64,000 bases of DNA from an uncultured Chloroflexia bacterium (GCA_963797095.1 CAWCNY010000005.1:320001-384000); one strand, 5' to 3'; counted from the stretch's first letter, positions 1 to 64,000 are shown. Made by a program: numbers and translations. Notes: a model not told the origin generated them from the sequence alone.

Positions 1-416
1 CACAGCCCAAACAGAGCAAAGTGGTCCAGATTCGTCGTAAATCCATAGCTCTCAAGCAAACTGGCCCGTAAAGGCTCCAACAATCGGTCATCCACCTCGA
101 TCCGCGCATGGCATCGCTCGCAAATCAAATGGTGGTGCGGCTTGCCCAGCAACTCGTACTCCAGCCTGCCGCTTCCCAGATCGGTCACTGCCACCATCCC
201 CAGCGCGCTCAACAACTCCAGAGTCCGGTATACCGTAGTCTTATTCGTCGAAGGATGTAGAGCCTGCACCTCGGCCAGTATCTCATCACCGGTCAAATGC
301 CCAGCATGCGCCGCCAGCACCTTCACCACGGTCAATCGCCGTGGCGTCAGCCTGTAGCCCTTTGCCCGCAACTCCCTATCAACTTCGGCAGTCTTATTCT
401 TCGTTTCCAAACCCAT
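1..416 (-). CDS. Fur-family metal-responsive transcriptional regulator (3' end runs off the window)
   Basis: Not in the ORF track; translated by hand from ATG at 416: MGLETKNK...GYRLTPRRLTVVKVL...HLTGDEI...TTVYRTLELL...HHHLICERC...LFGLC. TVYRTL, HHHxxCxxC and the final GxC are Fur/Zur/PerR hallmarks. GAGG precedes the start. Confidence 0.93.
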   Translation of the reverse strand, partial: MGLETKNKTAEVDRELRAKGYRLTPRRLTVVKVLAAHAGHLTGDEILAEVQALHPSTNKTTVYRTLELLSALGMVAVTDLGSGRLEYELLGKPHHHLICERCHARIEVDDRLLEPLRASLLESYGFTTNLDHFALFGL

Positions 417-607
417 GTTTCCTCGACCCTCTACCACAAGTATACCAGAGCCATCATATCGCCCAAAGATTGCGCCACAGGCCTCTGCGCCAACACCGGG
501 CACCTCAGCAATATAGGGGTGATGCATGCCTCGCCCAATCCGGTCAAACCAGGCAGTGATCCTGGTTCATAAGAGACAAATGACCCCCCATTCCAGGCTG
601 ACGATAT

Positions 608-636
608 TTGACAGTGCGGAGCCGCGCAAGTATAAT
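608..636 (+). promoter_or_regulatory. sigma70-type promoter of the tRNA gene
   Basis: Perfect TTGACA (608-613), 17-bp spacer, TATAAT (631-636); 32 nt upstream of the tRNA. Confidence 0.9.
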
Positions 637-668
637 TATTGGGCGTGCGCGCCCAATCCAGCACGTAT

Positions 669-743
669 GGCGAGGTAGCTCAGCGGCAGAGCAGGGGACT
701 CATAAGCCCTTGGTCGTGAGTTCAAATCTCACCCTCGCCACCA
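669..743 (+). tRNA. tRNA with CAT anticodon (probably elongator tRNA-Met; Ile2 not excluded)
   Basis: GGCGAGG/CCTCGCC acceptor stem, TAGCTCAG...AGAGC D-arm, CT-CAT-AA anticodon loop, GTGAG-TTCAAAT-CTCAC T-arm, encoded CCA. The G1-C72 pair argues against initiator tRNA. Confidence 0.95.
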
Positions 744-771
744 AACAGCGAATCGTTCTAAATGCACGCAC

Positions 772-800
772 AAAAAGAGGCTCCAGTGGGCCTCCTTTTC
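772..800 (+). terminator. Probable intrinsic terminator between the tRNA and the convergent integrase
   Basis: AAAAA-GAGGCTC-cagt-GGGCCTC-CTTTTC hairpin with A-run and T-run flanks. Confidence 0.65.
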
Positions 801-804
801 ATTC

Positions 805-824
805 TTGGTCACAATTAGGTCACA
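805..824. repeat. Integrase arm-type site candidate (left)
   Basis: TTGGTCACAATTAGGTCACA; 19/20 identical to 3254-3273. Confidence 0.7.
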
Positions 825-826
825 CA

Positions 827-1367
827 TCATCCACCAAGCAACCTGTCGAGCCGGTCGGCGGCTTCTCGCTGCATATCCATCGAAACATGGCTATATCTGC
901 CCATCGTAATATTGATATTTGCGTGACCTAATCGCTCCTGCACGATCTTTGGGTGCTCTCCGTTTGCCAGCATGAGAGTAGCGCAGGTGTGACGCAGGTC
1001 GTGGAAGCGTATGCGTGGCACACCTGCCTTATCAGAGAGTAGGTGGAAATGCCTGACCAGCGTGTTCGGGTGGATAGGATAGCCGTCCGCTCTCGCAAAA
1101 ACAAGGTCAATGTCATTGTCTGCTGATCCTAATCCTAGACGGTGCTCGGCCTGTTGTGCGTGGTGTTTGCGCAGGCTCTGCACCACCGATGCCGACAGAG
1201 CAATCGATCGCTTACCTGCTATGGTCTTTGGTTCGCCGAAGACCAGAGTACCGTCGCTGGCACGACTCAGAGTTGAGCGTACGGCTAGGACGCGCCGCGC
1301 AAGATCCACATCTGCCCAACGTAGGGCTAGTATTTCACCCTGTCGCATTCCAGTAGCTACGGCCAAT
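827..1367 (-). pseudogene. Tyrosine integrase, C-terminal catalytic half only
   Basis: ATGMRQGE (R), PKT (K), FHDLRH (HxxR), LGH and RYSHV (Y) motifs. Homology stops at the IS3 left end and the N-terminal half is absent from the window. Confidence 0.9.
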
Positions 1368-2510
1368 TGGGATTCCCCAAGAGAAGTGGACATGAGAAAG
1401 ACTCTGATCCACAATATGGAGGAAGACCTAGATGATGCCTAACAACCATAACAAGCCACAAGCACTAAAGCCGAGCCAACCCAGCCAACCCAGCAAAATG
1501 CCTCCCAAGAAAACCTACACCCGCGAATTCAAGCTTGAAACGCTACGCCTGCTCAAAAGTAGCGGCAAGACCAAGGCTGAACTGGAAAGAGAACTCGGCT
1601 TGTACCCCGGCCAGATCCACCTGTGGGAAAAGGCATTCAATAAGGAAGGGGGTAACGTGAACCGCTTGGACCAAGCCTTCCCAGGTACAGGACACCAAAG
1701 CGATGCCGAAGCTGAAGTAAGTAGGCTGAAGCGTGAATTGGAAATCGTTCGTCAAGAAAGGGACATACTAAAAAAAGCCATTGCCATCTTCTCCAAGACG
1801 CAAGACCAGGACTAAAGTTCGCCTTTATTCACAAGCACAGAGGACAGTACGAACTCCAGATAATGTGCAGAGTACTCCAAGTATCCAGAGGCGGATACTA
1901 CACATGGGTCAAGCGTCAGGACGAGCCGCCTTCCCGAAGACAGATGGCTAATCAACAGCTAACAGCGGCAATCCAATCCATATTCACAAGGAGCAGAGGC
2001 ACGTATGGAGCACCAAGAATGCATGCTGAACTGAACGCAACAGGCACACCATGCAGCCTAAACCATGTAGCCCATCTTATGCGTAAAGCAGGCATCAAAG
2101 CTCGCAGACGCCGCACGTACAAAGTAACCACCACACTTTCCAAGCACAACTACCCGGTTGCTCCCAACACTCTGAACCGCCAGTTCTGGGCTCAAGGACC
2201 AAATCAAAAGTGGGTCGGGGACATAACTTATATAAAAACGAGTGATGGGTGGCTGTATTTGGCGGCCATGCTGGACATCTACTCACGCAAGGTAGTGGGT
2301 TGGTCAATGGACAAGCACATGGAGGAAGAGTTGGTGTCGTCAGCCTTGCAGATGGCAACTGCTCATCGCCGGCCTGCAGGAGTGGTGCTGCACCACACAG
2401 ACCGAGGCAGTCAATATGCATCAACCGGATATCAACAACTGCTGAAGCACAATAATATGGAAGGAAGCATGAGCAGAAAAGGGGATTGTTATGACAACGC
2501 CATAATGGAG
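1368..2510 (+). mobile_element. IS3-family element, right end missing
   Basis: Begins TG...AAGTGGACA (IS3-type left IR). orfA/orfB arrangement with an A7G slippery site at 1770-1777. orfB breaks after DNAIME. Confidence 0.88.
1432..1815 (+). CDS. IS3 transposase OrfA (HTH)
   Basis: YTREFKLE...RLKRELEIVRQERDILKKAIAIFSK; may start at the later ATG (1498). Confidence 0.88.
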   Translation: MMPNNHNKPQALKPSQPSQPSKMPPKKTYTREFKLETLRLLKSSGKTKAELERELGLYPGQIHLWEKAFNKEGGNVNRLDQAFPGTGHQSDAEAEVSRLKRELEIVRQERDILKKAIAIFSKTQDQD

Positions 2511-2531
2511 GTGCGACCCGTTCTCACATAA
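1770..2531 (+). pseudogene. IS3 transposase OrfB (rve/DDE), C-terminally truncated
   Basis: The -1 frame is open from the A7G site. Contains WVGDITY, HTDRGSQY and GDCYDNAIME, then diverges to VRPVLT-stop instead of SFFxxLK. Confidence 0.88.
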
Positions 2532-2543
2532 TTGTCGTTATTG

Positions 2544-3038
2544 CTACCCAACAATAGGAGCAATAGCGACTCGAATGTGAGACTGGGGAGGATGGATGCC
2601 GACCATTCTCCCTTGATAACTTGGTATTCGATGTGGGATGAGGTCTAGGTGCGGTCTAGTCCAATTCCCCTCCCTTGAGATGAACAAGGAAATGCCCCAC
2701 CCACATGGGTGCGACTGACCATCAAATCTGTGCGGTGCATGGGTGGAACGCAAGGGCTTGCCCCAGGCGCGTTCCAATTCGACCATTGTTTTGTGTGGCT
2801 CCAAAGGCATTATCCAAATATCGAAGAGCAATTCTAGTTCGCTCTCCTTCTCACCGGGGATAAGGCGCGCAACCACGATCCCGCCATAGTCTATCAGGGA
2901 TTCAGGCTTGACATCCCAAGAGCACGCAAGAATTCCGCCAACAATCGGCTCTATCCTTCTCAGGGCCATATGGAGCCAACGGAAAAAGCCGTGCACAGTA
3001 ATATCCAAAAGGTAAATGTCTGAGGAAGGCTGCCGCAT
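2544..3038 (-). CDS. Hypothetical protein (cargo of the integrative element)
   Basis: 164-aa ORF with an upstream GGAG; no recognisable motif. Confidence 0.35.
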   Translation of the reverse strand: MRQPSSDIYLLDITVHGFFRWLHMALRRIEPIVGGILACSWDVKPESLIDYGGIVVARLIPGEKESELELLFDIWIMPLEPHKTMVELERAWGKPLRSTHAPHRFDGQSHPCGWGISLFISREGNWTRPHLDLIPHRIPSYQGRMVGIHPPQSHIRVAIAPIVG

Positions 3039-3253
3039 ACTATAGGCTCGCTCCGACCTCTAGCAATGGAAAACCCCGGCCTAACTGATACCAGCAGTCA
3101 GATCAGGGTTCTGCAAAATTAGTATACTATCTTTTGGGGAGCTACACCTGGTATCTGTAGCCGTCTCTAGGCACAATTTTAGCACATTAGTTCTCAGAAT
3201 GGAAGCCCTAAGCGCGTACAAGTGCCCAATCCTATGAGCAATTCCGCCATTTT

Positions 3254-3273
3254 TTGGTCACAATAAGGTCACA
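3254..3273. repeat. Integrase arm-type site candidate (right)
   Basis: TTGGTCACAATAAGGTCACA, about 115 bp inside the right att core. Confidence 0.7.
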
Positions 3274-3441
3274 AGCAATATGAAATGACCTTCGACAAGG
3301 TGGTATGAGATGGGATATGAGCCTAACGAATAGGCACGAAATGGGGTTAAAAACAGTCAGAAAGGTTGAGAGCTTGGATACCCTTGATAATCTCACCCTC
3401 GCAAGCACTGCTTATGATTATGCGAGAAAGGAGTAATTGCC

Positions 3442-3855
3442 ACGGCTTGGTACGCAGCCCATATTGTGTCTTACGCAAAGTTCAAAGACGGGGTTCAGGA
3501 CAGATTCCCTGTGTGGGAGAATATTGTCTTGATAGAAGCGGAAACTGATGAAGAGGCTTTTACAGATGCGGAACTTATAGGCAGGGATAATTACGATGAT
3601 ACGATGGGCGAGGATAGTGGGGCCATGACCTTTGATGGTCGACTCGTATATTGGGCTTTTGCCGGAGTACGTAAGCTTAGTAGATGCACACCTATCGCGA
3701 AAATTCAAGCAGAAGCAAATATATTTGCAACTGACCCCGACTTCAGGCCAGGGCATGGGACAGAAGTCACATATTTAGATTTGGAGCTTAGAACCCAGGA
3801 AGAGCTAACGAAGTTTGTCGATGGAGAACCGGTTACGGTACTCTATGAAAGATAA
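3442..3855 (+). CDS. DUF4288-like acidic protein; natural start appears to be ACG
   Basis: In-frame (T)AWYAAHIVSY...WENIVLIEAETDEEAF..A...G pattern resembles DUF4288. AAGGAG lies about 8 nt before ACG-3442 and there is an in-frame TAA at 3433. Confidence 0.6.
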   Translation, partial: TAWYAAHIVSYAKFKDGVQDRFPVWENIVLIEAETDEEAFTDAELIGRDNYDDTMGEDSGAMTFDGRLVYWAFAGVRKLSRCTPIAKIQAEANIFATDPDFRPGHGTEVTYLDLELRTQEELTKFVDGEPVTVLYER

Positions 3856-4242
3856 TGTGCGCAGCAGGAACTGGAGTATTCTGCTCAAATTGGCTATCCC
3901 TATCCCTATTTTGCTGAACAAGGTGCTGAGTTCGAGCACTCTATCTACAACCCTTTCGGCTACACAGGAGCCTGACCCGAACGCTGAGAACACTAGAGGC
4001 AGGCTAAGTCCACACCAACGAACCATACGCCCTCAACTCTTGGTATTCGGTCCAACAGGCAGGTTCGTAAGTGTTCTATTATATAAGAGCGTCACTTTAT
4101 CTAGCTCTCGCGCCCGGTTATCTTCTCAATCGTGTGGGTGCTCCTCCGTGTTGCACCCACCGGCGGACCGACACAAAGGCCATAGTTGCGGCCACGCTCG
4201 GCAGCATTCACCCGGCAGGGTTGCGACGGAAAGGAGATGAGG

Positions 4243-4881
4243 ATGTTCCGCACTCATACAGATCCTACTATTGAGATGATGCAAGCCCTGGGGTTCACAC
4301 AAGACGATCTGGAGAATAACCGCAAAGGCCAACTCTCAGTCTCACAACGCGAGCAAATGGCCCTCAGGAAGCAATCGGCTATCAGGACTGGGCAAAGGGC
4401 CTCAAAGAGTACACCCCTGGTCATGCTCTACGTGATCGTGGTTCTTGGCATAATAGCTGTTGCGTTCATATCTACCGGTTCGTTCCAATATGTGCAAGAC
4501 GCTCTGGGCGAGTGGGCGATTCCTGCAATGATTGGCATAGCTGCATTGATACTTCTGATCGTGATAAGGATCCCCCGCCAGTTCCAGCGATCTGTGGCCG
4601 AATATAATCAGGGAGCCGCCAGTATGCCGCTCGACTATGTAGTGCTCTCTGTAATGGGCGAGATGAAGGTCAGAACCCGCTCGTTCGGGAGTAACGTTGA
4701 AACTCCCGACACTGTTACCCTCTATTACCTCAATGTAGGAGGTAAGGATTTCTCAGTTTCGGAATCCAGGTACAAAGCGCTCAAGAACGCCATCAACAGA
4801 GGCGCTGTGTACAGACTCTACTATGCCGAGTATGGAAAAACGACCTTCATACTCAGTGCGGAAGCGGCTGGTAACCGGTAA
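4243..4881 (+). CDS. Hypothetical membrane protein (two TM helices)
   Basis: AAGGAG at 4231-4236. ALGFTQDDLENNRKGQLSVSQRE N-terminus, two hydrophobic segments, C-terminal YRLYYA...ILSAE. Confidence 0.75.
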   Translation: MFRTHTDPTIEMMQALGFTQDDLENNRKGQLSVSQREQMALRKQSAIRTGQRASKSTPLVMLYVIVVLGIIAVAFISTGSFQYVQDALGEWAIPAMIGIAALILLIVIRIPRQFQRSVAEYNQGAASMPLDYVVLSVMGEMKVRTRSFGSNVETPDTVTLYYLNVGGKDFSVSESRYKALKNAINRGAVYRLYYAEYGKTTFILSAEAAGNR

Positions 4882-4944
4882 CGATTCCACCAATTCCATC
4901 ACTGGGCATATGCTGCTTAGCTCGACTGATCTGAAAATCGTGGC

Positions 4945-6260
4945 TCAAGCTGCCTCAACCACGGGGGCCAGTGTCACCTGGAAGCCGAGTCTTTCAATCT
5001 GCTTCGCCAACCTTCTTGCGGTGGCCTCTGGTCTGCGCTTCTCGAAGTAATCAGCTCCCAACTCTCGATAGGGCTCCTTACGAAGGATAACATGGTAAGC
5101 TATCACCAAAATCGAATGAGCTACCGCCACCAAAGCCCGCTTGTCCCCACGTCTGGTGACCAACCGCCGGTACTGGGCCGCCAGGTACGTCCCTCTGGTG
5201 CGTACCGCCGCCCGTGCTGCTTGCACAAGTCCCACCCGAAGCCACGCGTCTCCTTTGCGCGTCTTGCCCGACCGCCTCTTACCCGCACTCTCGTTGTTCC
5301 CAGGTGCCACTCCCGCCCAGGCTGCCAGGTGTCCGGCCGTCGGGAAACGGGTCATGTCCGTCCCGATCTCGGCCACCAACATCTCAGCCACCAACATCTC
5401 AGCCACCAACATCTCAGCCACCAACATCTCAGCCAACTCCCGCCCTACACCCGGGATTGTATCAAGCAAGCTGATCACCTCTTCGTTCCCATCAGCCTGA
5501 CACGCTGCGCGGATCTCGTCATCAAAGTGGTCAATCGTTTCGTCCAGAGAGTCGATCTGGCACAACAACTCGGTCAACAGGAAGCGGTGATGAGGTCGCA
5601 CTCTGCTTCTCAAGGCCCCTTCCAATTCGGAGCGTTTGCTGCGCAGCCTCCCCACCGCCAAACTGGCAAGCACTTTGGCATCGGTTTCGCCACTGATGAT
5701 GGCCGTAAGGATCGCCCGCCCCGACACACCCATCACATTGGTAGCTACATCGCCCAGCTTGAGGTTAGCTCCCTCACGTCCTTCGTCCTCAGCACTTTCT
5801 GCACACGGTTCACCAACGTAGCTCGCTGGCGCACGAAGTTGGTGCGCTCACGGGTCAAGTCTCGCAAGTCACGCTGAGATTGTGGTGGGATGAAGGAGGG
5901 CTGCACTAAACCATGACGCAGCAAATCAGCCAACCACTCGGCGTCTTTGACATCTATCTTGCGGCCAGGCAGCTTCTTTACGTGCTGGGCATTGAGTACC
6001 CAGACAGTGAAATTGCCTTCCAACAGGTTGAAGATGGGTTTCCAATAGACCCCGGTGCTTTCGAGGGCTACATGTGTCACTCCCCCCTCGCTCAACCAGT
6101 CACTGAGATGCAGCAATTCGGGGATGGTGGTGCCAAAGGAGCGGGTCTGGGTCTCGCTGTGAGGCGACACAGTGGACCCTGCAAGCATTCGACACGCTAC
6201 CACACTTTGTTTATGCACGTCCAATCCAGCGCAGCGCTCAAACATTACGTTCATCGCCAA
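4945..6260 (-). pseudogene. IS110 recombinase, frameshifted
   Basis: N-half has GLDVHK, LESTGVYW, GRKIDVKDA; C-half has TIPGVG, AWAGVAPGNNESAGK, AVAHSIL. A 14-nt insert (AGGACGAAGGACGT on the minus strand, about 5776-5789) breaks KVL|EGANLKLGDVATNVMG. Confidence 0.92.
5372..5431. repeat. 15-bp tandem repeat x4 (AEMLV) inside the IS110 recombinase
   Basis: GCCACCAACATCTCA at 5372, 5387, 5402 and 5417. Confidence 0.97.
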
Positions 6261-6302
6261 TACCTCCTGAGTTCATTGAGCTCAACAAGGGCGAGTTGTC
6301 GA

Positions 6303-6494
6303 GGCTGGATATCGGCGGGGAGGAGGATACCCGATGGATCAGAAACTGATCTACGCGCTTCCAGCTTCCATTGCACAGAGTGGGCCGTGGAAAACGGAGC
6401 AGCAAATGGTGGTGCTTGCGGGTATCCGGGTCAGTCTTTGTATCAGGCTCATAGCACCAAGTCGAGGCGACCGCATGGTTCGCCGAATCCATCC
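6303..6494 (-). ncRNA. Candidate IS110 bridge RNA
   Basis: Closing stem 6303-6317/6481-6494; perfect 9-bp stem 6325-6333/6419-6427. Guide-like matches to the target at 6436-6442 and 6459-6466, and to the element end at 6346-6352. Confidence 0.8.
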
Positions 6495-6679
6495 ATTGCT
6501 AGCATACATCTATACACCCATTTTCATCCGGGGTGGTGACCGTGACCCGGGGGTCATGGCGTCTTTGTACAAAAATGAAGGGAGGTGAGGACGGGTACAA
6601 CGGGTAAAGGGACCCGCAAACCCTTTGTTGTAAGATGGAAGTCTACCACAACACCATCTGAAAACAAGGAGAACTCACG

Positions 6680-7515
6680 ATGTCCCTACCCGACCCGATT
6701 ATACAGATTCTGCTCCATTTCCGACCAGTTTTCACTCGTCCTACCTGGCAAAAGGCTTTGGTATTGGTGGTCGGTACTATCCTGGCGCGTGGTCGACGTA
6801 CCGTAACAGCGGCCCTCAAGCAGATGGGCTTGCAAGACGAGGAGGACTTCACTCTGTTCCATCAGGTGCTCAATCGAGCAAGCTGGTCCTGCCTGACACT
6901 GAGTCGTTTGCTGCTCCAATTGCTGGTTAGCACCTTTGTTGGTGCTGGAGGCACAGTCCACATTGCTATTGACGAAACGCTGGAAAGAAGATGGGGCCGC
7001 AAAATCACCAAGCGTGGTCATTACCGAGACGGCGTACAATCGAGTAAGGAGCAATCGGTCTCAACAAGCGGGTTGCGCTGGGTGGTAATGATGCTGGTAG
7101 TACAAGTACCCTGGTCAAGTAGAGAGCGGGCTCTTCCTTTCTTCTCGGTGCTCGCGACTACTCCTAAAGTGAGCGGTGGACCATAGAGGTGACCTTTGAA
7201 GAGAGCCGAGCGCACCTGGGAGTGGAAACGCAACGGCAATGGTCAGACCTGGCAATTGAGCGCAGTACACCCTGCCTACTGGGCATGTTCAGCCTGGTTG
7301 CGCTATTTGGAAAGGCCCTGCACCCAGACGGCAAAGTGCCGGTACAGCGCACGGCGTGGTACGCCAAGAGGGAGGCTACCTTCTCTGATGTGTTAGCCGC
7401 CGTCAGGCGTCATTTGTGGGGCAACTTCACTTTTCAGACATCCCCAACAGACCCTGATGTCTGTTTAGTCCCACGCTCACACGTGGACAGGCTCGCTTAC
7501 GCGGTCTGCTATTGA
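6680..7515 (+). pseudogene. IS701-like DDE transposase with a large internal deletion and frameshift
   Basis: N-part FTRPTWQKALVLVVGTILARGRRTVTAAL...IDETLERRWGRKI is joined near 7172 to the C-part RWTIEVTFEESRAHLGVETQRQWSDLAIER in another frame. Confidence 0.88.
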
Positions 7516-7597
7516 ATTGGTAATGTACAAAGTCGAGCTTAGAGCCTTATAATCTTAGCAGCAGCCATGCTACCTCTCACAATGCAAGGAGCCTGAT

Positions 7598-8689
7598 ATG
7601 GTCGATTTGACCGATTTCAAGTTCGAACCTGACCTGGCACACGCATTCACCCTTCCGGCCCGCTGGTATATCTCCCCGGAGTTCCTGAGCCTTGAAAAGG
7701 ACAAGATATTCAACCGATCATGGCAGGCGGTAGGCCGTATTGACGAAGTGGTCCGCATAGGTGACTTCTTTACCTGCGAGGTACTGGGTGAACCCCTGGT
7801 TGTCACGCGCGGCACTGATGGCATATTGCGTGCCTTCTACAACGTATGCCGCCATAGAGCGGGTAATGTTGCAGCCGGAAAAGGCAACCGCAAATCGCTC
7901 CAATGCCGCTATCACGGCTGGACTTATGCACTGGATGGCCGCCTGATGACCACCCCGGAGTTTGAGGGGGTGCAGGATTTCGACAAGAGTTGCTACGGAC
8001 TACACCCTGTGCAAGTAGATACATGGGGGCCATTCGTTTTCGTCAACCTGGACCCCGATGCGGCACCCCTTACTGCCACCCTGGGTGTAATCCTGGACGA
8101 GACGGCCCATATCCCACTGGCCGAAATGCGCCCAGTGGAGAGGCGTGACTACATCATCGACTGCAACTGGAAGGTCTACATCGACAATTATCTGGAAGGC
8201 TACCACCTTCCCATTGCCCACCCTGGCCTTTACCGCGAGCTAGACTACGAAAACTACAAGGTGGAGACGCACAGATACCACTCGCGCCAGTTAGCCCCAC
8301 TTCGCCCTGTCACAGGCAGCAGCGCGGGACGCCGCTACGCTGAGGTACGAGCCGACGACGAGGTACTTTACTACTGGATCTTCCCCAACTTCATGGTCAA
8401 TATCTACCCTGACAACATGTCGTCCAACATCATCCTCCCCCTCGGCCACGAGAAGACCCTCACTATCTTCGAGTGGTATTTCCATGAGCAGGGCGGAGGC
8501 GAGGCCTGGGAAGGCGTGCAGCAGGCAGTAGCCTTCAGCGACGAGATTCAGCAGGAAGATATCGTCATCTGCGAGAATGTGCAGCGTGGGCTGGCATCAC
8601 GCGTCTACGACCAGGGGCGGTTCTCCATCAAGCGAGAAAACGGCGTGCATCACTTCCACTCCCTGGTGCATGAGTACCTGACAAGTTAG
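7598..8689 (+). CDS. Rieske non-heme iron oxygenase alpha subunit (choline monooxygenase/CntA-like)
   Basis: CRHRA...CRYHGW Rieske motif; NWKVYIDNYLEGYHLPIAH and EDIVICENVQRG mononuclear-iron motifs; AAGGAG RBS. Confidence 0.92.
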   Translation: MVDLTDFKFEPDLAHAFTLPARWYISPEFLSLEKDKIFNRSWQAVGRIDEVVRIGDFFTCEVLGEPLVVTRGTDGILRAFYNVCRHRAGNVAAGKGNRKSLQCRYHGWTYALDGRLMTTPEFEGVQDFDKSCYGLHPVQVDTWGPFVFVNLDPDAAPLTATLGVILDETAHIPLAEMRPVERRDYIIDCNWKVYIDNYLEGYHLPIAHPGLYRELDYENYKVETHRYHSRQLAPLRPVTGSSAGRRYAEVRADDEVLYYWIFPNFMVNIYPDNMSSNIILPLGHEKTLTIFEWYFHEQGGGEAWEGVQQAVAFSDEIQQEDIVICENVQRGLASRVYDQGRFSIKRENGVHHFHSLVHEYLTS

Positions 8690-8810
8690 AACTGCTTCGC
8701 ACCTGACCGAACGTGGCTGGCGGCAGGTGGGAATGGTCCTTGAGCATTCTTAGCGCGCATGCCAGAATATAACCCTGCCATGGGGCTTGCCGAGCAAAAG
8801 TGTAGTCCGG

Positions 8811-8839
8811 TTGCCACATGGGTCGATCTATGCTACAAT
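8811..8839 (+). promoter_or_regulatory. sigma70 promoter of the left glycan operon
   Basis: TTGCCA, 17 bp, TACAAT with a TG extension. Confidence 0.7.
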
Positions 8840-9073
8840 CCCATAGGCCACAGCGCGGTGTCGAAAGCTCTACTTTTCCACAAACAAGCCAGATGGGCGG
8901 CTGGCATGAGCACGACCCACAGGAGGAAAACCCCATTTCGTGGTCTTTTTGCCTTTAGGGCCGCGAGGGGTTTCGTCCTTTAACTTCATGAGGGAGCCGA
9001 TAGACTGACCACGTTACCTGATTTTCAAGAAAGCTCCTGCACTACCGTTGCTGTAAGGAAGGAGGGATCTAGC

Positions 9074-10303
9074 ATGCAGATTCCGATGTCCTCTCCTGAC
9101 ATCGGTGACGCGGAGATCGCCGCAGTCAACGCCGTTCTACGTACGCCTCATCTGAGCATTGGCCCGCAGATATTGCAGTTTGAAGAAGCTGTGGCCCGGC
9201 GCGTTGGGGCCGTACATGCGATTGGTGTCAACTCCGGCACAAGTGGACTTCATCTCTGCGTCATAGCCGCCGGCATACAATCCGGTGATTTTGTAATTAC
9301 AACTCCTTTTTCTTTCGTCGCATCAGCGAACGCCATACTCTATGAGCGCGCGGTGCCGATCTTTGTAGATGTGGACCCTTTATCCGGCAACATCTCACCG
9401 GATGAAGTGGCCGCCGCCGCCGACGCATTGTTGAATGGAGGAAAGACCGCCGAGCAGTTCTTGCCCCGTGCTCTGCGCGGTAAGCGGACCACCGAGGGCG
9501 GACAGTTGCGGGCACTCCTGCCTATCCACGCCTTTGGGCAACCGTCGGATATGGACTCGATCCTTGCCACCGCACGACAACACAATCTTATCGTGATCGA
9601 GGACGCGTGCGAAGCTATCGGAGCCGAATATCGCGGCAAGCCCGCGGGCACACTGGGCGATGGAGGCGTGTTCGCGTTCTACCCCAATAAGCAGATGACA
9701 ACCGGCGAAGGGGGCGTAATTGTCACGAACCGGGAGGACTGGGCCCAGCTATGTCTGAGCCTTCGCAACCAGGGGCGCGATGTGTTCGATGCCTGGCTCA
9801 ACCACACTCGCCTCGGCTACAACTACAGGTTGGACGAAATGAGCGCTGCCCTTGGTGTGGCGCAGTTGGGCCGCCTGGAGGAGTTGCTGGCGAATCGTGA
9901 CCGAGTGGCCGGTTGGTATAACGAGCGCCTGGCAGACCTGGACGGAGTGGAAACTCCCATCATAGTGCCAACCACCACGCGGATGAGTTGGTTCGTGTAT
10001 ACAGTTCGTATCACCCATCCATTGGGGCGGGACGCTGTGATGAAGCGCCTTCTTGAGGCAGGCATTCCCAGCCGTCCATATTTCACACCGATACACTTAC
10101 AGCCCTTCTATCGAGACAGATTTGGTTATGAGCGCGGCGATTTCCCGGTCACCGAATATCTAGGCGATGTGACGCTGGCGCTCCCCTTCTCAGGTGTTAT
10201 GGCTGAGGAACAGGTGACTTACGTTTGTGATACGCTCAGGCGTCTGCTTAGGCCCGGTGGGATGCAGGCCCGGCACACGGCTACGGCAGAGGTGGGGGCC
10301 TGA
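9074..10303 (+). CDS. DegT/DnrJ/EryC1/StrS PLP sugar aminotransferase (PglE-like)
   Basis: NSGTSGLH, IEDACEAIG, FAFYPNKQMTTGEGG (PLP lysine), GYNYRLDEMSAALG. Confidence 0.95.
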   Translation: MQIPMSSPDIGDAEIAAVNAVLRTPHLSIGPQILQFEEAVARRVGAVHAIGVNSGTSGLHLCVIAAGIQSGDFVITTPFSFVASANAILYERAVPIFVDVDPLSGNISPDEVAAAADALLNGGKTAEQFLPRALRGKRTTEGGQLRALLPIHAFGQPSDMDSILATARQHNLIVIEDACEAIGAEYRGKPAGTLGDGGVFAFYPNKQMTTGEGGVIVTNREDWAQLCLSLRNQGRDVFDAWLNHTRLGYNYRLDEMSAALGVAQLGRLEELLANRDRVAGWYNERLADLDGVETPIIVPTTTRMSWFVYTVRITHPLGRDAVMKRLLEAGIPSRPYFTPIHLQPFYRDRFGYERGDFPVTEYLGDVTLALPFSGVMAEEQVTYVCDTLRRLLRPGGMQARHTATAEVGA

Positions 10304-12333
10304 TGGAAGGACTGGGTTTGTTCATGTCGAAGCTGCGCAATCGCCACTTCCTAGTGATTGACATCCTATCGTTCCTGATAACCCCGCTACTGGCGCTGAT
10401 ACTGCGTATGGACGGTAACGTGCCCTTCGACCGGTACAGCGGCTCATTGATCGTAGCCACGATCGTGTTCCTCCTAGTTAAGCTGGTGGTGTTCTACAGA
10501 GGTGGCCTGTATAGCCGCTTCTGGCGCTATGCTGGACTGGATGATCTGGCCCACCTGGCCTTTCTAGGCGTGGTGGCTCTCCTTTTCCAGACGGCGCTCT
10601 TCTTACTGGTGTTGCAACCCAACGGCTGGATCGGGCGTGATTTCCCGCGCTCCATGCCTATTGTCGAAGGATTGCTGGCACTATTGGTGGCAGGCGCGTT
10701 TCGCTACAGCGTACCTTTCACCGCTCGCCTCGGCCAGCAGCGCAGCAGTAATCCCGATGCGCGACTTGTACTGATCGCCGGGGCAGGCTCGGCAGGCGTG
10801 ATGATGGTCCAGGAGATGCAACGCAACCCCGACCTCGGCATGTGGCCTGTGGGCTTCGTTGACGATGCAGCCGATAAGCAAAAAATGCGCATAAGGGGTG
10901 TACCTGTGCTTGGGCGCTGTGCGGATATAGCCCGTGTGGTTGAACAGACCGGCGCTCAACAGGTGGTGATCGCTATGCCGACCGCCCCAGGCAAGATCAT
11001 CCGGGACATAGTTCACCTTTGCGAACAGGCAGACATCCAGACCAAGACGATGCCCGGCATGTACGAATTACTGGGAGGCCGGGTCAGTATCAAACAGTTG
11101 CGCGATGTGGAGATCGAGGACCTGTTGCGCCGCGAGCCTATACAGACCGATATCGCGGCGGTTGCCGAGTTGTTGAGAGGCAAGAGGGTGCTCGTAACAG
11201 GCGGCGGAGGCTCCATAGGAGGCGAGCTTTGCCGCCAGATGCTCCGGTTTGACCCGGAGTCGCTGGTAATTCTGGGGCATGGGGAGAACTCCGTTTTCCA
11301 CATCCACCAGGAGTTACTGCGACTACAGGAGCAGTCTCAAGCCACCGGTGCAGGAGGCATGAGCACCGAGATTCATACCGTAATCGCCGATATCCGCTTC
11401 CAGGACCGCATCTTAAGAGTCTTCGAAGAATATCAGCCACAGGTTGTATTCCATGCGGCGGCTCACAAACATGTGCACCTTATGGAATTGAACCCTTCTG
11501 AAGCGGTTACTAACAACGTGCTGGGAACTCGCACTCTGCTGGAGGCATCACAGACAGTTGGGGTCGAGCGTTTCGTGATGATCTCCACCGACAAAGCAGT
11601 CAACCCCATCGGCATCATGGGCGCGAGCAAGCGAGTGGCCGAGAAACTGGTGCATCAGGCCGCCATGCAAAATGGACGGGCCTATGTGGCGGTACGCTTC
11701 GGAAATGTGTTGGGCAGCCGAGGCAGCGTGGTCGAGATATTTAAGGATCAAATCGCCGCCGGGGGCCCCGTCACGATCACACACCCACAGATGATGCGCT
11801 ATTTCATGACCATCCCGGAGGCGGTGCAATTGGTATTGCAAGCGGCAACGCTTGGCCGTGGGGGCGAGGTCTTTATGCTCGATATGGGCGAACCGGTGAG
11901 GATCGTTGATCTTGCACAGGACCTGATCGAGTTGTCAGGGCTTACAGTTGGTCACGATATTGACATTGTCTTCACCGGCGTTCGACCCGGCGAGAAGCTA
12001 TCTGAAGAACTCTATCTCGCGGGCGAGGAATATGAGGCTACGGAGCACGAAAAGATCCGCATTGTAAGGCAGACCGCAGACGTTATGCCGCAACGACTGG
12101 AGAGAGCAGTCACTACCCTCGTTGCGGCGGCACATGCAGACAACCGGCGCAGGATCATGGCCGGGCTCCGGCTACTTGTGCCGGAATTTCAACAGACAGC
12201 ACACGGCGCAGAAGCACAAACCCACCTGCTAGACGGGTTGGACCTGAGCATGCCCGTACCGTATACACCCGACGAAAGCGTGCATTTGAGCCACACCGCT
12301 GAGCCGCCGGGACCCACAGATGCCCCCCCTTAA
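10303..12333 (+). CDS. Membrane-bound UDP-GlcNAc 4,6-dehydratase (CapD/PglF family)
   Basis: N-terminal TMs; EDLLRREP, VTGGGGSIGGEL, HAAAHKHV, STDKAVNP, VRFGNVLGSRGSV, RPGEKL. Confidence 0.95.
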   Translation: MEGLGLFMSKLRNRHFLVIDILSFLITPLLALILRMDGNVPFDRYSGSLIVATIVFLLVKLVVFYRGGLYSRFWRYAGLDDLAHLAFLGVVALLFQTALFLLVLQPNGWIGRDFPRSMPIVEGLLALLVAGAFRYSVPFTARLGQQRSSNPDARLVLIAGAGSAGVMMVQEMQRNPDLGMWPVGFVDDAADKQKMRIRGVPVLGRCADIARVVEQTGAQQVVIAMPTAPGKIIRDIVHLCEQADIQTKTMPGMYELLGGRVSIKQLRDVEIEDLLRREPIQTDIAAVAELLRGKRVLVTGGGGSIGGELCRQMLRFDPESLVILGHGENSVFHIHQELLRLQEQSQATGAGGMSTEIHTVIADIRFQDRILRVFEEYQPQVVFHAAAHKHVHLMELNPSEAVTNNVLGTRTLLEASQTVGVERFVMISTDKAVNPIGIMGASKRVAEKLVHQAAMQNGRAYVAVRFGNVLGSRGSVVEIFKDQIAAGGPVTITHPQMMRYFMTIPEAVQLVLQAATLGRGGEVFMLDMGEPVRIVDLAQDLIELSGLTVGHDIDIVFTGVRPGEKLSEELYLAGEEYEATEHEKIRIVRQTADVMPQRLERAVTTLVAAAHADNRRRIMAGLRLLVPEFQQTAHGAEAQTHLLDGLDLSMPVPYTPDESVHLSHTAEPPGPTDAPP

Positions 12334-15013
12334 TCGCCTGCTCTGGTGGCTGGTGCCTATCGTCGCATTGGGCCTGGTGCTACTGACCAGCTACCAGGCG
12401 ATCACCTCGCGACGATATGACAGGGCAAATGGAATAACAGGCGAGCTACTTGCGGGAAGCAGCATAGGCCAAACCTTTATAGCACGCTATGCCAATTTAT
12501 CAGGCGTAGAATTGCACCTCGGCACGTACGACCCGAATCCCGCGCCTGCTAAGGCTTCTCTCGTATTGCATTTGAGGGCGGAAGCAGGAAACGGCCCGGA
12601 CCTGGCGACCGCCCAGATGCCCGCAGGTGCTCCACTCGCCCACGACCCCTGGTATCTCTTTTCGTTCCAGCCCATCGCCGACAGCCAGGACCGCTCATTC
12701 TATATTGAAGTGGAGTCGCCCGATGGAGCGCCGAGCAAGGCGCTGACCGTATACTGGTGGCAACCCAGCCCCGACGGCGATGCCTACCCAGACGGCACGG
12801 CCTACTTGGACGGCCAACCCCAACCGGGTGACCTGACATTCGGCCTTCACTACGAACCATCACCTCTGGCCGCTATGGCTCAGGTTGGGCGCGCTCTATC
12901 GACCAATATGCCTGTTGCGATGATGCCTCTCTTGTTTGGGGGAGCAGCCATAGGCGTGTGGGCGCTCATATACTTACCCATTAGGCTCCGCGACCCCGAT
13001 CGGCGGCAACGCTGGCTAAAGCGCTGGTCTTTGCCGTTCGTGCTTGGCGCCGCCTTCATCAATGGGCTGATTTACCTGTTGGTGGTGCCACCCTGGCAAG
13101 GGCCGGATGAGCACACACATTTCGCCTACGCTGCCCTGCTTGATCGATATGACCTCGATTCGAGCAAGGCACAGGCGCTCTATTTGCAAGAGCAGGCAAG
13201 CGATGACCGGCTAGCAGGTGTCGTGAGGGATGCCATGGCTCGCCACGACTTTACGCGCCTGCTGCTTGGCAGTGCTGCGCCCGGCACGCCACCCGACGCA
13301 CGTGCCACCCTGTTTTACTCTGTGCGCCAGCCGCCACTATATTACTGGCTGGGAGCGTTGGCGCTACGCTCCGGCCGCTGGCTGGGTATCTCTGCCGATC
13401 CTTATAGCGACCCTGATACGGCGCTCCTTGTGCTACGGTTCGTGTCGCTGGTGCTTGGCCTGGTGGTCGTTGCGCTGGCGTGGGTGGCCGCGCGACTGAT
13501 CTCTGCGGAGGGCTATAGCTGGCTGCGCTTGCTGCTACCCTTGACCATCGCGTTGCTGCCAATGCTCACCTTCGATTCGACAATCGCGAATAATGACGTG
13601 CTTGCTGAGGTCGCCGTGTCGGCGTTGTTTGTGACATTGGCCGCGCTCTTGCGATGGCCCACCGGGCGGCGAGGATTAGCGCTGGCTGCGCTTGCAGTGT
13701 TGCTGGCGCTGCTGGGCGTTTTCACGAAGTCGACTGCGACGGCGGCGGCGCTTCCGCTGCTGGCGACCGGCCTGGTTGTGTGGGTCGGAATGCTGGTGAC
13801 GAAGGCGCTTGAGCGGCGGACCGAACGTAAAGGCGTGGCAGGCAACCGGATGTTCGTACCGGGCATCCTGGGTGGGCTGAGCCTGCTGCTGGTGGTTGGT
13901 GCACTGCTCTTAGCCTATGAGCCTCAGGAGAGGGCAGCGGGTTGGGTACTCAGCAGGGTTCCGCTCTGGCGAATGCCGCGTGTTGAGACGCCGACGGCAC
14001 ACGATGGGCATTATGTGCTGGAACTTGGGGCGCAAGGCCAGCAGGCGGTGATGGCGTTCCAGGTAGTGGTGCTGCCCACCTACCACCCGGCTATGACGAT
14101 GACTGTATCTGGGTGGGTGAGGGCGGTGCCTGCCGCAGGCCCACCCCTGGTCGCAGCGCCAACCGCCGCGCTGAAGATAGAGGAGGGCGGCTTCTTGATG
14201 GGGCGATCCGACGTGTTCCTCGACCAGTCGGGGGAATGGCAACGGATCAGCGCCATGGCCCACCTGATCGAAGGCACCCAACAGATAGTACTGAGGATCA
14301 CAGCCGAAGACGAGCGGGCGCAATTCGACGATTTCAGTATGCAGCTTGATGATGGGCCGGTGGCGTGGCACGACCCGGTCTTCCGTACTACTCTGCTCAA
14401 CCCGTCCGCCGAGTCGGGCACGCTGGGATTGAGGCAGTTCCTTGTTGATCGATTGCCTATAGAGGTCACGACGGCGGCCGAGGTGCTGCCTAACCCGCAA
14501 GCGTTCGATGTGCCTGCGCTGTGGCTCCAGTACGGCAGAGAGCAGTATGATACTTTCTGGGGCAGCTTCGGGTGGGAGTCGATTCCTCTGTCCGATATCG
14601 GGTATACGTTGCTGGGTATCATCATCGTAGTTTCGATAGCGGGTCTGGTGGTGCGGGCTGTGCGCCGGTGGGGGCAATGGACCTCACTTTACTGGCTTGG
14701 GTTCTCGGCAATACTCGCATTGGTCATTTCCATGGTGGCAGTGTTCGCCTGGCAGACAGCGCGACTGGCTACGCAAGGGGTGATAGGTGGGTTGTATGGG
14801 CGCTATTTGTTTGTGCTGATTATTCCCATTGTCTGGCTCCTGATTGCCGGGTTGGGCGGGATCGTATCGCTCTTCCGCCGCTCGCAGCCTGAGCAGAGGG
14901 ATATGGAGGCAGCAGCCGGGCTTCCCTGGGCCGTGTGGGCGTGGAATATCGGATTGGTGGTGTTCGCAGTCTATTGTTTGCTAACGCTGATCATACCTTA
15001 CTATTACGCTTAG
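12320..15013 (+). CDS. GT-C-fold membrane glycosyltransferase (DUF2142/PMT-like) with two extracytoplasmic beta domains
   Basis: PPWQGPDEHTHFAY, QPPLYYW, NNDVLA and GRYLF motifs; many TM segments; CBM-like inserts. Confidence 0.75.
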   Translation: MPPLNRLLWWLVPIVALGLVLLTSYQAITSRRYDRANGITGELLAGSSIGQTFIARYANLSGVELHLGTYDPNPAPAKASLVLHLRAEAGNGPDLATAQMPAGAPLAHDPWYLFSFQPIADSQDRSFYIEVESPDGAPSKALTVYWWQPSPDGDAYPDGTAYLDGQPQPGDLTFGLHYEPSPLAAMAQVGRALSTNMPVAMMPLLFGGAAIGVWALIYLPIRLRDPDRRQRWLKRWSLPFVLGAAFINGLIYLLVVPPWQGPDEHTHFAYAALLDRYDLDSSKAQALYLQEQASDDRLAGVVRDAMARHDFTRLLLGSAAPGTPPDARATLFYSVRQPPLYYWLGALALRSGRWLGISADPYSDPDTALLVLRFVSLVLGLVVVALAWVAARLISAEGYSWLRLLLPLTIALLPMLTFDSTIANNDVLAEVAVSALFVTLAALLRWPTGRRGLALAALAVLLALLGVFTKSTATAAALPLLATGLVVWVGMLVTKALERRTERKGVAGNRMFVPGILGGLSLLLVVGALLLAYEPQERAAGWVLSRVPLWRMPRVETPTAHDGHYVLELGAQGQQAVMAFQVVVLPTYHPAMTMTVSGWVRAVPAAGPPLVAAPTAALKIEEGGFLMGRSDVFLDQSGEWQRISAMAHLIEGTQQIVLRITAEDERAQFDDFSMQLDDGPVAWHDPVFRTTLLNPSAESGTLGLRQFLVDRLPIEVTTAAEVLPNPQAFDVPALWLQYGREQYDTFWGSFGWESIPLSDIGYTLLGIIIVVSIAGLVVRAVRRWGQWTSLYWLGFSAILALVISMVAVFAWQTARLATQGVIGGLYGRYLFVLIIPIVWLLIAGLGGIVSLFRRSQPEQRDMEAAAGLPWAVWAWNIGLVVFAVYCLLTLIIPYYYA

Positions 15014-16304
15014 GAGGCACGCGGAAACAAAGCAGGCAAAGTGAGAGAAATGTGATAAACTGAGCGAATGAAAGATTTCTCTCAGCAAGATCAATACAAA
15101 GTGATGCATGGAGTGCTCAATGAGCGACAGTGGCGGCTGTATGTGGCGAGCCAGGCCAAGCGGTTAGGCAGGGGAGGCATAAGCCGAGTGGCACGCGAGG
15201 CCGGGGTCACTCGTGAGACTATCTACAAGGGGATGCTAGAATTGGAGGCAGGAGAGGTCTATCAACCGGGAGGTAGGATACGCAGGTATGGTGGTGGGCG
15301 CAAGCAGGTCACAGCCATAGATGAGACGTTGCTCCCCGATTTGGAAAGCCTCCTTGAGCCCAAGGGTGACCCGATGAGCTTGCTCAAATGGACCACCAAG
15401 AGTGTGGCCCATCTCAAAGAGGCTCTAGAGGGGATGGGGCATGTGCATGGGGTGGCCGAGACTACAATCCGTCGGATTTTACACGACCTTGGCTACTCGC
15501 TACGAGCTAATAAGAAGAACATCGAAGGAGTATCCCACCCCGACCGAGACGCCCAATTTGCCCACATCTTGGGCAAGTGCCACTCGTTTGAGGAGGCGAG
15601 CAACCCGATAATATCGGTGGACTGCAAGAAGAAGGAGTTGATAGGGCTTTTCAAGAACAACGGGGAGGAGTTGGTGGCCAAAGGGGAAGATACTCAGGTG
15701 TCGGTGTACGACTTTGCCTCCCTCTCCGATGGCAAAGCCATCCCTTATAGGGTGTACGACCTGGTACACAATAGGGGATTTGTGAATGTGGGCATCGACC
15801 ATGACACAGCTGAATTTGCGGTGGAGAGTATCCGCAGATGGTGGAAGGAGTGGGGCCAGCGGCTGTATCGGGGCAAGAAGGCATTGTTGATCACGGCAGG
15901 TGGAGGTGGTTCCAACGGGGCCAGAAATCGGTTGTGGAAGAAGCAACTGCAAGCACTGGCTAATGAAGAACAACTGTCCATCTCGGTGGTGCATTATCCA
16001 CCAGCTACCAGCAAATGGAACAAGATAGAGCACCGGTTGTTCTCCTACATCTCGATCAATTGGAGAGCCACCCCACTCACCTCGCTGGAGGTGGTGTTGG
16101 AACTGATATCACATACAACGACCGAGGAGGGGATAGAGGTGGTAGCGCTGAAGGACAGTCAATTGTATCCTACAGGGCGGAAAGTGAGTGATGAAGAAGT
16201 GGAGGGCCTAAATCTGGTGCGAGAGGGGTTTCATGGCGAATGGAACTACACCATTTCCCCACAACATTCACCCTCTTCTGACCAGCTTATTTAGGAGGGC
16301 CTCC
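15013..16304 (+). mobile_element. ISAzo13-type element
   Basis: Ends GGAGGC (15013) and GCCTCC (16304), flanked by a TTA duplication (15010-15012, 16305-16307). Confidence 0.85.
15068..16294 (+). CDS. ISAzo13-family transposase, probably inactive
   Basis: HPDRDAQF, ISVDCKKKELIG, DHDTAEFAVESIRRWW, SKWNKIEHRLFS, FHGEWNYTI. The usual ITADGGGSNG reads ITAGGGGSNG. Confidence 0.9.
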   Translation: MKDFSQQDQYKVMHGVLNERQWRLYVASQAKRLGRGGISRVAREAGVTRETIYKGMLELEAGEVYQPGGRIRRYGGGRKQVTAIDETLLPDLESLLEPKGDPMSLLKWTTKSVAHLKEALEGMGHVHGVAETTIRRILHDLGYSLRANKKNIEGVSHPDRDAQFAHILGKCHSFEEASNPIISVDCKKKELIGLFKNNGEELVAKGEDTQVSVYDFASLSDGKAIPYRVYDLVHNRGFVNVGIDHDTAEFAVESIRRWWKEWGQRLYRGKKALLITAGGGGSNGARNRLWKKQLQALANEEQLSISVVHYPPATSKWNKIEHRLFSYISINWRATPLTSLEVVLELISHTTTEEGIEVVALKDSQLYPTGRKVSDEEVEGLNLVREGFHGEWNYTISPQHSPSSDQLI

Positions 16305-16452
16305 TTAAATTCAGGAACAATGTAGACCTAAGTCGATCCCGTGATCCGTTTTTGGGGTATCAAAAGGAAGGTGCCTGGTTCTCCCCTCATATAGCAAATG
16401 ACATTGGTGGGACAAAACGGGACACGTTTTGGGGTGTACTTTGGTACAGTTT

Positions 16453-17088
16453 TTAGCGCTGCCAGCGGGCCGGGACACCTATGGCGGTGACGCCACCCGG
16501 TACATCGCGAACGACTACCGCGCCCGCACCGACTACCGCCCAATCGCCTATGGATTTGCCTGGAGCGACGCTGCCGCCAATGCCAACCAGGACCCCTTCG
16601 CCGACGCGCACATCGCCTGAAAGGTGAGCGCCCGGCGCGATATGGGCGTAGTCGTCTACGATACAGTCGTGGTCGACGGTGGCCCCGGTGTTCACTATTA
16701 CGTGGTCACCCACCGCGGCATCGGGGTTGATTACGGCCCCGGCGGCGATCACCACGTCTTGCCCCAGGCGCACTGAACGGGCTACGATAGCGCGGGGGTG
16801 GACCGCCTGCATCCACAAAGGAGAAGCTTGAGCACCCAAGCGCTCGACTACACGGCGACGTGTTTTGTTGTCGCCTACGCCCATAACCAGGCCATCGGGG
16901 GTATAGGAAGCGTAGGTGTCTATAGCGCCCAGCACCGGCAAATCGAGGCGTATCTGGCCCCAGAATGTGGGGTCGTCGTCCAGGAAGCCAATGACGAGGA
17001 GACCCTGAGACATAAGGATGTCGGCCACTACTTTGCCGTGACCGCCCGCACCAAGCACCAGTATGCCGTGTTGGAGGGTGTGGGTCAT
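16453..17088 (-). CDS. Hexapeptide-repeat sugar acetyltransferase (PglD/NeuD family)
   Basis: GAGGHGKVV, VNTGATVDHDC, VGAGAVVVRDVP, GVPAR. Confidence 0.93.
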   Translation of the reverse strand: MTHTLQHGILVLGAGGHGKVVADILMSQGLLVIGFLDDDPTFWGQIRLDLPVLGAIDTYASYTPDGLVMGVGDNKTRRRVVERLGAQASPLWMQAVHPRAIVARSVRLGQDVVIAAGAVINPDAAVGDHVIVNTGATVDHDCIVDDYAHIAPGAHLSGDVRVGEGVLVGIGGSVAPGKSIGDWAVVGAGAVVVRDVPGGVTAIGVPARWQR

Positions 17089-17711
17089 GAGTTGGCCTCC
17101 GGCGGGGGCGTGCTGCCCATGAACTCGGACATGGTGGCGTGACCGTCCTGGCTGATCAACTCGCGGCGGATTACTTTGCCGAGAGTTTGAACGAGGATCC
17201 GGAGATCAAGGCCGAGCGATTGGTGGTCTACGTACCAGCAATCGAGAGCGAACTTTTGCTCCCAGGTGAGGGCGTTGCGGCCGTTGATCTGCGCCCAGCC
17301 AGTGATACCTGGGCGAAGATCGTGGCGCCGCATCTGTTCAGGGGTGTAGCGTTCGAGATATTGCATAAGGAGGGGGCGCGGGCCAACCAGGCTCATATCG
17401 CCTTTGAGGACGTTGAGCAGTTCAGGCAATTCATCAAGGCTGCCGGCGCGAAGGAAGCGGCCAAATGGAGTAAGACGCTCACTATCCGGGAAGAGATGGC
17501 CTTCGGCATCGCGCTTATCGGTCATGGTGCGGAACTTTAGGAGGGTGAAAGGGCGACCATGGAGGCCGGGCCTGCGCTGGCGAAAGAGGACGGGCGAACC
17601 GAGACGCTGACGGACCAGAAGCGCCAGGATCAAAAGCAGGGGCGAGAGAAGGATCAGCGCGGGGAACGTGATCACCAGATCAAGCAAACGTTTGCCGAAG
17701 GCGTTATACAT
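17085..17711 (-). CDS. Initiating phosphoglycosyl transferase (PglC/EpsL family)
   Basis: KRLLD, KFRTM, SLDELPEL, GDMSLVGPRP, PGITGWAQINGRN. Confidence 0.95.
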   Translation of the reverse strand: MYNAFGKRLLDLVITFPALILLSPLLLILALLVRQRLGSPVLFRQRRPGLHGRPFTLLKFRTMTDKRDAEGHLFPDSERLTPFGRFLRAGSLDELPELLNVLKGDMSLVGPRPLLMQYLERYTPEQMRRHDLRPGITGWAQINGRNALTWEQKFALDCWYVDHQSLGLDLRILVQTLGKVIRRELISQDGHATMSEFMGSTPPPEANS

Positions 17712-17723
17712 TACTCGGCTACC

Positions 17724-18935
17724 TCATGCCTCCACCGGGACGGCGGTTGGTATTTCATTCGGCTGAGGAACGGGGAGGCCCTTTTTGCTGAGCAGGCGAG
17801 CGTACTCGCTTATTATGCAGCGGATCACTTTGCTCTCGTCGAAGCGCTCTTCGGCAACTTTGCGCCCTTCCTGTCCCATTCGCTGTGCCTTGTCAGGGTC
17901 GGTGAGGATTTCGAGGATTGCAGATTCGATGGCGGGCACATCACCGAGAGGCACAAGGAGGCCGCTGCGACCGTTGTCGACGGCCTCGCGGTTGCCGCGC
18001 ACATCAGTTACGACGGAGGGAACGCCCATCGCGGCGGCTTCCATCACTACCTGGGGCATACCCTCGAAGAGGGAGGGGAGCACAAGCACATCCATGCTCT
18101 TGAGTAGGATGGGCAGTTCGTGGTTGGGACGCTGGCCGACGAAGACGCAGCGGTCGGCAAGGCCATAGTCGGCGGCCACCTCAGGCTCGACAGCATCGGG
18201 CTTGCCGTGGTCGGCCTCGCCCACGATCAGGAAGCGCACATCGGGCAGTTTAGCGGCCAGAATCTTACCCGCCGCCAGAAAGTCGAGGAAACCCTTACGC
18301 TTGGCCGCCAGACGGCCCACGAAGCCCACCACGGGCGCATCGGGGGCTATGCCAAGGTCGGCACGGCGGCGGGCTACATCCTCGACTGAGAAGCGTGTGG
18401 GATTGAAAACGCTTATGTCGATGCCGTTGCCCAGGTGCTTGATCTTGGAGGGTGGGCAGATGCCTTCACGGATGGCGGTGGCGATGTCCTCGGTGTTCTG
18501 GGAGAGGAGGAGGTCGGAGCAGCGGGCGGCGATCTTCTCGGTGGTGATGTAGAAGCGGCGGCCGCGCTTGCCCATGTTATCGTGGAAGTAGAAACCGAGG
18601 ACAGTGGTGACTACAACGGGCACGCGCGCCATGCGAGCGGCGAGCTGGCCGAGGAGGACAGCCTTGGGGGTGTGGGTATGGACGATGGTGGGACGCTCGC
18701 GGCGCATGAAGCGGAAGAGGAGCCAGAGCGAGCGAAGATCGGCGAGGGGGGAGAGGTTGCGGCTCATTGGCACCGGGACGAAGCGGATGCCACCCTCGCG
18801 GATGAAAGGTACGTCAGGGCCGGGGCTTGAGGCGGCAACCACCTCATAGCCTGAGTTTTGGACGGCGTGCATCTGGTCCATGAGGAGATAGCGCAACGAA
18901 AGGTCTACGGTTGTGAGATAGGCAACTTTAGTCAT
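17724..18935 (-). CDS. GT4 glycosyltransferase (PglA/CapM-like)
   Basis: Start MTKVAYLTT; HTHTPKA, GNGID, PSLFEGMPQVVMEAAAMG. Confidence 0.92.
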   Translation of the reverse strand: MTKVAYLTTVDLSLRYLLMDQMHAVQNSGYEVVAASSPGPDVPFIREGGIRFVPVPMSRNLSPLADLRSLWLLFRFMRRERPTIVHTHTPKAVLLGQLAARMARVPVVVTTVLGFYFHDNMGKRGRRFYITTEKIAARCSDLLLSQNTEDIATAIREGICPPSKIKHLGNGIDISVFNPTRFSVEDVARRRADLGIAPDAPVVGFVGRLAAKRKGFLDFLAAGKILAAKLPDVRFLIVGEADHGKPDAVEPEVAADYGLADRCVFVGQRPNHELPILLKSMDVLVLPSLFEGMPQVVMEAAAMGVPSVVTDVRGNREAVDNGRSGLLVPLGDVPAIESAILEILTDPDKAQRMGQEGRKVAEERFDESKVIRCIISEYARLLSKKGLPVPQPNEIPTAVPVEA

Positions 18936-19842
18936 GTCGGTTGAGGTTCTTCCAGACCGCCTGCCATTGGGCTTCTTCGGCGGGCGTGGTGGTGCGCGCC
19001 CTTTGTCGCAGGAGGCGGTAGCGGAGGCCAGTGGCAACGGCGGCAACGTCTACAGAAGCCCTGAGAGCCTGGGCCGCGAGGCTGCGGACGGCGAGGAGCC
19101 ATTGGCCGTGGCGGCGAAAGTAGGCGAAGTAGCGCGTGGCGATGTTGCGCCGGCTTGTGATGAGTTTCTTGAGGTTGATCTGTTCCTCCCGGTAGCCCAG
19201 AAGGATTTCAGGCACGTTGGCGAACCTGCTTTTGCTATGAGCGCGTAACAGCAAGTCCTGGTCCTGGGAATATCCCATTGTCTGGTCATATTTGTTGGCG
19301 CGAAACCACTCGGCGCTTGCCATGAAGGTGGGGTGGACGATCAGGAAGCCGGAGTGTGGGTGGGAAGTGATGGCCTCGTGCTGTTCGGGGCCCGCGCGCT
19401 TGCCGAGGGGATTGCCGTCACGGTCGAATACGAGCACCCAGGAGCCGACGAGGTCTATACCGGGGTGCGATTGGAGGTAGGCAAGCTGGCGCTCAAGGCG
19501 CTGAGGGTATGCTACATCGTCACCATCCATGCGGGCGATGTAGGAGCCGCAGGCAGCTTCGATGGCCTCGTTGAGGCGATGTGCTAGGCCGAGGGAGCGC
19601 CCATCGGAGATGATCTTGATGCGTAGATCGTGGTAGGAGCGGGCGATCTCGAGGGTCCTATCCGTGGAGCCGTCATCGATCAGGAGTAGCTCCCAATTAA
19701 GGTAGGTCTGGTCGAGGATTGAGCGGATGGCCAGGTCGAGCGTGCGCTGGTTGTTGCGGACGGGCATGGCGATGGTGATTAGTGGAGAGTCAGGGGCAGG
19801 GTTCGCCACGGGGATGGGGAGGGTGTGCGTGAGAGGTTTCAT
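18928..19842 (-). CDS. GT2 glycosyltransferase
   Basis: IAMPVRN, IDDGSTD, ARMDGDD, QDQDL. Confidence 0.92.
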   Translation of the reverse strand: MKPLTHTLPIPVANPAPDSPLITIAMPVRNNQRTLDLAIRSILDQTYLNWELLLIDDGSTDRTLEIARSYHDLRIKIISDGRSLGLAHRLNEAIEAACGSYIARMDGDDVAYPQRLERQLAYLQSHPGIDLVGSWVLVFDRDGNPLGKRAGPEQHEAITSHPHSGFLIVHPTFMASAEWFRANKYDQTMGYSQDQDLLLRAHSKSRFANVPEILLGYREEQINLKKLITSRRNIATRYFAYFRRHGQWLLAVRSLAAQALRASVDVAAVATGLRYRLLRQRARTTTPAEEAQWQAVWKNLNRHD

Positions 19843-21218
19843 TCGCCCTGGTGGGAGGCGGGGCCAATCGAGCGCGTAGCTGTGCCGCCAAGCGAGGGTT
19901 GCGTGGGATTCGCGCCAGATACCTGGGGTTGTGAGATAGCGGGCACAGACCCGCGCAACAGGTCAAGAATAGCGCCTTTGCGAACGAACACATAGTGGAG
20001 GCCCATGCCCACAAGCGCCATCATCCCGAAGGTCAGCAAAATGGCTGGAAGGTTGTAGCCACAGAGCCAGAGGGCCGCAAGTCTGCTGGGGACCGCCAGG
20101 GTGGGCACGCGCAATTGCCAGCGATCGAGGATGCCCATCGCCAAACCGTAGACGATGAGGCCGGGCACTACGAGGAGGATACCGGCGTTGAGCATCAATT
20201 CCTCGATCATGCCAATGCCCAGGCCCCAATAGGTTTCTTCCGGCTCGGTGCCCGCCACGTAAGCGGTGTAGTAGTGGGCCGTTGAGACGCCTTTGAAGGG
20301 GACGATGGAGCGGGGGACGAAGAAGAGCGCGCTATAGACGTAACCCGACATAGGATAGGGCACTATTCGAGTGCCCCACGGCTCGGACTGCTCAAGGACA
20401 GTACGCAGAACGGGGGCGCGTGCCAGGTCGTTGGAGAGAGTTTCGGTGAGCAGTTCGGGGGTGCCGATGTCGGACTGAGCGTAGGCGAACTTGAAGAAGG
20501 AGAGGAGGATAGCCGCCGATACTACAAGGATAGCCAGGGCAGCAGCCAGGCGGGTGACAGTCATCTTGAAGCGGAAAAGGGCAAGCACGAGGAAGGGTAG
20601 GAGGATGGTGGTGCGCTGGCCGATCACTATTGTAGAGAGGACGGTGGCGACGGCAAGCGCCAGGCAAAGTATAGTGCCCTTCCAGGTGCGAGAGTCGCGC
20701 TGGATAACGTAGAACGCCAGGAAATGCAAAGGGAAGTAGAGGATGATTATGAACGGGCCCCAACTGCTTGTGACGTTCAGACGGGTGAGCCACACTGGAT
20801 TGCCACCAAGGGTTTCAAGGAGGCCGTAGAGGGAGAGGGGGACGGCTATGAGGGCGAGGAGCCAGTAGAACAGGCGGCGTCTTTCGGGCGCAATGGCGGT
20901 GATAGGCTCGGCGGGGAGGCGACGGCCCTCGCGATTGGTGAGCCAGGAGCCTAGATGTACAAGCCAGGGGCCGAGAGCGATAAAGAGGACTGAGAGCATA
21001 AATATAGAGTCGCGGGCACCCAGGAGGGGCAAGAACCAATCGCTTGTGTAGGGGATGCCGATCACCTCCATGAGAATGCCGATATCGTAGTAGAGGATGA
21101 AGGAGAGCACGGCAAAATCGGAGGTGGCTGGCCTCCTGTCGCTGAGCATGCTGGTCACGAAAGGTATCAAGGCCAGCCCATGCGATATGAAGATAATGGC
21201 TATGTCAATGATACGCAT
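19839..21218 (-). CDS. Probable Wzy polysaccharide polymerase
   Basis: About 10-11 TMs, GQRT loop, periplasmic loop ending FFVPRSIVPFKG; located in a Wzx/Wzz cluster. Confidence 0.75.
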   Translation of the reverse strand: MRIIDIAIIFISHGLALIPFVTSMLSDRRPATSDFAVLSFILYYDIGILMEVIGIPYTSDWFLPLLGARDSIFMLSVLFIALGPWLVHLGSWLTNREGRRLPAEPITAIAPERRRLFYWLLALIAVPLSLYGLLETLGGNPVWLTRLNVTSSWGPFIIILYFPLHFLAFYVIQRDSRTWKGTILCLALAVATVLSTIVIGQRTTILLPFLVLALFRFKMTVTRLAAALAILVVSAAILLSFFKFAYAQSDIGTPELLTETLSNDLARAPVLRTVLEQSEPWGTRIVPYPMSGYVYSALFFVPRSIVPFKGVSTAHYYTAYVAGTEPEETYWGLGIGMIEELMLNAGILLVVPGLIVYGLAMGILDRWQLRVPTLAVPSRLAALWLCGYNLPAILLTFGMMALVGMGLHYVFVRKGAILDLLRGSVPAISQPQVSGANPTQPSLGGTATRSIGPASHQGE

Positions 21219-22425
21219 CGCTTGTTCGGGCACGCGTCCGGGCCAGGGGGAGGTCACGTGAGGAGGATGCCCAGGCGCGAGCATAGAAATCGGTCAATTC
21301 GTGCACACTGCTTTCGATGGCGAAGGGGCTGGAAGCAACACGCTCCAGGGCCTCGCGCCGGGTGGGAAGTGAGGGTTGGGTGGCGACTGATAGCACGGTT
21401 TCGGCCCAGGCGGAGGCGGGATCTTGAAGAGACATAGTATCGACCAGTGAGGGGACAACAATGGCCTCTTGAGGAACCGTGTCGGATGCCACACAGGGCA
21501 AGCCTGCTGCCTGGGCCTCTACAAGGCTCAGGCCGAGACCTTCATCTATGGAAGGGAAGAGGAAGAGGTCCATCGCCCCTACGAGCAAACGCGGAATGTC
21601 GGGGCGCGAATGGGCGAATATTATCCTGTCCGAGATGCCGTACTGTGCAGCCAACTGCTCGATCTGGGGAAGGAGAGGGCCTTCCCCGACGAGAAGGAAG
21701 CGTGCTCTCGGTTCGCGTCGGGAGAGTTCCGAGGCGATTTGCAACAGGAATTTGTGGTTCTTCTGCTCCGTGAACCTGCCTACATGGCCGATAACAAGGT
21801 CGGTGGGACCAAGACCTAGCTCGGCACGTACAGTTGCTGCGTCACCGGTTGAACGGAAGGGTTCGATATCGATGCCGCAGTAGAGAACGCGCCAGCGGGG
21901 GTCGGCCTGCCAGTTGGGGCCGAAGAGGGCGCTGGCGGCAGGGCGGCTGGCCGCAAGGCCTGCGGTTGCGTAGCGGGCCACCCAACGTTCGGTCAGGGAG
22001 AGATAGAGGCGGCGTGGGAGCGACCCGCTCCCTGTGTGGGTGCGAGTGTTGAGGCTGTGGCTATGGGCGAGCCTCACGGGTACGCCCGACCGGCTAGCCA
22101 GGCGGAGAATGTAGCCGCTGAAGTGGTGTACGTGGCTGTGGATGATATCGTAGGGGCCGGACTCGGCCAGGATGCGAAGAAAGTTGCGGCGATATAGCCA
22201 GGGGCGCGACGCGCCGGGGCACGGCAGGACCTTGGAGCCGAGGGCGCGTACTTCGTCGTCGTAAGCGCCGAGCTGTTCCGAATGGACCAGGAAGTCGATT
22301 TGGAAGCGTTCGCGGTCGATATGGCGCAGGACGCGCAGAAGCCAGGTCTCGGTGCCGCCGGGATTGAGGGCGCCGACCACGTGGAGGATACGCAACGGTT
22401 TGTCTGTAGATATTTGCGCTTGCAT
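21205..22425 (-). CDS. GT4 glycosyltransferase (EpsF-like)
   Basis: RILHVVGALNPGGTETWL, GHVGRFTEQKNH, PSIDEGLGLSLVEAQAAG. Confidence 0.92.
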   Translation of the reverse strand: MQAQISTDKPLRILHVVGALNPGGTETWLLRVLRHIDRERFQIDFLVHSEQLGAYDDEVRALGSKVLPCPGASRPWLYRRNFLRILAESGPYDIIHSHVHHFSGYILRLASRSGVPVRLAHSHSLNTRTHTGSGSLPRRLYLSLTERWVARYATAGLAASRPAASALFGPNWQADPRWRVLYCGIDIEPFRSTGDAATVRAELGLGPTDLVIGHVGRFTEQKNHKFLLQIASELSRREPRARFLLVGEGPLLPQIEQLAAQYGISDRIIFAHSRPDIPRLLVGAMDLFLFPSIDEGLGLSLVEAQAAGLPCVASDTVPQEAIVVPSLVDTMSLQDPASAWAETVLSVATQPSLPTRREALERVASSPFAIESSVHELTDFYARAWASSSRDLPLARTRARTSDAYH

Positions 22426-22453
22426 AGCTATCAGGACCCCATTGTACCGCACA

Positions 22454-23485
22454 TCATGCGGCAATGCGCGACCAGATGGTGCAGAAGTTGGCCCCATCAA
22501 GAGGGTATTTGTGGTGGAGTTGGTGGGAGAGACGGGACCATTTTGCGGGCAGTTCCTCTTCGTGAAACATGCCCATGAAGGCGTAGGTCTCAAGCCAGCG
22601 ACGGGACCAAAGCCCGGCAAAGTCGCGTTCGAGCTTTTCGAAATCGAGGCCACGCCCCGAAGCCGCCTCGGTGGCAGAGTGAGCTACGTGGAAGTCTACA
22701 AGGCGCTGGATGATCACGGGAGGCGGCTGCTGGGAAAAGAGGCCCTGGCGGTGTGCCTCTCGCGCGGTCTGGAGGGAGGGGTTGCTGCGGCGGCCCAGGG
22801 CTATTCCAAGTCTTGTGATGTAGAGGTCGGGCGCGAAGAAGCGCCGCCAGCGTCGCTCACGCAGATAGGCTTCGTAGGTTGCCAGACATTCGGGATTGGC
22901 GTAGAAGCGGCTGGAAGGCTCGTGGCCTGCGATCCAGTAAGCGTCTTGAGTGAGGAGCGGGAGGAGAGAGTTGATGTCGCCTGTGGGGTCGGGCAGGTGG
23001 TGGAGGAGGGAATTGGTGGTGAGGAGATTGAACATAGCGCCCTGGATTGACGATCTGAGAACCTCCAGGTCATCGAAGAAAAAGGCGTCCGGGAAAATAG
23101 GGGCGATGCGGGTGCGGCATCGCTCAAGCATCTCTGGAGAGGGATCGTAGCAGACAAGGGAGGCTATCCTGTCATGTGGGACGTTTGTCAGGAGTTGCTC
23201 GGCCTCGAAGCCTGTGCCGCATCCGAAATCGAGGATGCGCCAGGTATCGGAGGTGGTATGCGACGTGACGAAGGAGACCATTTTCTTCCAGAGAGGCGGT
23301 AACTGTGAGGCGATTTCGGGGTGACGGCGGTCGTAGTCATGGGCCTCGAACGCGTGGTAGATTCGGTTTACTTCGAGGACGAGGGTGGTTATATCGGTTT
23401 GAGGACCGTATGGGGCAAGGAGGCGAGCGATATATTCTCTGTTGGCCTGGGTGGGGGGTGCGGTTTGTTGTGATAATGGGTTCAT
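22454..23485 (-). CDS. Class I SAM-dependent methyltransferase
   Basis: ILDFGCGTG, DPSPEML, SLLHHLPD. Confidence 0.88.
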   Translation of the reverse strand: MNPLSQQTAPPTQANREYIARLLAPYGPQTDITTLVLEVNRIYHAFEAHDYDRRHPEIASQLPPLWKKMVSFVTSHTTSDTWRILDFGCGTGFEAEQLLTNVPHDRIASLVCYDPSPEMLERCRTRIAPIFPDAFFFDDLEVLRSSIQGAMFNLLTTNSLLHHLPDPTGDINSLLPLLTQDAYWIAGHEPSSRFYANPECLATYEAYLRERRWRRFFAPDLYITRLGIALGRRSNPSLQTAREAHRQGLFSQQPPPVIIQRLVDFHVAHSATEAASGRGLDFEKLERDFAGLWSRRWLETYAFMGMFHEEELPAKWSRLSHQLHHKYPLDGANFCTIWSRIAA

Positions 23486-23491
23486 ATGAGA

Positions 23492-24820
23492 TCAGACTAG
23501 CAACAGGGCGTAGGCCAGCACTCCCACTGAGGAAGAAATAGTGGTCGAGATAGCTGCGCCCCACAGGCCGTAGGCCGGAATAAGCGCGTAGCATGAGATG
23601 ATGGAGGCCAGCACGATGGCGACGAGCGCGATGGGCTGGTAGCCGATCCTGCGCCGGGCAGTGGCCGCGTAGCCCAGGACCGAGGTGATATACCAGAGAC
23701 CTGCGCCAAGCATCACCCACACGAATACATCAGCGCGTGCTCCATATTCAGGAGAGTAGAGGATCGTGAGCACTTCGCGCCCGGCGATGATGGCGACCAG
23801 GACACCGGTTGCGCCTATGATGATGCTCAAGGCCAGGAGTTTGCCGGTGAGCGAACGGAAGGCACGGCTGTCGCTACCGGCGTGGTAAAAAGCCAATCGT
23901 GGCGAAGCGGCCTGACCGACCGCGCTGATGACGGTCGTACCCGCGACCATGAGGTAGGTAATGGCGGTGAAGATGCCGAGGTCGGATTCTGTGCGGAAGT
24001 ATTCGATGAAGTAGCGCGGGATGTTGGTGTTAAGGGAGATAAGGAGCATCGCGACACCCAGCGGCAGCGAGAGCCAGGCCAGCCGAAGGAGGCGGGTTGG
24101 GTGCCATGATGCCCGCAGGGCAATGGTATTAGCAGACTCGGGCGATAGAGAGGTGCCGTGTTGCTGCGCCTGTATCGAGTTGCGGAGCACGGATGTTGCC
24201 ACCCTGATATCGTAGCTGGCGAGTACGATTGCCCAGGCGGTGGCAAGGCCCACCGCGCCCCAGAAGACGCTGCCGGTGATGGCTACACCCAGGCCCAGGG
24301 CTACCAGGGAGAGGGTGCCCTTGACCATCATTGAAATGGCGATGCGATCCATACGTTCACGTTGTTGTAGCAGACCGTAAAAGACATCGCTGATAAACTC
24401 GAAGGTCTTGGCAAGGCCCACCATGAGGATGATCCCGGCTGTTTCGCCGGTGTACCCGCCCACCAGCACCAGGGCTATGATTACGAGCAAAGCGAGGAGG
24501 GACATTACGAGGCGCAGGCCAAGATATTCGTCGAAGGCGTATTGGTGGCGGGCGTCGGTAGCCTGCACCTGGCGCAGTTGGAGATTGGTGAAGAGGAGGA
24601 TGGGCGCAGTTAGGGCCAGAGCCAGGCCAAACTGACCGACCATGGAGGTTGTGCCGAGTTTGGCGAGCACCACAAGCATAGCCCACTGGCAGCCTGCGTA
24701 TACGACGTTGCCGGCCAGCGTCCATGCAATGTTGGCTCGCAGGGAGAGACGTATTGCCGGTCGGAGTGAAGTGCTACCTGCCGCCACGTCTTCCTGCGGA
24801 GCCGTCAGTAGATCAGCCAT
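23492..24820 (-). CDS. Wzx-type oligosaccharide flippase (CapF-like)
   Basis: About 12 TMs; NIAWTLAGNVVYAGCQW, LNTNIPRYFIE, LIPAYGLWGAA. Confidence 0.9.
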   Translation of the reverse strand: MADLLTAPQEDVAAGSTSLRPAIRLSLRANIAWTLAGNVVYAGCQWAMLVVLAKLGTTSMVGQFGLALALTAPILLFTNLQLRQVQATDARHQYAFDEYLGLRLVMSLLALLVIIALVLVGGYTGETAGIILMVGLAKTFEFISDVFYGLLQQRERMDRIAISMMVKGTLSLVALGLGVAITGSVFWGAVGLATAWAIVLASYDIRVATSVLRNSIQAQQHGTSLSPESANTIALRASWHPTRLLRLAWLSLPLGVAMLLISLNTNIPRYFIEYFRTESDLGIFTAITYLMVAGTTVISAVGQAASPRLAFYHAGSDSRAFRSLTGKLLALSIIIGATGVLVAIIAGREVLTILYSPEYGARADVFVWVMLGAGLWYITSVLGYAATARRRIGYQPIALVAIVLASIISCYALIPAYGLWGAAISTTISSSVGVLAYALLLV

Positions 24821-24849
24821 ACGTGTGCTTGACGCCTAATCGCTTATGC

Positions 24850-26322
24850 TCACCCGTTGCTATTGGCGGGCGCTACCCTCTCGCTGCTTCTGCGGAAGCG
24901 ATTCTTGAAGGCGGAGTTGGTGCTGAAATTGGGCCGCCAGAGATGTAGGAGGTAGGCCAGGATAATGCCCAGCACCACTGCCAGCAGGAGACCCTGACCA
25001 ACCGTTAGCAGTATCAATCGGGTGGTGCTGCGCGAGCTTGCAGCCTCCAGTTCATTGGCGGGCGAGGCAACATCTACGATGCGACTTATCACTTCGTTGA
25101 CCTGTTGTTCAGCAAGGCGGTTACGCAACAGGTCGTAAGTGCTCTGGCGCAGGTCCCTGGTCTTTTGAAGTTGATCCTTCTGGAAGATAAGTTGCTCGAT
25201 CTGGCTTTCCAACTCATTGCGCCGCTTGATCTGCTCTACAAGGTCGGCGGGTACATTGCTGATAGTACCGGCGGTAGGGGCAGGCAGAGGTGCCTGTAGC
25301 TCGGTATCCAGTTGCTGGACCTGGAGTTGGAGGTCCTCTTGCAGCTTTTGGGCGGCTGCGAGGGCCGCGTCAATCTCGGACAACTGATTCGCTTTGGTGA
25401 GAGTTGTGGCAGTATTATTGCCAATGTTGAACTGCAACTGCAAATCAGCACCCGCATTGGCGGCAGCCATTTTGTTTTGCAAGACGATAAGGCTGATCTG
25501 ATTTCCGTAGAGGACATCGGGCTGATCGGGGCCTTGCTCTATGCGGGTACGTAGCGCCTGGATCTCGGTAGTGGTCTGGGCCAGGCTGTAGACCGAGGTA
25601 TAGGCGTCGGCGAGTTTATCTTGTGCCGCTGCGCGCTCGGAATTGTAGAGCACAAACTGGGTATTGGTATAGCTTTCGGTAGCAGAAGTGATGAAGCTGT
25701 TGGTTTGCGCGAGTTCTTGCTTCAAGCTGTTGAGCTGGCTATCTGCAAGGAACTCTTGCAACTCGTTCTCAGCGGTGGTTAGCTCTTTCTGGGATTCGTC
25801 AAGCGCATCGCTCACTCGTGAGGAGGAGACCGCGTAAAGGTGGTTTACTTTGGTGACTGCTTCGGCTCCCCAGTTATTCGCCAGCCAGGTAGCCGCCTTA
25901 GGAGTGTCGGCCTGTGCCGAAATATAGATGAGATCACCCTTCACTTCCACCTGGGTCGCCCCGGCGAGGGCCAGGACGTCGGTCGTACCCAACGGCTGTA
26001 TGTCGGGGTCAGTGCTGGCGCGAGCATCAGCAACAACTGCTTCCGCCACATCAACTGAGGACATTAGAGCTTGCAGGTTGCGTACCTCGCGGTTGGGGTC
26101 TATATCGTTGGCCTGAAAATCGGCCTGACCGGTCAACACCAGCCGATCACTGCCATTGCCCTTGAATAAGAGAACGGCCTGAGCTTCATAAGGAAGCAAA
26201 TGTCCGTATGACAGGGCAGTTATCAAACCTCCCACAACCGCGACCGCCGCCAATAATATGATAAGCAGGCTATGTTTGCTCAGCGGGCGCAGATAGTACC
26301 CGATCCCTTGTCCATCTGGCAT
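24850..26322 (-). CDS. Wzz/GumC-type chain-length determinant
   Basis: N- and C-terminal TM segments flanking a long coiled coil; YEAQAVL motif; first gene of the cluster. Confidence 0.8.
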   Translation of the reverse strand: MPDGQGIGYYLRPLSKHSLLIILLAAVAVVGGLITALSYGHLLPYEAQAVLLFKGNGSDRLVLTGQADFQANDIDPNREVRNLQALMSSVDVAEAVVADARASTDPDIQPLGTTDVLALAGATQVEVKGDLIYISAQADTPKAATWLANNWGAEAVTKVNHLYAVSSSRVSDALDESQKELTTAENELQEFLADSQLNSLKQELAQTNSFITSATESYTNTQFVLYNSERAAAQDKLADAYTSVYSLAQTTTEIQALRTRIEQGPDQPDVLYGNQISLIVLQNKMAAANAGADLQLQFNIGNNTATTLTKANQLSEIDAALAAAQKLQEDLQLQVQQLDTELQAPLPAPTAGTISNVPADLVEQIKRRNELESQIEQLIFQKDQLQKTRDLRQSTYDLLRNRLAEQQVNEVISRIVDVASPANELEAASSRSTTRLILLTVGQGLLLAVVLGIILAYLLHLWRPNFSTNSAFKNRFRRSSERVAPANSNG

Positions 26323-26483
26323 ATTAAAGAGTTGTCCTTCCTCCTGATTCTGTAACCCGCCGGGCGTTTGTACCCCAGCTAGTATACCATATCGTACTGG
26401 ATCATACGGACGGTGGAGAACACAAGCAATTCAAGGCAAGACCCGAAGACGATGAAATGAGAGATAAGATTTCGGGACTGTCT

Positions 26484-26520
26484 AAAAGAGCAGAATGGAC
26501 GGCCTGGCCGTCCATTCTGC
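26484..26520 (-). terminator. Intrinsic terminator after Gly-rich gene copy 1
   Basis: GCAGAATGGACGGCC-T-GGCCGTCCATTCTGC perfect inverted repeat followed by TCTTTT on the minus strand. Confidence 0.85.
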
Positions 26521-26570
26521 TTGCTCTGCTCGCTTAGACACAGCTATGCGGAGAACTGCGCCATACAGGT

Positions 26571-28025
26571 TTAGTCCTGAGGCTGGCCGGGAGTAACCAC
26601 AGCAGGAGCGATTACCGGAGCATCGGGTACATCGTACACCGATCCGCCTGTCGTCGGGGCTGGCATCGCTGGCGCCATCCTCTCCGTCTCATGCCCTGTC
26701 CTCAATGCGTCTATCCTCCAGTCGAAACTGAAGTTCCCTGTCCCCTTCCCTAGCTCCCTCACCTCAAAGCTCGTGGCCGTCTTGTTGACGACCGCCAGGC
26801 CAAGAGTATCAGCCGAGCCGGGGGTAACGAAAACCTGATATGTGGAGTTGAGGTTTACACCGGCGGCGTACACAGGGTCGATGTTGATCACCGCTCGTCC
26901 ATTCACCAACTGCGCTGTCCCCTGGTCACTGTACACGTTCTGCGTAAACTCCACAGCGTACATCTGCCTCTCTGACCCGTCCGACTGCTTCACCGAGCTG
27001 CAGCATGTCCCTGTCACATGCAGGTTGCCTGTCACATACACATGCCCGTATGTGTTGGGGAGACTGCCTGTGATCAGTGCGTAGTAGGAGGAGTTGCGGG
27101 TGTAGAAGCGTGCACCCTCGGTGGTGTTGGAGCCCATAACTCCACCAGGGCCGTTGGCCGAGTAGCCGTAGAAGCCCGAGCCTGAGCCTGAGTTGGACCC
27201 AAAGAGAGCCACACCTGTGGAGGAGGTGCCATACACACCGTTACCTGAGGAGCTTATGCCATACACCCCATAGTTGGTCCCGTTGCCGTAAACTCCGATA
27301 TTGCCACTGGTGCCGTACACTCCATAGCTACCTGAGCCACTACCAGTGCCGTATACGCCCTTTCCACCTGTGCTACCGGAGCCATACACTCCTATGTACC
27401 CGCCGCTGGTGCCGTATACACCAAGACCTGAGGCGCTAGACCCATAGACACCCCAGCCGCTACCATTCTGAGAGCCCCACACACCGATGCCACTGCCGCT
27501 CGTGCCGTTGTTTTGGCCGCGCACACCGGTGCTGGACCCACCTGGGGATGTAGGCGTTACCTCACCATAGATCGCGTATGCGCTGCCTGTTGTGGAAACA
27601 GTATTCCCGTAGACAGCGGCATTAGCAGCGCCTGCACCTGTGGTTCCCAGGTGCTGGGCATAGACGCCTCGACCATTGGTAGATTGCGCCCAGAGCGCCG
27701 TGCCGTTGGTCGCAGATGACTGGTAAGCACGTAGCGAGACGGAACCGTCTGTGGAGCTGCTGGAGGTAAAGTACCAGGCACCGGCACCGGAGCTGCCATA
27801 GGAGCTGGAAAAGTTGGTAATGCCTGTGCCGCTGTTGCTGGTATCGCCCTGGAGGGCATAGGCGTCGGGTGAGTTGGTGACTTGCTGGCCGTTGGCATCG
27901 CCGGAGGCAGAGCCGGAGCCTTTGGGGGTGGCCGCGAAGCCTGGGGTAGCCAGGGCTGCGATAGCCAGTACCGAGATAAGGATAGTCAGTAGCCGAATGC
28001 GCTTGTGCGAGATACGTGCAAACAT
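26571..28025 (-). CDS. Secreted Gly/Ser-rich GVYG-repeat protein with a phage tail-like C-terminal domain (copy 1)
   Basis: Signal peptide ending GFA-A; many GVYG repeats; C-terminal DQGTAQLVNGRAVINIDP...YQVFVTP...FDWRIDALRTG. Confidence 0.85.
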   Translation of the reverse strand: MFARISHKRIRLLTILISVLAIAALATPGFAATPKGSGSASGDANGQQVTNSPDAYALQGDTSNSGTGITNFSSSYGSSGAGAWYFTSSSSTDGSVSLRAYQSSATNGTALWAQSTNGRGVYAQHLGTTGAGAANAAVYGNTVSTTGSAYAIYGEVTPTSPGGSSTGVRGQNNGTSGSGIGVWGSQNGSGWGVYGSSASGLGVYGTSGGYIGVYGSGSTGGKGVYGTGSGSGSYGVYGTSGNIGVYGNGTNYGVYGISSSGNGVYGTSSTGVALFGSNSGSGSGFYGYSANGPGGVMGSNTTEGARFYTRNSSYYALITGSLPNTYGHVYVTGNLHVTGTCCSSVKQSDGSERQMYAVEFTQNVYSDQGTAQLVNGRAVINIDPVYAAGVNLNSTYQVFVTPGSADTLGLAVVNKTATSFEVRELGKGTGNFSFDWRIDALRTGHETERMAPAMPAPTTGGSVYDVPDAPVIAPAVVTPGQPQD

Positions 28026-28162
28026 GGTCTCTCCTTTCGATTGCGTAGTCCGGCAGCACGAGGAACTTAGCTAGTTTGTCCCCATCAGGATGCTGCCTAA
28101 CAACTATCTGCAACTCCGGATCTGCTACTACGAGGCGTAACGCGGACTCGACGGCCTGATGC

Positions 28163-28195
28163 TAGATTAAACCATAAAGTTAGCAATAATGGAAG
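28163..28195 (-). promoter_or_regulatory. Promoter of copy 1
   Basis: TTCCAT, 17 bp, TTTAAT with a TG extension; same architecture at 30147-30179. Confidence 0.6.
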
Positions 28196-28323
28196 CCCCT
28201 AAACAGGTTACCTTCACCAAATGTGAATTTTATCAGGATGTACATAGCGCCCACCTTCGTTTACCGGAGCGCACAGCCTGATCATCAACCTGGCTAGGAT
28301 CATAACCCCTTACGGAAGCCCAA

Positions 28324-28350
28324 GTAGGGACGGGTTTGAAACCCGTCCCT
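28324..28350 (+). repeat. GTAG-type REP-like palindrome
   Basis: GTAGGGACGGGTTT-G-AAACCCGTCCCT. Confidence 0.75.
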
Positions 28351-28399
28351 GAGGTAATCCCTGAGCTAAATTGTATGCGTGGGCTATAGAAGGTCTAGC

Positions 28400-29998
28400 C
28401 TAGTTCTGAGGCTGGGTGGGAAAATCAGCAGGAGGGGCAGCCTTGCTGGGGGCAGTCACAGCAGGAGCGATTACCGGAGCATCGGGTACATCGTACACCG
28501 ATCCGCCTGTCGTCGGGGCTGGCATCGCTGGCGCCATCCTCTCCGTCTCATGCCCTGTCCTCAATGCGTCTATCCTCCAGTCGAAACTGAAGTTCCCTGT
28601 CCCCTTCCCTAGCTCCCTCACCTCAAAGCTCGTGGCTGTTTCGTTGCCTACCGCGAGACCGAGGGTATCGAAGGACTTGGGGGTAACAAACACCTGATAA
28701 CCGGCACTCAGGTTGACGCCTGCAGCGTACACAGGGTCGATGTTGATCACCGCTCGTCCATTCACCAACTGCGCTGTCCCCTGGTCACTGTACACGTTCT
28801 GCGTAAACTCCACAGCGTACATCTGCCTCTCTGACCCGTCCGACTGCTTCACCGAGCTGCAGCATGTCCCTGTCACATGCAGGTTGCCTGTCACATACAC
28901 ATGCCCGTATGTGTTGGGGAGACTGCCTGTGATCAGTGCGTAGTAGGAGGAGTTGCGGGTGTAGAAGCGTGCACCCTCGGTGGTGTTGGAGCCCATAACT
29001 CCACCAGGGCCGTTGGCCGAGTAGCCGTAGAAGCCCGAGCCTGAGCCTGAGTTGGACCCAAAGAGAGCCACACCTGTGGAGGAGGTGCCATACACACCGT
29101 TACCTGAGGAGCTTATGCCATACACCCCATAGTTGGTACCTGTCCCGTACACTCCTATATACCCGCTGGTGCCGTACACTCCGTAGCCTGAGGTGCTTAT
29201 GCCATATATACCTGCACCAGTGGCTGTACCATACACGCCGACATTGCCGCTGCTGCCGTATACACCAAAGCTGGATGTGCCGGTGGCCGCGCCGTATACA
29301 CCGTAACCGTTTGTGCCGCCGCCGCCGTATACGCCATAGCTGCCAGAACTGGCACCGTAGACGCCATAGCCGCTGGTGCTGGAACCATAGACCCCAAGGC
29401 CTGAAACGCTGGTGCCCAGAACACCCCAGCCGCTACCATTCTGAGAGCCCCACACACCGATGCCACTGCCGCTCGTGCCGTTGTTTTGGCCGCGCACACC
29501 GGTGCTGGACCCACCTGGGGATGTAGGCGTTACCTCACCATAGATCGCGTATGCGCTGCCTGTTGTGGAAACAGTATTCCCGTAGACAGCGGCATTAGCA
29601 GCGCCTGCACCTGTGGTTCCCAGGTGCTGGGCATAGACGCCTCGACCATTGGTAGATTGCGCCCAGAGCGCCGTGCCGTTGGTCGCAGATGACTGGTAAG
29701 CACGTAGCGAGACGGAACCGTCTGTGGAGCTGCTGGAGGTAAAGTACCAGGCACCGGCACCGGAGCTGCCATAGGAGCTGGAAAAGTTGGTAATGCCTGT
29801 GCCGCTGTTGCTGGTATCGCCCTGGAGGGCATAGGCGTCGGGTGAGTTGGTGACTTGCTGGCCGTTGGCATCGCCGGAGGCAGAGCCGGAGCCTTTGGGG
29901 GTGGCCGCGAAGCCTGGGGTAGCCAGGGCTGCGATAGCCAGTACCGAGATAAGGATAGTCAGTAGCCGAATGCGCTTGTGCGAGATACGTGCAAACAT
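28400..29998 (-). CDS. Secreted Gly/Ser-rich GVYG-repeat protein (copy 2, longer repeat tract)
   Basis: Same start (MFARISHKR) and AGGAG RBS as copy 1; 38 additional residues in the repeat region. Confidence 0.85.
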   Translation of the reverse strand: MFARISHKRIRLLTILISVLAIAALATPGFAATPKGSGSASGDANGQQVTNSPDAYALQGDTSNSGTGITNFSSSYGSSGAGAWYFTSSSSTDGSVSLRAYQSSATNGTALWAQSTNGRGVYAQHLGTTGAGAANAAVYGNTVSTTGSAYAIYGEVTPTSPGGSSTGVRGQNNGTSGSGIGVWGSQNGSGWGVLGTSVSGLGVYGSSTSGYGVYGASSGSYGVYGGGGTNGYGVYGAATGTSSFGVYGSSGNVGVYGTATGAGIYGISTSGYGVYGTSGYIGVYGTGTNYGVYGISSSGNGVYGTSSTGVALFGSNSGSGSGFYGYSANGPGGVMGSNTTEGARFYTRNSSYYALITGSLPNTYGHVYVTGNLHVTGTCCSSVKQSDGSERQMYAVEFTQNVYSDQGTAQLVNGRAVINIDPVYAAGVNLSAGYQVFVTPKSFDTLGLAVGNETATSFEVRELGKGTGNFSFDWRIDALRTGHETERMAPAMPAPTTGGSVYDVPDAPVIAPAVTAPSKAAPPADFPTQPQN

Positions 29999-30146
29999 GG
30001 GTTCTCTCCTTTTCGTTGCAAGCCGGGAATCTGGCAAATACGAAGACCGTAGCTCGCTAACTCCTCGCCAGGATGATCCTGGAAAACAAAACGTTGAACC
30101 CTGACAATCGTCTCAAGTGAGGTAAGCGGAAATAGCTACGGTAAAG

Positions 30147-30179
30147 TAGATTAAAGCACAAATCAGGGGAGAATGGAAG
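30147..30179 (-). promoter_or_regulatory. Promoter of copy 2
   Basis: TTCCAT, 17 bp, TTTAAT with a TG extension, conserved with 28163-28195 while the flanks differ. Confidence 0.6.
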
Positions 30180-30310
30180 ACCTTTGGTGTACCAGTTTAC
30201 TACCAACTTTCGTAGGCATGTAGGACGCACGAGTGGGAGAGACTGGAATACCGTTGGCCCAGGCAGAAGGCTACCCTGCAAATGTCATCAGGGTAGGTCA
30301 GGAAAAGACA

Positions 30311-30730
30311 CTAAGAGGAGGCTTCCTCGAACAGGATGTCTTGTGCACCCTCCCAAAGGGCAAGTTTGCCGAGGTCGCTGAGGTGTTGATGGCCGTCGAT
30401 GATGGTAAGGAAGTGGTTGCCCGCGAGTTGCCCCACTTTGCTGGCGAAGCGACAACTGCCGTATGGGAAGAGAATTTCAGTCTCGCTCAGGCCGCCGGGA
30501 TAAAAGAGGATTTCGCCTTTGGAGGGGTGCGAGGTGTGGTTTTCGTAACCCACTCCCAGGTCGAAGTCGCCAAGAGGTATCCAACAAGCTTCTCCGCTCC
30601 AACGAGCGTGGATGATCTTCTGGCGATAAGGAAGGAGCTTCGTGAAGGCGGCGCAAGTAGCAGGAGCGTCGTCAAGCTCCAGGCGAGCGGTGAATAAGTA
30701 AGGACCGGCGGCGATCTTGAGCAGTTTCAT
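30311..30730 (-). CDS. DUF3830-family protein
   Basis: APATCAAF...LPYRQKIIHARWSGEACWIPLG...ENHTSHP...YPGGLSETEIL...FASKVGQLAGNHFLTI. Confidence 0.88.
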   Translation of the reverse strand: MKLLKIAAGPYLFTARLELDDAPATCAAFTKLLPYRQKIIHARWSGEACWIPLGDFDLGVGYENHTSHPSKGEILFYPGGLSETEILFPYGSCRFASKVGQLAGNHFLTIIDGHQHLSDLGKLALWEGAQDILFEEASS

Positions 30731-30740
30731 CAAGCCCTCC

Positions 30741-31217
30741 TCATTCCGACGACACAAGTAGCTCGCGCAGTTTTGCGAGGCATTTGAGGACGTCGGCGCG
30801 GTTCTTGCCGAGCTTCATCCATTCAGGCAGCCTGCTGGCGAGGGTGGCATTCCAGTGTGTCTCTCGGAAGTCGGCGCGCACGAAGTCCTCCATGAACTGG
30901 AGGTGGTGCTGGTTGATGGCCCAGAGAAGCTCGCCGGAGCAGTTCGTTTGCAGCCAGAGAGGAAAGCCAAAATACCAGTCGTTGCCGCCCGCGGCCTTAA
31001 CGCGCTTGCCCTCCCATTCTTTCACGTAACCACAGTATTCGCAGGTGATCCGCCTGGGCGCGAATAGCAGGCGAGTGTACGGATAGGGGTGGGCCAGCCA
31101 GTCTGTCATATCGCGAGGCATTATTCGAGCGCATTTGTCGCAGCGCGGGCAGCGCACAAGGAAGAGGTCGCTGAACTCGTAAAGATATCTTCGGTTGCCT
31201 TTGAAGTGAGTGCTCAT
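30741..31217 (-). CDS. Small Zn-ribbon hypothetical protein
   Basis: CPRC and CEYC pairs, DWYFGFPLWLQ, LASRLPEWM; start overlaps the xdh stop. Confidence 0.75.
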   Translation of the reverse strand: MSTHFKGNRRYLYEFSDLFLVRCPRCDKCARIMPRDMTDWLAHPYPYTRLLFAPRRITCEYCGYVKEWEGKRVKAAGGNDWYFGFPLWLQTNCSGELLWAINQHHLQFMEDFVRADFRETHWNATLASRLPEWMKLGKNRADVLKCLAKLRELLVSSE

Positions 31218-33409
31218 GGTTTTGCTAGTGCCGCCAGTACGCGTTCCGGGGTGATTGGTTGCTGGGAGAGCCACACGCCGGTGGCGTCGTGGATGGCTAT
31301 GGCGACGGCAGCAGTGAAGGGGACCAGGGGCATTTCGGCCATCCCGCGAGCGCCATAGGGGCCGTCGGGATCGGCATTCTCCAGGATGATGGGGGTTATC
31401 TCATCGGGCATATCGAGAGCAGTGGGGAGGAGGTAGGTGCTGAAATAGGGCGTTATCACTTTGCCGTCCTGCATCTGGAAGTCTTCGAGGAGGGCGTAGC
31501 CGAGGGCCTGGGCCAGACATCCTTCGACCTGGCCTTCTACTAGCTGCTTGTTGACCGCTTTGCCCACATCGTGAACGCTTATCACCCTGGTGACGCGCAC
31601 CAGGCCGGTTAGGGTATCAACGTCGACCTCTACGGCCTGGGCCGCATAGCCGTAGGCATAGTTGGGTCTGCCCGCTGTGGTCTCTTTGTCAAGGGGTGTG
31701 GTGGAGGGAGGGCGATATTGTACGCGAGCGCGAGCAGGACGCTCGCCCGACTGCCACTTTTCGAGGGCGGCGCGGGCGGCATCGTGCACGGCCCTGCCGC
31801 CCATGAAGGTCATGCGCGAAGCGGAGGCGCTCCCGGCGTTGGGAGCCTGGGCGCTGTCGTCGGTGACCATCTCGATCAGAGGAGCCTCACCCGCTCCGCT
31901 CTCGTGCTCGAAGGGCAGGCCGAGTGCTTCGGCAGCGATTTGCCGCAAGATCGTGTGCGTGCCCTGGCCAACATCGGCAGCGCCCACCCGCACGGTCGCA
32001 TGTTCGATGCGGTCTGAGCCGTACAATTCTACCTCGGCGGTGGCCTGCTCAGGGTATCCGAACGAATATCCGATGTTCTTCATGCCGCAAGCGATACCGG
32101 TGCCGCGCTTGATGGAGGAGGGGTAAGAGTGCGAGTGGGGCGATGTGGGATCGAAGTAGGAGCGGTCGCGGGCTTCCTGAACGCAGCGTTCGAGCACAGG
32201 GAGAGCACTCACACCTGGAGGGAGGGGTTGTTGTGAAGGCTCGATGCTGCCTTCGCGGTAGATATTCTTGCGGCGGAGGTCTATAGGGTCGATGCCGAGG
32301 GCATGGGCTAGGCGCGTGACCATACTTTCGGCGGCGAACTGGGCCTGCGGTGCGCCGAACCCTCTAAAGGCACCGGCAGGGAGGTTGTTGGTATAGACAA
32401 CATAGCCGTCGGCCCAGATGTTTGGTATCTCGTAGCATCCACTGGCCAAAAGGGTGGCTATCTTGAGGACTTCGACGCTTGTGGAAGCATAAGCTCCGCC
32501 GTCGGCCAATAGCTCGGCCTGGACTGCCACGATACGGCCATCGCGCATAGCTCCCCACTTACACTTAATCAAGAAGGGGTGGCGCTTATGGTGAGCGGTC
32601 ATCGATTCCTCGCGGTTCCAGACCACAGCAACGGGCTGCTTCAACTTCCAGGCGGCCAGGGCCAGCAAGTGCTGGATGGAGAGGTCTTCGCGCCCGCCGA
32701 ATGCCCCACCTATACCAACGTAACGCACGATCACGTCATCGGGAGGGAGTGCCAGCATCTCGGCTATCTGCCTGCGGTCTTCATGGAGCCATTGGCCGGA
32801 TGTTTCGATGACCAGCTTGCCGGACTTGTCAACGTAGGCAATTCCAGCTTCGGGTTGGAGGTATGCGTGCTCTTGCCATGTGGTAGAGAACTCGCCTTCG
32901 AGGACTATGTCGGCCTCGGTGAGAGCACGAGGGGCGTCGCCCTTGCGAACGGGGATGTGTCCAAGAAGGTTGGTGCCGTGAGATTCGTGAACGAGTGGCA
33001 CACCGGGCAAGAGGGCTGAGCGCGGGTCAGTGACTGCGGGGAGGTCTTCGTAATTGATGCGCACCAGCTTTGCGCCCGCCTCGGCTGCTTCCTCGGTTTC
33101 GGCGACCACCAGCGCCACGCGGTCGCCTACATAGCGGACTACGGTCTTGCACAGGGCAGGCTGATCGGCTTCTACCAGGCCATAGGCGTTTTGAGGCACA
33201 TCGGATGCGGTGAACACCGCCACCACGCCGGGGTGCGCCAGGGCCTCAGAGGTATCAATGTTCAATATGCGGGCGTGAGGCCGGTGGGAGAAGACGAGCT
33301 TGAGACGCAACATGTCTTCCCGCACTAAGTCGGCGGGATAGAGCGCCCCGCCCGTGACTTTGCCTAGGGCATCAGGCTTGGGGATAGATGCCCCTATCAG
33401 GCTATCCAT
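31214..33409 (-). CDS. Xanthine dehydrogenase-family molybdopterin-binding subunit
   Basis: DALGKVTG, QEHAYLQPE, GGAFGGRED, AFRGFGAPQ, DVGQG, GSASASR, GARGMAE (catalytic Glu). Confidence 0.95.
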   Translation of the reverse strand: MDSLIGASIPKPDALGKVTGGALYPADLVREDMLRLKLVFSHRPHARILNIDTSEALAHPGVVAVFTASDVPQNAYGLVEADQPALCKTVVRYVGDRVALVVAETEEAAEAGAKLVRINYEDLPAVTDPRSALLPGVPLVHESHGTNLLGHIPVRKGDAPRALTEADIVLEGEFSTTWQEHAYLQPEAGIAYVDKSGKLVIETSGQWLHEDRRQIAEMLALPPDDVIVRYVGIGGAFGGREDLSIQHLLALAAWKLKQPVAVVWNREESMTAHHKRHPFLIKCKWGAMRDGRIVAVQAELLADGGAYASTSVEVLKIATLLASGCYEIPNIWADGYVVYTNNLPAGAFRGFGAPQAQFAAESMVTRLAHALGIDPIDLRRKNIYREGSIEPSQQPLPPGVSALPVLERCVQEARDRSYFDPTSPHSHSYPSSIKRGTGIACGMKNIGYSFGYPEQATAEVELYGSDRIEHATVRVGAADVGQGTHTILRQIAAEALGLPFEHESGAGEAPLIEMVTDDSAQAPNAGSASASRMTFMGGRAVHDAARAALEKWQSGERPARARVQYRPPSTTPLDKETTAGRPNYAYGYAAQAVEVDVDTLTGLVRVTRVISVHDVGKAVNKQLVEGQVEGCLAQALGYALLEDFQMQDGKVITPYFSTYLLPTALDMPDEITPIILENADPDGPYGARGMAEMPLVPFTAAVAIAIHDATGVWLSQQPITPERVLAALAKP

Positions 33410-34832
33410 TTTGACCGCCCCCTGCGTCCAGCATGGCGTCCACTATCTTGCGGTAGCCGGTGCAGCGGCAGATGTTGCCACTTATACCCACCAGCGCTTC
33501 GTCGCGGCCCGCATGCGGACGCTCATCGAGCAATTTAGCTCCCGCCATGATCATACCCGGTATGCAGAAGCCACACTGGACGGCTCCGTTATCGATGAAA
33601 GCGCGCTGGAGAGGGTGTAGATTGTCGGGCGTGCCGCCCATCTCAGCCAGGCCTTCGATTGTGACTATCTCAGAGTTGTGGGCCTGGGGCGCCGGCACAA
33701 GGCACGACATGACGGCAGCGCCATTGAGCCAGACTGTGCAGGCCCCGCATTCACCTTCGGCGCAGCCCTCTTTGCTGCCGGTCAGCCCGGCGTTCTCACG
33801 TAGAGCGTCGAGGAGAGATTTGTTGTGCGCACCCTGCAGATCATAGGGCTGGCCGTTGATGGTTGCGTGGATTGTGCCCGAGAAAGGCACGGCATTGGTG
33901 AGCGCAAATCCTCGCTTTTGTTCGTGCGAGGTATCAAGCAAGATAGGATTGTCTGGGAAGCCTTCCCGCTCGCGCCCCTGAGATATGCGGGTAAGATTGT
34001 CGGAAACCAGGGCAGATAGGGTATTCAGGCGATATTGAGCCGAGCCACGCAGGTCTCCAATTGGCTTCGCGCTGAGGCATGCCAGGGCACCAGCCTCGGT
34101 GCATACCTGCGGATCGAGGCGCTTGCCAACGAGGAATCGCTCGGCATCGGGAGCACGCACTATGGTTGGCGCAACACACCCCAGGGCGATTCGCGCGTCG
34201 GTTATCGGGCCGTTTATGCCGCCGTCGAACGCGAGCACACACCCCGCGTGGATCACCGAGATGGCCTGGGCGCGGCGCAGACCTAACCTTTGCCAGATGC
34301 CACGTTCATTATTGCCGAGCGCTGGGAAACGGATTTCACATACTATCTCGTTGGACTGCAAGACGGTGCGGCGCACACCCAGGTAAAACGCGTCCAGAGG
34401 GATGTTGCGCTCACCGTCGAGGCTTGTTAGGGTGAGCTCGGCGGACAGGGATATGAGCGCCGCAATAGTATCGTTGGCAGGCGAGGCCGTCACGAGGTTG
34501 CCCGCTACCGTGGCACGAGCGCGTATCTGTGGCGCACCTACTTCGATACAGGCCTGGGCCAGGGGAAGTCCAGCCGCCGCGCACTCAGGCGATGCGAGCA
34601 CGTCATTGTGGGTTGCAAGCCCACCGATTCGCACAAAACCATCCTGCACACGGGTGTATCTCAACTCGTGCAATCGCGTTATGTCAATTAGAATGTCCGT
34701 GGGCTTGATGCCGCGCTGTAGCTCCACCAGCACATCGGTGCCGCCCGACACGATTCGCGCCTGTCCGGCGTGCTGTTGTAGGAGTTGGAGGGTTTCAGCG
34801 AGGGTTGTGGGTTGGAAATAGGTGTGCCACAT
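33402..34832 (-). CDS. Xanthine dehydrogenase FAD-binding plus 2x[2Fe-2S] fusion subunit
   Basis: SGGTD, QIRARATVAGN, SPAND (FAD); then KEGCAEGECGACTV, QCGFCIPG, GNICRCTGY (FeS). Confidence 0.93.
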   Translation of the reverse strand: MWHTYFQPTTLAETLQLLQQHAGQARIVSGGTDVLVELQRGIKPTDILIDITRLHELRYTRVQDGFVRIGGLATHNDVLASPECAAAGLPLAQACIEVGAPQIRARATVAGNLVTASPANDTIAALISLSAELTLTSLDGERNIPLDAFYLGVRRTVLQSNEIVCEIRFPALGNNERGIWQRLGLRRAQAISVIHAGCVLAFDGGINGPITDARIALGCVAPTIVRAPDAERFLVGKRLDPQVCTEAGALACLSAKPIGDLRGSAQYRLNTLSALVSDNLTRISQGREREGFPDNPILLDTSHEQKRGFALTNAVPFSGTIHATINGQPYDLQGAHNKSLLDALRENAGLTGSKEGCAEGECGACTVWLNGAAVMSCLVPAPQAHNSEIVTIEGLAEMGGTPDNLHPLQRAFIDNGAVQCGFCIPGMIMAGAKLLDERPHAGRDEALVGISGNICRCTGYRKIVDAMLDAGGGQNG

Positions 34833-34905
34833 ATTTTGGTGACGAGTGACGAGTGATTATTGCGGGTCGCGTGCTGCTAGTTGCATGGTGCTGGTTGGCT
34901 ATTAC

Positions 34906-36288
34906 TCATTTCTCGGGGTTGATGGCGGCGGTGTTTGTGTCGGAGTGCTGGGGTTGCACCAGGCGACCTATGGGGTGTGAGGTAACTTTGCCTTGCGTGT
35001 AGACTATTTTGCCTCGCAGGATTGTGCTGACTATTCGACCCTGCATAGACTTGCCTATATAGGGGCTGTGTGGGTGGCGATAGAGAAGATCTTCGGATTG
35101 GAGGGTCCGGCGGTCGCGCAGGTCTACTATGGCGAAGTCTGCATCAGCGCCCGGCTCGATGCGACCCTTGTTTACTATGTCGAACCTGCGTGCGACGTAA
35201 GCAGAAGTGGCCTGGGCGATTACATTTAGCGGTAGTTTACGCACAAAATGCCCATCCGTCAACAGCAGTGTCAGGAGCGATTGGCAACCTGAGATGCCGC
35301 CCCAAATCTTGAAGAAGTCGCTGCCTGTCTTCATATAGGCAGGGGCGGGCGAGTGGTCGGATGCTACCATTGGGAGGGTGCCATTACGCAGATGATTCCA
35401 GAGAGCATCTCGTTCGGCTGCCGAGCGTATAGGGGGCGCGCATTTCGCCACCGCACCAAGTCGCTCTACATCTTCATCTGTAAGGACAAGATAGTGCGGG
35501 CAGGTTTCGCATGACACATCGAGGCCGCGCGCCCTGGCCTCGGCTACGAGCGCCACGCCGCGGCCACTGCTGACATGGACGATGTGCAGTTTGCATCCTG
35601 TCTCCTTGGCAAGAAAGATAGCCCCGGTGATCGCTTCAAGCTCGGCTGTAACGGGGCGCGAGTTGAGGTAATCACGAGGAGAGGTCCGCTTCTGGGATAT
35701 GTAGCGTTCCGCGAGATTGTGGGTGATCGCGTCGTTTTCGGCGTGGAGTGCTACTATGAGGCCCAGCCGGGCCAACTCGCGCATGCCCTCGTACAAAGTG
35801 AGATCGTCGGAGGCCGGGAAGTCATCAATACCGCTGTTGGACATGAACGCCTTGTATCCCACTACCCCACGCGCGGCGAGTTCTTCCAGATTGGCAAGGT
35901 TACCTGGCACTATGCCGCCCCAGAGGCCGAAGTCAACAAGCGAGTTTGCCTGTGCGGCTGCAAGCTTGAGGTCGAAAGCCTCGGCTGTGGTGACGGGTGG
36001 GTGGGAGTTGAGAGGCATATCGAAGTAGGTGGTGGTGCCGCCTGCAGCGGCGGCGTTACTGCCTGTGCGAAAGCCTTCCCATTCAGTGCGGCCCGGCTCA
36101 TTGAAGTGGAGGTGGGCATCGATCACGCCTGGAAATATGTGGAGGCCGGTGGCGTCCATTTCCTCTCTTGTAGCGCCTTCGATCTGAGGGGCAAGGTCGG
36201 CGACGCGCCCGTCTTGAACAGCAATGCCAGTCTCCTCTGTGCCCTGAGGAGTGACAAGCGCGCCATTGCGGATTAGGAGGTCGTACAT
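34906..36288 (-). CDS. allB: Allantoinase
   Basis: PGVIDAHLHFNEPGRTEWEGF, DMPLNS, LHAEN, ETCPHYL, AKCAPPIR, SDHSP, WGGISG. Confidence 0.93.
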   Translation of the reverse strand: MYDLLIRNGALVTPQGTEETGIAVQDGRVADLAPQIEGATREEMDATGLHIFPGVIDAHLHFNEPGRTEWEGFRTGSNAAAAGGTTTYFDMPLNSHPPVTTAEAFDLKLAAAQANSLVDFGLWGGIVPGNLANLEELAARGVVGYKAFMSNSGIDDFPASDDLTLYEGMRELARLGLIVALHAENDAITHNLAERYISQKRTSPRDYLNSRPVTAELEAITGAIFLAKETGCKLHIVHVSSGRGVALVAEARARGLDVSCETCPHYLVLTDEDVERLGAVAKCAPPIRSAAERDALWNHLRNGTLPMVASDHSPAPAYMKTGSDFFKIWGGISGCQSLLTLLLTDGHFVRKLPLNVIAQATSAYVARRFDIVNKGRIEPGADADFAIVDLRDRRTLQSEDLLYRHPHSPYIGKSMQGRIVSTILRGKIVYTQGKVTSHPIGRLVQPQHSDTNTAAINPEK

Positions 36289-36301
36289 AGGCGGTTGGAG
36301 A

Positions 36302-37543
36302 TCAGGTGATGGCCGTTTGATCGGCTGCCAGCAATTCAACAAAGCGGACCAGCACACCAATGGCTACCGCTACGTCTTGCACAGCAACCAGCTCGGCGGG
36401 ATTGTGGCTTATGCCGCCTTCGCAGCGCACAAAGAGCATCGCGACTTCTGTAATTGCGGACATAGGCACGGCGTCATGCCCCGCTCCGCTCGGCAGAAAA
36501 CGTGCCGGGAACCCCGCGTCCATGACCGCATGCGCGAATAATTCACGAAGTCTGGGCGAACCGCGCACAGAAGGATTCTCCTGTACTATATACCAGGCCA
36601 GGTCAACGCCGCGCCGGGCAGCAATCGCCGAGGCGCGTTCTTTCAGCGTATCGCATGCATCCAGCCGCACGTGGTCTTCGGCGTGCCTTATATCCAAACT
36701 TAGCTGCGCCTGACCAGGGATAACATTGCTCGCGCCAGGCTGCACAGCCAACTGCCCAACGGTCGCAACCAGATCCGCCGTGGATTGCGCCAAAGTCTCT
36801 ACAGCAAGGATGAATTCAGCGGCGGCGCACAGGGCATCATGGCGGGCATGCATGGGCACAGTGCCTGCATGACCCGCTACGCCCAGGAAAGTTACCTCAA
36901 AGCGCGATTGCCCTGAAATGGCGGACACTATTCCAACAGGCAAATCTTCAGCCTCGAGGATGGGGCCTTGCTCGATATGCACTTCGCAGTAGCCCAGCAG
37001 CGTTGAGGGGTCAAGAGCATCGGTTGGTATGTGGTTAGGGTCGCCACCGAAGTCGTGGATCGCGTCGGCCATTGTGACACCATCGGAGTCGGAGAGATCG
37101 AGGTAGGCTGGGTCGAACGTGCCGGAGAGGGCTTTGCTGCCCAGGTATGCGGTGTGATAGCGCAGACCTTCTTCGTCGGCAAAAGCAACCACTTCAACGT
37201 TGAACGGGAGGCTGGTGCGCATCTCATGCAAGTGCAGAACGCAGGCAATGGCGACCAGTACGCCCAACGGGCCATCGTACTTACCCGCGTCGCGTACCGT
37301 ATCAAGGTGCGAACCTAGCAAAAGAGTTTTCGCCGTCCCACTCGTAGCATACAAGCCGATCAGGTTGCCTATGTTGTCGCGGCGAACCGACATACCGGCT
37401 GCGCGCATCCATTCGGCGACGAGGCGGTTTGCTTCTCGCATTGGAGGGGTGGCGAAGCGCCTCATGAGAAGCTCAGGCTCTTCGCTGAGCATGCCCAACA
37501 CATTGGCCCTAACCATTATCGTTCGCGCGGCTCGTAAGTACAT
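36302..37543 (-). CDS. allC: Allantoate amidohydrolase (M20 family)
   Basis: GSHLDTV, GKYDGPLG, DEEGLR, EVHIEQGP, SGAGHDA, GGISHNPAE; operon context. Confidence 0.9.
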   Translation of the reverse strand: MYLRAARTIMVRANVLGMLSEEPELLMRRFATPPMREANRLVAEWMRAAGMSVRRDNIGNLIGLYATSGTAKTLLLGSHLDTVRDAGKYDGPLGVLVAIACVLHLHEMRTSLPFNVEVVAFADEEGLRYHTAYLGSKALSGTFDPAYLDLSDSDGVTMADAIHDFGGDPNHIPTDALDPSTLLGYCEVHIEQGPILEAEDLPVGIVSAISGQSRFEVTFLGVAGHAGTVPMHARHDALCAAAEFILAVETLAQSTADLVATVGQLAVQPGASNVIPGQAQLSLDIRHAEDHVRLDACDTLKERASAIAARRGVDLAWYIVQENPSVRGSPRLRELFAHAVMDAGFPARFLPSGAGHDAVPMSAITEVAMLFVRCEGGISHNPAELVAVQDVAVAIGVLVRFVELLAADQTAIT

Positions 37544-37909
37544 TCAGCTGCCCCTGTAGGTGCTATAGGCCCAGGGTGAGACGAGCAGAGGTACGTGATA
37601 GTGGCTGTTCGCGTCAGCGATGCCAAAGCGAATGGGCACTCTCTCGAGGAAGGGTGGGTCGGATGCAATGTAGCCCTGGCGAACGAAGTAGTTCGCTACC
37701 AGAAAGACCAGCTCGTAAATGCCCGGTTGGACGTCGTCTCCTTCCAGGAGAGGTTCAGCAAGGCGACCATCTTCGCCGGTCATGGCGCCTTTCAGGAGGG
37801 TGTGTTTGCTCAGCCCTGAAGGGTCTATCCTCCACAACTCAATCTCCATTTGGGCCGCAGGACCGCCATTGGCAATATCTAGCACATGAGTGGTAAGGCG
37901 ACCAGGCAT
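37544..37909 (-). CDS. uraH: 5-hydroxyisourate hydrolase
   Basis: LTTHVLD, DGR, HYHVPLLVSPWAYSTYRGS. Confidence 0.97.
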   Translation of the reverse strand: MPGRLTTHVLDIANGGPAAQMEIELWRIDPSGLSKHTLLKGAMTGEDGRLAEPLLEGDDVQPGIYELVFLVANYFVRQGYIASDPPFLERVPIRFGIADANSHYHVPLLVSPWAYSTYRGS

Positions 37910-37912
37910 GAT

Positions 37913-38845
37913 TCAGTCCTCGCGGTCCAGTGTGAGAGTAATCAAGCCGTAGGGTGGTCGCGGGTCGGTATAGACTTTAGTCTTGCCATCGTCAGCTTCC
38001 AGGGCGGTGTCCCACAGCCGGTTCTGAGCTTTGAACGAGACCTGGACGAGTTGTGGGAAGCGCGCAAGCATACGCACACCAATCTCGTGCACAAGATGCT
38101 GGATCGACATACTCACGAAACTGTGGAATGTAGCACCAATGAAGTCGCGCACCTGCATTGGAGAAATGTAACCAGAAAGATCGTCCCCCACGATCAATGC
38201 GGGATCGGAGTAACGCCAATAAACGTCGAGATAGATGAAGAGTGGGCGATCTTTCCTCTCAAGAAGGCTGGTATGGATGTCGTGCGCAAAGCTGGCGAAG
38301 GAGCTTCCCGTTACTTTGATCAATTGAAGGTCGAGGCAGCCGCATTCGTGCCTTGTGATCTTTGTCTCATGCTCCTCTGACCCCCTTTCGAGCCGGAGGG
38401 TGGCTACGCCGTAGCTGTTATGTGAGCGGCTGAACAGCACGCCACTCTCAGTCAAAACGCCGCTCTGCCCGTCAAGCGCAATCGCAGGCTCAAAGGGCAA
38501 CTCGCGCCCACTTACGCGGAGGGACTCCATCTGCGGGTATTCTGCCAGAAATCCGGAGCCGAGAAAGTAGAGAAACCCATCAAGGGTAGCACCACCGTAG
38601 TGGAGCGCTTGATAGAGGATGAAGTTCTTCATGGTGTCGGTAGGCACCACGTTTGAGTTGTCGCCTTCCGTGTAGGCTGGCATGAAGTTGTTGCCAAAGA
38701 CCTCAACTTCAACCTCAACCGCAAAGAGCACATTGGAAGCGCCAGTGAATGCCAACTCAGGGATGGCAGTGATCCGCGACAGCGGAGTACCGTATGTACG
38801 ATACACACTCACCTGCGCTTTGCCATAACTGATATGTGCAGGCAT
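37913..38845 (-). CDS. pucL: Factor-independent urate oxidase (uricase)
   Basis: SYGKAQV, GDNSNVVPTDTMKNF, LIKVTGSSF, SMSIQH, NRLW, PRPPYG. Confidence 0.93.
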   Translation of the reverse strand: MPAHISYGKAQVSVYRTYGTPLSRITAIPELAFTGASNVLFAVEVEVEVFGNNFMPAYTEGDNSNVVPTDTMKNFILYQALHYGGATLDGFLYFLGSGFLAEYPQMESLRVSGRELPFEPAIALDGQSGVLTESGVLFSRSHNSYGVATLRLERGSEEHETKITRHECGCLDLQLIKVTGSSFASFAHDIHTSLLERKDRPLFIYLDVYWRYSDPALIVGDDLSGYISPMQVRDFIGATFHSFVSMSIQHLVHEIGVRMLARFPQLVQVSFKAQNRLWDTALEADDGKTKVYTDPRPPYGLITLTLDRED

Positions 38846-38849
38846 GGGC

Positions 38850-39386
38850 CTAGCTCTCCTCAGGCGCTTGATCAATCAGGTCGAGCAATCTCAACCAGGC
38901 GATCTTGCCGATTTCCTTGACGGCAATATCGATCTCTTGCAAGCGATTATTGTGCAACCTGTCGGCCATTGCGGCCAGGATACTGTTCATCTTGTTCTCG
39001 CGAGCGCAGATTACGAATGGAAAGCCGAAAGTAGCTCGATAACGGCCAGTCAGATCGCGAAAGTGGTTGACCTCAATATCGGTAAGCCGGCTGAGACCTG
39101 CGGAAGCTTGCTCGTGTGTCGATTCGGGTGAGAGAGCGCCTGTAATAGCGTCCGTCCCAGCCAGATCGGGATGGGCCCGGATCAAGTCTTCCTTTGCCGC
39201 TAAGTCATACCCGTCTACCACAGCACACATGGCCCTGTGGATGTCGCCCAGGCTGCCAAAAGGGTGGGCATGCCATGCCTGGCGGGCGACCTGGGGGGAG
39301 TGTTCGAAGACTCCGCCAAGGGTCGAGACAAAATCGGCCTCGGTGAAGCAGTTGATCTGATCGACGGTCAGTTTAGGGTGGGGCAT
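38850..39386 (-). CDS. uraD: OHCU decarboxylase
   Basis: FEHSP, LIRAHPDLAG, ESTHEQASAGL, FGFPFVICAR, KIAWLRL. Confidence 0.95.
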   Translation of the reverse strand: MPHPKLTVDQINCFTEADFVSTLGGVFEHSPQVARQAWHAHPFGSLGDIHRAMCAVVDGYDLAAKEDLIRAHPDLAGTDAITGALSPESTHEQASAGLSRLTDIEVNHFRDLTGRYRATFGFPFVICARENKMNSILAAMADRLHNNRLQEIDIAVKEIGKIAWLRLLDLIDQAPEES

Positions 39387-39416
39387 TGTTGCGAGCTATT
39401 ATAGAGCAGGGGGCAA

Positions 39417-39450
39417 TAAAAAGGTAGAGGAGGCATTTAGCCTCCTCTAT
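39417..39450 (-). terminator. Terminator after the giant SLH gene
   Basis: GGTAGAGGAGGC-attta-GCCTCCTCTATC hairpin; the A-run at 39418-39422 reads as a U-tract on the minus strand. Confidence 0.85.
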
Positions 39451-39483
39451 CACTATCCTACTAATCCTTTCTTGACCTCAGGC

Positions 39484-42400
39484 TTACCTTCTGGGAAGGC
39501 TTGCGTGAAAATCACTGGGTCTATGCGCTGCCGGTGTATAGAGGACGGAGAGGTAAGCAATCTTGGAGATTTGTGCTCTCGTCGCATCTGCATTCGGTAG
39601 GAAGTAAGGCTTGTTCCCTGGCGCTACACACGGTCCTGCTGGCGGTGTCCCACATGGGTACCCCTCGATTACTCCGTGTGAGTACGCTGTCTCTATGTAC
39701 TGGTAGAATGTCGACCCTACCGCTACGTCCTCGAACGTGTTCGTCGGTGGGTTCTCCAACGTCCAGTTCGATGGGTCTGCAAGCACTGCTGCTCCTACCA
39801 CTATCTTCGTGATCTGCCCTCTCGTCACATAGCTGGCTGGCCTGTAGTACGGCTTGCTTCCTGCTCCACACGGCTCCCCAGGTCCTCCACACGGATACCC
39901 TACTATCAGTCCAAGGTTGTATGCTGTCTCCACGTGTACGTAGAAGGTGTGGCCGATTGGCACGTCCTGGAAGTGTGGTCCTCCTGTGGTGTCGATTGTG
40001 AAGTTGAAGGCCAGCACCACTATCTTGGCTAGTTGTCCTCTGGTGGTTGGGTTACCAGGCTTGAAGCATGGTGTGCCTGTATCGCATGGTGGGGAGGTTG
40101 AGTAACCGTTGACCACACCATGGCAGTACATCCACTGCACATACTCATAGAACCAATCGGTTGGGTGCACATCTGTGAAGTCGACCGGGCAGGCGGTAGC
40201 CGTAGCTGTAGCTGTTGGCACCACTGCCGTATCGGTGGCGGTTGGCGGCACTACTGCTGTGTCAGTCGGTGGCACTACTGCCGTATCGGTAGCTGTGGGT
40301 GGCACTACCGGCGTGTCTGTATCGGTTGGAGGTACCACTGGTGTGTCGGTGTCGGTTGGAGGTACCACTGGTGTGTCGGTAGCTGTATCGGTTGGTGGCA
40401 CTACTGGTGTGTCAGTTGGTGTAGAGGTTGCAGGTTCTGTGGTCGGTGTCTCTGTAGTACACCCTCCTCCTACCGTCCCTGACGCTCTGATCATCCAGTT
40501 GCCTGCGAACCCGAAGTCGTCGATTATCCCCAACAGGTCGTTGTTCCCGAGGTTGTCGTAGTCAGGGTCTGCGTTGGTTGACATTCCTGCCACCCAACTC
40601 CTCACCTGTGAGGCTGTCGTGTCTATCGAGGAGGGGTATGTTACCGGTGTTACTCCTCCACTGTTGTACGTGTCCGAGAACCCTATGTACACGTCCCCAG
40701 GTCCGCTTACTGCCACGTTCACTGCGTACTGCGAGAAGGTCACTCCATCCGCTACCGTCACTGTCTCAGGTATCTGCGCCAGCTTGGTGGCATTAGATGG
40801 GTCGTTGTTTCCGTCTGTGTCCAGGTACACCAGCAAGTCTATAGCTCGCCCTGTCAGGTCTGCTCCTGCCATTGCCGGTGCTGGGAAGAGCACGCTTATC
40901 TGATTGAGGGTCAGTGGGTACTGCCCTGCTGTCGGTGAGTAGCGGTTGATCCAGATGGCCGGGTAGCTGGTCGTCCCATTGTTCAGCCCGATGCTGTTCT
41001 CTATCGACCCATCGTCCAACTGGAATGTCACTGGCCCTCCTGCCGCACACGTTGGTGTGGCTGTCGCGCCACCCGGTGTGTTGGTGGGGGTAGCGGTGGC
41101 CGGTGTGCCTGTAGCACATGAGCCTGGCATGTAGGTGAACATGGACCCTGCACTCACTGGTTGCCCTGACCCATTGCAGAATGCTTGCAGGAACAACGAA
41201 CCTGTGTCCTTCTGCACTCCTCCTGTTGCCGAGCTGTTCCCGTTCCCTACCGTCGCGTAGATGACGTCTATCTGTCCTGTCCCTTCATACAGCCTCGCCT
41301 CGAAGCTAACCCTCGTCCCACACACTCCTCCTGAGTAGTAGCACCCTCTCCACTCTACGTTGAAGATGCGGTTTGGTGCACTCCCCGAGACCGAGGTGTA
41401 GATGCCGTCTCCTGCCGTCGTCAGCAGCAGGTCGTCCCAGTATGCGTGTATCACGTAGTTGTGCGAGGCGTACGGCTCGCATGCATTGGTGAAGGTGGAG
41501 GTGGACGACACGAACTGCAGCGTCCCATTGGAGTCCACGTTCACTGATGAGTAGGAGTTACCGTAGAAGGTGAAGGGGAATGGGATGGCTGCCGGATTGA
41601 CGCAGTCATCGCAGTTGGATCCCGATACCATGGTGGTACCTGGTACTATGGTGGCTCCTGTGGAGGTTGTCAGGGTGTAGTTAGCTACACATGTGGTGGG
41701 GGTGGCGGATGGAAGTGGTGTGTTGGTGGGTCCACCAGGTGTGTTGGTTGGTACTGGTGTGCACCCTCCTCCTCCTTGCAATGTCGATACCTGCACCAGG
41801 TCGTAGTAGGACACTCCGTCCACTCCTCCCTGGATCATCAGCTTCCCTCCTGCGCTCCCTCCTCCTACTGATGAGGCGGTGGTCACGACCGGGTTGCCGT
41901 ATGTCCAGCTGTCGGTGGCTATGTCGTAGATCTCTACCGTGTTGGCCAGCGGCACTCCGTTGAAGTAAGAGGTGCCAGGGCCTCCTCCTGCTACCGCGAA
42001 GATGCTCGTGCCGTCACTCATCAACTCTTCCCATGTCCTTGCCTGCTGCAAGGGGGCCATGGTGGTCACTACATCAGCCACAGGGTCATACCTGTACACT
42101 GTGCCTACTGTGGTGCCTCCTGCTATCCCTCCTATCACGTAGATGTACGAGCCTACCGTGATGGCTCTCCCGTAAGCCAGCCCTACAGGCAGGGTAGCCC
42201 CTGCGGTTGACCAACTGTCGGTGGCTATGTCGTACACGATGATGTCGTTGAAAGGCACAGGGTTGCCACCCACCACGTATATCTTGCCGTTGTATGCAGC
42301 GCTCATACCTGAGCGGGCTGCTGGCAGAGGTGCGCCTGTTGACCAGGTGTTGGAGGCTATGTCGTAGATGGCGTTCTCGGTGATGTGGGTGCCGATGTAG

Positions 42401-45400
42401 CCACCAGGCAGGTAGATCTTGCCGTTCCAGTAAGCAGCTTGAGCGTTCTGCTTGGCGGTAGGCATGTTGGCAAGTTGGGTCCAGGTCTGGCCCGTAGGGT
42501 CCCATCTCCACAGGTCGTTGAGGTAGGTGCCACTAGACGTGCCACCACCCATGACGTACACGTAGGTGCCGTCAGAGATGCCTGTATTCCGGTATCGAGC
42601 GGAAGGACCGGTGGTGGAGGTAGCCCACGGACCTGGTATCCCTCCTACCGAGCATGGTGTCGGTGATGGCCCTACCGCTGTCGGGGTTGCGCTAGCGCAG
42701 CCACCGCCTGTGACAGTAGCACTCTCCACCGAGTTGGTGTCTGCACTACCGTTGTAGCCGGTCACTGCGAATACACTGTTCCCTATCGCTGTCCCCGCTG
42801 TGAACGACCTCCCTGTCGTCATGTTCGGTCCTGCTGACCACGTGTCTGTCGTGCTATCGTAAGCCCACGTCTGGTTGAAGGTCGTCCTTGGCGCTTCACC
42901 TGCAGCGTTTGTTCCACGTCCACTCGCAGACGCATACCCACTGCTCATCATAGCTCTTGTGTCTTTGTTACCTTGAGCACTCCCAAGGAATGGATTGCCT
43001 CCTCCAAAGACGTACAGGGTGTTCCCTATCACTCCAAACCCTGCTTCGTACGTCGCCTGTGGGATCGTCGCTCTCGCTGTCCAACTGTCTCCCACTATGT
43101 CGTAGCGGTACACCAGGTTGGTCGCTCCAGCTCCGAAGCTCCCTGCCATGTAGACGTACTGCCCTATTTGCCCTGTCGCTGACCCTCCCATCACTGCTGG
43201 GATCGGCGCTTTGGCGGTGTTGTAGGTGTTGGCTACAGGGTCGTACTCCCACGTCGTGTTCGTTTCTGCGAATGAGCCGTCTATGCCTCCTATCACGTAG
43301 ATCTTGCCGTTGCCTGGATAGTAAGCCACGCTTGGGAAGAAGCGGGCTGCAGGCATGGCGGCTCCTGTGGTCCAACTGTTGCCTGCTATGTCGTACACGT
43401 AGAGGGTGTTGACCACTGCGAACGTGGAGTTTATCCCTCCGAACAGGTATATCTTGTTGTTGGAGGGGTCATAGGTTGACCTGGCATCGTACAGGCCGGC
43501 AGGTAGAGGAGCCAGGGCAGTCCAGGTGTTGGCTACCGGGTCATACCTGTTGACGGCGTTTTGGACCACACCGGAGGCATTGCCACCCGCAGCATACAGG
43601 TAGGTGCCGTTGTTGGTGACGGCGGGGCTTTCGATGGAGGCTGAGTATGGGGCTACCAGTGCCCACGGTCCCAGGCTCCCTCCTCCCGCTACACACGTCG
43701 GCGTGACCGTTGGGGTGGAAGTCGCTCCCACAGGCGTGTTGGTAGCGCATGGGCCACCACCACCCAGAGACTCGACGGCGGTCGAGCCACCGCCCGCGGC
43801 TCCGCCGCCCACGACGTAACCCCGACCCTGGAAGACCGCAGCCCCAGGTCCCTCATGATCGGCTGTATAAGATGTTCCGGTGGTCCACGAGTTGGTGGCC
43901 GGAGTGTACACGAAGATCTGCTGGTTGATCGGCCTGTTGAGGCAGCCCACCACCCATATATCACTATTCAGGGCAAAGGCCGAGTCGGATTGGCAATCGG
44001 CCTGCGGGAACGCCGCTAACGTCCGCCAGCTGTCTGTAGTCGGATTGTAGGCATACGACTGCGATACGGATCCGCCAAAGACGTATATCTCTCCGTTGTA
44101 GACAGCACCTGCCAGGTTTCCGCCGCCCGCCCCCGGCATCGGGGACTTGGTCGCATATGTATTGGTCGCCGGATTGTACTCGTAGACGGTGGTTGTAGGT
44201 GCGAATCCGGCAGCGAACCCGGCGATAATGTAGACTTTTCCATTGAACGCAGCCACTGCTGCACCTGAACGCTCGGCAGGCATCGCTGCGCCCATACCCC
44301 ATGTGTCGGTGGTGGTTGTGTAGATCTGCATGGATGTGAGGGGTCCACTGTACGATACACTGTTGTACCCGCCAGGCACGTAGATGTTATTGCCGACGGC
44401 AGCAGCCCGGGCCTGGGCATGTGGCGTCGGGATAGGTGCTAGGCTGGTCCAGGTCGTGCCGTTGAAGCTCTCCATGGCGGGTGAGTAGTCGGGAGCGGCG
44501 TTGAAGCCTGTAGCAGCGTAGAGGGTTGTACCGACTACCGCGACAGCGGCATTGCGGCGGGCATTGGTCATGTCGGGCTCGGTACGCCAGGCTGGCGGAC
44601 CGGACACGCATGTTGGTGTGGCTGTCGCCCCTGATGCCGTCGGGGTGGCGGTAGCGCCACAGCCACCTGTACCACGATACAGGTGCTCAGCAAGCGCCCC
44701 TCCGTTGTATCCACCCGTGCTCCATATCTCTCCACCCGCTCTCCCTGTCGAGTAGAACCCTGCCTGGTTCGCTTGCCTCCCGGTCGGGAGGAGTGGTGCT
44801 GATGCGGTGAACGACCCTCCTGGCCATGCCGATACACTGTACTCGTCCACTGCATTTGTGAAGTCGAAGTACGTGCCGTTCTGCGCGTCTCCTCCTATCG
44901 CATACAGCTTCCCTCCTGCCGGGTCGTAGGCCAACGCCATGTCTGCCCTGCCCTGCGTCCAGGTCGGTCCGCTCGTCCATGTCCCGCTGCTCATGTCCAA
45001 ACGCAGGCTTGCTGTCGAGTTGGCATCTGGTGCCTCCACTTTGTCTTGCCTTGCGTTCTTTATTGAACTGGCCGGTAGGTTAGGGTTGGTGTTAGGGTTG
45101 GTGCCCTTGGTCAGAGGGGTTGCCCCGTAGGAGCCTATCGCATACAGATACTGCCCCACGCTCGTATACCCACCCAGTAGGTATGGCGAGGGGGCGGCGG
45201 TACCGCTTGACCATGTGTTGCCAGTGGTGCTGTACACCTCCACCGATGTGGACGCTCCACCACTGCCGCCTCCTACCACATACACATTGGTGCCCGATGC
45301 TCCTACTGCCGACCCATAGGTGTCGGTTACTCCTGGGACCGAGGGTCCTGTGGTCCAGGTGTCAGTGCCGACGTTGTAGATGTAGAAGCCTGGTCCATCA

Positions 45401-47790
45401 AAACCCTGCGTGCAGTAGATGAACCCGCTCAGGTAGGCACAACTGTTGGCTTCGCTTGATGCGGGTACTGGAGCAAGGGTAGTCCAGGTGTTGGTGGCGG
45501 CGTTGTACCTGGAGTTGGCGGTGGTCGACGCGAATGTGGCATCCAACCCGCCGATTACATACAGGTCATTGCCGTTCTGTGCAAAGCCGTAGCGCAGTCT
45601 CGCACCAGGCAGAGCGGCCCCTGGTGTCCATACTCCTCCCGCTACACACGTTGGTGTGGCTGTCGCGCCACCCGGTGTGTTGGTAGCGGCGGGTGTGTTG
45701 GTTGGACCACAAGAACCCGCGATGAAGTTGAGTTGCAACCCACCTGTGATAGCTGGACTGGCTGTGTTGCACTTGTATTGAGTGAACACACTCCCTGTGT
45801 CCTTCTGCACTCCTATCGTCTCACTCCCTGTGTCGGTGATCCCGGTCCCATACACCACACTGAAGCTCGACGACCCCTGTGTCAATATTATCTCGTACTC
45901 CAGGGGTACGCTGTTGTCGGCGAACAGCACTGTGTGGTAATCGATGTAGAAGGTGCTCCCTACCTGGGTGGTGAAGATACCGCACCCGTTGGCCCAGGCT
46001 GTACACCCGCTCAAGCCTGTGTCAGTGCGCTGGTCGTCCCAGTATGGGAGGATGGCATAGTTCTCGGCAGCTGCAGGCAAGCAGGCATTGGTGAAGGCAT
46101 TGCCATTGGCGACAAAGCCCAAAGTGCCGTTGGAGCCGACGATGGCAGTGTTATAGGAGTTGCCGTAGAAGCTCATCGCGAATGGCAGGTTGATGGTGGT
46201 GGTGACATCATCGCCATGGTTGCTCGTATCTGTGGTGCCAGGCACAATCGTGCCTGTGGCTGTGGCTATCGTGTAGCCAGCTACACACGCTGTCGGCGTG
46301 GCTGTCGGTGGTGCCGGGGTGGAGGTAGGTGGTATTGGAGTTGAGGTGGCACATGAACTCGCGATGAAGTTGAGTTGCAACCCACCTGTGATAGCTGGAC
46401 TGGCTGTGTTGCACTTGTATTGAGTGAACACACTCCCTGTGTCCTTCTGCACTCCTATCGTCTCACTCCCTGTGTCGGTGATCCCGGTCCCATACACCAC
46501 ACTGAAGCTCGACGACCCCTGTGTCAATATTATCTCGTACTCCAGGGGTACGCTGTTGTCGGCGAACAGCACTGTGTGGTAATCGATGTAGAAGGTGCTC
46601 CCTACCTGGGTGGTGAAGATACCGCACCCGTTGGCCCAGGCTGTACACCCGCTCAAGCCTGTGTCCGTCTGCTGGTCGTCCCAGTATGGGAGGATGGCAT
46701 AGTTCTCGGCAGCTGCAGGCAAGCAGGCATTGGTGAAGGCATTGCCATTGGCGACAAAGCCCAAAGTGCCGTTGGAGCCGACGATGGCAGTGTTATAGGA
46801 GTTGCCGTAGAAGCTCACCGAGAATGGCAGGTTGATGGTGGTGGTGACATCATCGCCATGGTTGCTCGTATCTGTGGTGCCAGGCACAATCGTGCCTGTG
46901 GCTGTGGCTATCGTGTAGCTCACTGCACATGATGTGGGGGTGGCTGATGGCAACGGTGTGTTGGTCGGGCCACCTGGCGTGTTAGTTGCCCCACTTACGA
47001 TGTTACCCACTAGGCGGAACATTTGGTCAGGCACACCGGGATCTCCTACACAGACCGTTCTCTGATCCCAATCAAGACAGCCAGGGCCGAAACCACCTCC
47101 TGGGTTGCGCCAGGCAGCCGGGCCTGTTGACTGCACCATGCGATCTGTCCAGCCCCATTCGCCGCCGACAGCGAAGTCCATGACAGCTTGAACTGAGGCA
47201 AAGTAGGTTGCCCCGCCAGTAAGGTTGGCGGGGGAGGTAAGGGTTACCTGGAATAAGCCGGAGGAATTCACATAGGATTGGGCGGTAGCAGTGTAGACAG
47301 GTGTGCCAGGTATAGTGTATGTGCCCGATACTACGCTAGTGTAGAAATAAACATTGAACGAAGTAGCAGGTCCCGAGCCGTTGAAGTAGAGACCTTGCGC
47401 ATCCACCTCGGTGACCTGCCAGTTCTGCGCAGCAGGAACCGGAAAATCGTCTGCTAACTGGTTAGTGAAAGTGGCGAAACCAGCCTCGAACTGCTGGGAA
47501 TCGGTAGATAAAGAACCAGGGTTATTAACCTGATCGTAAAGAACGACATTAGGCGCTTGTGGTGCCGGTAAGTTGACGATGGTCCTCTTGGTGACACCGC
47601 TATTCGTTGTGGGCTTGGAAGTGTCTGTTTGCTTCCCTTGATCGGTTTGCTTCCCTTGAGTGGGAAGTGAAGCCACTCCCGCAGTCGGCGCTCCGGCAAA
47701 TGCGATTCCCCCCGCCGCGACTACTGCTATAAGCAACAGCACAATTGGTAGAAACCGCCAATAAGTGCGCCTGTTGGTCCTATCTGCCAT
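39484..47790 (-). CDS. 2768-aa secreted modular surface protein: nidogen-like modules, four Kelch propellers, Pro/Thr linkers, C-terminal SLH domains
   Basis: Signal peptide; GG..Y..W Kelch repeats; LPF.F.FYG...SNG...YWDD modules; FTDVHPTDWFY, TRGQLAK, TRGQITK and TRAQISK SLH motifs. Confidence 0.93.
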   Translation of the reverse strand: MADRTNRRTYWRFLPIVLLLIAVVAAGGIAFAGAPTAGVASLPTQGKQTDQGKQTDTSKPTTNSGVTKRTIVNLPAPQAPNVVLYDQVNNPGSLSTDSQQFEAGFATFTNQLADDFPVPAAQNWQVTEVDAQGLYFNGSGPATSFNVYFYTSVVSGTYTIPGTPVYTATAQSYVNSSGLFQVTLTSPANLTGGATYFASVQAVMDFAVGGEWGWTDRMVQSTGPAAWRNPGGGFGPGCLDWDQRTVCVGDPGVPDQMFRLVGNIVSGATNTPGGPTNTPLPSATPTSCAVSYTIATATGTIVPGTTDTSNHGDDVTTTINLPFSVSFYGNSYNTAIVGSNGTLGFVANGNAFTNACLPAAAENYAILPYWDDQQTDTGLSGCTAWANGCGIFTTQVGSTFYIDYHTVLFADNSVPLEYEIILTQGSSSFSVVYGTGITDTGSETIGVQKDTGSVFTQYKCNTASPAITGGLQLNFIASSCATSTPIPPTSTPAPPTATPTACVAGYTIATATGTIVPGTTDTSNHGDDVTTTINLPFAMSFYGNSYNTAIVGSNGTLGFVANGNAFTNACLPAAAENYAILPYWDDQRTDTGLSGCTAWANGCGIFTTQVGSTFYIDYHTVLFADNSVPLEYEIILTQGSSSFSVVYGTGITDTGSETIGVQKDTGSVFTQYKCNTASPAITGGLQLNFIAGSCGPTNTPAATNTPGGATATPTCVAGGVWTPGAALPGARLRYGFAQNGNDLYVIGGLDATFASTTANSRYNAATNTWTTLAPVPASSEANSCAYLSGFIYCTQGFDGPGFYIYNVGTDTWTTGPSVPGVTDTYGSAVGASGTNVYVVGGGSGGASTSVEVYSTTGNTWSSGTAAPSPYLLGGYTSVGQYLYAIGSYGATPLTKGTNPNTNPNLPASSIKNARQDKVEAPDANSTASLRLDMSSGTWTSGPTWTQGRADMALAYDPAGGKLYAIGGDAQNGTYFDFTNAVDEYSVSAWPGGSFTASAPLLPTGRQANQAGFYSTGRAGGEIWSTGGYNGGALAEHLYRGTGGCGATATPTASGATATPTCVSGPPAWRTEPDMTNARRNAAVAVVGTTLYAATGFNAAPDYSPAMESFNGTTWTSLAPIPTPHAQARAAAVGNNIYVPGGYNSVSYSGPLTSMQIYTTTTDTWGMGAAMPAERSGAAVAAFNGKVYIIAGFAAGFAPTTTVYEYNPATNTYATKSPMPGAGGGNLAGAVYNGEIYVFGGSVSQSYAYNPTTDSWRTLAAFPQADCQSDSAFALNSDIWVVGCLNRPINQQIFVYTPATNSWTTGTSYTADHEGPGAAVFQGRGYVVGGGAAGGGSTAVESLGGGGPCATNTPVGATSTPTVTPTCVAGGGSLGPWALVAPYSASIESPAVTNNGTYLYAAGGNASGVVQNAVNRYDPVANTWTALAPLPAGLYDARSTYDPSNNKIYLFGGINSTFAVVNTLYVYDIAGNSWTTGAAMPAARFFPSVAYYPGNGKIYVIGGIDGSFAETNTTWEYDPVANTYNTAKAPIPAVMGGSATGQIGQYVYMAGSFGAGATNLVYRYDIVGDSWTARATIPQATYEAGFGVIGNTLYVFGGGNPFLGSAQGNKDTRAMMSSGYASASGRGTNAAGEAPRTTFNQTWAYDSTTDTWSAGPNMTTGRSFTAGTAIGNSVFAVTGYNGSADTNSVESATVTGGGCASATPTAVGPSPTPCSVGGIPGPWATSTTGPSARYRNTGISDGTYVYVMGGGTSSGTYLNDLWRWDPTGQTWTQLANMPTAKQNAQAAYWNGKIYLPGGYIGTHITENAIYDIASNTWSTGAPLPAARSGMSAAYNGKIYVVGGNPVPFNDIIVYDIATDSWSTAGATLPVGLAYGRAITVGSYIYVIGGIAGGTTVGTVYRYDPVADVVTTMAPLQQARTWEELMSDGTSIFAVAGGGPGTSYFNGVPLANTVEIYDIATDSWTYGNPVVTTASSVGGGSAGGKLMIQGGVDGVSYYDLVQVSTLQGGGGCTPVPTNTPGGPTNTPLPSATPTTCVANYTLTTSTGATIVPGTTMVSGSNCDDCVNPAAIPFPFTFYGNSYSSVNVDSNGTLQFVSSTSTFTNACEPYASHNYVIHAYWDDLLLTTAGDGIYTSVSGSAPNRIFNVEWRGCYYSGGVCGTRVSFEARLYEGTGQIDVIYATVGNGNSSATGGVQKDTGSLFLQAFCNGSGQPVSAGSMFTYMPGSCATGTPATATPTNTPGGATATPTCAAGGPVTFQLDDGSIENSIGLNNGTTSYPAIWINRYSPTAGQYPLTLNQISVLFPAPAMAGADLTGRAIDLLVYLDTDGNNDPSNATKLAQIPETVTVADGVTFSQYAVNVAVSGPGDVYIGFSDTYNSGGVTPVTYPSSIDTTASQVRSWVAGMSTNADPDYDNLGNNDLLGIIDDFGFAGNWMIRASGTVGGGCTTETPTTEPATSTPTDTPVVPPTDTATDTPVVPPTDTDTPVVPPTDTDTPVVPPTATDTAVVPPTDTAVVPPTATDTAVVPTATATATACPVDFTDVHPTDWFYEYVQWMYCHGVVNGYSTSPPCDTGTPCFKPGNPTTRGQLAKIVVLAFNFTIDTTGGPHFQDVPIGHTFYVHVETAYNLGLIVGYPCGGPGEPCGAGSKPYYRPASYVTRGQITKIVVGAAVLADPSNWTLENPPTNTFEDVAVGSTFYQYIETAYSHGVIEGYPCGTPPAGPCVAPGNKPYFLPNADATRAQISKIAYLSVLYTPAAHRPSDFHASLPRR
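40195..40440 (-). repeat. Degenerate VVPPT(D/A)T coding repeats (Pro/Thr stalk)
   Basis: Seven VVP(P)T units in the translation. Confidence 0.85.
45718..46919. repeat. 560-bp near-identical internal duplication (45718-46277 and 46360-46919)
   Basis: Offset 642 bp; translations differ only at FSVSF/FAMSF and DDQQT/DDQRT. Confidence 0.95.
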
Positions 47791-48196
47791 GTCTTCTCTC
47801 CTTCCTTCAATTACGAAATTACGACATGCCGCGAACTATACCAACTTCTCTCCTGGTCTTTTCTCCATCTCAGGGTTCTGCTTTGATGGCTAGCTGATCC
47901 TAGGTCACCCGATCACCAGCCACTTGACAAACACCCTTGAGGATAAGTTTACGCCCGTATTCAATTGTAAATATTAAGTTGTGGTGCTATAGGATACCAA
48001 TAATGAGTGACACGTATTCGTGGGATTTACGCAAGACGCCACTCAAAGGGCAAGACAAAGGTCGCCAGGGACGGCCTTGAACGCACTGATTATAGAGCAG
48101 TACAGGTCCCTTGTCAATAGAAATCTTTGGATTCGTTCGGGCAATTTCCATTGGCTGCTACCTTCGCTGGATGGTGGTCGGGTATAATGGGGGCGT

Positions 48197-50542
48197 ATGT
48201 TTCTTTCGCTTAGAAAAGCGTACCGGGACCTGACGCGCAGGCGCTTGAGGTCGCTGCTCACCATCATCGGTATAGTGATAGGTGTGGGTGGCCTGATGGC
48301 TATTACATCCACCTCGAAGAATATGACGGCGGCGCAGGCCTCGGCTTACAATAACAACTCCCAGCAGGATATGCGCTGGTGGCTGGGTGGAGCGCCAAAT
48401 AGCTTGATGGATGCGGTGGCGCAGGTTCCGAACGTAGAGAGTGTGGATATACGCGCGCAGTATTACACCAAATGGTATGCATCGGGCGCATGGCGCGACA
48501 TGTTGTTCAACGGCATACGAGACTTCAGCGATATGCGCGTCAATAGAGTTGATCTGGTAGAGGGGCGCTGGCCTCGCCGGGGAGAGGTAGTGCTGGAGAC
48601 CTCGGTGCGAGATGTGGCCCCTGTGCAGATCGGTGATGAGATCACATACCGGTCGAGTGAAAACGAGACGAAACATCTGCTTGTGGTGGGGTTCGCCAAG
48701 TCGCCGTCCTATCCATCAGCCAATATCATCGGCACGTCCGTTGGCTATGCACCGGAAGACGACGTTGAGAAGATGTACAGCTTGAACGGCGCGAACCAGA
48801 TCCTTGTGCGGCTCAAGGACTTCTCACCGGGGCTACGGGCAGACACACGGCAGGATATCGAGCGGGTGTTCGTCAAGCGGAACCTGCAATACGCATCCTA
48901 CTGGGAGCGCAACCCCGATGATTATGTGGGCAAGCGCCAGCTTGACGCGCTGGTAGCCTTGATGACGGTGTTCTCCATCGTGGGGCTGGTGATCGCGTCG
49001 TTTCTGGTAGCGAACACACTCGCCGCTGTTATCTCGGAGCAAATGGGCGAGATCGGGGCCATGAAGGCGATAGGGGCCACCGGCGGTAAGGTGGTGAGCG
49101 TGTACATCATGGCCGGGATCATGTATGGGGTGGTGGGTACGGGGTTGGGCCTGGTGCTGGGAGTGGCGGGCGGTTGGGGCTTGATGACCTACCTGGGCAA
49201 TCTGTTCAACCTTAGCATCAATGGTATCTCGGTCGATCCCGTGGACGTGGCGCAAGGCGTAGGGGTTGGCGTGGGTGTGACCACGCTGGCGGCGTATCTG
49301 CCCGCGTGGAGGGGTACAGCGATAACCGTGCGAAAAGCACTGGATAGCTACGGCATCACGGCCACTTATGGGCAGGGCGCTCTCGACAAGTTCATCCAGA
49401 GGCTGAGTAGATTGCCCAGGATACCGGGGATGGCCTTGCGGAACCTGGCACGACGTAAAGTGCGCAACCTTGTGACCGTGGGGGCCATCGCGCTGGCTAC
49501 GGCGGCATTCCTTGCCGCGCAAAGCACCAGCGACTCTGTAAACCTTTCCATCGCAAATGCGTATGATGTATATGGAAGCGATGCCTGGGTGTGGTTCAAC
49601 TCACCCGTAACGCAGGGCTTCGCAGAAAGCCTGCATTCGCTCCCTGAAGTGGTGGAGGTCGAACCCTGGGCCAATTCGAGCGCTGCCGTGGCGGATTTGA
49701 AGGTGACGATGTGGGGCATCCCGCCCGATACACATCTTTATAATTACAAGCTGACAGCGGGCCGCTGGTTGAAGGAAGATGAACCTTTTGGTGCGGTGCT
49801 TTCGTCGCGTTTTGCGGATTCCGAGGGCTACCACCTGGGAGACAGCATCGAACTGCGGACAGGGGGCGAGGACGCGTGGCTGACGGTAGTCGGCATGGTG
49901 AACGACAACGCCCAGGGCCTGCAATCATCGAGCAAGGGCAAGGTGTTTGTATCGCTCAATACAGCCGATACGTTGCTGCGCACAGGTAACAATGCGGACT
50001 TTTTTGCGGTACGGTTGCGAGACCACGATGGCCCATCGGTCGAGGCGGCGCTCGGCGCAATCGAGAAGAAATACCGCGACCTGTCGCCGGGGATGCTGGC
50101 AGCGTACGCCGACGAAGAGTTGAGCCTGGAAGCTAGCAAGATATTGACGATACTCCTCTACGCGATGACCATCATAGTGGGCGCGATTGGCGGCATAGGC
50201 GTCGCCAACACGCTTACTCTGAATGTGCTTGAGCGGAGGCGGGAAATTGGCGTGATGCGCGCCGTTGGCGGGCAGAACGGGCATCTGGTGCAGGTGTTTC
50301 TCACAGAAGCGTTAGCCATGGGCGGTATGGGGTTCGTGATCGGGTTGGCGGTTGGATTGCCGATGGCACGCCTGCTGGTGTGGCTGATGGAGCAGGTGCT
50401 CTTTCCGCTAGATTTCATCTTCCCGGCTCAGATGGTGGTCATGGCGTTGGTGTTTACGATACTGCTGACTATGCTCGCCAGCATTGGCCCGGCGTTGGGC
50501 GCTGCACGTCTGAAGGTCAGCCAGGCACTCAGGTACGAATGA
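48197..50542 (+). CDS. FtsX/MacB-like ABC transporter permease (double FtsX domain)
   Basis: RSLLTIIGIVIGV, EIGAMKAIGA, NVLERRREIGVMRAVG, ALRYE. Confidence 0.93.
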   Translation: MFLSLRKAYRDLTRRRLRSLLTIIGIVIGVGGLMAITSTSKNMTAAQASAYNNNSQQDMRWWLGGAPNSLMDAVAQVPNVESVDIRAQYYTKWYASGAWRDMLFNGIRDFSDMRVNRVDLVEGRWPRRGEVVLETSVRDVAPVQIGDEITYRSSENETKHLLVVGFAKSPSYPSANIIGTSVGYAPEDDVEKMYSLNGANQILVRLKDFSPGLRADTRQDIERVFVKRNLQYASYWERNPDDYVGKRQLDALVALMTVFSIVGLVIASFLVANTLAAVISEQMGEIGAMKAIGATGGKVVSVYIMAGIMYGVVGTGLGLVLGVAGGWGLMTYLGNLFNLSINGISVDPVDVAQGVGVGVGVTTLAAYLPAWRGTAITVRKALDSYGITATYGQGALDKFIQRLSRLPRIPGMALRNLARRKVRNLVTVGAIALATAAFLAAQSTSDSVNLSIANAYDVYGSDAWVWFNSPVTQGFAESLHSLPEVVEVEPWANSSAAVADLKVTMWGIPPDTHLYNYKLTAGRWLKEDEPFGAVLSSRFADSEGYHLGDSIELRTGGEDAWLTVVGMVNDNAQGLQSSSKGKVFVSLNTADTLLRTGNNADFFAVRLRDHDGPSVEAALGAIEKKYRDLSPGMLAAYADEELSLEASKILTILLYAMTIIVGAIGGIGVANTLTLNVLERRREIGVMRAVGGQNGHLVQVFLTEALAMGGMGFVIGLAVGLPMARLLVWLMEQVLFPLDFIFPAQMVVMALVFTILLTMLASIGPALGAARLKVSQALRYE

Positions 50543-50638
50543 GTAAGGACAGGAACAAGGAACTTGCTACTCGTCACTCGTCACTCGTCAGGATAACTGT
50601 TTGGTCTGAGTTTGGAACGAATAGAATACGGGGTTGAT

Positions 50639-52927
50639 ATGGCAAAGGACTTACAGAAGGCGCGAACCGAAGGCAATGATATTGGTGCGGGTAATGGACA
50701 CGCGCCGTTGGATACTACAGAGAATGGGTTCGCGGATGCGACTACTTCCGTGAACGTACCCGCGATTTCGGGGGCTGATATAGAGGTGTTGCGGCCACGA
50801 AGAAGCCGCTGGCGGGTGGTTTTGCCGGTATTGCTGCTGATCCTGGCGGCGGTGGCTGTGGGATGGTGGTTGCTTAGGCCGGCGAAAGGCGCACAGACAG
50901 TCAACGCGGAGCGCGGCACGATCATATCGACGGTAGAGACAACGGGGAAGTTGCAAGCCGAAACCAGCGCGCAACTGTCGTTCAACAGGTCGGGGCGGGT
51001 TAAGCGGGTGCTGGCGAAAGAGGGGGATACGGTTAAGGCAGGCGACGTGCTGGCCGAGCTGGATACCGAGGACCTGGCAAGGAGCGTGGACCAGGCTGAG
51101 GTGCAACTTGAGATAAGCAAATTGAAGTTGCAACAAGCCCAAGAGGGGTCGCGCGAGGAAGACATAGTTGGGGCCACAGCCGATTTGAACGCGGCTACCG
51201 CCCGTCTGAACAGTGTGAAACAAGGAAGCCGTGCCGAGGATATCGCGGCAGCCCAGGCCGCAGCCAATGAGGCTCAGGCCAGGCTTGATGCCGTGAAGAA
51301 GGGGCCAACGCAGGAGGATATAGCGACTGCGGAAGCGACTTTGCGGCAAGCCCAGGCCAAGCTTGCCGAAGCGCGGCAGCCGGCAACCCCTGAGCAGATC
51401 AGCGGCGCGGAAGCGGCTGTGCGGCAGGCACAGGCGAACTACGACGCTCTCAAGAAGGGAGCAAGCGAGGAGGATCTGGCGGCGGCGCAGGCCGCATTGG
51501 ACCAGGCCAACGCCAACCTCGCGAAGGCGAAGCAAGGTGCCTCACAGGATGATATTGACGCTGCCCAGGCAAAGGTAGACGAAGCCAAAGCGGCTCGCGA
51601 CCAGGTTGCCGCCACGACCAGTAACGCCAAAGAGCAGGCGAGGCTTGACGTGGTGCAGGCGTCCAACGCCCTACAGAATGTGCAGGATGTGTACGGCAAG
51701 ATCAAGGACGAGAACGATCAGAAGAAGCCCCAGGACCTGACCGGTGACGACAAGGACCGCGAGGCCAAAGCCTTGCGAGACGTAAATGACGCCCAGGCCA
51801 GGGTGAACCAGGCTTCGCTCAATTACGACGCGGCAAAGAAGAGCGAGATCGCGCAGCTTGCCCAGGCAGACGCCAACATTCAGGAGGCACAGGCGGCACT
51901 CGACAAGTTGAAGGCCGGACCAACCGCCGAGGATGTTAGCATCGCGCAGGCGGGGGTCGATTCGGCGCAAGCCAAGCTGGATCAGGTGAGAGCAGGACCG
52001 GAGCCGGAGGAGTTGGCGGCAGCGCAGGCGCAGATAGACCAGGCGCAAGCCAACCTCGACCATCTGAAGGCAGGTGGTACGCAAAGCGAGATCGATGCTG
52101 CCCAGGCAGAGGTTGACAAGGCGCAGGCAGCACTCGACAAGCTGAACGCTGGGCCAACCGCAGAAGATGTGAGGGTTGCCACTGAGGAGGTGGCGCAAGC
52201 CCAGGCCAACCTGGATAAGGTCAAGAGCGGGGCCACCCCGGAGGAGTTACAGGAAGCGCAGGCGCAGGTGGACGCCGCCCAGGCAACGCTTGATAAGTTA
52301 AGAGCGGGGCCAACCGACACAGACCTCGCAATCCTTCAGAAACAGATCTTGCTGTCACAAATCTCCCTGGACTCGGCCAACTCACAGCTTGACGATGCAC
52401 AGTTGACCACGCCCATCGCAGGCACGGTGCTGACTATGGGCCTGGACGTGGGTGAGACGGTAGGAGGACTCCAGCAGGTCGCAAGCGTGGCCGACCTGAC
52501 ATCGCTGCGGATCAAGGCGGATATAGATGAGTTGGATATTGGCCGTGTCAGCGTGGGGCAGGCTGTAACGGTAACGCTTGATGCATACCCTGGAGTAAAA
52601 TTGCCGGGCAGGATCGACAAGCTTGCGCCGGGAGCCACTCAGAAGCAGGGGAGCACCGTCTATCAGGCAACAGTCAGTTTCTCTGCAGCGGATGGCGTAG
52701 TGCCACGCGAGGGAATGGCTGCCAACGTGGACGTGACGGCCCAGCGTAAGGACGATGTGCTCCTATTGCCCAACCGCGCCATCGAAACGGTTGGGGACCG
52801 CCAGTATGTAACCATCCGGGACGGCGACACTACGCGCGACGTGGAGATCGAGACCGGCCTCTCGAACAACTCGGAGACCGAGGTAGTGTCCGGTCTAAAT
52901 GAGGGGCAAGCGGTAGTAGTGAGGTAG
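50639..52927 (+). CDS. HlyD/MacA-like periplasmic adaptor with a greatly extended alpha-hairpin
   Basis: Single TM; SGRV...EGDTVKAGDVLAELD and TPIAGTV lipoyl halves; DELDIGRVSVGQ; EGMAANV; 12 copies of a 26-aa repeat. Confidence 0.92.
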   Translation: MAKDLQKARTEGNDIGAGNGHAPLDTTENGFADATTSVNVPAISGADIEVLRPRRSRWRVVLPVLLLILAAVAVGWWLLRPAKGAQTVNAERGTIISTVETTGKLQAETSAQLSFNRSGRVKRVLAKEGDTVKAGDVLAELDTEDLARSVDQAEVQLEISKLKLQQAQEGSREEDIVGATADLNAATARLNSVKQGSRAEDIAAAQAAANEAQARLDAVKKGPTQEDIATAEATLRQAQAKLAEARQPATPEQISGAEAAVRQAQANYDALKKGASEEDLAAAQAALDQANANLAKAKQGASQDDIDAAQAKVDEAKAARDQVAATTSNAKEQARLDVVQASNALQNVQDVYGKIKDENDQKKPQDLTGDDKDREAKALRDVNDAQARVNQASLNYDAAKKSEIAQLAQADANIQEAQAALDKLKAGPTAEDVSIAQAGVDSAQAKLDQVRAGPEPEELAAAQAQIDQAQANLDHLKAGGTQSEIDAAQAEVDKAQAALDKLNAGPTAEDVRVATEEVAQAQANLDKVKSGATPEELQEAQAQVDAAQATLDKLRAGPTDTDLAILQKQILLSQISLDSANSQLDDAQLTTPIAGTVLTMGLDVGETVGGLQQVASVADLTSLRIKADIDELDIGRVSVGQAVTVTLDAYPGVKLPGRIDKLAPGATQKQGSTVYQATVSFSAADGVVPREGMAANVDVTAQRKDDVLLLPNRAIETVGDRQYVTIRDGDTTRDVEIETGLSNNSETEVVSGLNEGQAVVVR

Positions 52928-53007
52928 AGGGTGGTTGGCGGTAGTCGGAAGGAACCAGATAATGTTCGCCTTGAAGCCGCGATTTGTAGGCGGGAACTGA
53001 TTGGAAA

Positions 53008-54174
53008 ATGAGCGCGACCTTCACGGTAGTGGATCTTATGCGTGCCGGTGGGCCGCTGCAAGGGGCCAGGATATTAGCAGGCGAGGAAGGCCTGGGTAAT
53101 GCTGTGGTCTGGGCGGTTACGCTCAGGCCATACGCGCCCACGATCCCACCCATGAAGGGCGGCGAGATTGCGCTGACCGGAGCCGATACATTGGCCCGGC
53201 AGGGCATAAGTCAGGCGAGCGTGATCGAGAGGTTGGCTCAGTTGGGGGCCTCGGGCTTCGCGATCAAAGGCGAAGTGGAGAGCGATGCAATGGAGGCGGC
53301 CCGGCGCGTGACACTGCCGATCCTCAAAATCGCAGGTGAGACCGCCCTGCACGAAATCGAGCAGGAGATCATCAGAGAATGTGTGATGTTCCAGGCGCGA
53401 CGCGAAGTATCAGCGCCGCAGGAGCCGTGGGGCTGGATCGGAGTGCTGGTGTCAGGACAAGATGTGTCGCCTATCGAATTGCAGGCCCAGGCCCGGCGAG
53501 ACGGCTACAATCTCCCGGCGAGCGTGTCGGTGGCCTACCTTGTCCCTTTGGGTAACGAGCCGAAATCAAATGAGGTCGCAGGGCTTGTCGCATCCATTGC
53601 CAGGCAGCGAGATAAACGTGAGCCGAGCCCGGCTGTATGCACGTATGAAGATGGGGTGCTGGCGATACTGCCCCCTGGGAGCAGCGATTCTGTGCTGGCA
53701 CACGACGGATGGGCCTGTGGCATCGGCACGGAAAGATCGCTTGTGCAGGCGGCCATTTCGCTGGAGGAAGCTCGAATAGCCGCTCTGGTATCGGCCCGGC
53801 TGAACGATGGAGCGCCTGTCAGGTACGGCCGGATGGGGATGGATCTGTTGCTCATCACCCTGTACAGAGAGAAAGGGGGTGAGTTGCAAGCCTTTGTACA
53901 GGAGACACTGGGGCCACTGCTGGAACACGACCTCAACAACGCCACGCAGCTCCTGCCTACCATCGAAGTGTTCGCAGGCCACGCGGGGCGATTGCGCGAG
54001 ACAGCGAGTGAGATATACATCCATCGCAACACACTCGCTTATCGCCTCGAACGTGCCGCCGACATCCTGGGGAAAGACCTGAAAGACCCGCATACACTGT
54101 TGAACATCGCCGTAGCACTGCGAGCTAGAAAATTACTGGAAGGGAGAGAAGCAAAGAATGATTCAGATCGGTAA
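53008..54174 (+). CDS. PucR-family transcriptional regulator
   Basis: N-terminal LAGEEGLGNAVVW...GGEIALT PucR domain; C-terminal LGPLLEHD...IHRNTLAYRL HTH. Confidence 0.9.
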   Translation: MSATFTVVDLMRAGGPLQGARILAGEEGLGNAVVWAVTLRPYAPTIPPMKGGEIALTGADTLARQGISQASVIERLAQLGASGFAIKGEVESDAMEAARRVTLPILKIAGETALHEIEQEIIRECVMFQARREVSAPQEPWGWIGVLVSGQDVSPIELQAQARRDGYNLPASVSVAYLVPLGNEPKSNEVAGLVASIARQRDKREPSPAVCTYEDGVLAILPPGSSDSVLAHDGWACGIGTERSLVQAAISLEEARIAALVSARLNDGAPVRYGRMGMDLLLITLYREKGGELQAFVQETLGPLLEHDLNNATQLLPTIEVFAGHAGRLRETASEIYIHRNTLAYRLERAADILGKDLKDPHTLLNIAVALRARKLLEGREAKNDSDR

Positions 54175-54197
54175 TTTAGCTGCTTCGGCGAGGGATC

Positions 54198-54920
54198 ATG
54201 TATTACGACCAATCAGCTTATGACATCCGCTGCGAGTGGGCTGCCGCCGGGATTGCCCATCTTGCGCCTGCCTGCGATGTGGTCATTATTGTGGATGTGC
54301 TGTCGTTCTCGACGTGCATTGATGTGGCGGTTGGACGTGGCGCGGAGGTATTTCCCTTCCCATGGGGAGGCCACGCGCTTGATGAGTTCGTCGCGAAAGT
54401 TGGGGGAGTAGCAGCAAGCTCAAGGCGTGGCGAAAGGGGGCGCTATACCCTCTCTCCGGCATCCCTGGAGAAGATACCCACCAGTACGAGGCTCGTGCTG
54501 CCTTCGCCCAATGGGGCAGCCTTATCACTGGCGACGGGCGCAACGCCTACTTTAGCTGGGTGCTTGCGTAACGCGCGCAGCGTGGCTGAGACCGCTTTGA
54601 CCATAGGACAGAACATACTGGTTGTGCCGGCAGGCGAACGCTGGGGCCCTGGCACATTACGCCCGGCCATCGAGGACCTGATCGGGGCGGGAGCTATCAT
54701 TAAGTACCTTGCAGAAGACGCTGCGGTATCGCCCGAAGCGCAGGTGGCCCGCAGTGCATACGAGGCAGAGTGGGATACACTCTATGGGCGGCTGGCGGCA
54801 TCCAGTTCGGGCAGGGAGCTAATCGAACGAGGGTTCCGAAAGGATGTTGAGATGGCTGCCGAGTTGAATTGTAGCGATTGCGCGCCCATACTACGGGACG
54901 GCGCTTACGTTAGAAGCTAG
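54198..54920 (+). CDS. 2-phosphosulfolactate phosphatase (ComB) family protein
   Basis: VDVLSFST, LSPAS, SPNG, GCLRNA, AGERW, EDLIGAG, SSSGREL. Confidence 0.9.
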   Translation: MYYDQSAYDIRCEWAAAGIAHLAPACDVVIIVDVLSFSTCIDVAVGRGAEVFPFPWGGHALDEFVAKVGGVAASSRRGERGRYTLSPASLEKIPTSTRLVLPSPNGAALSLATGATPTLAGCLRNARSVAETALTIGQNILVVPAGERWGPGTLRPAIEDLIGAGAIIKYLAEDAAVSPEAQVARSAYEAEWDTLYGRLAASSSGRELIERGFRKDVEMAAELNCSDCAPILRDGAYVRS

Positions 54921-57900
54921 CTCAGGCTCTTCAAGTTCTCCAGAATGGCTCTTACTCCGATCTTGCGGGCTGTGCTCGTCCTCGGCTTCCGACCACGGAA
55001 CCGAGCCATCGTCGTACCAGGCCTGGGCAAATAACCTGGGTATCGTCCCATCATCCGCCATTTCCAACCCGCACCTGACCGCGAAGTCGGCACAGTAGCG
55101 GCGGAAGATAGCGCGTAGCTCCTTCCCGTCGTCTTCGCCAAGTGTGCTGTAAGTGTAGAAGCCGATCAGCTTGCCTTCGCGGTTTATGCCTATTAGCTTG
55201 CGCCCGATCACCCTATCCACACCGTCGTAGGCGTAGACAACACGCTTGTTCAATTCACAGGCGTTGGCGACAGTGGAGAATGAGTTGAACTGCTCAAAAG
55301 AGAGGCAGGTATCGAAGTAGTTGCCCATCTGAAGCACGCCGAGAGGATCGCGTTCAAGCAATAAGCGCACTTTGCCTCCGGCCACTCCCCGGCAAGCGTA
55401 TTTCCTGGGATTGGCCGACAGCCATAACTGAGTATCCACGCCTGTCCCGGCAAGTTTGGACAGGTAACGAACATTGGCCGGGTGGTGCTCATGCCAGCGG
55501 CGATCACCGCGCAAGTAGGCACGCAAGAGGCGTGTTAGCAATTTCCGGTTCGAGTCGACATCACCCAGCAAGAGGGTAGCGTTCACCAGGTCGTCGGTGA
55601 TCAAGAGGTCGGGTGGGAGAGGTCCGGCTAGACCCTGGAGTCGGATAGAGTAGCATTCCAGGATTTTCTTCTCGGCGGCTGCTATGTGTGCCTCGGCTTC
55701 CACCTGCCCCAGGCGCTCCTCGATTTCGACGCGCACCTCTGACATGAGCTTGCTGTCGTTTGCAAGGCGGGAGCGAAGGCTGGCAGCGCGGGAGCTCAGA
55801 TCGGAGCGGGCGCGATCTGCTTCAAGTTTGTGCTCAATGTAGGCTAGCTCGCCGGCGATCTTCTGCGGCTGCTCAAGCGCCTTGCGTACGCCTGGCGGGA
55901 CGGCCTCGGAAGCTTCGCGAGTGCGCTGAGCCAGCAGATAAGAGCGGGCTACTTCGTCCACGCTCGGCGCGGCGTCGATCACTGCCTGCCACTCGACCGG
56001 CAAACTGATTCCTTCGAGGGAGTTGCCTTCGAGGTAGTTGAGTGGGGCTGTAAATTCGGGGCCAAGTTTGGAGGCGAAGCCGATCTTGACTGCCAGGTCA
56101 AGGCAGCGGTGGGGTTGGAGAGGGAAGATGCGGGCAAGCGCGCGCCCCAGGATCGGGAAATTGCGTAAGACTGTGGCCGCATTGCTTACTTGAGCGGTGT
56201 TGCGGTCGAACTGGTGACTGAGAGCAGTAAGGGCTATTCGCTCGAAGGAAGGATAGTCATCGCCCGCAAGCACCACACCAAGAGGCACTATCAGGCGCAA
56301 ATCAAATGCTGTCCGTGTCAGGTCCGCGCCGGGAGGTATTTCCCGGACAAGCGCGGTTATGAGATCGCCAAACCAGCGCAAGCCGGTATCTCCGAGCGAC
56401 TTATCCAGGGCTGCCACTATTTGAACAAGCTCGTATGGCATGGCGTGGTCGCCGTCCAGAAATGGGGTCATGCTGGGTATGTAACGAGCCCATTGGCGGG
56501 CCTTGTTATGCGCCTCGGCAGCACGCGAGGGCAAGGCTTCGAGGAAGGATTCGAGGAGTGCACCCCTCGACATAAGGGGCGATTGGAGGATTGCATTAGT
56601 GAGGGATACGAGGCTCTGCCGCGCCTCCTTCGCAGTAGCAAAACTGATGCGCGCCAGGGCGTTAGCTATACCCCAGGCATGGTTAGTGCTGCTGAAGTCG
56701 TCCACGAGGGAAAGTACAAACCTGAATATGTCAAGGTCTTTGAAGCGTTGAAAGGCAAGCAAATAGACTGCATCCAGCTTGAACGCTCGTCGAACAAGGT
56801 CGGGATCACGAGCGTTCTGGAGGGCCTGACCTATACGGTCCAGATCCTGGGACTGCACACGCGCCAATCTCGCACTCAGATGAAGGTCCTCTACCTGGTC
56901 GAGGCCATCCCAGATGAGATCGCGCTCCTCATGAAGGAGGCGCAGGTAAGAACCACGTAGCTCCAGGGGGAGATTCAAGCCTGCGGTAAGAGCAGCCACT
57001 GTAGCGTCGCCGAGGGCTGTGTGATATTGGGGTCGAAGATAGATGATATCGGACGCGAGTACCAGAGCATAATTCACTACGGTGGGATCAGCCGATTCAT
57101 TGGCGTATCTATGGACCAGGGCTACCAGAGTGCTGATGGTCTGGGCACGCTCGTTGCGGAGATTAGAAGCGGCCTCGGCGCGCGATGGTATGTGCTTATA
57201 AGGGGGTAATGCTGCGCGGTAATTGCCTATATGGTCGGCCAGGGGCGCAATTTCGGCACAGGCGCTGCACAGTTCGATCATGGTAGTCGCCGCCACGCCG
57301 CGCCACAATAGAGTACGGAGAGAGGTGCTATCGGGCAGGTAGGCGGCTGCGAAAGCGCAGAGAGCTTGATAGCGCTCGGCAAGCTCGGCGCTGCCCGTTT
57401 CCAGTAGAGCTACCAGGAGGGGAGGGTCTTCTGATAGGCCGTGGTGAGTACCCCAATCGTATGAAAGCATCTGACAGCGATCAGGGAAAACGGGGTTCGC
57501 GGTGTCCCACTTACCGGCCTTGCGAAGAGCGCCCAGCCGGAGGGCCGCAAGCGCCCTGGCGATGGGCAATTCTTCCGGATCTGACGACAACGAGAGCAAA
57601 GGACGGACAGCATGGGTGCCGCAAGACAGGAGGGCGGATGAAGGGGATTCAGGTAATGGGTTGAGACAGTACGCCTCGGCAACAAGCAATGAGGCTAGAT
57701 GGTGCAAGGTAGGTTCGGCGCTTTGCTGAAGTGATTGAGGAGAGCAGAGCGCCTCCAGGTCAGGCTCCTGGATGACTGATAGGCGCTTGGCGACAGTCAG
57801 GCGTTCAAAGCGGCGGGCCAGCCAGGCAGCAGTATCGCCAAGAGCCTGGCGTGAGGCACGCGGATAGCCCGCGATCTGCTTCAGTCTGCGCTGGGCAAGC

Positions 57901-58082
57901 GCGATCAGGTGGCGATTGGGAACGACCGTACCTCGATCTAGCTCCCAGACCACGCGCCCATCGCGCCAGTAGGGATTGCCCTCAAGCCAGGCTGTTTCGC
58001 CGGCCATGGCGCGCACAGCCAGCACCCGCTTGCGATAGCGGCGGGACCCGGGGCGACTCTGCTTCAGATAGCGGTCATCCAT
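54891..58082 (-). CDS. Large hypothetical protein (about 1060 aa) with a conserved-looking C-terminal domain
   Basis: Long uninterrupted ORF; helical N-terminal two-thirds; C-terminal ERDPLGVLQMGNYFDTCLS...VANACELNKRVVY...WYDDG. Start position uncertain. Confidence 0.85.
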   Translation of the reverse strand: MDDRYLKQSRPGSRRYRKRVLAVRAMAGETAWLEGNPYWRDGRVVWELDRGTVVPNRHLIALAQRRLKQIAGYPRASRQALGDTAAWLARRFERLTVAKRLSVIQEPDLEALCSPQSLQQSAEPTLHHLASLLVAEAYCLNPLPESPSSALLSCGTHAVRPLLSLSSDPEELPIARALAALRLGALRKAGKWDTANPVFPDRCQMLSYDWGTHHGLSEDPPLLVALLETGSAELAERYQALCAFAAAYLPDSTSLRTLLWRGVAATTMIELCSACAEIAPLADHIGNYRAALPPYKHIPSRAEAASNLRNERAQTISTLVALVHRYANESADPTVVNYALVLASDIIYLRPQYHTALGDATVAALTAGLNLPLELRGSYLRLLHEERDLIWDGLDQVEDLHLSARLARVQSQDLDRIGQALQNARDPDLVRRAFKLDAVYLLAFQRFKDLDIFRFVLSLVDDFSSTNHAWGIANALARISFATAKEARQSLVSLTNAILQSPLMSRGALLESFLEALPSRAAEAHNKARQWARYIPSMTPFLDGDHAMPYELVQIVAALDKSLGDTGLRWFGDLITALVREIPPGADLTRTAFDLRLIVPLGVVLAGDDYPSFERIALTALSHQFDRNTAQVSNAATVLRNFPILGRALARIFPLQPHRCLDLAVKIGFASKLGPEFTAPLNYLEGNSLEGISLPVEWQAVIDAAPSVDEVARSYLLAQRTREASEAVPPGVRKALEQPQKIAGELAYIEHKLEADRARSDLSSRAASLRSRLANDSKLMSEVRVEIEERLGQVEAEAHIAAAEKKILECYSIRLQGLAGPLPPDLLITDDLVNATLLLGDVDSNRKLLTRLLRAYLRGDRRWHEHHPANVRYLSKLAGTGVDTQLWLSANPRKYACRGVAGGKVRLLLERDPLGVLQMGNYFDTCLSFEQFNSFSTVANACELNKRVVYAYDGVDRVIGRKLIGINREGKLIGFYTYSTLGEDDGKELRAIFRRYCADFAVRCGLEMADDGTIPRLFAQAWYDDGSVPWSEAEDEHSPQDRSKSHSGELEEPELASNVSAVP

Positions 58083-58207
58083 GGCGAGAGGGAAGTTCCA
58101 AGTTGCTAATTCCTGGTTTCTGGGTCCTGGTTTCTTGTTCAACAGGCAAAGTTGCCATACAGGTAAATGAGCAACTTGGAACTAGCAACTAGGAACCCAA
58201 AAATCGG

Positions 58208-58301
58208 CGGGAGTGCATGGGAGTCGAACCCACCTGCGCCACTCTGCGTAACGCACAGCAGTTTTGAAGACTGTGAAGCCCACCGGGACCTTTCCACTCC
58301 C
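58208..58301 (-). tRNA. selC: tRNA-Sec (anticodon TCA)
   Basis: Minus strand GGGAGTG...CAGT-CTTCAAA-ACTG, long variable arm, GTGGG-TTCGACT-CCCAT T-arm, CACTCCC-G discriminator. Followed by CCG, so CCA is not encoded. Confidence 0.93.
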
Positions 58302-58307
58302 ACATAA

Positions 58308-58337
58308 AGGATACGCAATGGGGTGCTGAAGCGTCAA
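58308..58337 (-). promoter_or_regulatory. Promoter of selC
   Basis: TTGACG, 18 bp, TATCCT, ending 6 nt before the mature 5' end. Confidence 0.7.
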
Positions 58338-58391
58338 GAGTTGTCGGTGGATCACGAATGATAGACGAGGGCGTTTTTCGAACTCGTGCTC

Positions 58392-59159
58392 TTATGGGTC
58401 ATGGGTGTTGAACTCTTGAAGGGGAGGCCTCAGGCTGGAGGCAAGGGCGGGATCCCGTGCGGCCACTTCGGTGAGGTAGCAATCTGTGGCCGAGGCCAGC
58501 GCCCTGCGTAAGTCGGGATCGTCTATAGAGCGGACAAGGGAGTCCGCCAGGGGATCGGTTACGGCAGCAGGGAGGCGATCTAAGCCACGCCCGTCGTTGG
58601 GGGCTTCTCCCAGGCGGAGGCAAGCCAGGACAAGCACTTCGTCGCGAGTGCTGCTGATCCAGTATTCAGCCTGCCAGGGCTTGCCGCGTTCAATGGCCGA
58701 GTGGGCATGAAGGATGTGGTGCCAGCCGAGCCCGGCGTGATAGCGAAACTGCGAGGCTGATTTGGCGTCTGTAGAAGGAGGAGGCTCATACTTCGAGTCC
58801 GCACCAAAAAGGGTACGAAAGCGCGGACCACGCGCGCCATAGTCGCGCTCAGGGGTGACCGATGCATCGATCTCCAGGCCGTTGGGCAGGAGGAAGACGC
58901 GATAGATGCTTGTGTTGAACGGCAGGTCCCAGTAGTGAAGCGCGCCTAATTCGTGGGTGAACTTCTCGGTCCAGTCGGTGAGGACGGCCTCGACCGGGAC
59001 GCCATCGACCACAGCGAAGGTGATATCTATGTCGGACCACCTGTCTCCCGCGTCAACCGACGTGGAACCGACCAGCGCAGCCGCCGTGATACGCGGATCG
59101 GCTTTCGCTAACTCAATGATGTATTCGCGGATAGTGTCGCGTTCTTGTTCGGTGAACAT
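58392..59159 (-). CDS. Nucleotidyltransferase-domain protein (Pol-beta superfamily)
   Basis: VGS...DRWSDID motif, third Asp in LEIDAS, helical C-domain. Confidence 0.85.
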   Translation of the reverse strand: MFTEQERDTIREYIIELAKADPRITAAALVGSTSVDAGDRWSDIDITFAVVDGVPVEAVLTDWTEKFTHELGALHYWDLPFNTSIYRVFLLPNGLEIDASVTPERDYGARGPRFRTLFGADSKYEPPPSTDAKSASQFRYHAGLGWHHILHAHSAIERGKPWQAEYWISSTRDEVLVLACLRLGEAPNDGRGLDRLPAAVTDPLADSLVRSIDDPDLRRALASATDCYLTEVAARDPALASSLRPPLQEFNTHDP

Positions 59160-59168
59160 CTGGGCCTT

Positions 59169-60107
59169 TCATTCACGCGCTTCTTTGGCCGTGATGACAC
59201 TTTGCAGGAACGTTATCGGCTCCCAACCCCGGCTCTGCCACTCACGGAAATCGTGGCCCATGCGCGAGGCTACGCCGGTCGCAAGGCGCTGTGCAAGTTC
59301 ATAGGCGCGATCTCTCGATAGCTCGCCACGGCTCCAGCGCGCCAGCATCTCGCGGATCAGACGGTAGTCGTCGGGCAGCACATCACGCAAGGAGATGCCG
59401 GGGAGAGGATCGTAGCGCTGGACGACTGGAGGCTCAGGGCTGCAGTACTCTGGAGAGGCTTGTGCCGGTTGGGAAGTGTAGGGCGATTGGGCGTAGGAAG
59501 TTGAGGATGCGTTGGTGCTGAGCGCACCGTATGAGGCGGAGGCATAGACAGGCTGGGATGCGAGCGCAGGAGTTACTGGGGTGGTGGGCACGCGCACATC
59601 GGCGAGGCGGGTAAGGTCGCCTTCGCGAATCACAATGGTGCCCGCAGCGAGGTCGCCCAGGCGGCAGGCGTCCTTGTTGATGAACATGGTGATCAGGCCG
59701 ATGCCGTAGAAGCCGGGAAGGAAATCGATCAGCCGCACGAGATTGCGTATCATTACCTCGCCCGCACGTACCGGCTGGCCGTCGCGCCTGATCACACGCA
59801 GACGACCAAGGCGCTTGCCGGGGGTCTGGCCGTTCCAGATCGTCTCAAACAGCACGAAATAGCCCCAAAATATGGCGAACGAGATGATCGTCATTGTGGC
59901 GAGGACAATGTAGACGCTGGCATCATCGCCGCCCCCGTTGATCAAGGCGCTCAGGAAGATGCCATAGATGGCGCAGTTGACCAACACGAAGGCGGTGATC
60001 AGAACGAGGTGGTCGATAAGAGCAGCCACGAAACGCGAGCCAATACCCGCCATTTCGTAATGGAAGGCTACCTGTTCGGGTGTGGAGATGGTTAGTTGCT
60101 CGTCCAT
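59169..60107 (-). CDS. RDD-family membrane protein
   Basis: TPEQV...AGIGSRFVAALID, NGQTPGKR, IRNLVRLID, RLGDLAAGTIV. Confidence 0.93.
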   Translation of the reverse strand: MDEQLTISTPEQVAFHYEMAGIGSRFVAALIDHLVLITAFVLVNCAIYGIFLSALINGGGDDASVYIVLATMTIISFAIFWGYFVLFETIWNGQTPGKRLGRLRVIRRDGQPVRAGEVMIRNLVRLIDFLPGFYGIGLITMFINKDACRLGDLAAGTIVIREGDLTRLADVRVPTTPVTPALASQPVYASASYGALSTNASSTSYAQSPYTSQPAQASPEYCSPEPPVVQRYDPLPGISLRDVLPDDYRLIREMLARWSRGELSRDRAYELAQRLATGVASRMGHDFREWQSRGWEPITFLQSVITAKEARE

Positions 60108-60210
60108 TAGGTGTTGGTGCGTACTTCGTACTGCTTACTGCTTACTGGGTGCCTGAGTTGAGGGCTGGGTAGTGCCTGTGGTGACTGATCCTTATGGTAC
60201 AATAAATGAC

Positions 60211-61194
60211 ATGAGCGCGCTAGAAAGCTTCATTGCCGAGCAGCAGAGCGATTGGGCACGGCTGGAGGACCTTACGCGAAAGGCGGGAGGGGGCCGGTTG
60301 CGGTCGCTGAACGCCAGCGACCTGGAAGATATGACCCGCCTGTATCGTCTGGCGGCGTCGGACCTGGCACGCGCCCGGCGCGATTTCCCCAGCGACCGCG
60401 TGGTGGCATATCTTAACAGGCTTGTGTCTACGTCGTACGCAGGCGTGTACGGCACGGCAGGGTTCAGTTGGAAGGATATAGGTCACTGGTACATTTCTGG
60501 CTTTCCGCGCCTCTTCCGCGAGACGCTGGGGTATTACTTGCTGGCGGTGCTCTTTTTTATCGGGACGGCGGTTGTGTCGTATTTCGCGACGCTTTTCTAT
60601 CTTCCGGCGGCCAGCACCCTCCTCGATAGCAACACTTACCAGTCGGTGCTCTCGTATGCGCAGGAAGGCAAGCTGTGGACCGAGATACCGGGGGCCGAGC
60701 GGTCGTTCGCCTCGGCCACTATCATGACGAACAACATACAGGTGGCGATCATGGCGTTTGGGGCGGGGATGACCGTGGGGATAGGCACGGTCTACGTGCT
60801 GGTCACCAATGGGATCCACCTGGGGGCGATCTTCGGCATCGTCAGTCGCTATGGGTTGGGCGGAGATTTGTTGGCGTTTGTGTCGGGGCATGGAGTGATC
60901 GAGTTGAGCGTGATCTGCCTGGCAGGCGGGGCGGGTTTCATGTTGGCCGACGCCATCTTGCGGCCCGGATTGCTGGCGCGGGGCGAGGCGCTCAGGATGG
61001 CGGCACAGAGAGCGGTGCGATTGCTGTTGGGCGGGGCTTCGCTGCTGGTGATCGCGGGGACCATTGAGGGCTTCCTTTCGCCATCGGAATTGCCTAGCTG
61101 GGTGAAGTTCGGCACGGGTGTTGTGACGGCCATATCGCTGTATGGGTACTGGTTTTTGGGCGGGCGGAAAGCGAAGGAAAGTCCCGTTGTATAA
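60211..61194 (+). CDS. Stage II sporulation protein M (SpoIIM/DUF95)-like membrane protein
   Basis: WARLE, LYRLAASDLA, NNIQVA, NGIHLG, HGVIEL, AGTIEGFLSP. Confidence 0.92.
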   Translation: MSALESFIAEQQSDWARLEDLTRKAGGGRLRSLNASDLEDMTRLYRLAASDLARARRDFPSDRVVAYLNRLVSTSYAGVYGTAGFSWKDIGHWYISGFPRLFRETLGYYLLAVLFFIGTAVVSYFATLFYLPAASTLLDSNTYQSVLSYAQEGKLWTEIPGAERSFASATIMTNNIQVAIMAFGAGMTVGIGTVYVLVTNGIHLGAIFGIVSRYGLGGDLLAFVSGHGVIELSVICLAGGAGFMLADAILRPGLLARGEALRMAAQRAVRLLLGGASLLVIAGTIEGFLSPSELPSWVKFGTGVVTAISLYGYWFLGGRKAKESPVV

Positions 61195-61201
61195 TGAAGA
61201 T

Positions 61202-61426
61202 ATGGATTATCACGATATTATCGACCATAGAACCTGGAAAGCGGAGCGGCAAGCCCTGCATCAGGGGCATGCGTATCACTGTGTACGGTGTATTGCAGTA
61301 TCTGGCTTCGGGAATGTCGGAGCAGGAGATCCTGAAAGATTTCCCTATCTGACCAGGGAAGATATTCGTGCTTGTCTTGCGTATGCTGCCGATAGAGAGC
61401 GCCAGATGCTGATCATACGTGGGTAG
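61202..61426 (+). pseudogene. DUF433 antitoxin with compensating frameshifts
   Basis: Across a +1 and a -1 shift it reads MDYHDII/TIEPGKRSGKPCIRGMRITVYGVLQYLASGMSEQEILKDF/PYLTREDIRACLAYAADRE. Confidence 0.88.
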
Positions 61427-61677
61427 GTGAAGCTACTTTTCGATCAAAACTGATCCCCTCAATTGGTTCGTAGATTGGCGGATATTTACTGCATAATTGT
61501 CATTCGCGACAGCAATTTCAACGATTTGAGCGTATTGCGAGGCTTCCCTCCCAAGGTTCTATGGCTACGAAGGGCAACTGCTCAACAAGAGTGATTGAAA
61601 AGATGTTGCGTACCCATCAAGACGCTCTCGAAACCTTTGATCGAGACGGGGAAGCAGCTATTCTGACGCTCTTCTAG
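61427..61677 (+). pseudogene. DUF5615/VapC45-like PIN toxin pseudogene
   Basis: VKLLFDQN*SPQLVRRLADIY, then a deletion, IVIRDSNFNDLSVLRGFPPKVLWLR, a frameshift, GNCST. Confidence 0.85.
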
Positions 61678-61956
61678 TCGCGGTCCATTTCATGTTCATG
61701 GCTGTTTGGAGCGGGCTTGGGTTCCCATAGCTCGAAGCGAACGCCTTCGGGGTCGGTGGCCCAGCCGAAGCGGCCATAGTCGAAATCCTCTACTTTGTCG
61801 TCTACAGTTGCCCCGGCGGCGCGAAGCTGGGCTAGCATGCCGTCGAGATCATCTACTATGTACCAAAGTTTCGTACAAACGTGAGATGTAATGAGGTGCT
61901 CGGCATCGGGTAGACTTGTTTAGCCAACATCTCTATCCTCAAAGGAGCACCTCTCA

Positions 61957-63450
61957 ATGAAGAATACCATACCTACCATACCTACCATACCTACCATACC
62001 TACCATACCTACCATACCCACCATACTTACTGTACCTACCATACCCAACCCTAACGTGGAACTGGAATATGCCCTTTCGGACTTCTCCGACTACACTCAC
62101 TCGGCTTTCTTGGTGTCCGCTCTGCATTGGGCCGAACAACAAGGTTTCTGGCAGCCATTCGCCAGGCTGTTGAGTGTGTCGATGAAAAGGGTGGTCTACA
62201 CACCCTTGCAAAAGGTACAGACGCTGGTGGCTTCCATCATGATAGGTTGCAAATACAACAAAGACGTCAACTTCAGGCTGGTGCCTGACGAAGTGGCTGC
62301 CTCCACGTTGGGCATGGCGCACTTTCCTGACCAGAGCCAACTCAACCTGCTGCTGCGGCGCATGGACCAAGCCAACCTGGGGGAGCTTGAGGCTGTGCAT
62401 GCTGAACACCTGCGTCTGTACGAACGTTTCTCCCCTTCCACTAAACAGGGAGGACAGGGAGGACAGGGAGGACAGGGAGGACAGGGAGGACAGGGAGGAC
62501 AGGGAGGACAGGGAGGCTACCTGCTGGTGGATATTGACCAGTGCGGCCTGGTTGCTAACGGCAAGAGTTACGAGTTGAGCCGTCGTGGGTACTTTCCTCA
62601 TCGGCGAGGAGAGCGTGGTTACCAGATGTCGGCAGCTTGGCTGGGAGGGAGCCAAGGAGAGAGCCAGGGCGGTGGCATCACGTTGGGGCTGCGGCTGGAC
62701 AGTGGCAACACCCACTGTGCCGTGCGCTTCCGGGAGATGGTGGAGTTGAGCGAGGAGCTTTGCCCCTCGTCTTGTGTCAGGCGCAGGGTGGTGTACCGTG
62801 TTGATGGTGGCTACGGTTCTCAGCCTCAAATCCGTTGGATGGTGGCAACCGACCGTTTGTTTGTGGCTAAAGCCACCACCACTCGTCCCCAGAAATGGGC
62901 CGACAAGGTTGCTCCTGAGGGATGGCAAAGGGTTGATGGGAGCGTACGAGTGGCTGAGGTAGAAGGGGGACCTCATGTGCGGGCTGTTGTGTGTGAGGTG
63001 ACCCCTTCCCTTTCTGAAAAACGTGTGGAATACTCGGTGTTGCTGACTGACCTGAGTGCCACTGAGTTCGATGCCGTGGGGCTGTGGCACTTGTACAGTG
63101 GTCGCCAGAGCATTGAAGCGTTCTTCAAGATGGGTAGAGGGGTGTACGGGCTGGGCAATCTGCGTAGTCGCAGCTTTAGGGCTATCTATGCTTTTCTGTG
63201 GCTGGTCTTTATCACGCACAATCTGCTTCAGTGGGTCAAGGGTGCCCTCTTTGGTGGCACGCCTTTGGCCGAGATAGGCACAAGGGAGTTGGTGGAGCGA
63301 GTAGCACGCATTCCAGCCTGGCGTGAGCGCACCCTGCGAGGCTGGCGGTTGCATCTGCCTGCTCAAGATGCTCTTGCCCGCTTGGTTGTTCAGGGGTTGT
63401 CTTCTCCCTGGATTCAACTTCAACTCCCTCTACGTTTGTACGAAATCTAG
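61957..63450 (+). CDS. DDE transposase (IS1380/IS4-like) with two 9-bp repeat expansions
   Basis: LVDID, YRVDGGY and YSGRQSIEAFFK DDE motifs; AAGGAG RBS; stop lies inside the right IR. Confidence 0.88.
   Translation: MKNTIPTIPTIPTIPTIPTIPTILTVPTIPNPNVELEYALSDFSDYTHSAFLVSALHWAEQQGFWQPFARLLSVSMKRVVYTPLQKVQTLVASIMIGCKYNKDVNFRLVPDEVAASTLGMAHFPDQSQLNLLLRRMDQANLGELEAVHAEHLRLYERFSPSTKQGGQGGQGGQGGQGGQGGQGGQGGYLLVDIDQCGLVANGKSYELSRRGYFPHRRGERGYQMSAAWLGGSQGESQGGGITLGLRLDSGNTHCAVRFREMVELSEELCPSSCVRRRVVYRVDGGYGSQPQIRWMVATDRLFVAKATTTRPQKWADKVAPEGWQRVDGSVRVAEVEGGPHVRAVVCEVTPSLSEKRVEYSVLLTDLSATEFDAVGLWHLYSGRQSIEAFFKMGRGVYGLGNLRSRSFRAIYAFLWLVFITHNLLQWVKGALFGGTPLAEIGTRELVERVARIPAWRERTLRGWRLHLPAQDALARLVVQGLSSPWIQLQLPLRLYEI
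61965..62045 (+). repeat. 9-bp tandem repeat TACCATACC, 9 units (6 consecutive perfect)
   Basis: Encodes (TIP)n at the transposase N-terminus. Confidence 0.97.
62445..62516 (+). repeat. 9-bp tandem repeat ACAGGGAGG x8
   Basis: Encodes (QGG)8 just before the first catalytic Asp strand. Confidence 0.97.
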
Positions 63451-63819
63451 GTATGTAGTTGATCATGTAGGGGGCGGTGGTAGGCTCGAAGTAGGTGGTG
63501 TCGCTGAAGGGCGCCCACACTGTGGAGTGTTCTTCTTCGGGGCGCTCGCTGGCGCGCCAGCCGAAGTTCGCGTAACCGTCAGAACCTTCGGGGATGGCGA
63601 GGTTGTCTCTATACCAGGCCTGGAGTTGTTGGGGGTCGCGGCTCTTGAAGAAGATGCCGCCGATACTGAGGACACGTGCCATTTTTGGTGCTCCTTTTTG
63701 TTGGGTCTGGCTCTAATCATAGCACACTTGTTCTGCTATTGCTGCGGCCAATTGGGTAGTTTTTCGTTGAGATTGGCACCAATTTATGTGCCAGCTGCAT
63801 AGGGTTACGCCCGCTAGGA

Positions 63820-63858
63820 CCCCACCCCAACCCCTCCCCATTGTTATGAGGAGGGGCT
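63820..63858. repeat. Imperfect REP-like palindrome
   Basis: CCCCTCCCCA-ttgtta-TGAGGAGGGG preceded by CCCACCCCAA. Confidence 0.5.
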
Positions 63859-63922
63859 TCCAGAACTCCAGGCATCTCAGATTCTACTCAATCAGACAGC
63901 GAGACTTTGGAACTTCCTGCGA

Positions 63923-64000
63923 TCACAGGCGGCCTCGCGCCTTTACCTCCAGGTATTTGTTTACTACGGCCAGCGTCAGTTTGTCGGCTGGAACGTCTAC
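63923..64000 (-). CDS. C-terminus of a probable DUF58 protein (MoxR-associated)
   Basis: Hand translation VDVPADKLTLAVVNKYLEVKARGRL*, typical of DUF58 ends in RDD/SpoIIM/MoxR clusters. Confidence 0.7.
   Translation of the reverse strand, partial: VDVPADKLTLAVVNKYLEVKARGRL

Follow-up and report, generated by a model that had tools for sequence, protein, structure and literature searches.

The locus described here raises the question of whether the non-coding end of an IS110-family insertion sequence encodes an RNA that guides the element into the ends of another insertion sequence. The window, that is, the whole 64,000-nucleotide stretch of DNA analysed, comes from a source genome of 8 contigs and 6.02 Mb (G000). 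In it, the element body occupies 4928-6562 (minus strand, 1,635 bp), with the transposase on the minus strand, and the dinucleotide core CT is present at both junctions (4926-4927 and 6563-6564). The left junction reads CTCGA (4921-4925)-CT (4926-4927)-GATCTG and the right junction GGCGT-CT (6563-6564)-TTGTACA (6565-6571). Excision of the element yields CTCGA-CT-TTGTACA, with no target duplication and with the 2-nt core at each junction. A sequence-only reading of this DNA had taken this product to be the restored target, and we indeed found the 14-mer CTCGACTTTGTACA uninterrupted 10 times in the 6.02-Mb genome, compared with 0.045 occurrences expected, and again around a second copy of the element. 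This second copy (G000:C1:~484526-486327) is 99.8-99.9% identical to the first over the aligned blocks; its outer flanks differ from those of the window copy and the surrounding 14 bases are identical.

All 10 uninterrupted 14-mers proved to be ends of IS701-like elements or of one MITE. Eight of them are both ends of four elements of 1,475-1,476 bp (G000 C2:258005, C6:88168, C6:831723 and C8:55495), which have perfect 14-bp terminal inverted repeats and CTTAG flanks. A 447-aa ORF is present in three of these four full elements, and the full-copy ORF, a DDE transposase, scores 334 bits on the IS701-family model NF049999 (cut-off 170). The ninth 14-mer is the far end of the window's own IS701-like copy (7524-7537), and the tenth is the far end of the MITE on contig C1 that hosts the second IS110 copy. 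After IS110 removal, the window copy measures 980 bp and is an internal-deletion derivative that scores 130 bits on IS701 family models. Its remainder spans 6572-7537 (plus strand), up to and including the other terminal repeat, and contains two transposase fragments recognized from ORFs and family models (6680-7186 and 7189-7515, plus strand). The copy is flanked by a 5-bp direct repeat, CTTAG, at 4916-4920 (plus strand) and 7538-7542. The same pentamer stands on both sides of all five IS701-like copies of the genome, either as a sequence-specific 5-bp target duplication or as part of the ends. The MITE (L135, G000:C1:~484519-486504) is ~185 bp long and flanked by CTCAA and CTCAG; its 18-nt terminal repeats start with the same 14 bases as the IS701-like repeat, and the second IS110 copy sits at the same repeat position.

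At the window locus, the left target half (4921-4927, plus strand), composed of CTCGA and the core CT, represents bases 1-7 of the IS701-like terminal inverted repeat, and the right target half (6563-6571, plus strand) consists of the second core CT (6563-6564) and TTGTACA, which represents repeat bases 8-14. The target of both IS110 copies is the IS701-family terminal repeat, with the crossover at repeat bases 6-7. These two are the only insertion events known for this element. Because the 14-mer occurs only at IS701-like or MITE ends and both insertions lie inside it, the IS110 target corresponds exactly to that repeat. This bears out the earlier claim that the guides match the inverted repeat of another IS family, the target being a perfect 14-bp IS701-like repeat. 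In the IS701-like transposase leader, we also observed a sub-threshold Rfam match to the Enterococcus sRNA Ref64 (6612-6677, minus strand; 21.6 bits against a gathering score of 44.3), which is probably due to chance.

The recombinase is encoded on the minus strand in two ORFs. The N-terminal ORF (5745-6260) carries the DEDD/RuvC-like domain (PF01548, E = 2.1e-28) and the C-terminal ORF (4945-5736) the Transposase_20 domain (PF02371, E = 1e-21). In sequence alignment, the C-terminal ORF keeps a Ser that aligns with the catalytic Ser region of IS621, and catalytic-type residues are present across the two ORFs. An intact homologue with 75% identity scores 275 bits on NF033542, 'IS110 family RNA-guided transposase'. 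Judged by its predicted domain order, a DEDD/RuvC-like domain followed by a Tnp (Transposase_20) domain, the element is a member of the IS110 family. Three-frame translation against the intact L022 homologue placed a 14-nt frameshifting insertion at ~5776-5789 (minus strand), after the residues NRVQKVL, and this insertion is common to both copies; the sequence-only reading had already implied that the recombinase would need repair. Since both copies share the frameshift and carry an expanded 15-nt repeat, the system cannot act on its own now, and the shared break further implies either that an already broken element was mobilised by functions supplied in trans or that conversion carried the break from one copy to the other. 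The ten perfect targets that are still empty fit with a loss of IS110 activity. A 15-nt in-frame tandem repeat (5370-5439, minus strand) lies within the Transposase_20 domain and encodes AEMLV units, of which the window copy has 4 and the C1 copy ~15. In paralogues, simple tandem repeats (GATCGGATCA-like, GAACGC units) separate the bridge-RNA region from the start codon of the recombinase (5' ends at G000:C6:~822490-822560 and C5:~607950-608015).

The non-coding DNA of the element amounts to ~300 nt upstream of the recombinase gene, compared with ~20 nt downstream of its stop codon. To analyse it, we collected relatives from three sources: 201 related genomes, 23 of which gave a match at E <= 1e-20; a set with one genome per species, from which the best 80 of 592 relatives were used; and the paralogues in the source genome. 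A profile of the 5' end gave 106 matches, which were reduced to 101 distinct elements and then to 82 non-redundant RNAs. The clade is widespread, with members, going by record titles, in Chloroflexota, Cyanobacteria, Acidobacteriota and others. One element (L033), from an unpublished genome (G022), is included in every homologue count, and no claim is made on it alone. The boundaries of the homologues were set from the guide matches themselves, and the non-cognate controls were read by the same best-match procedure.

Near its ends, the element carries a subterminal inverted repeat of 7-8 bp, ATTTTCA(T)/ATGAAAAT, whose 3'-end copy precedes the core by 4 bases and whose 5'-end copy follows the core by 34. 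In the great majority of the 82 listed homologues, counted where the donor-arm match located the end, the ATTTTCA box of the 3' end (RE; 4932-4938, minus strand) stands immediately ahead of the variable end bases, and a few copies vary by 1-2 bases. Its counterpart ATGAAAAT (6520-6527, minus strand) is near-invariant among homologues. A 33-nt fragment that is 91% identical to window positions 6512-6543, the part comprising ATGAAAAT and the site X described below, stands alone at G000:C1:424093-424125. A search of metagenome contigs for the exact 19-nt end pattern gave 2 matches, both unrelated by blastn, and the sequencing runs listed comprise 20 DNA runs, mostly labelled soil metagenome, and 0 RNA runs.

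The candidate bridge RNA is 192 nt long (6303-6494, minus strand) and has an outer stem that encloses the target and donor arms. This stem, proposed earlier at 6303-6317/6481-6494, forms between the segment preceding the first arm and the one following the second, and the mean energy of its cognate duplexes is -22.5 kcal/mol, compared with -14.3 kcal/mol for non-cognate pairs. RNAalifold analysis of 49 near-complete RNAs predicted a 4-bp stem that closes the first internal loop, with an inner stem-loop, and a 6-bp stem that closes the second arm; in this arm, two short helices bound an internal loop that contains a variable hairpin. Across the 49 homologues, 94.3% of the cells of the 24 predicted pairs are paired. 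Cells changed on both sides number 190, compared with 54.9 in shuffles; 0 of 500 shuffles reach 190, and slid controls gave 20-49. Helix 1, the closing stem of the target loop, pairs GACC as its 3' strand (6429-6432, minus strand) with GGUC (6469-6472) and shows both-side changes at all 4 pairs. Helix 2, the inner stem-loop of the target loop (GGUGC...GAGCC; 6445-6458, minus strand), is 99% paired, with both-side changes at 3 pairs, and helix 3, the closing stem of the donor loop (3' strand 6325-6330, minus strand, pairing with 6422-6427), shows them at all 6 pairs. Near-invariant G-U pairs at two positions (45/49 and 49/49) indicate that the folded strand is the transposase-sense strand.

The covariation and the outer duplex energy together imply that the three stems of the sequence-only reading are real. 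Two of them, GGTC (6429-6432)/GACC (6469-6472) and GGATACCCG (6325-6333)/CGGGTATCC (6419-6427), are present as described and supported by covariation, and the third, the outer stem enclosing the whole unit, is supported by the difference between cognate and non-cognate duplexes. Folded as a single sequence, 6303-6494 gave z = -2.2 and the whole 302-nt end z = -0.2. A pseudoknot in which UGGUGC, at the target-loop centre, would pair with GCACCA of the donor 5' arm was rejected, with no covariation and 74 of 500 shuffles as good. When 4800-6800 was scanned against Rfam 15 with E values of up to 10, two sub-threshold chance matches and no bridge-RNA match were returned. As to the RNA start, a candidate -10 box, TATGCT (6501-6506, minus strand; TAnAnT in the family consensus and GGTAnAnT in alignment A2), would place it near 6494. 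In most relatives, GGTAnAnT (window 6501-6519; A2 columns ~59-70) follows ATGAAAAT(GG) by a few bases, with no conserved -35, and a scan of 6200-6700 for a consensus sigma-70 promoter found none.

The guide strings proposed earlier are all in place, CTTTGTA at 6436-6442, AAGTCGAG at 6459-6466 and CTGATCT at both 6346-6352 and 4926-4932. In the predicted RNA, the 5' target arm GCCUCGACUU (6459-6468, minus strand) has CUCGACU(U), the reverse complement of AG+TCGAG in the transposase frame, which is CTCGA-CT on the plus strand. The 3' target arm GAUACAAAGACU (6433-6444, minus strand) has UACAAAG, the left flank plus core, and the AC that follows equals the first two element bases, in a handshake-like arrangement. 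On the donor side, the 3' arm UAGAUCAGUU (D1; 6344-6353, minus strand) has AGAUCAG, the last 5 bases of the element plus core, and the 5' arm CACCACCAUU (D0; 6405-6414, minus strand) has the same sense as the subterminal site X (6532-6538). The two target-arm matches, 7 nt in the same sense and 8 nt in reverse complement, each include the core. Among 20,000 mononucleotide shuffles of the 192-nt RNA, 36 contained both kinds of match at a length of 7 nt or more.

Comparison of each arm with its own flank or end across the homologues revealed co-variation. The 3' target arm matched its own upstream flank and core in the same sense, at no fewer than 7 of 8 positions, in 65/99 cognate and 27/964 non-cognate comparisons, with a column-wise same-sense excess identity of 0.36-0.71; the two handshake columns gave an excess of 0.41-0.52 against the first two element bases. 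For the 3' donor arm, matches of at least 7 nt to its own last bases and core were found in 70/80 cognate and 37/938 non-cognate comparisons. The 5' target arm matched the reverse complement of core and downstream flank over at least 5 nt in 21/61 cognate and 43/721 non-cognate comparisons. A clear match of this arm is seen in about one-third of the homologues, with register shifts of 0-2 nt, and the 7-8-nt match in the present element is among the longest in the family. The sequence-only reading had set co-variation of the loop segments with the flanks as its check. In ~80 homologues set against non-cognate controls, this co-variation is strong for the 3' target guide and weaker for the 5' target guide.

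Two further observations concern the sites of relatives. Many relatives directly follow the 3' end of another IS110 element, head-to-tail, with a flank ending in TATTTTCAnnnnnAG (L022/L045, L024/L047, L058, L076, G000:C5:606344-609284 and C8:92728-95641). In addition, the 3' arms of the target and donor loops are identical in 3 of the 82 RNAs (the second copy of L030, L123 and L108), which implies that the own end is targeted and would give tandem arrays.

Taken together, these results make it highly probable that we are dealing with a bridge-RNA-type IS110 element, now non-autonomous, whose ~300-nt 5' non-coding end would encode a bispecific guide RNA. The fold, the co-variation of the guides and the identity of the target likewise speak for the earlier proposal of an RNA-guided recombinase that would be programmed against IS701-like termini. 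The homology to IS621 (Durrant 2024; Hiraizumi 2024) suggests that a tetramer of the recombinase would carry this RNA, one loop of which would pair with the end-to-end junction of the circularised element and the other with the IS701 repeat, and strand exchange would take place at the CT core.

The handedness of the system differs from that of IS621. It had been pointed out from the sequence that the core reads AG in the transposase orientation and that the order of the target guides is reversed relative to IS621, which is correct and common to the whole clade; the core is AG here and in most homologues, and AA or AC in a minority. In IS621, as described in the parts of the two original reports available to us, the 5' arm in the transposase orientation corresponds to left flank plus core, the core is CT with its T read by the protein, and the handshake bases follow the 3' arm (PMC11208160, PMC11208158). 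Viewed on the plus strand, the 5' arm of the present target loop equals CTCGA+CT, the 3' arm equals the complement of CT+TTGTA, and the handshake AC is complementary to GT, the last two bases ahead of the core in the junction GGCGT-CT. On the CT-core strand, the target loop has exactly the IS621 layout of left flank plus core, stem-loop, complement of core plus right flank, and handshake, which implies that the RNA and recombinase genes point the opposite way relative to the site. Most likely, the chemistry would be the same as in IS621, with the element body inverted relative to the site.

The reversed guide order is also the arrangement of IS1111-type seekRNAs, according to the accessible part of Siddiquee et al. 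2024 (PMC11187229). The element could therefore belong to the IS1111 group proper, with its non-coding region secondarily moved upstream, instead of representing a separate architectural clade, a possibility that we regard as real but doubtful. Besides the shared guide order, a subterminal inverted repeat is present in both, and the same source, as far as available, mentions rare IS1111 relatives with an upstream non-coding region (PMC11187229). In IS4321 of plasmid R751, we found that a right-side 10-nt complement lies 5' of a left-side 7-nt same-sense match in the downstream non-coding region and that the subterminal repeat is a perfect 11 bp; the ends of IS4321 were set from this repeat and the published 7/3 extensions, and both R751 copies lie in similar repeats. 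However, the subterminal repeat of the present element is only 7-8 bp long and its end distances are 4 and 34, whereas the IS1111 group is reported, in the part of the paper at hand, to have repeats of 11-13 bp with extensions of 7 and 3 bp (PMC11187229). Moreover, going by pairwise scores only, the recombinase is about equally far from IS4321 (25% identity, 46.6 bits) and from IS621.

The donor loop shows a further peculiarity. The sequence-only reading could not find a guide for TGGCGT-CT, and among the 82 homologues we likewise found none beyond chance in either sense. Matches of at least 6 nt, anywhere in the RNA, to the core and first 10 bases of the 5' end were found in 13/82 cognate and 111/644 control comparisons in reverse complement, and in 14/82 and 113/644, respectively, in the same sense. 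Column scans for those 5'-end bases gave no value of 0.25 or above apart from the two handshake columns. The core-adjacent left-donor guide is absent clade-wide.

The donor 5' arm corresponds to a site further inside the element. This subterminal site X (6528-6539; UCACCACCCCGG in minus-strand orientation) lies just before ATGAAAAT, 24-30 nt inside the 5' end and beyond a terminal hairpin, and its CACCACC (6538-6532) recurs in the same sense in the donor 5' arm (6414-6408). The arm and X matched over at least 6 nt in 25/80 cognate and 34/950 non-cognate comparisons, with a column excess of 0.33-0.48, and the close relatives L024 and L026 have the same single-base difference in both arm and X. 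Reverse-complement copies of the arm elsewhere in the elements were found at no consistent position. At the terminus of the 5' end, CCATGACC and GGTCACGG form a hairpin (6540-6559, minus strand) whose loop is 4 nt long and which is conserved in homologues. The arrangement caTG-stem-loop-stem-CAc is found between terminus and X in 79 homologues, with differing stem sequences. The stem pairs of these 79 elements comprise 435 Watson-Crick, 8 G-T and 32 A-C pairs, and the A-C pairs seem, by eye on the stems, to be mostly at the conserved CATG/CAC position. We infer that the left donor arm may be recognized via the hairpin together with base pairing between the RNA arm and the opposite strand at X, which would serve as an anchoring or recognition contact. 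In that case, the arm would pair with the strand opposite that used by the IS621 left-donor guide.

The identity between this arm and X might instead reflect binding of the RNA-recombinase complex upstream of the candidate promoter of the RNA, as a form of autoregulation, or a role in excision only. X indeed lies directly upstream of ATGAAAAT and of the TAnAnT box, and both the reversed pairing strand and the distance of 24-30 nt from the crossover would suit such a role. However, the arm lies precisely where a donor guide belongs, facing the verified 3' donor arm across one internal loop, and we consider autoregulation or an excision-only function a real but less likely alternative. The view that no guide RNA is involved and that the protein reads the short matches as subterminal repeats at the DNA level, or that they are due to chance, is highly improbable, because the matches sit in internal-loop arms of a strongly compensated fold, one strand is marked as the folded one by conserved G-U pairs, the arms change together with the flanks in ~80 homologues and the family model is that of an experimentally established RNA-guided recombinase family, although the single-sequence chance is modest (the 36/20,000 shuffles above) and the 302-nt end folds no better than shuffles.

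Returning to the guide-RNA interpretation, we tentatively propose that the clade may represent a third bridge-RNA architecture, with an upstream RNA, IS1111-type handedness and a left donor arm that would be read not beside the core but through pairing of the donor 5' arm with a subterminal site, which the conserved terminal DNA hairpin would bring near the crossover; taken as a whole, this is a possibility that we hold with clear reservations. If true, it would constitute a new way for a guide RNA to recognize its own element. The locus also offers what appears to be a natural example of guide-RNA programming, in which the two target arms spell a multicopy 'safe' site of 14 bp at the tip of a different insertion sequence, with two such sites occupied and ten empty in one genome. 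The clade further indicates that bridge-type elements do not all recognize their donor in one way, and it blurs the distinction between IS110 and IS1111 by RNA position and guide order. The subterminal contact and hairpin, if functional, would bear on how an element discriminates its own ends and on reaction direction, as well as on the number of programmable bases in engineered bridge recombinases.

Bridge and seek RNAs, and the covariation of their guides with targets, are already established, as the available parts of three reports make plain (PMC11208160, PMC11208158, PMC11187229). A 2026 preprint, in its accessible part, describes 86 covariance models for 32,190 bridge RNAs, many of which deviate from IS621, and the present clade may already be modelled in that set (10.64898/2026.10.21.760802). 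Our literature searches yielded no account of IS1111-type guide order in an RNA encoded upstream of the gene, nor of a donor contact at a subterminal site, which does not prove absence, and the RNA layout of the clade is probably a new variant. The windows examined by published pipelines may be too short to reveal X. Insertion into the inverted repeat of another element, in contrast, is not new in kind, IS1383 and IS4321/IS5075 being precedents at the level of detail in which we know them. Muller, Lauf and Hermann reportedly described in 2001 that IS1383 integrates into the inverted repeats of IS1384, and Partridge and Hall are said to have described in 2003 that IS4321 and IS5075 insert into Tn21-family repeats.

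Set beside these known systems, the present element shares with IS1383, known from a title-level description, that an IS110-family element targets the inverted repeat of another insertion sequence; host, target family and sequence are different. With IS4321 and IS5075 of the IS1111 group, it has in common that the guide pairing with the top strand is situated 5' of the one pairing with the bottom strand, that subterminal inverted repeats are present and that the target is the terminal inverted repeat of another transposon. In contrast to the IS1111 group, its RNA region lies upstream rather than downstream of the recombinase gene, its repeat is shorter and lies 4 bases before the core at one end compared with 34 at the other, and it has a local hairpin at the 5' terminus.

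The present element and IS621 both have a recombinase with DEDD and Tnp domains and an RNA region in the 5' non-coding end upstream of the gene, with two internal loops, each closed by a stem and made up of a 5' arm, an inner stem-loop and a 3' arm; in both, the CT core on the guide-defined strand lies within the guides and a handshake follows the 3' target arm. Unlike IS621, the present element has its genes reversed relative to the site, with an AG core in the transposase orientation, and the lengths of its target guides are swapped, with a 3' arm of 7-9 nt and a 5' arm of 4-7 nt. It also has an outer stem around both arms, a 7-8-bp subterminal inverted repeat and, in place of a core-adjacent left-donor guide, a donor 5' arm that corresponds to a subterminal site past a hairpin. 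Its recombinase, of ~400 aa, is only distantly related to that of IS621 (50 bits, E = 1.8e-12).
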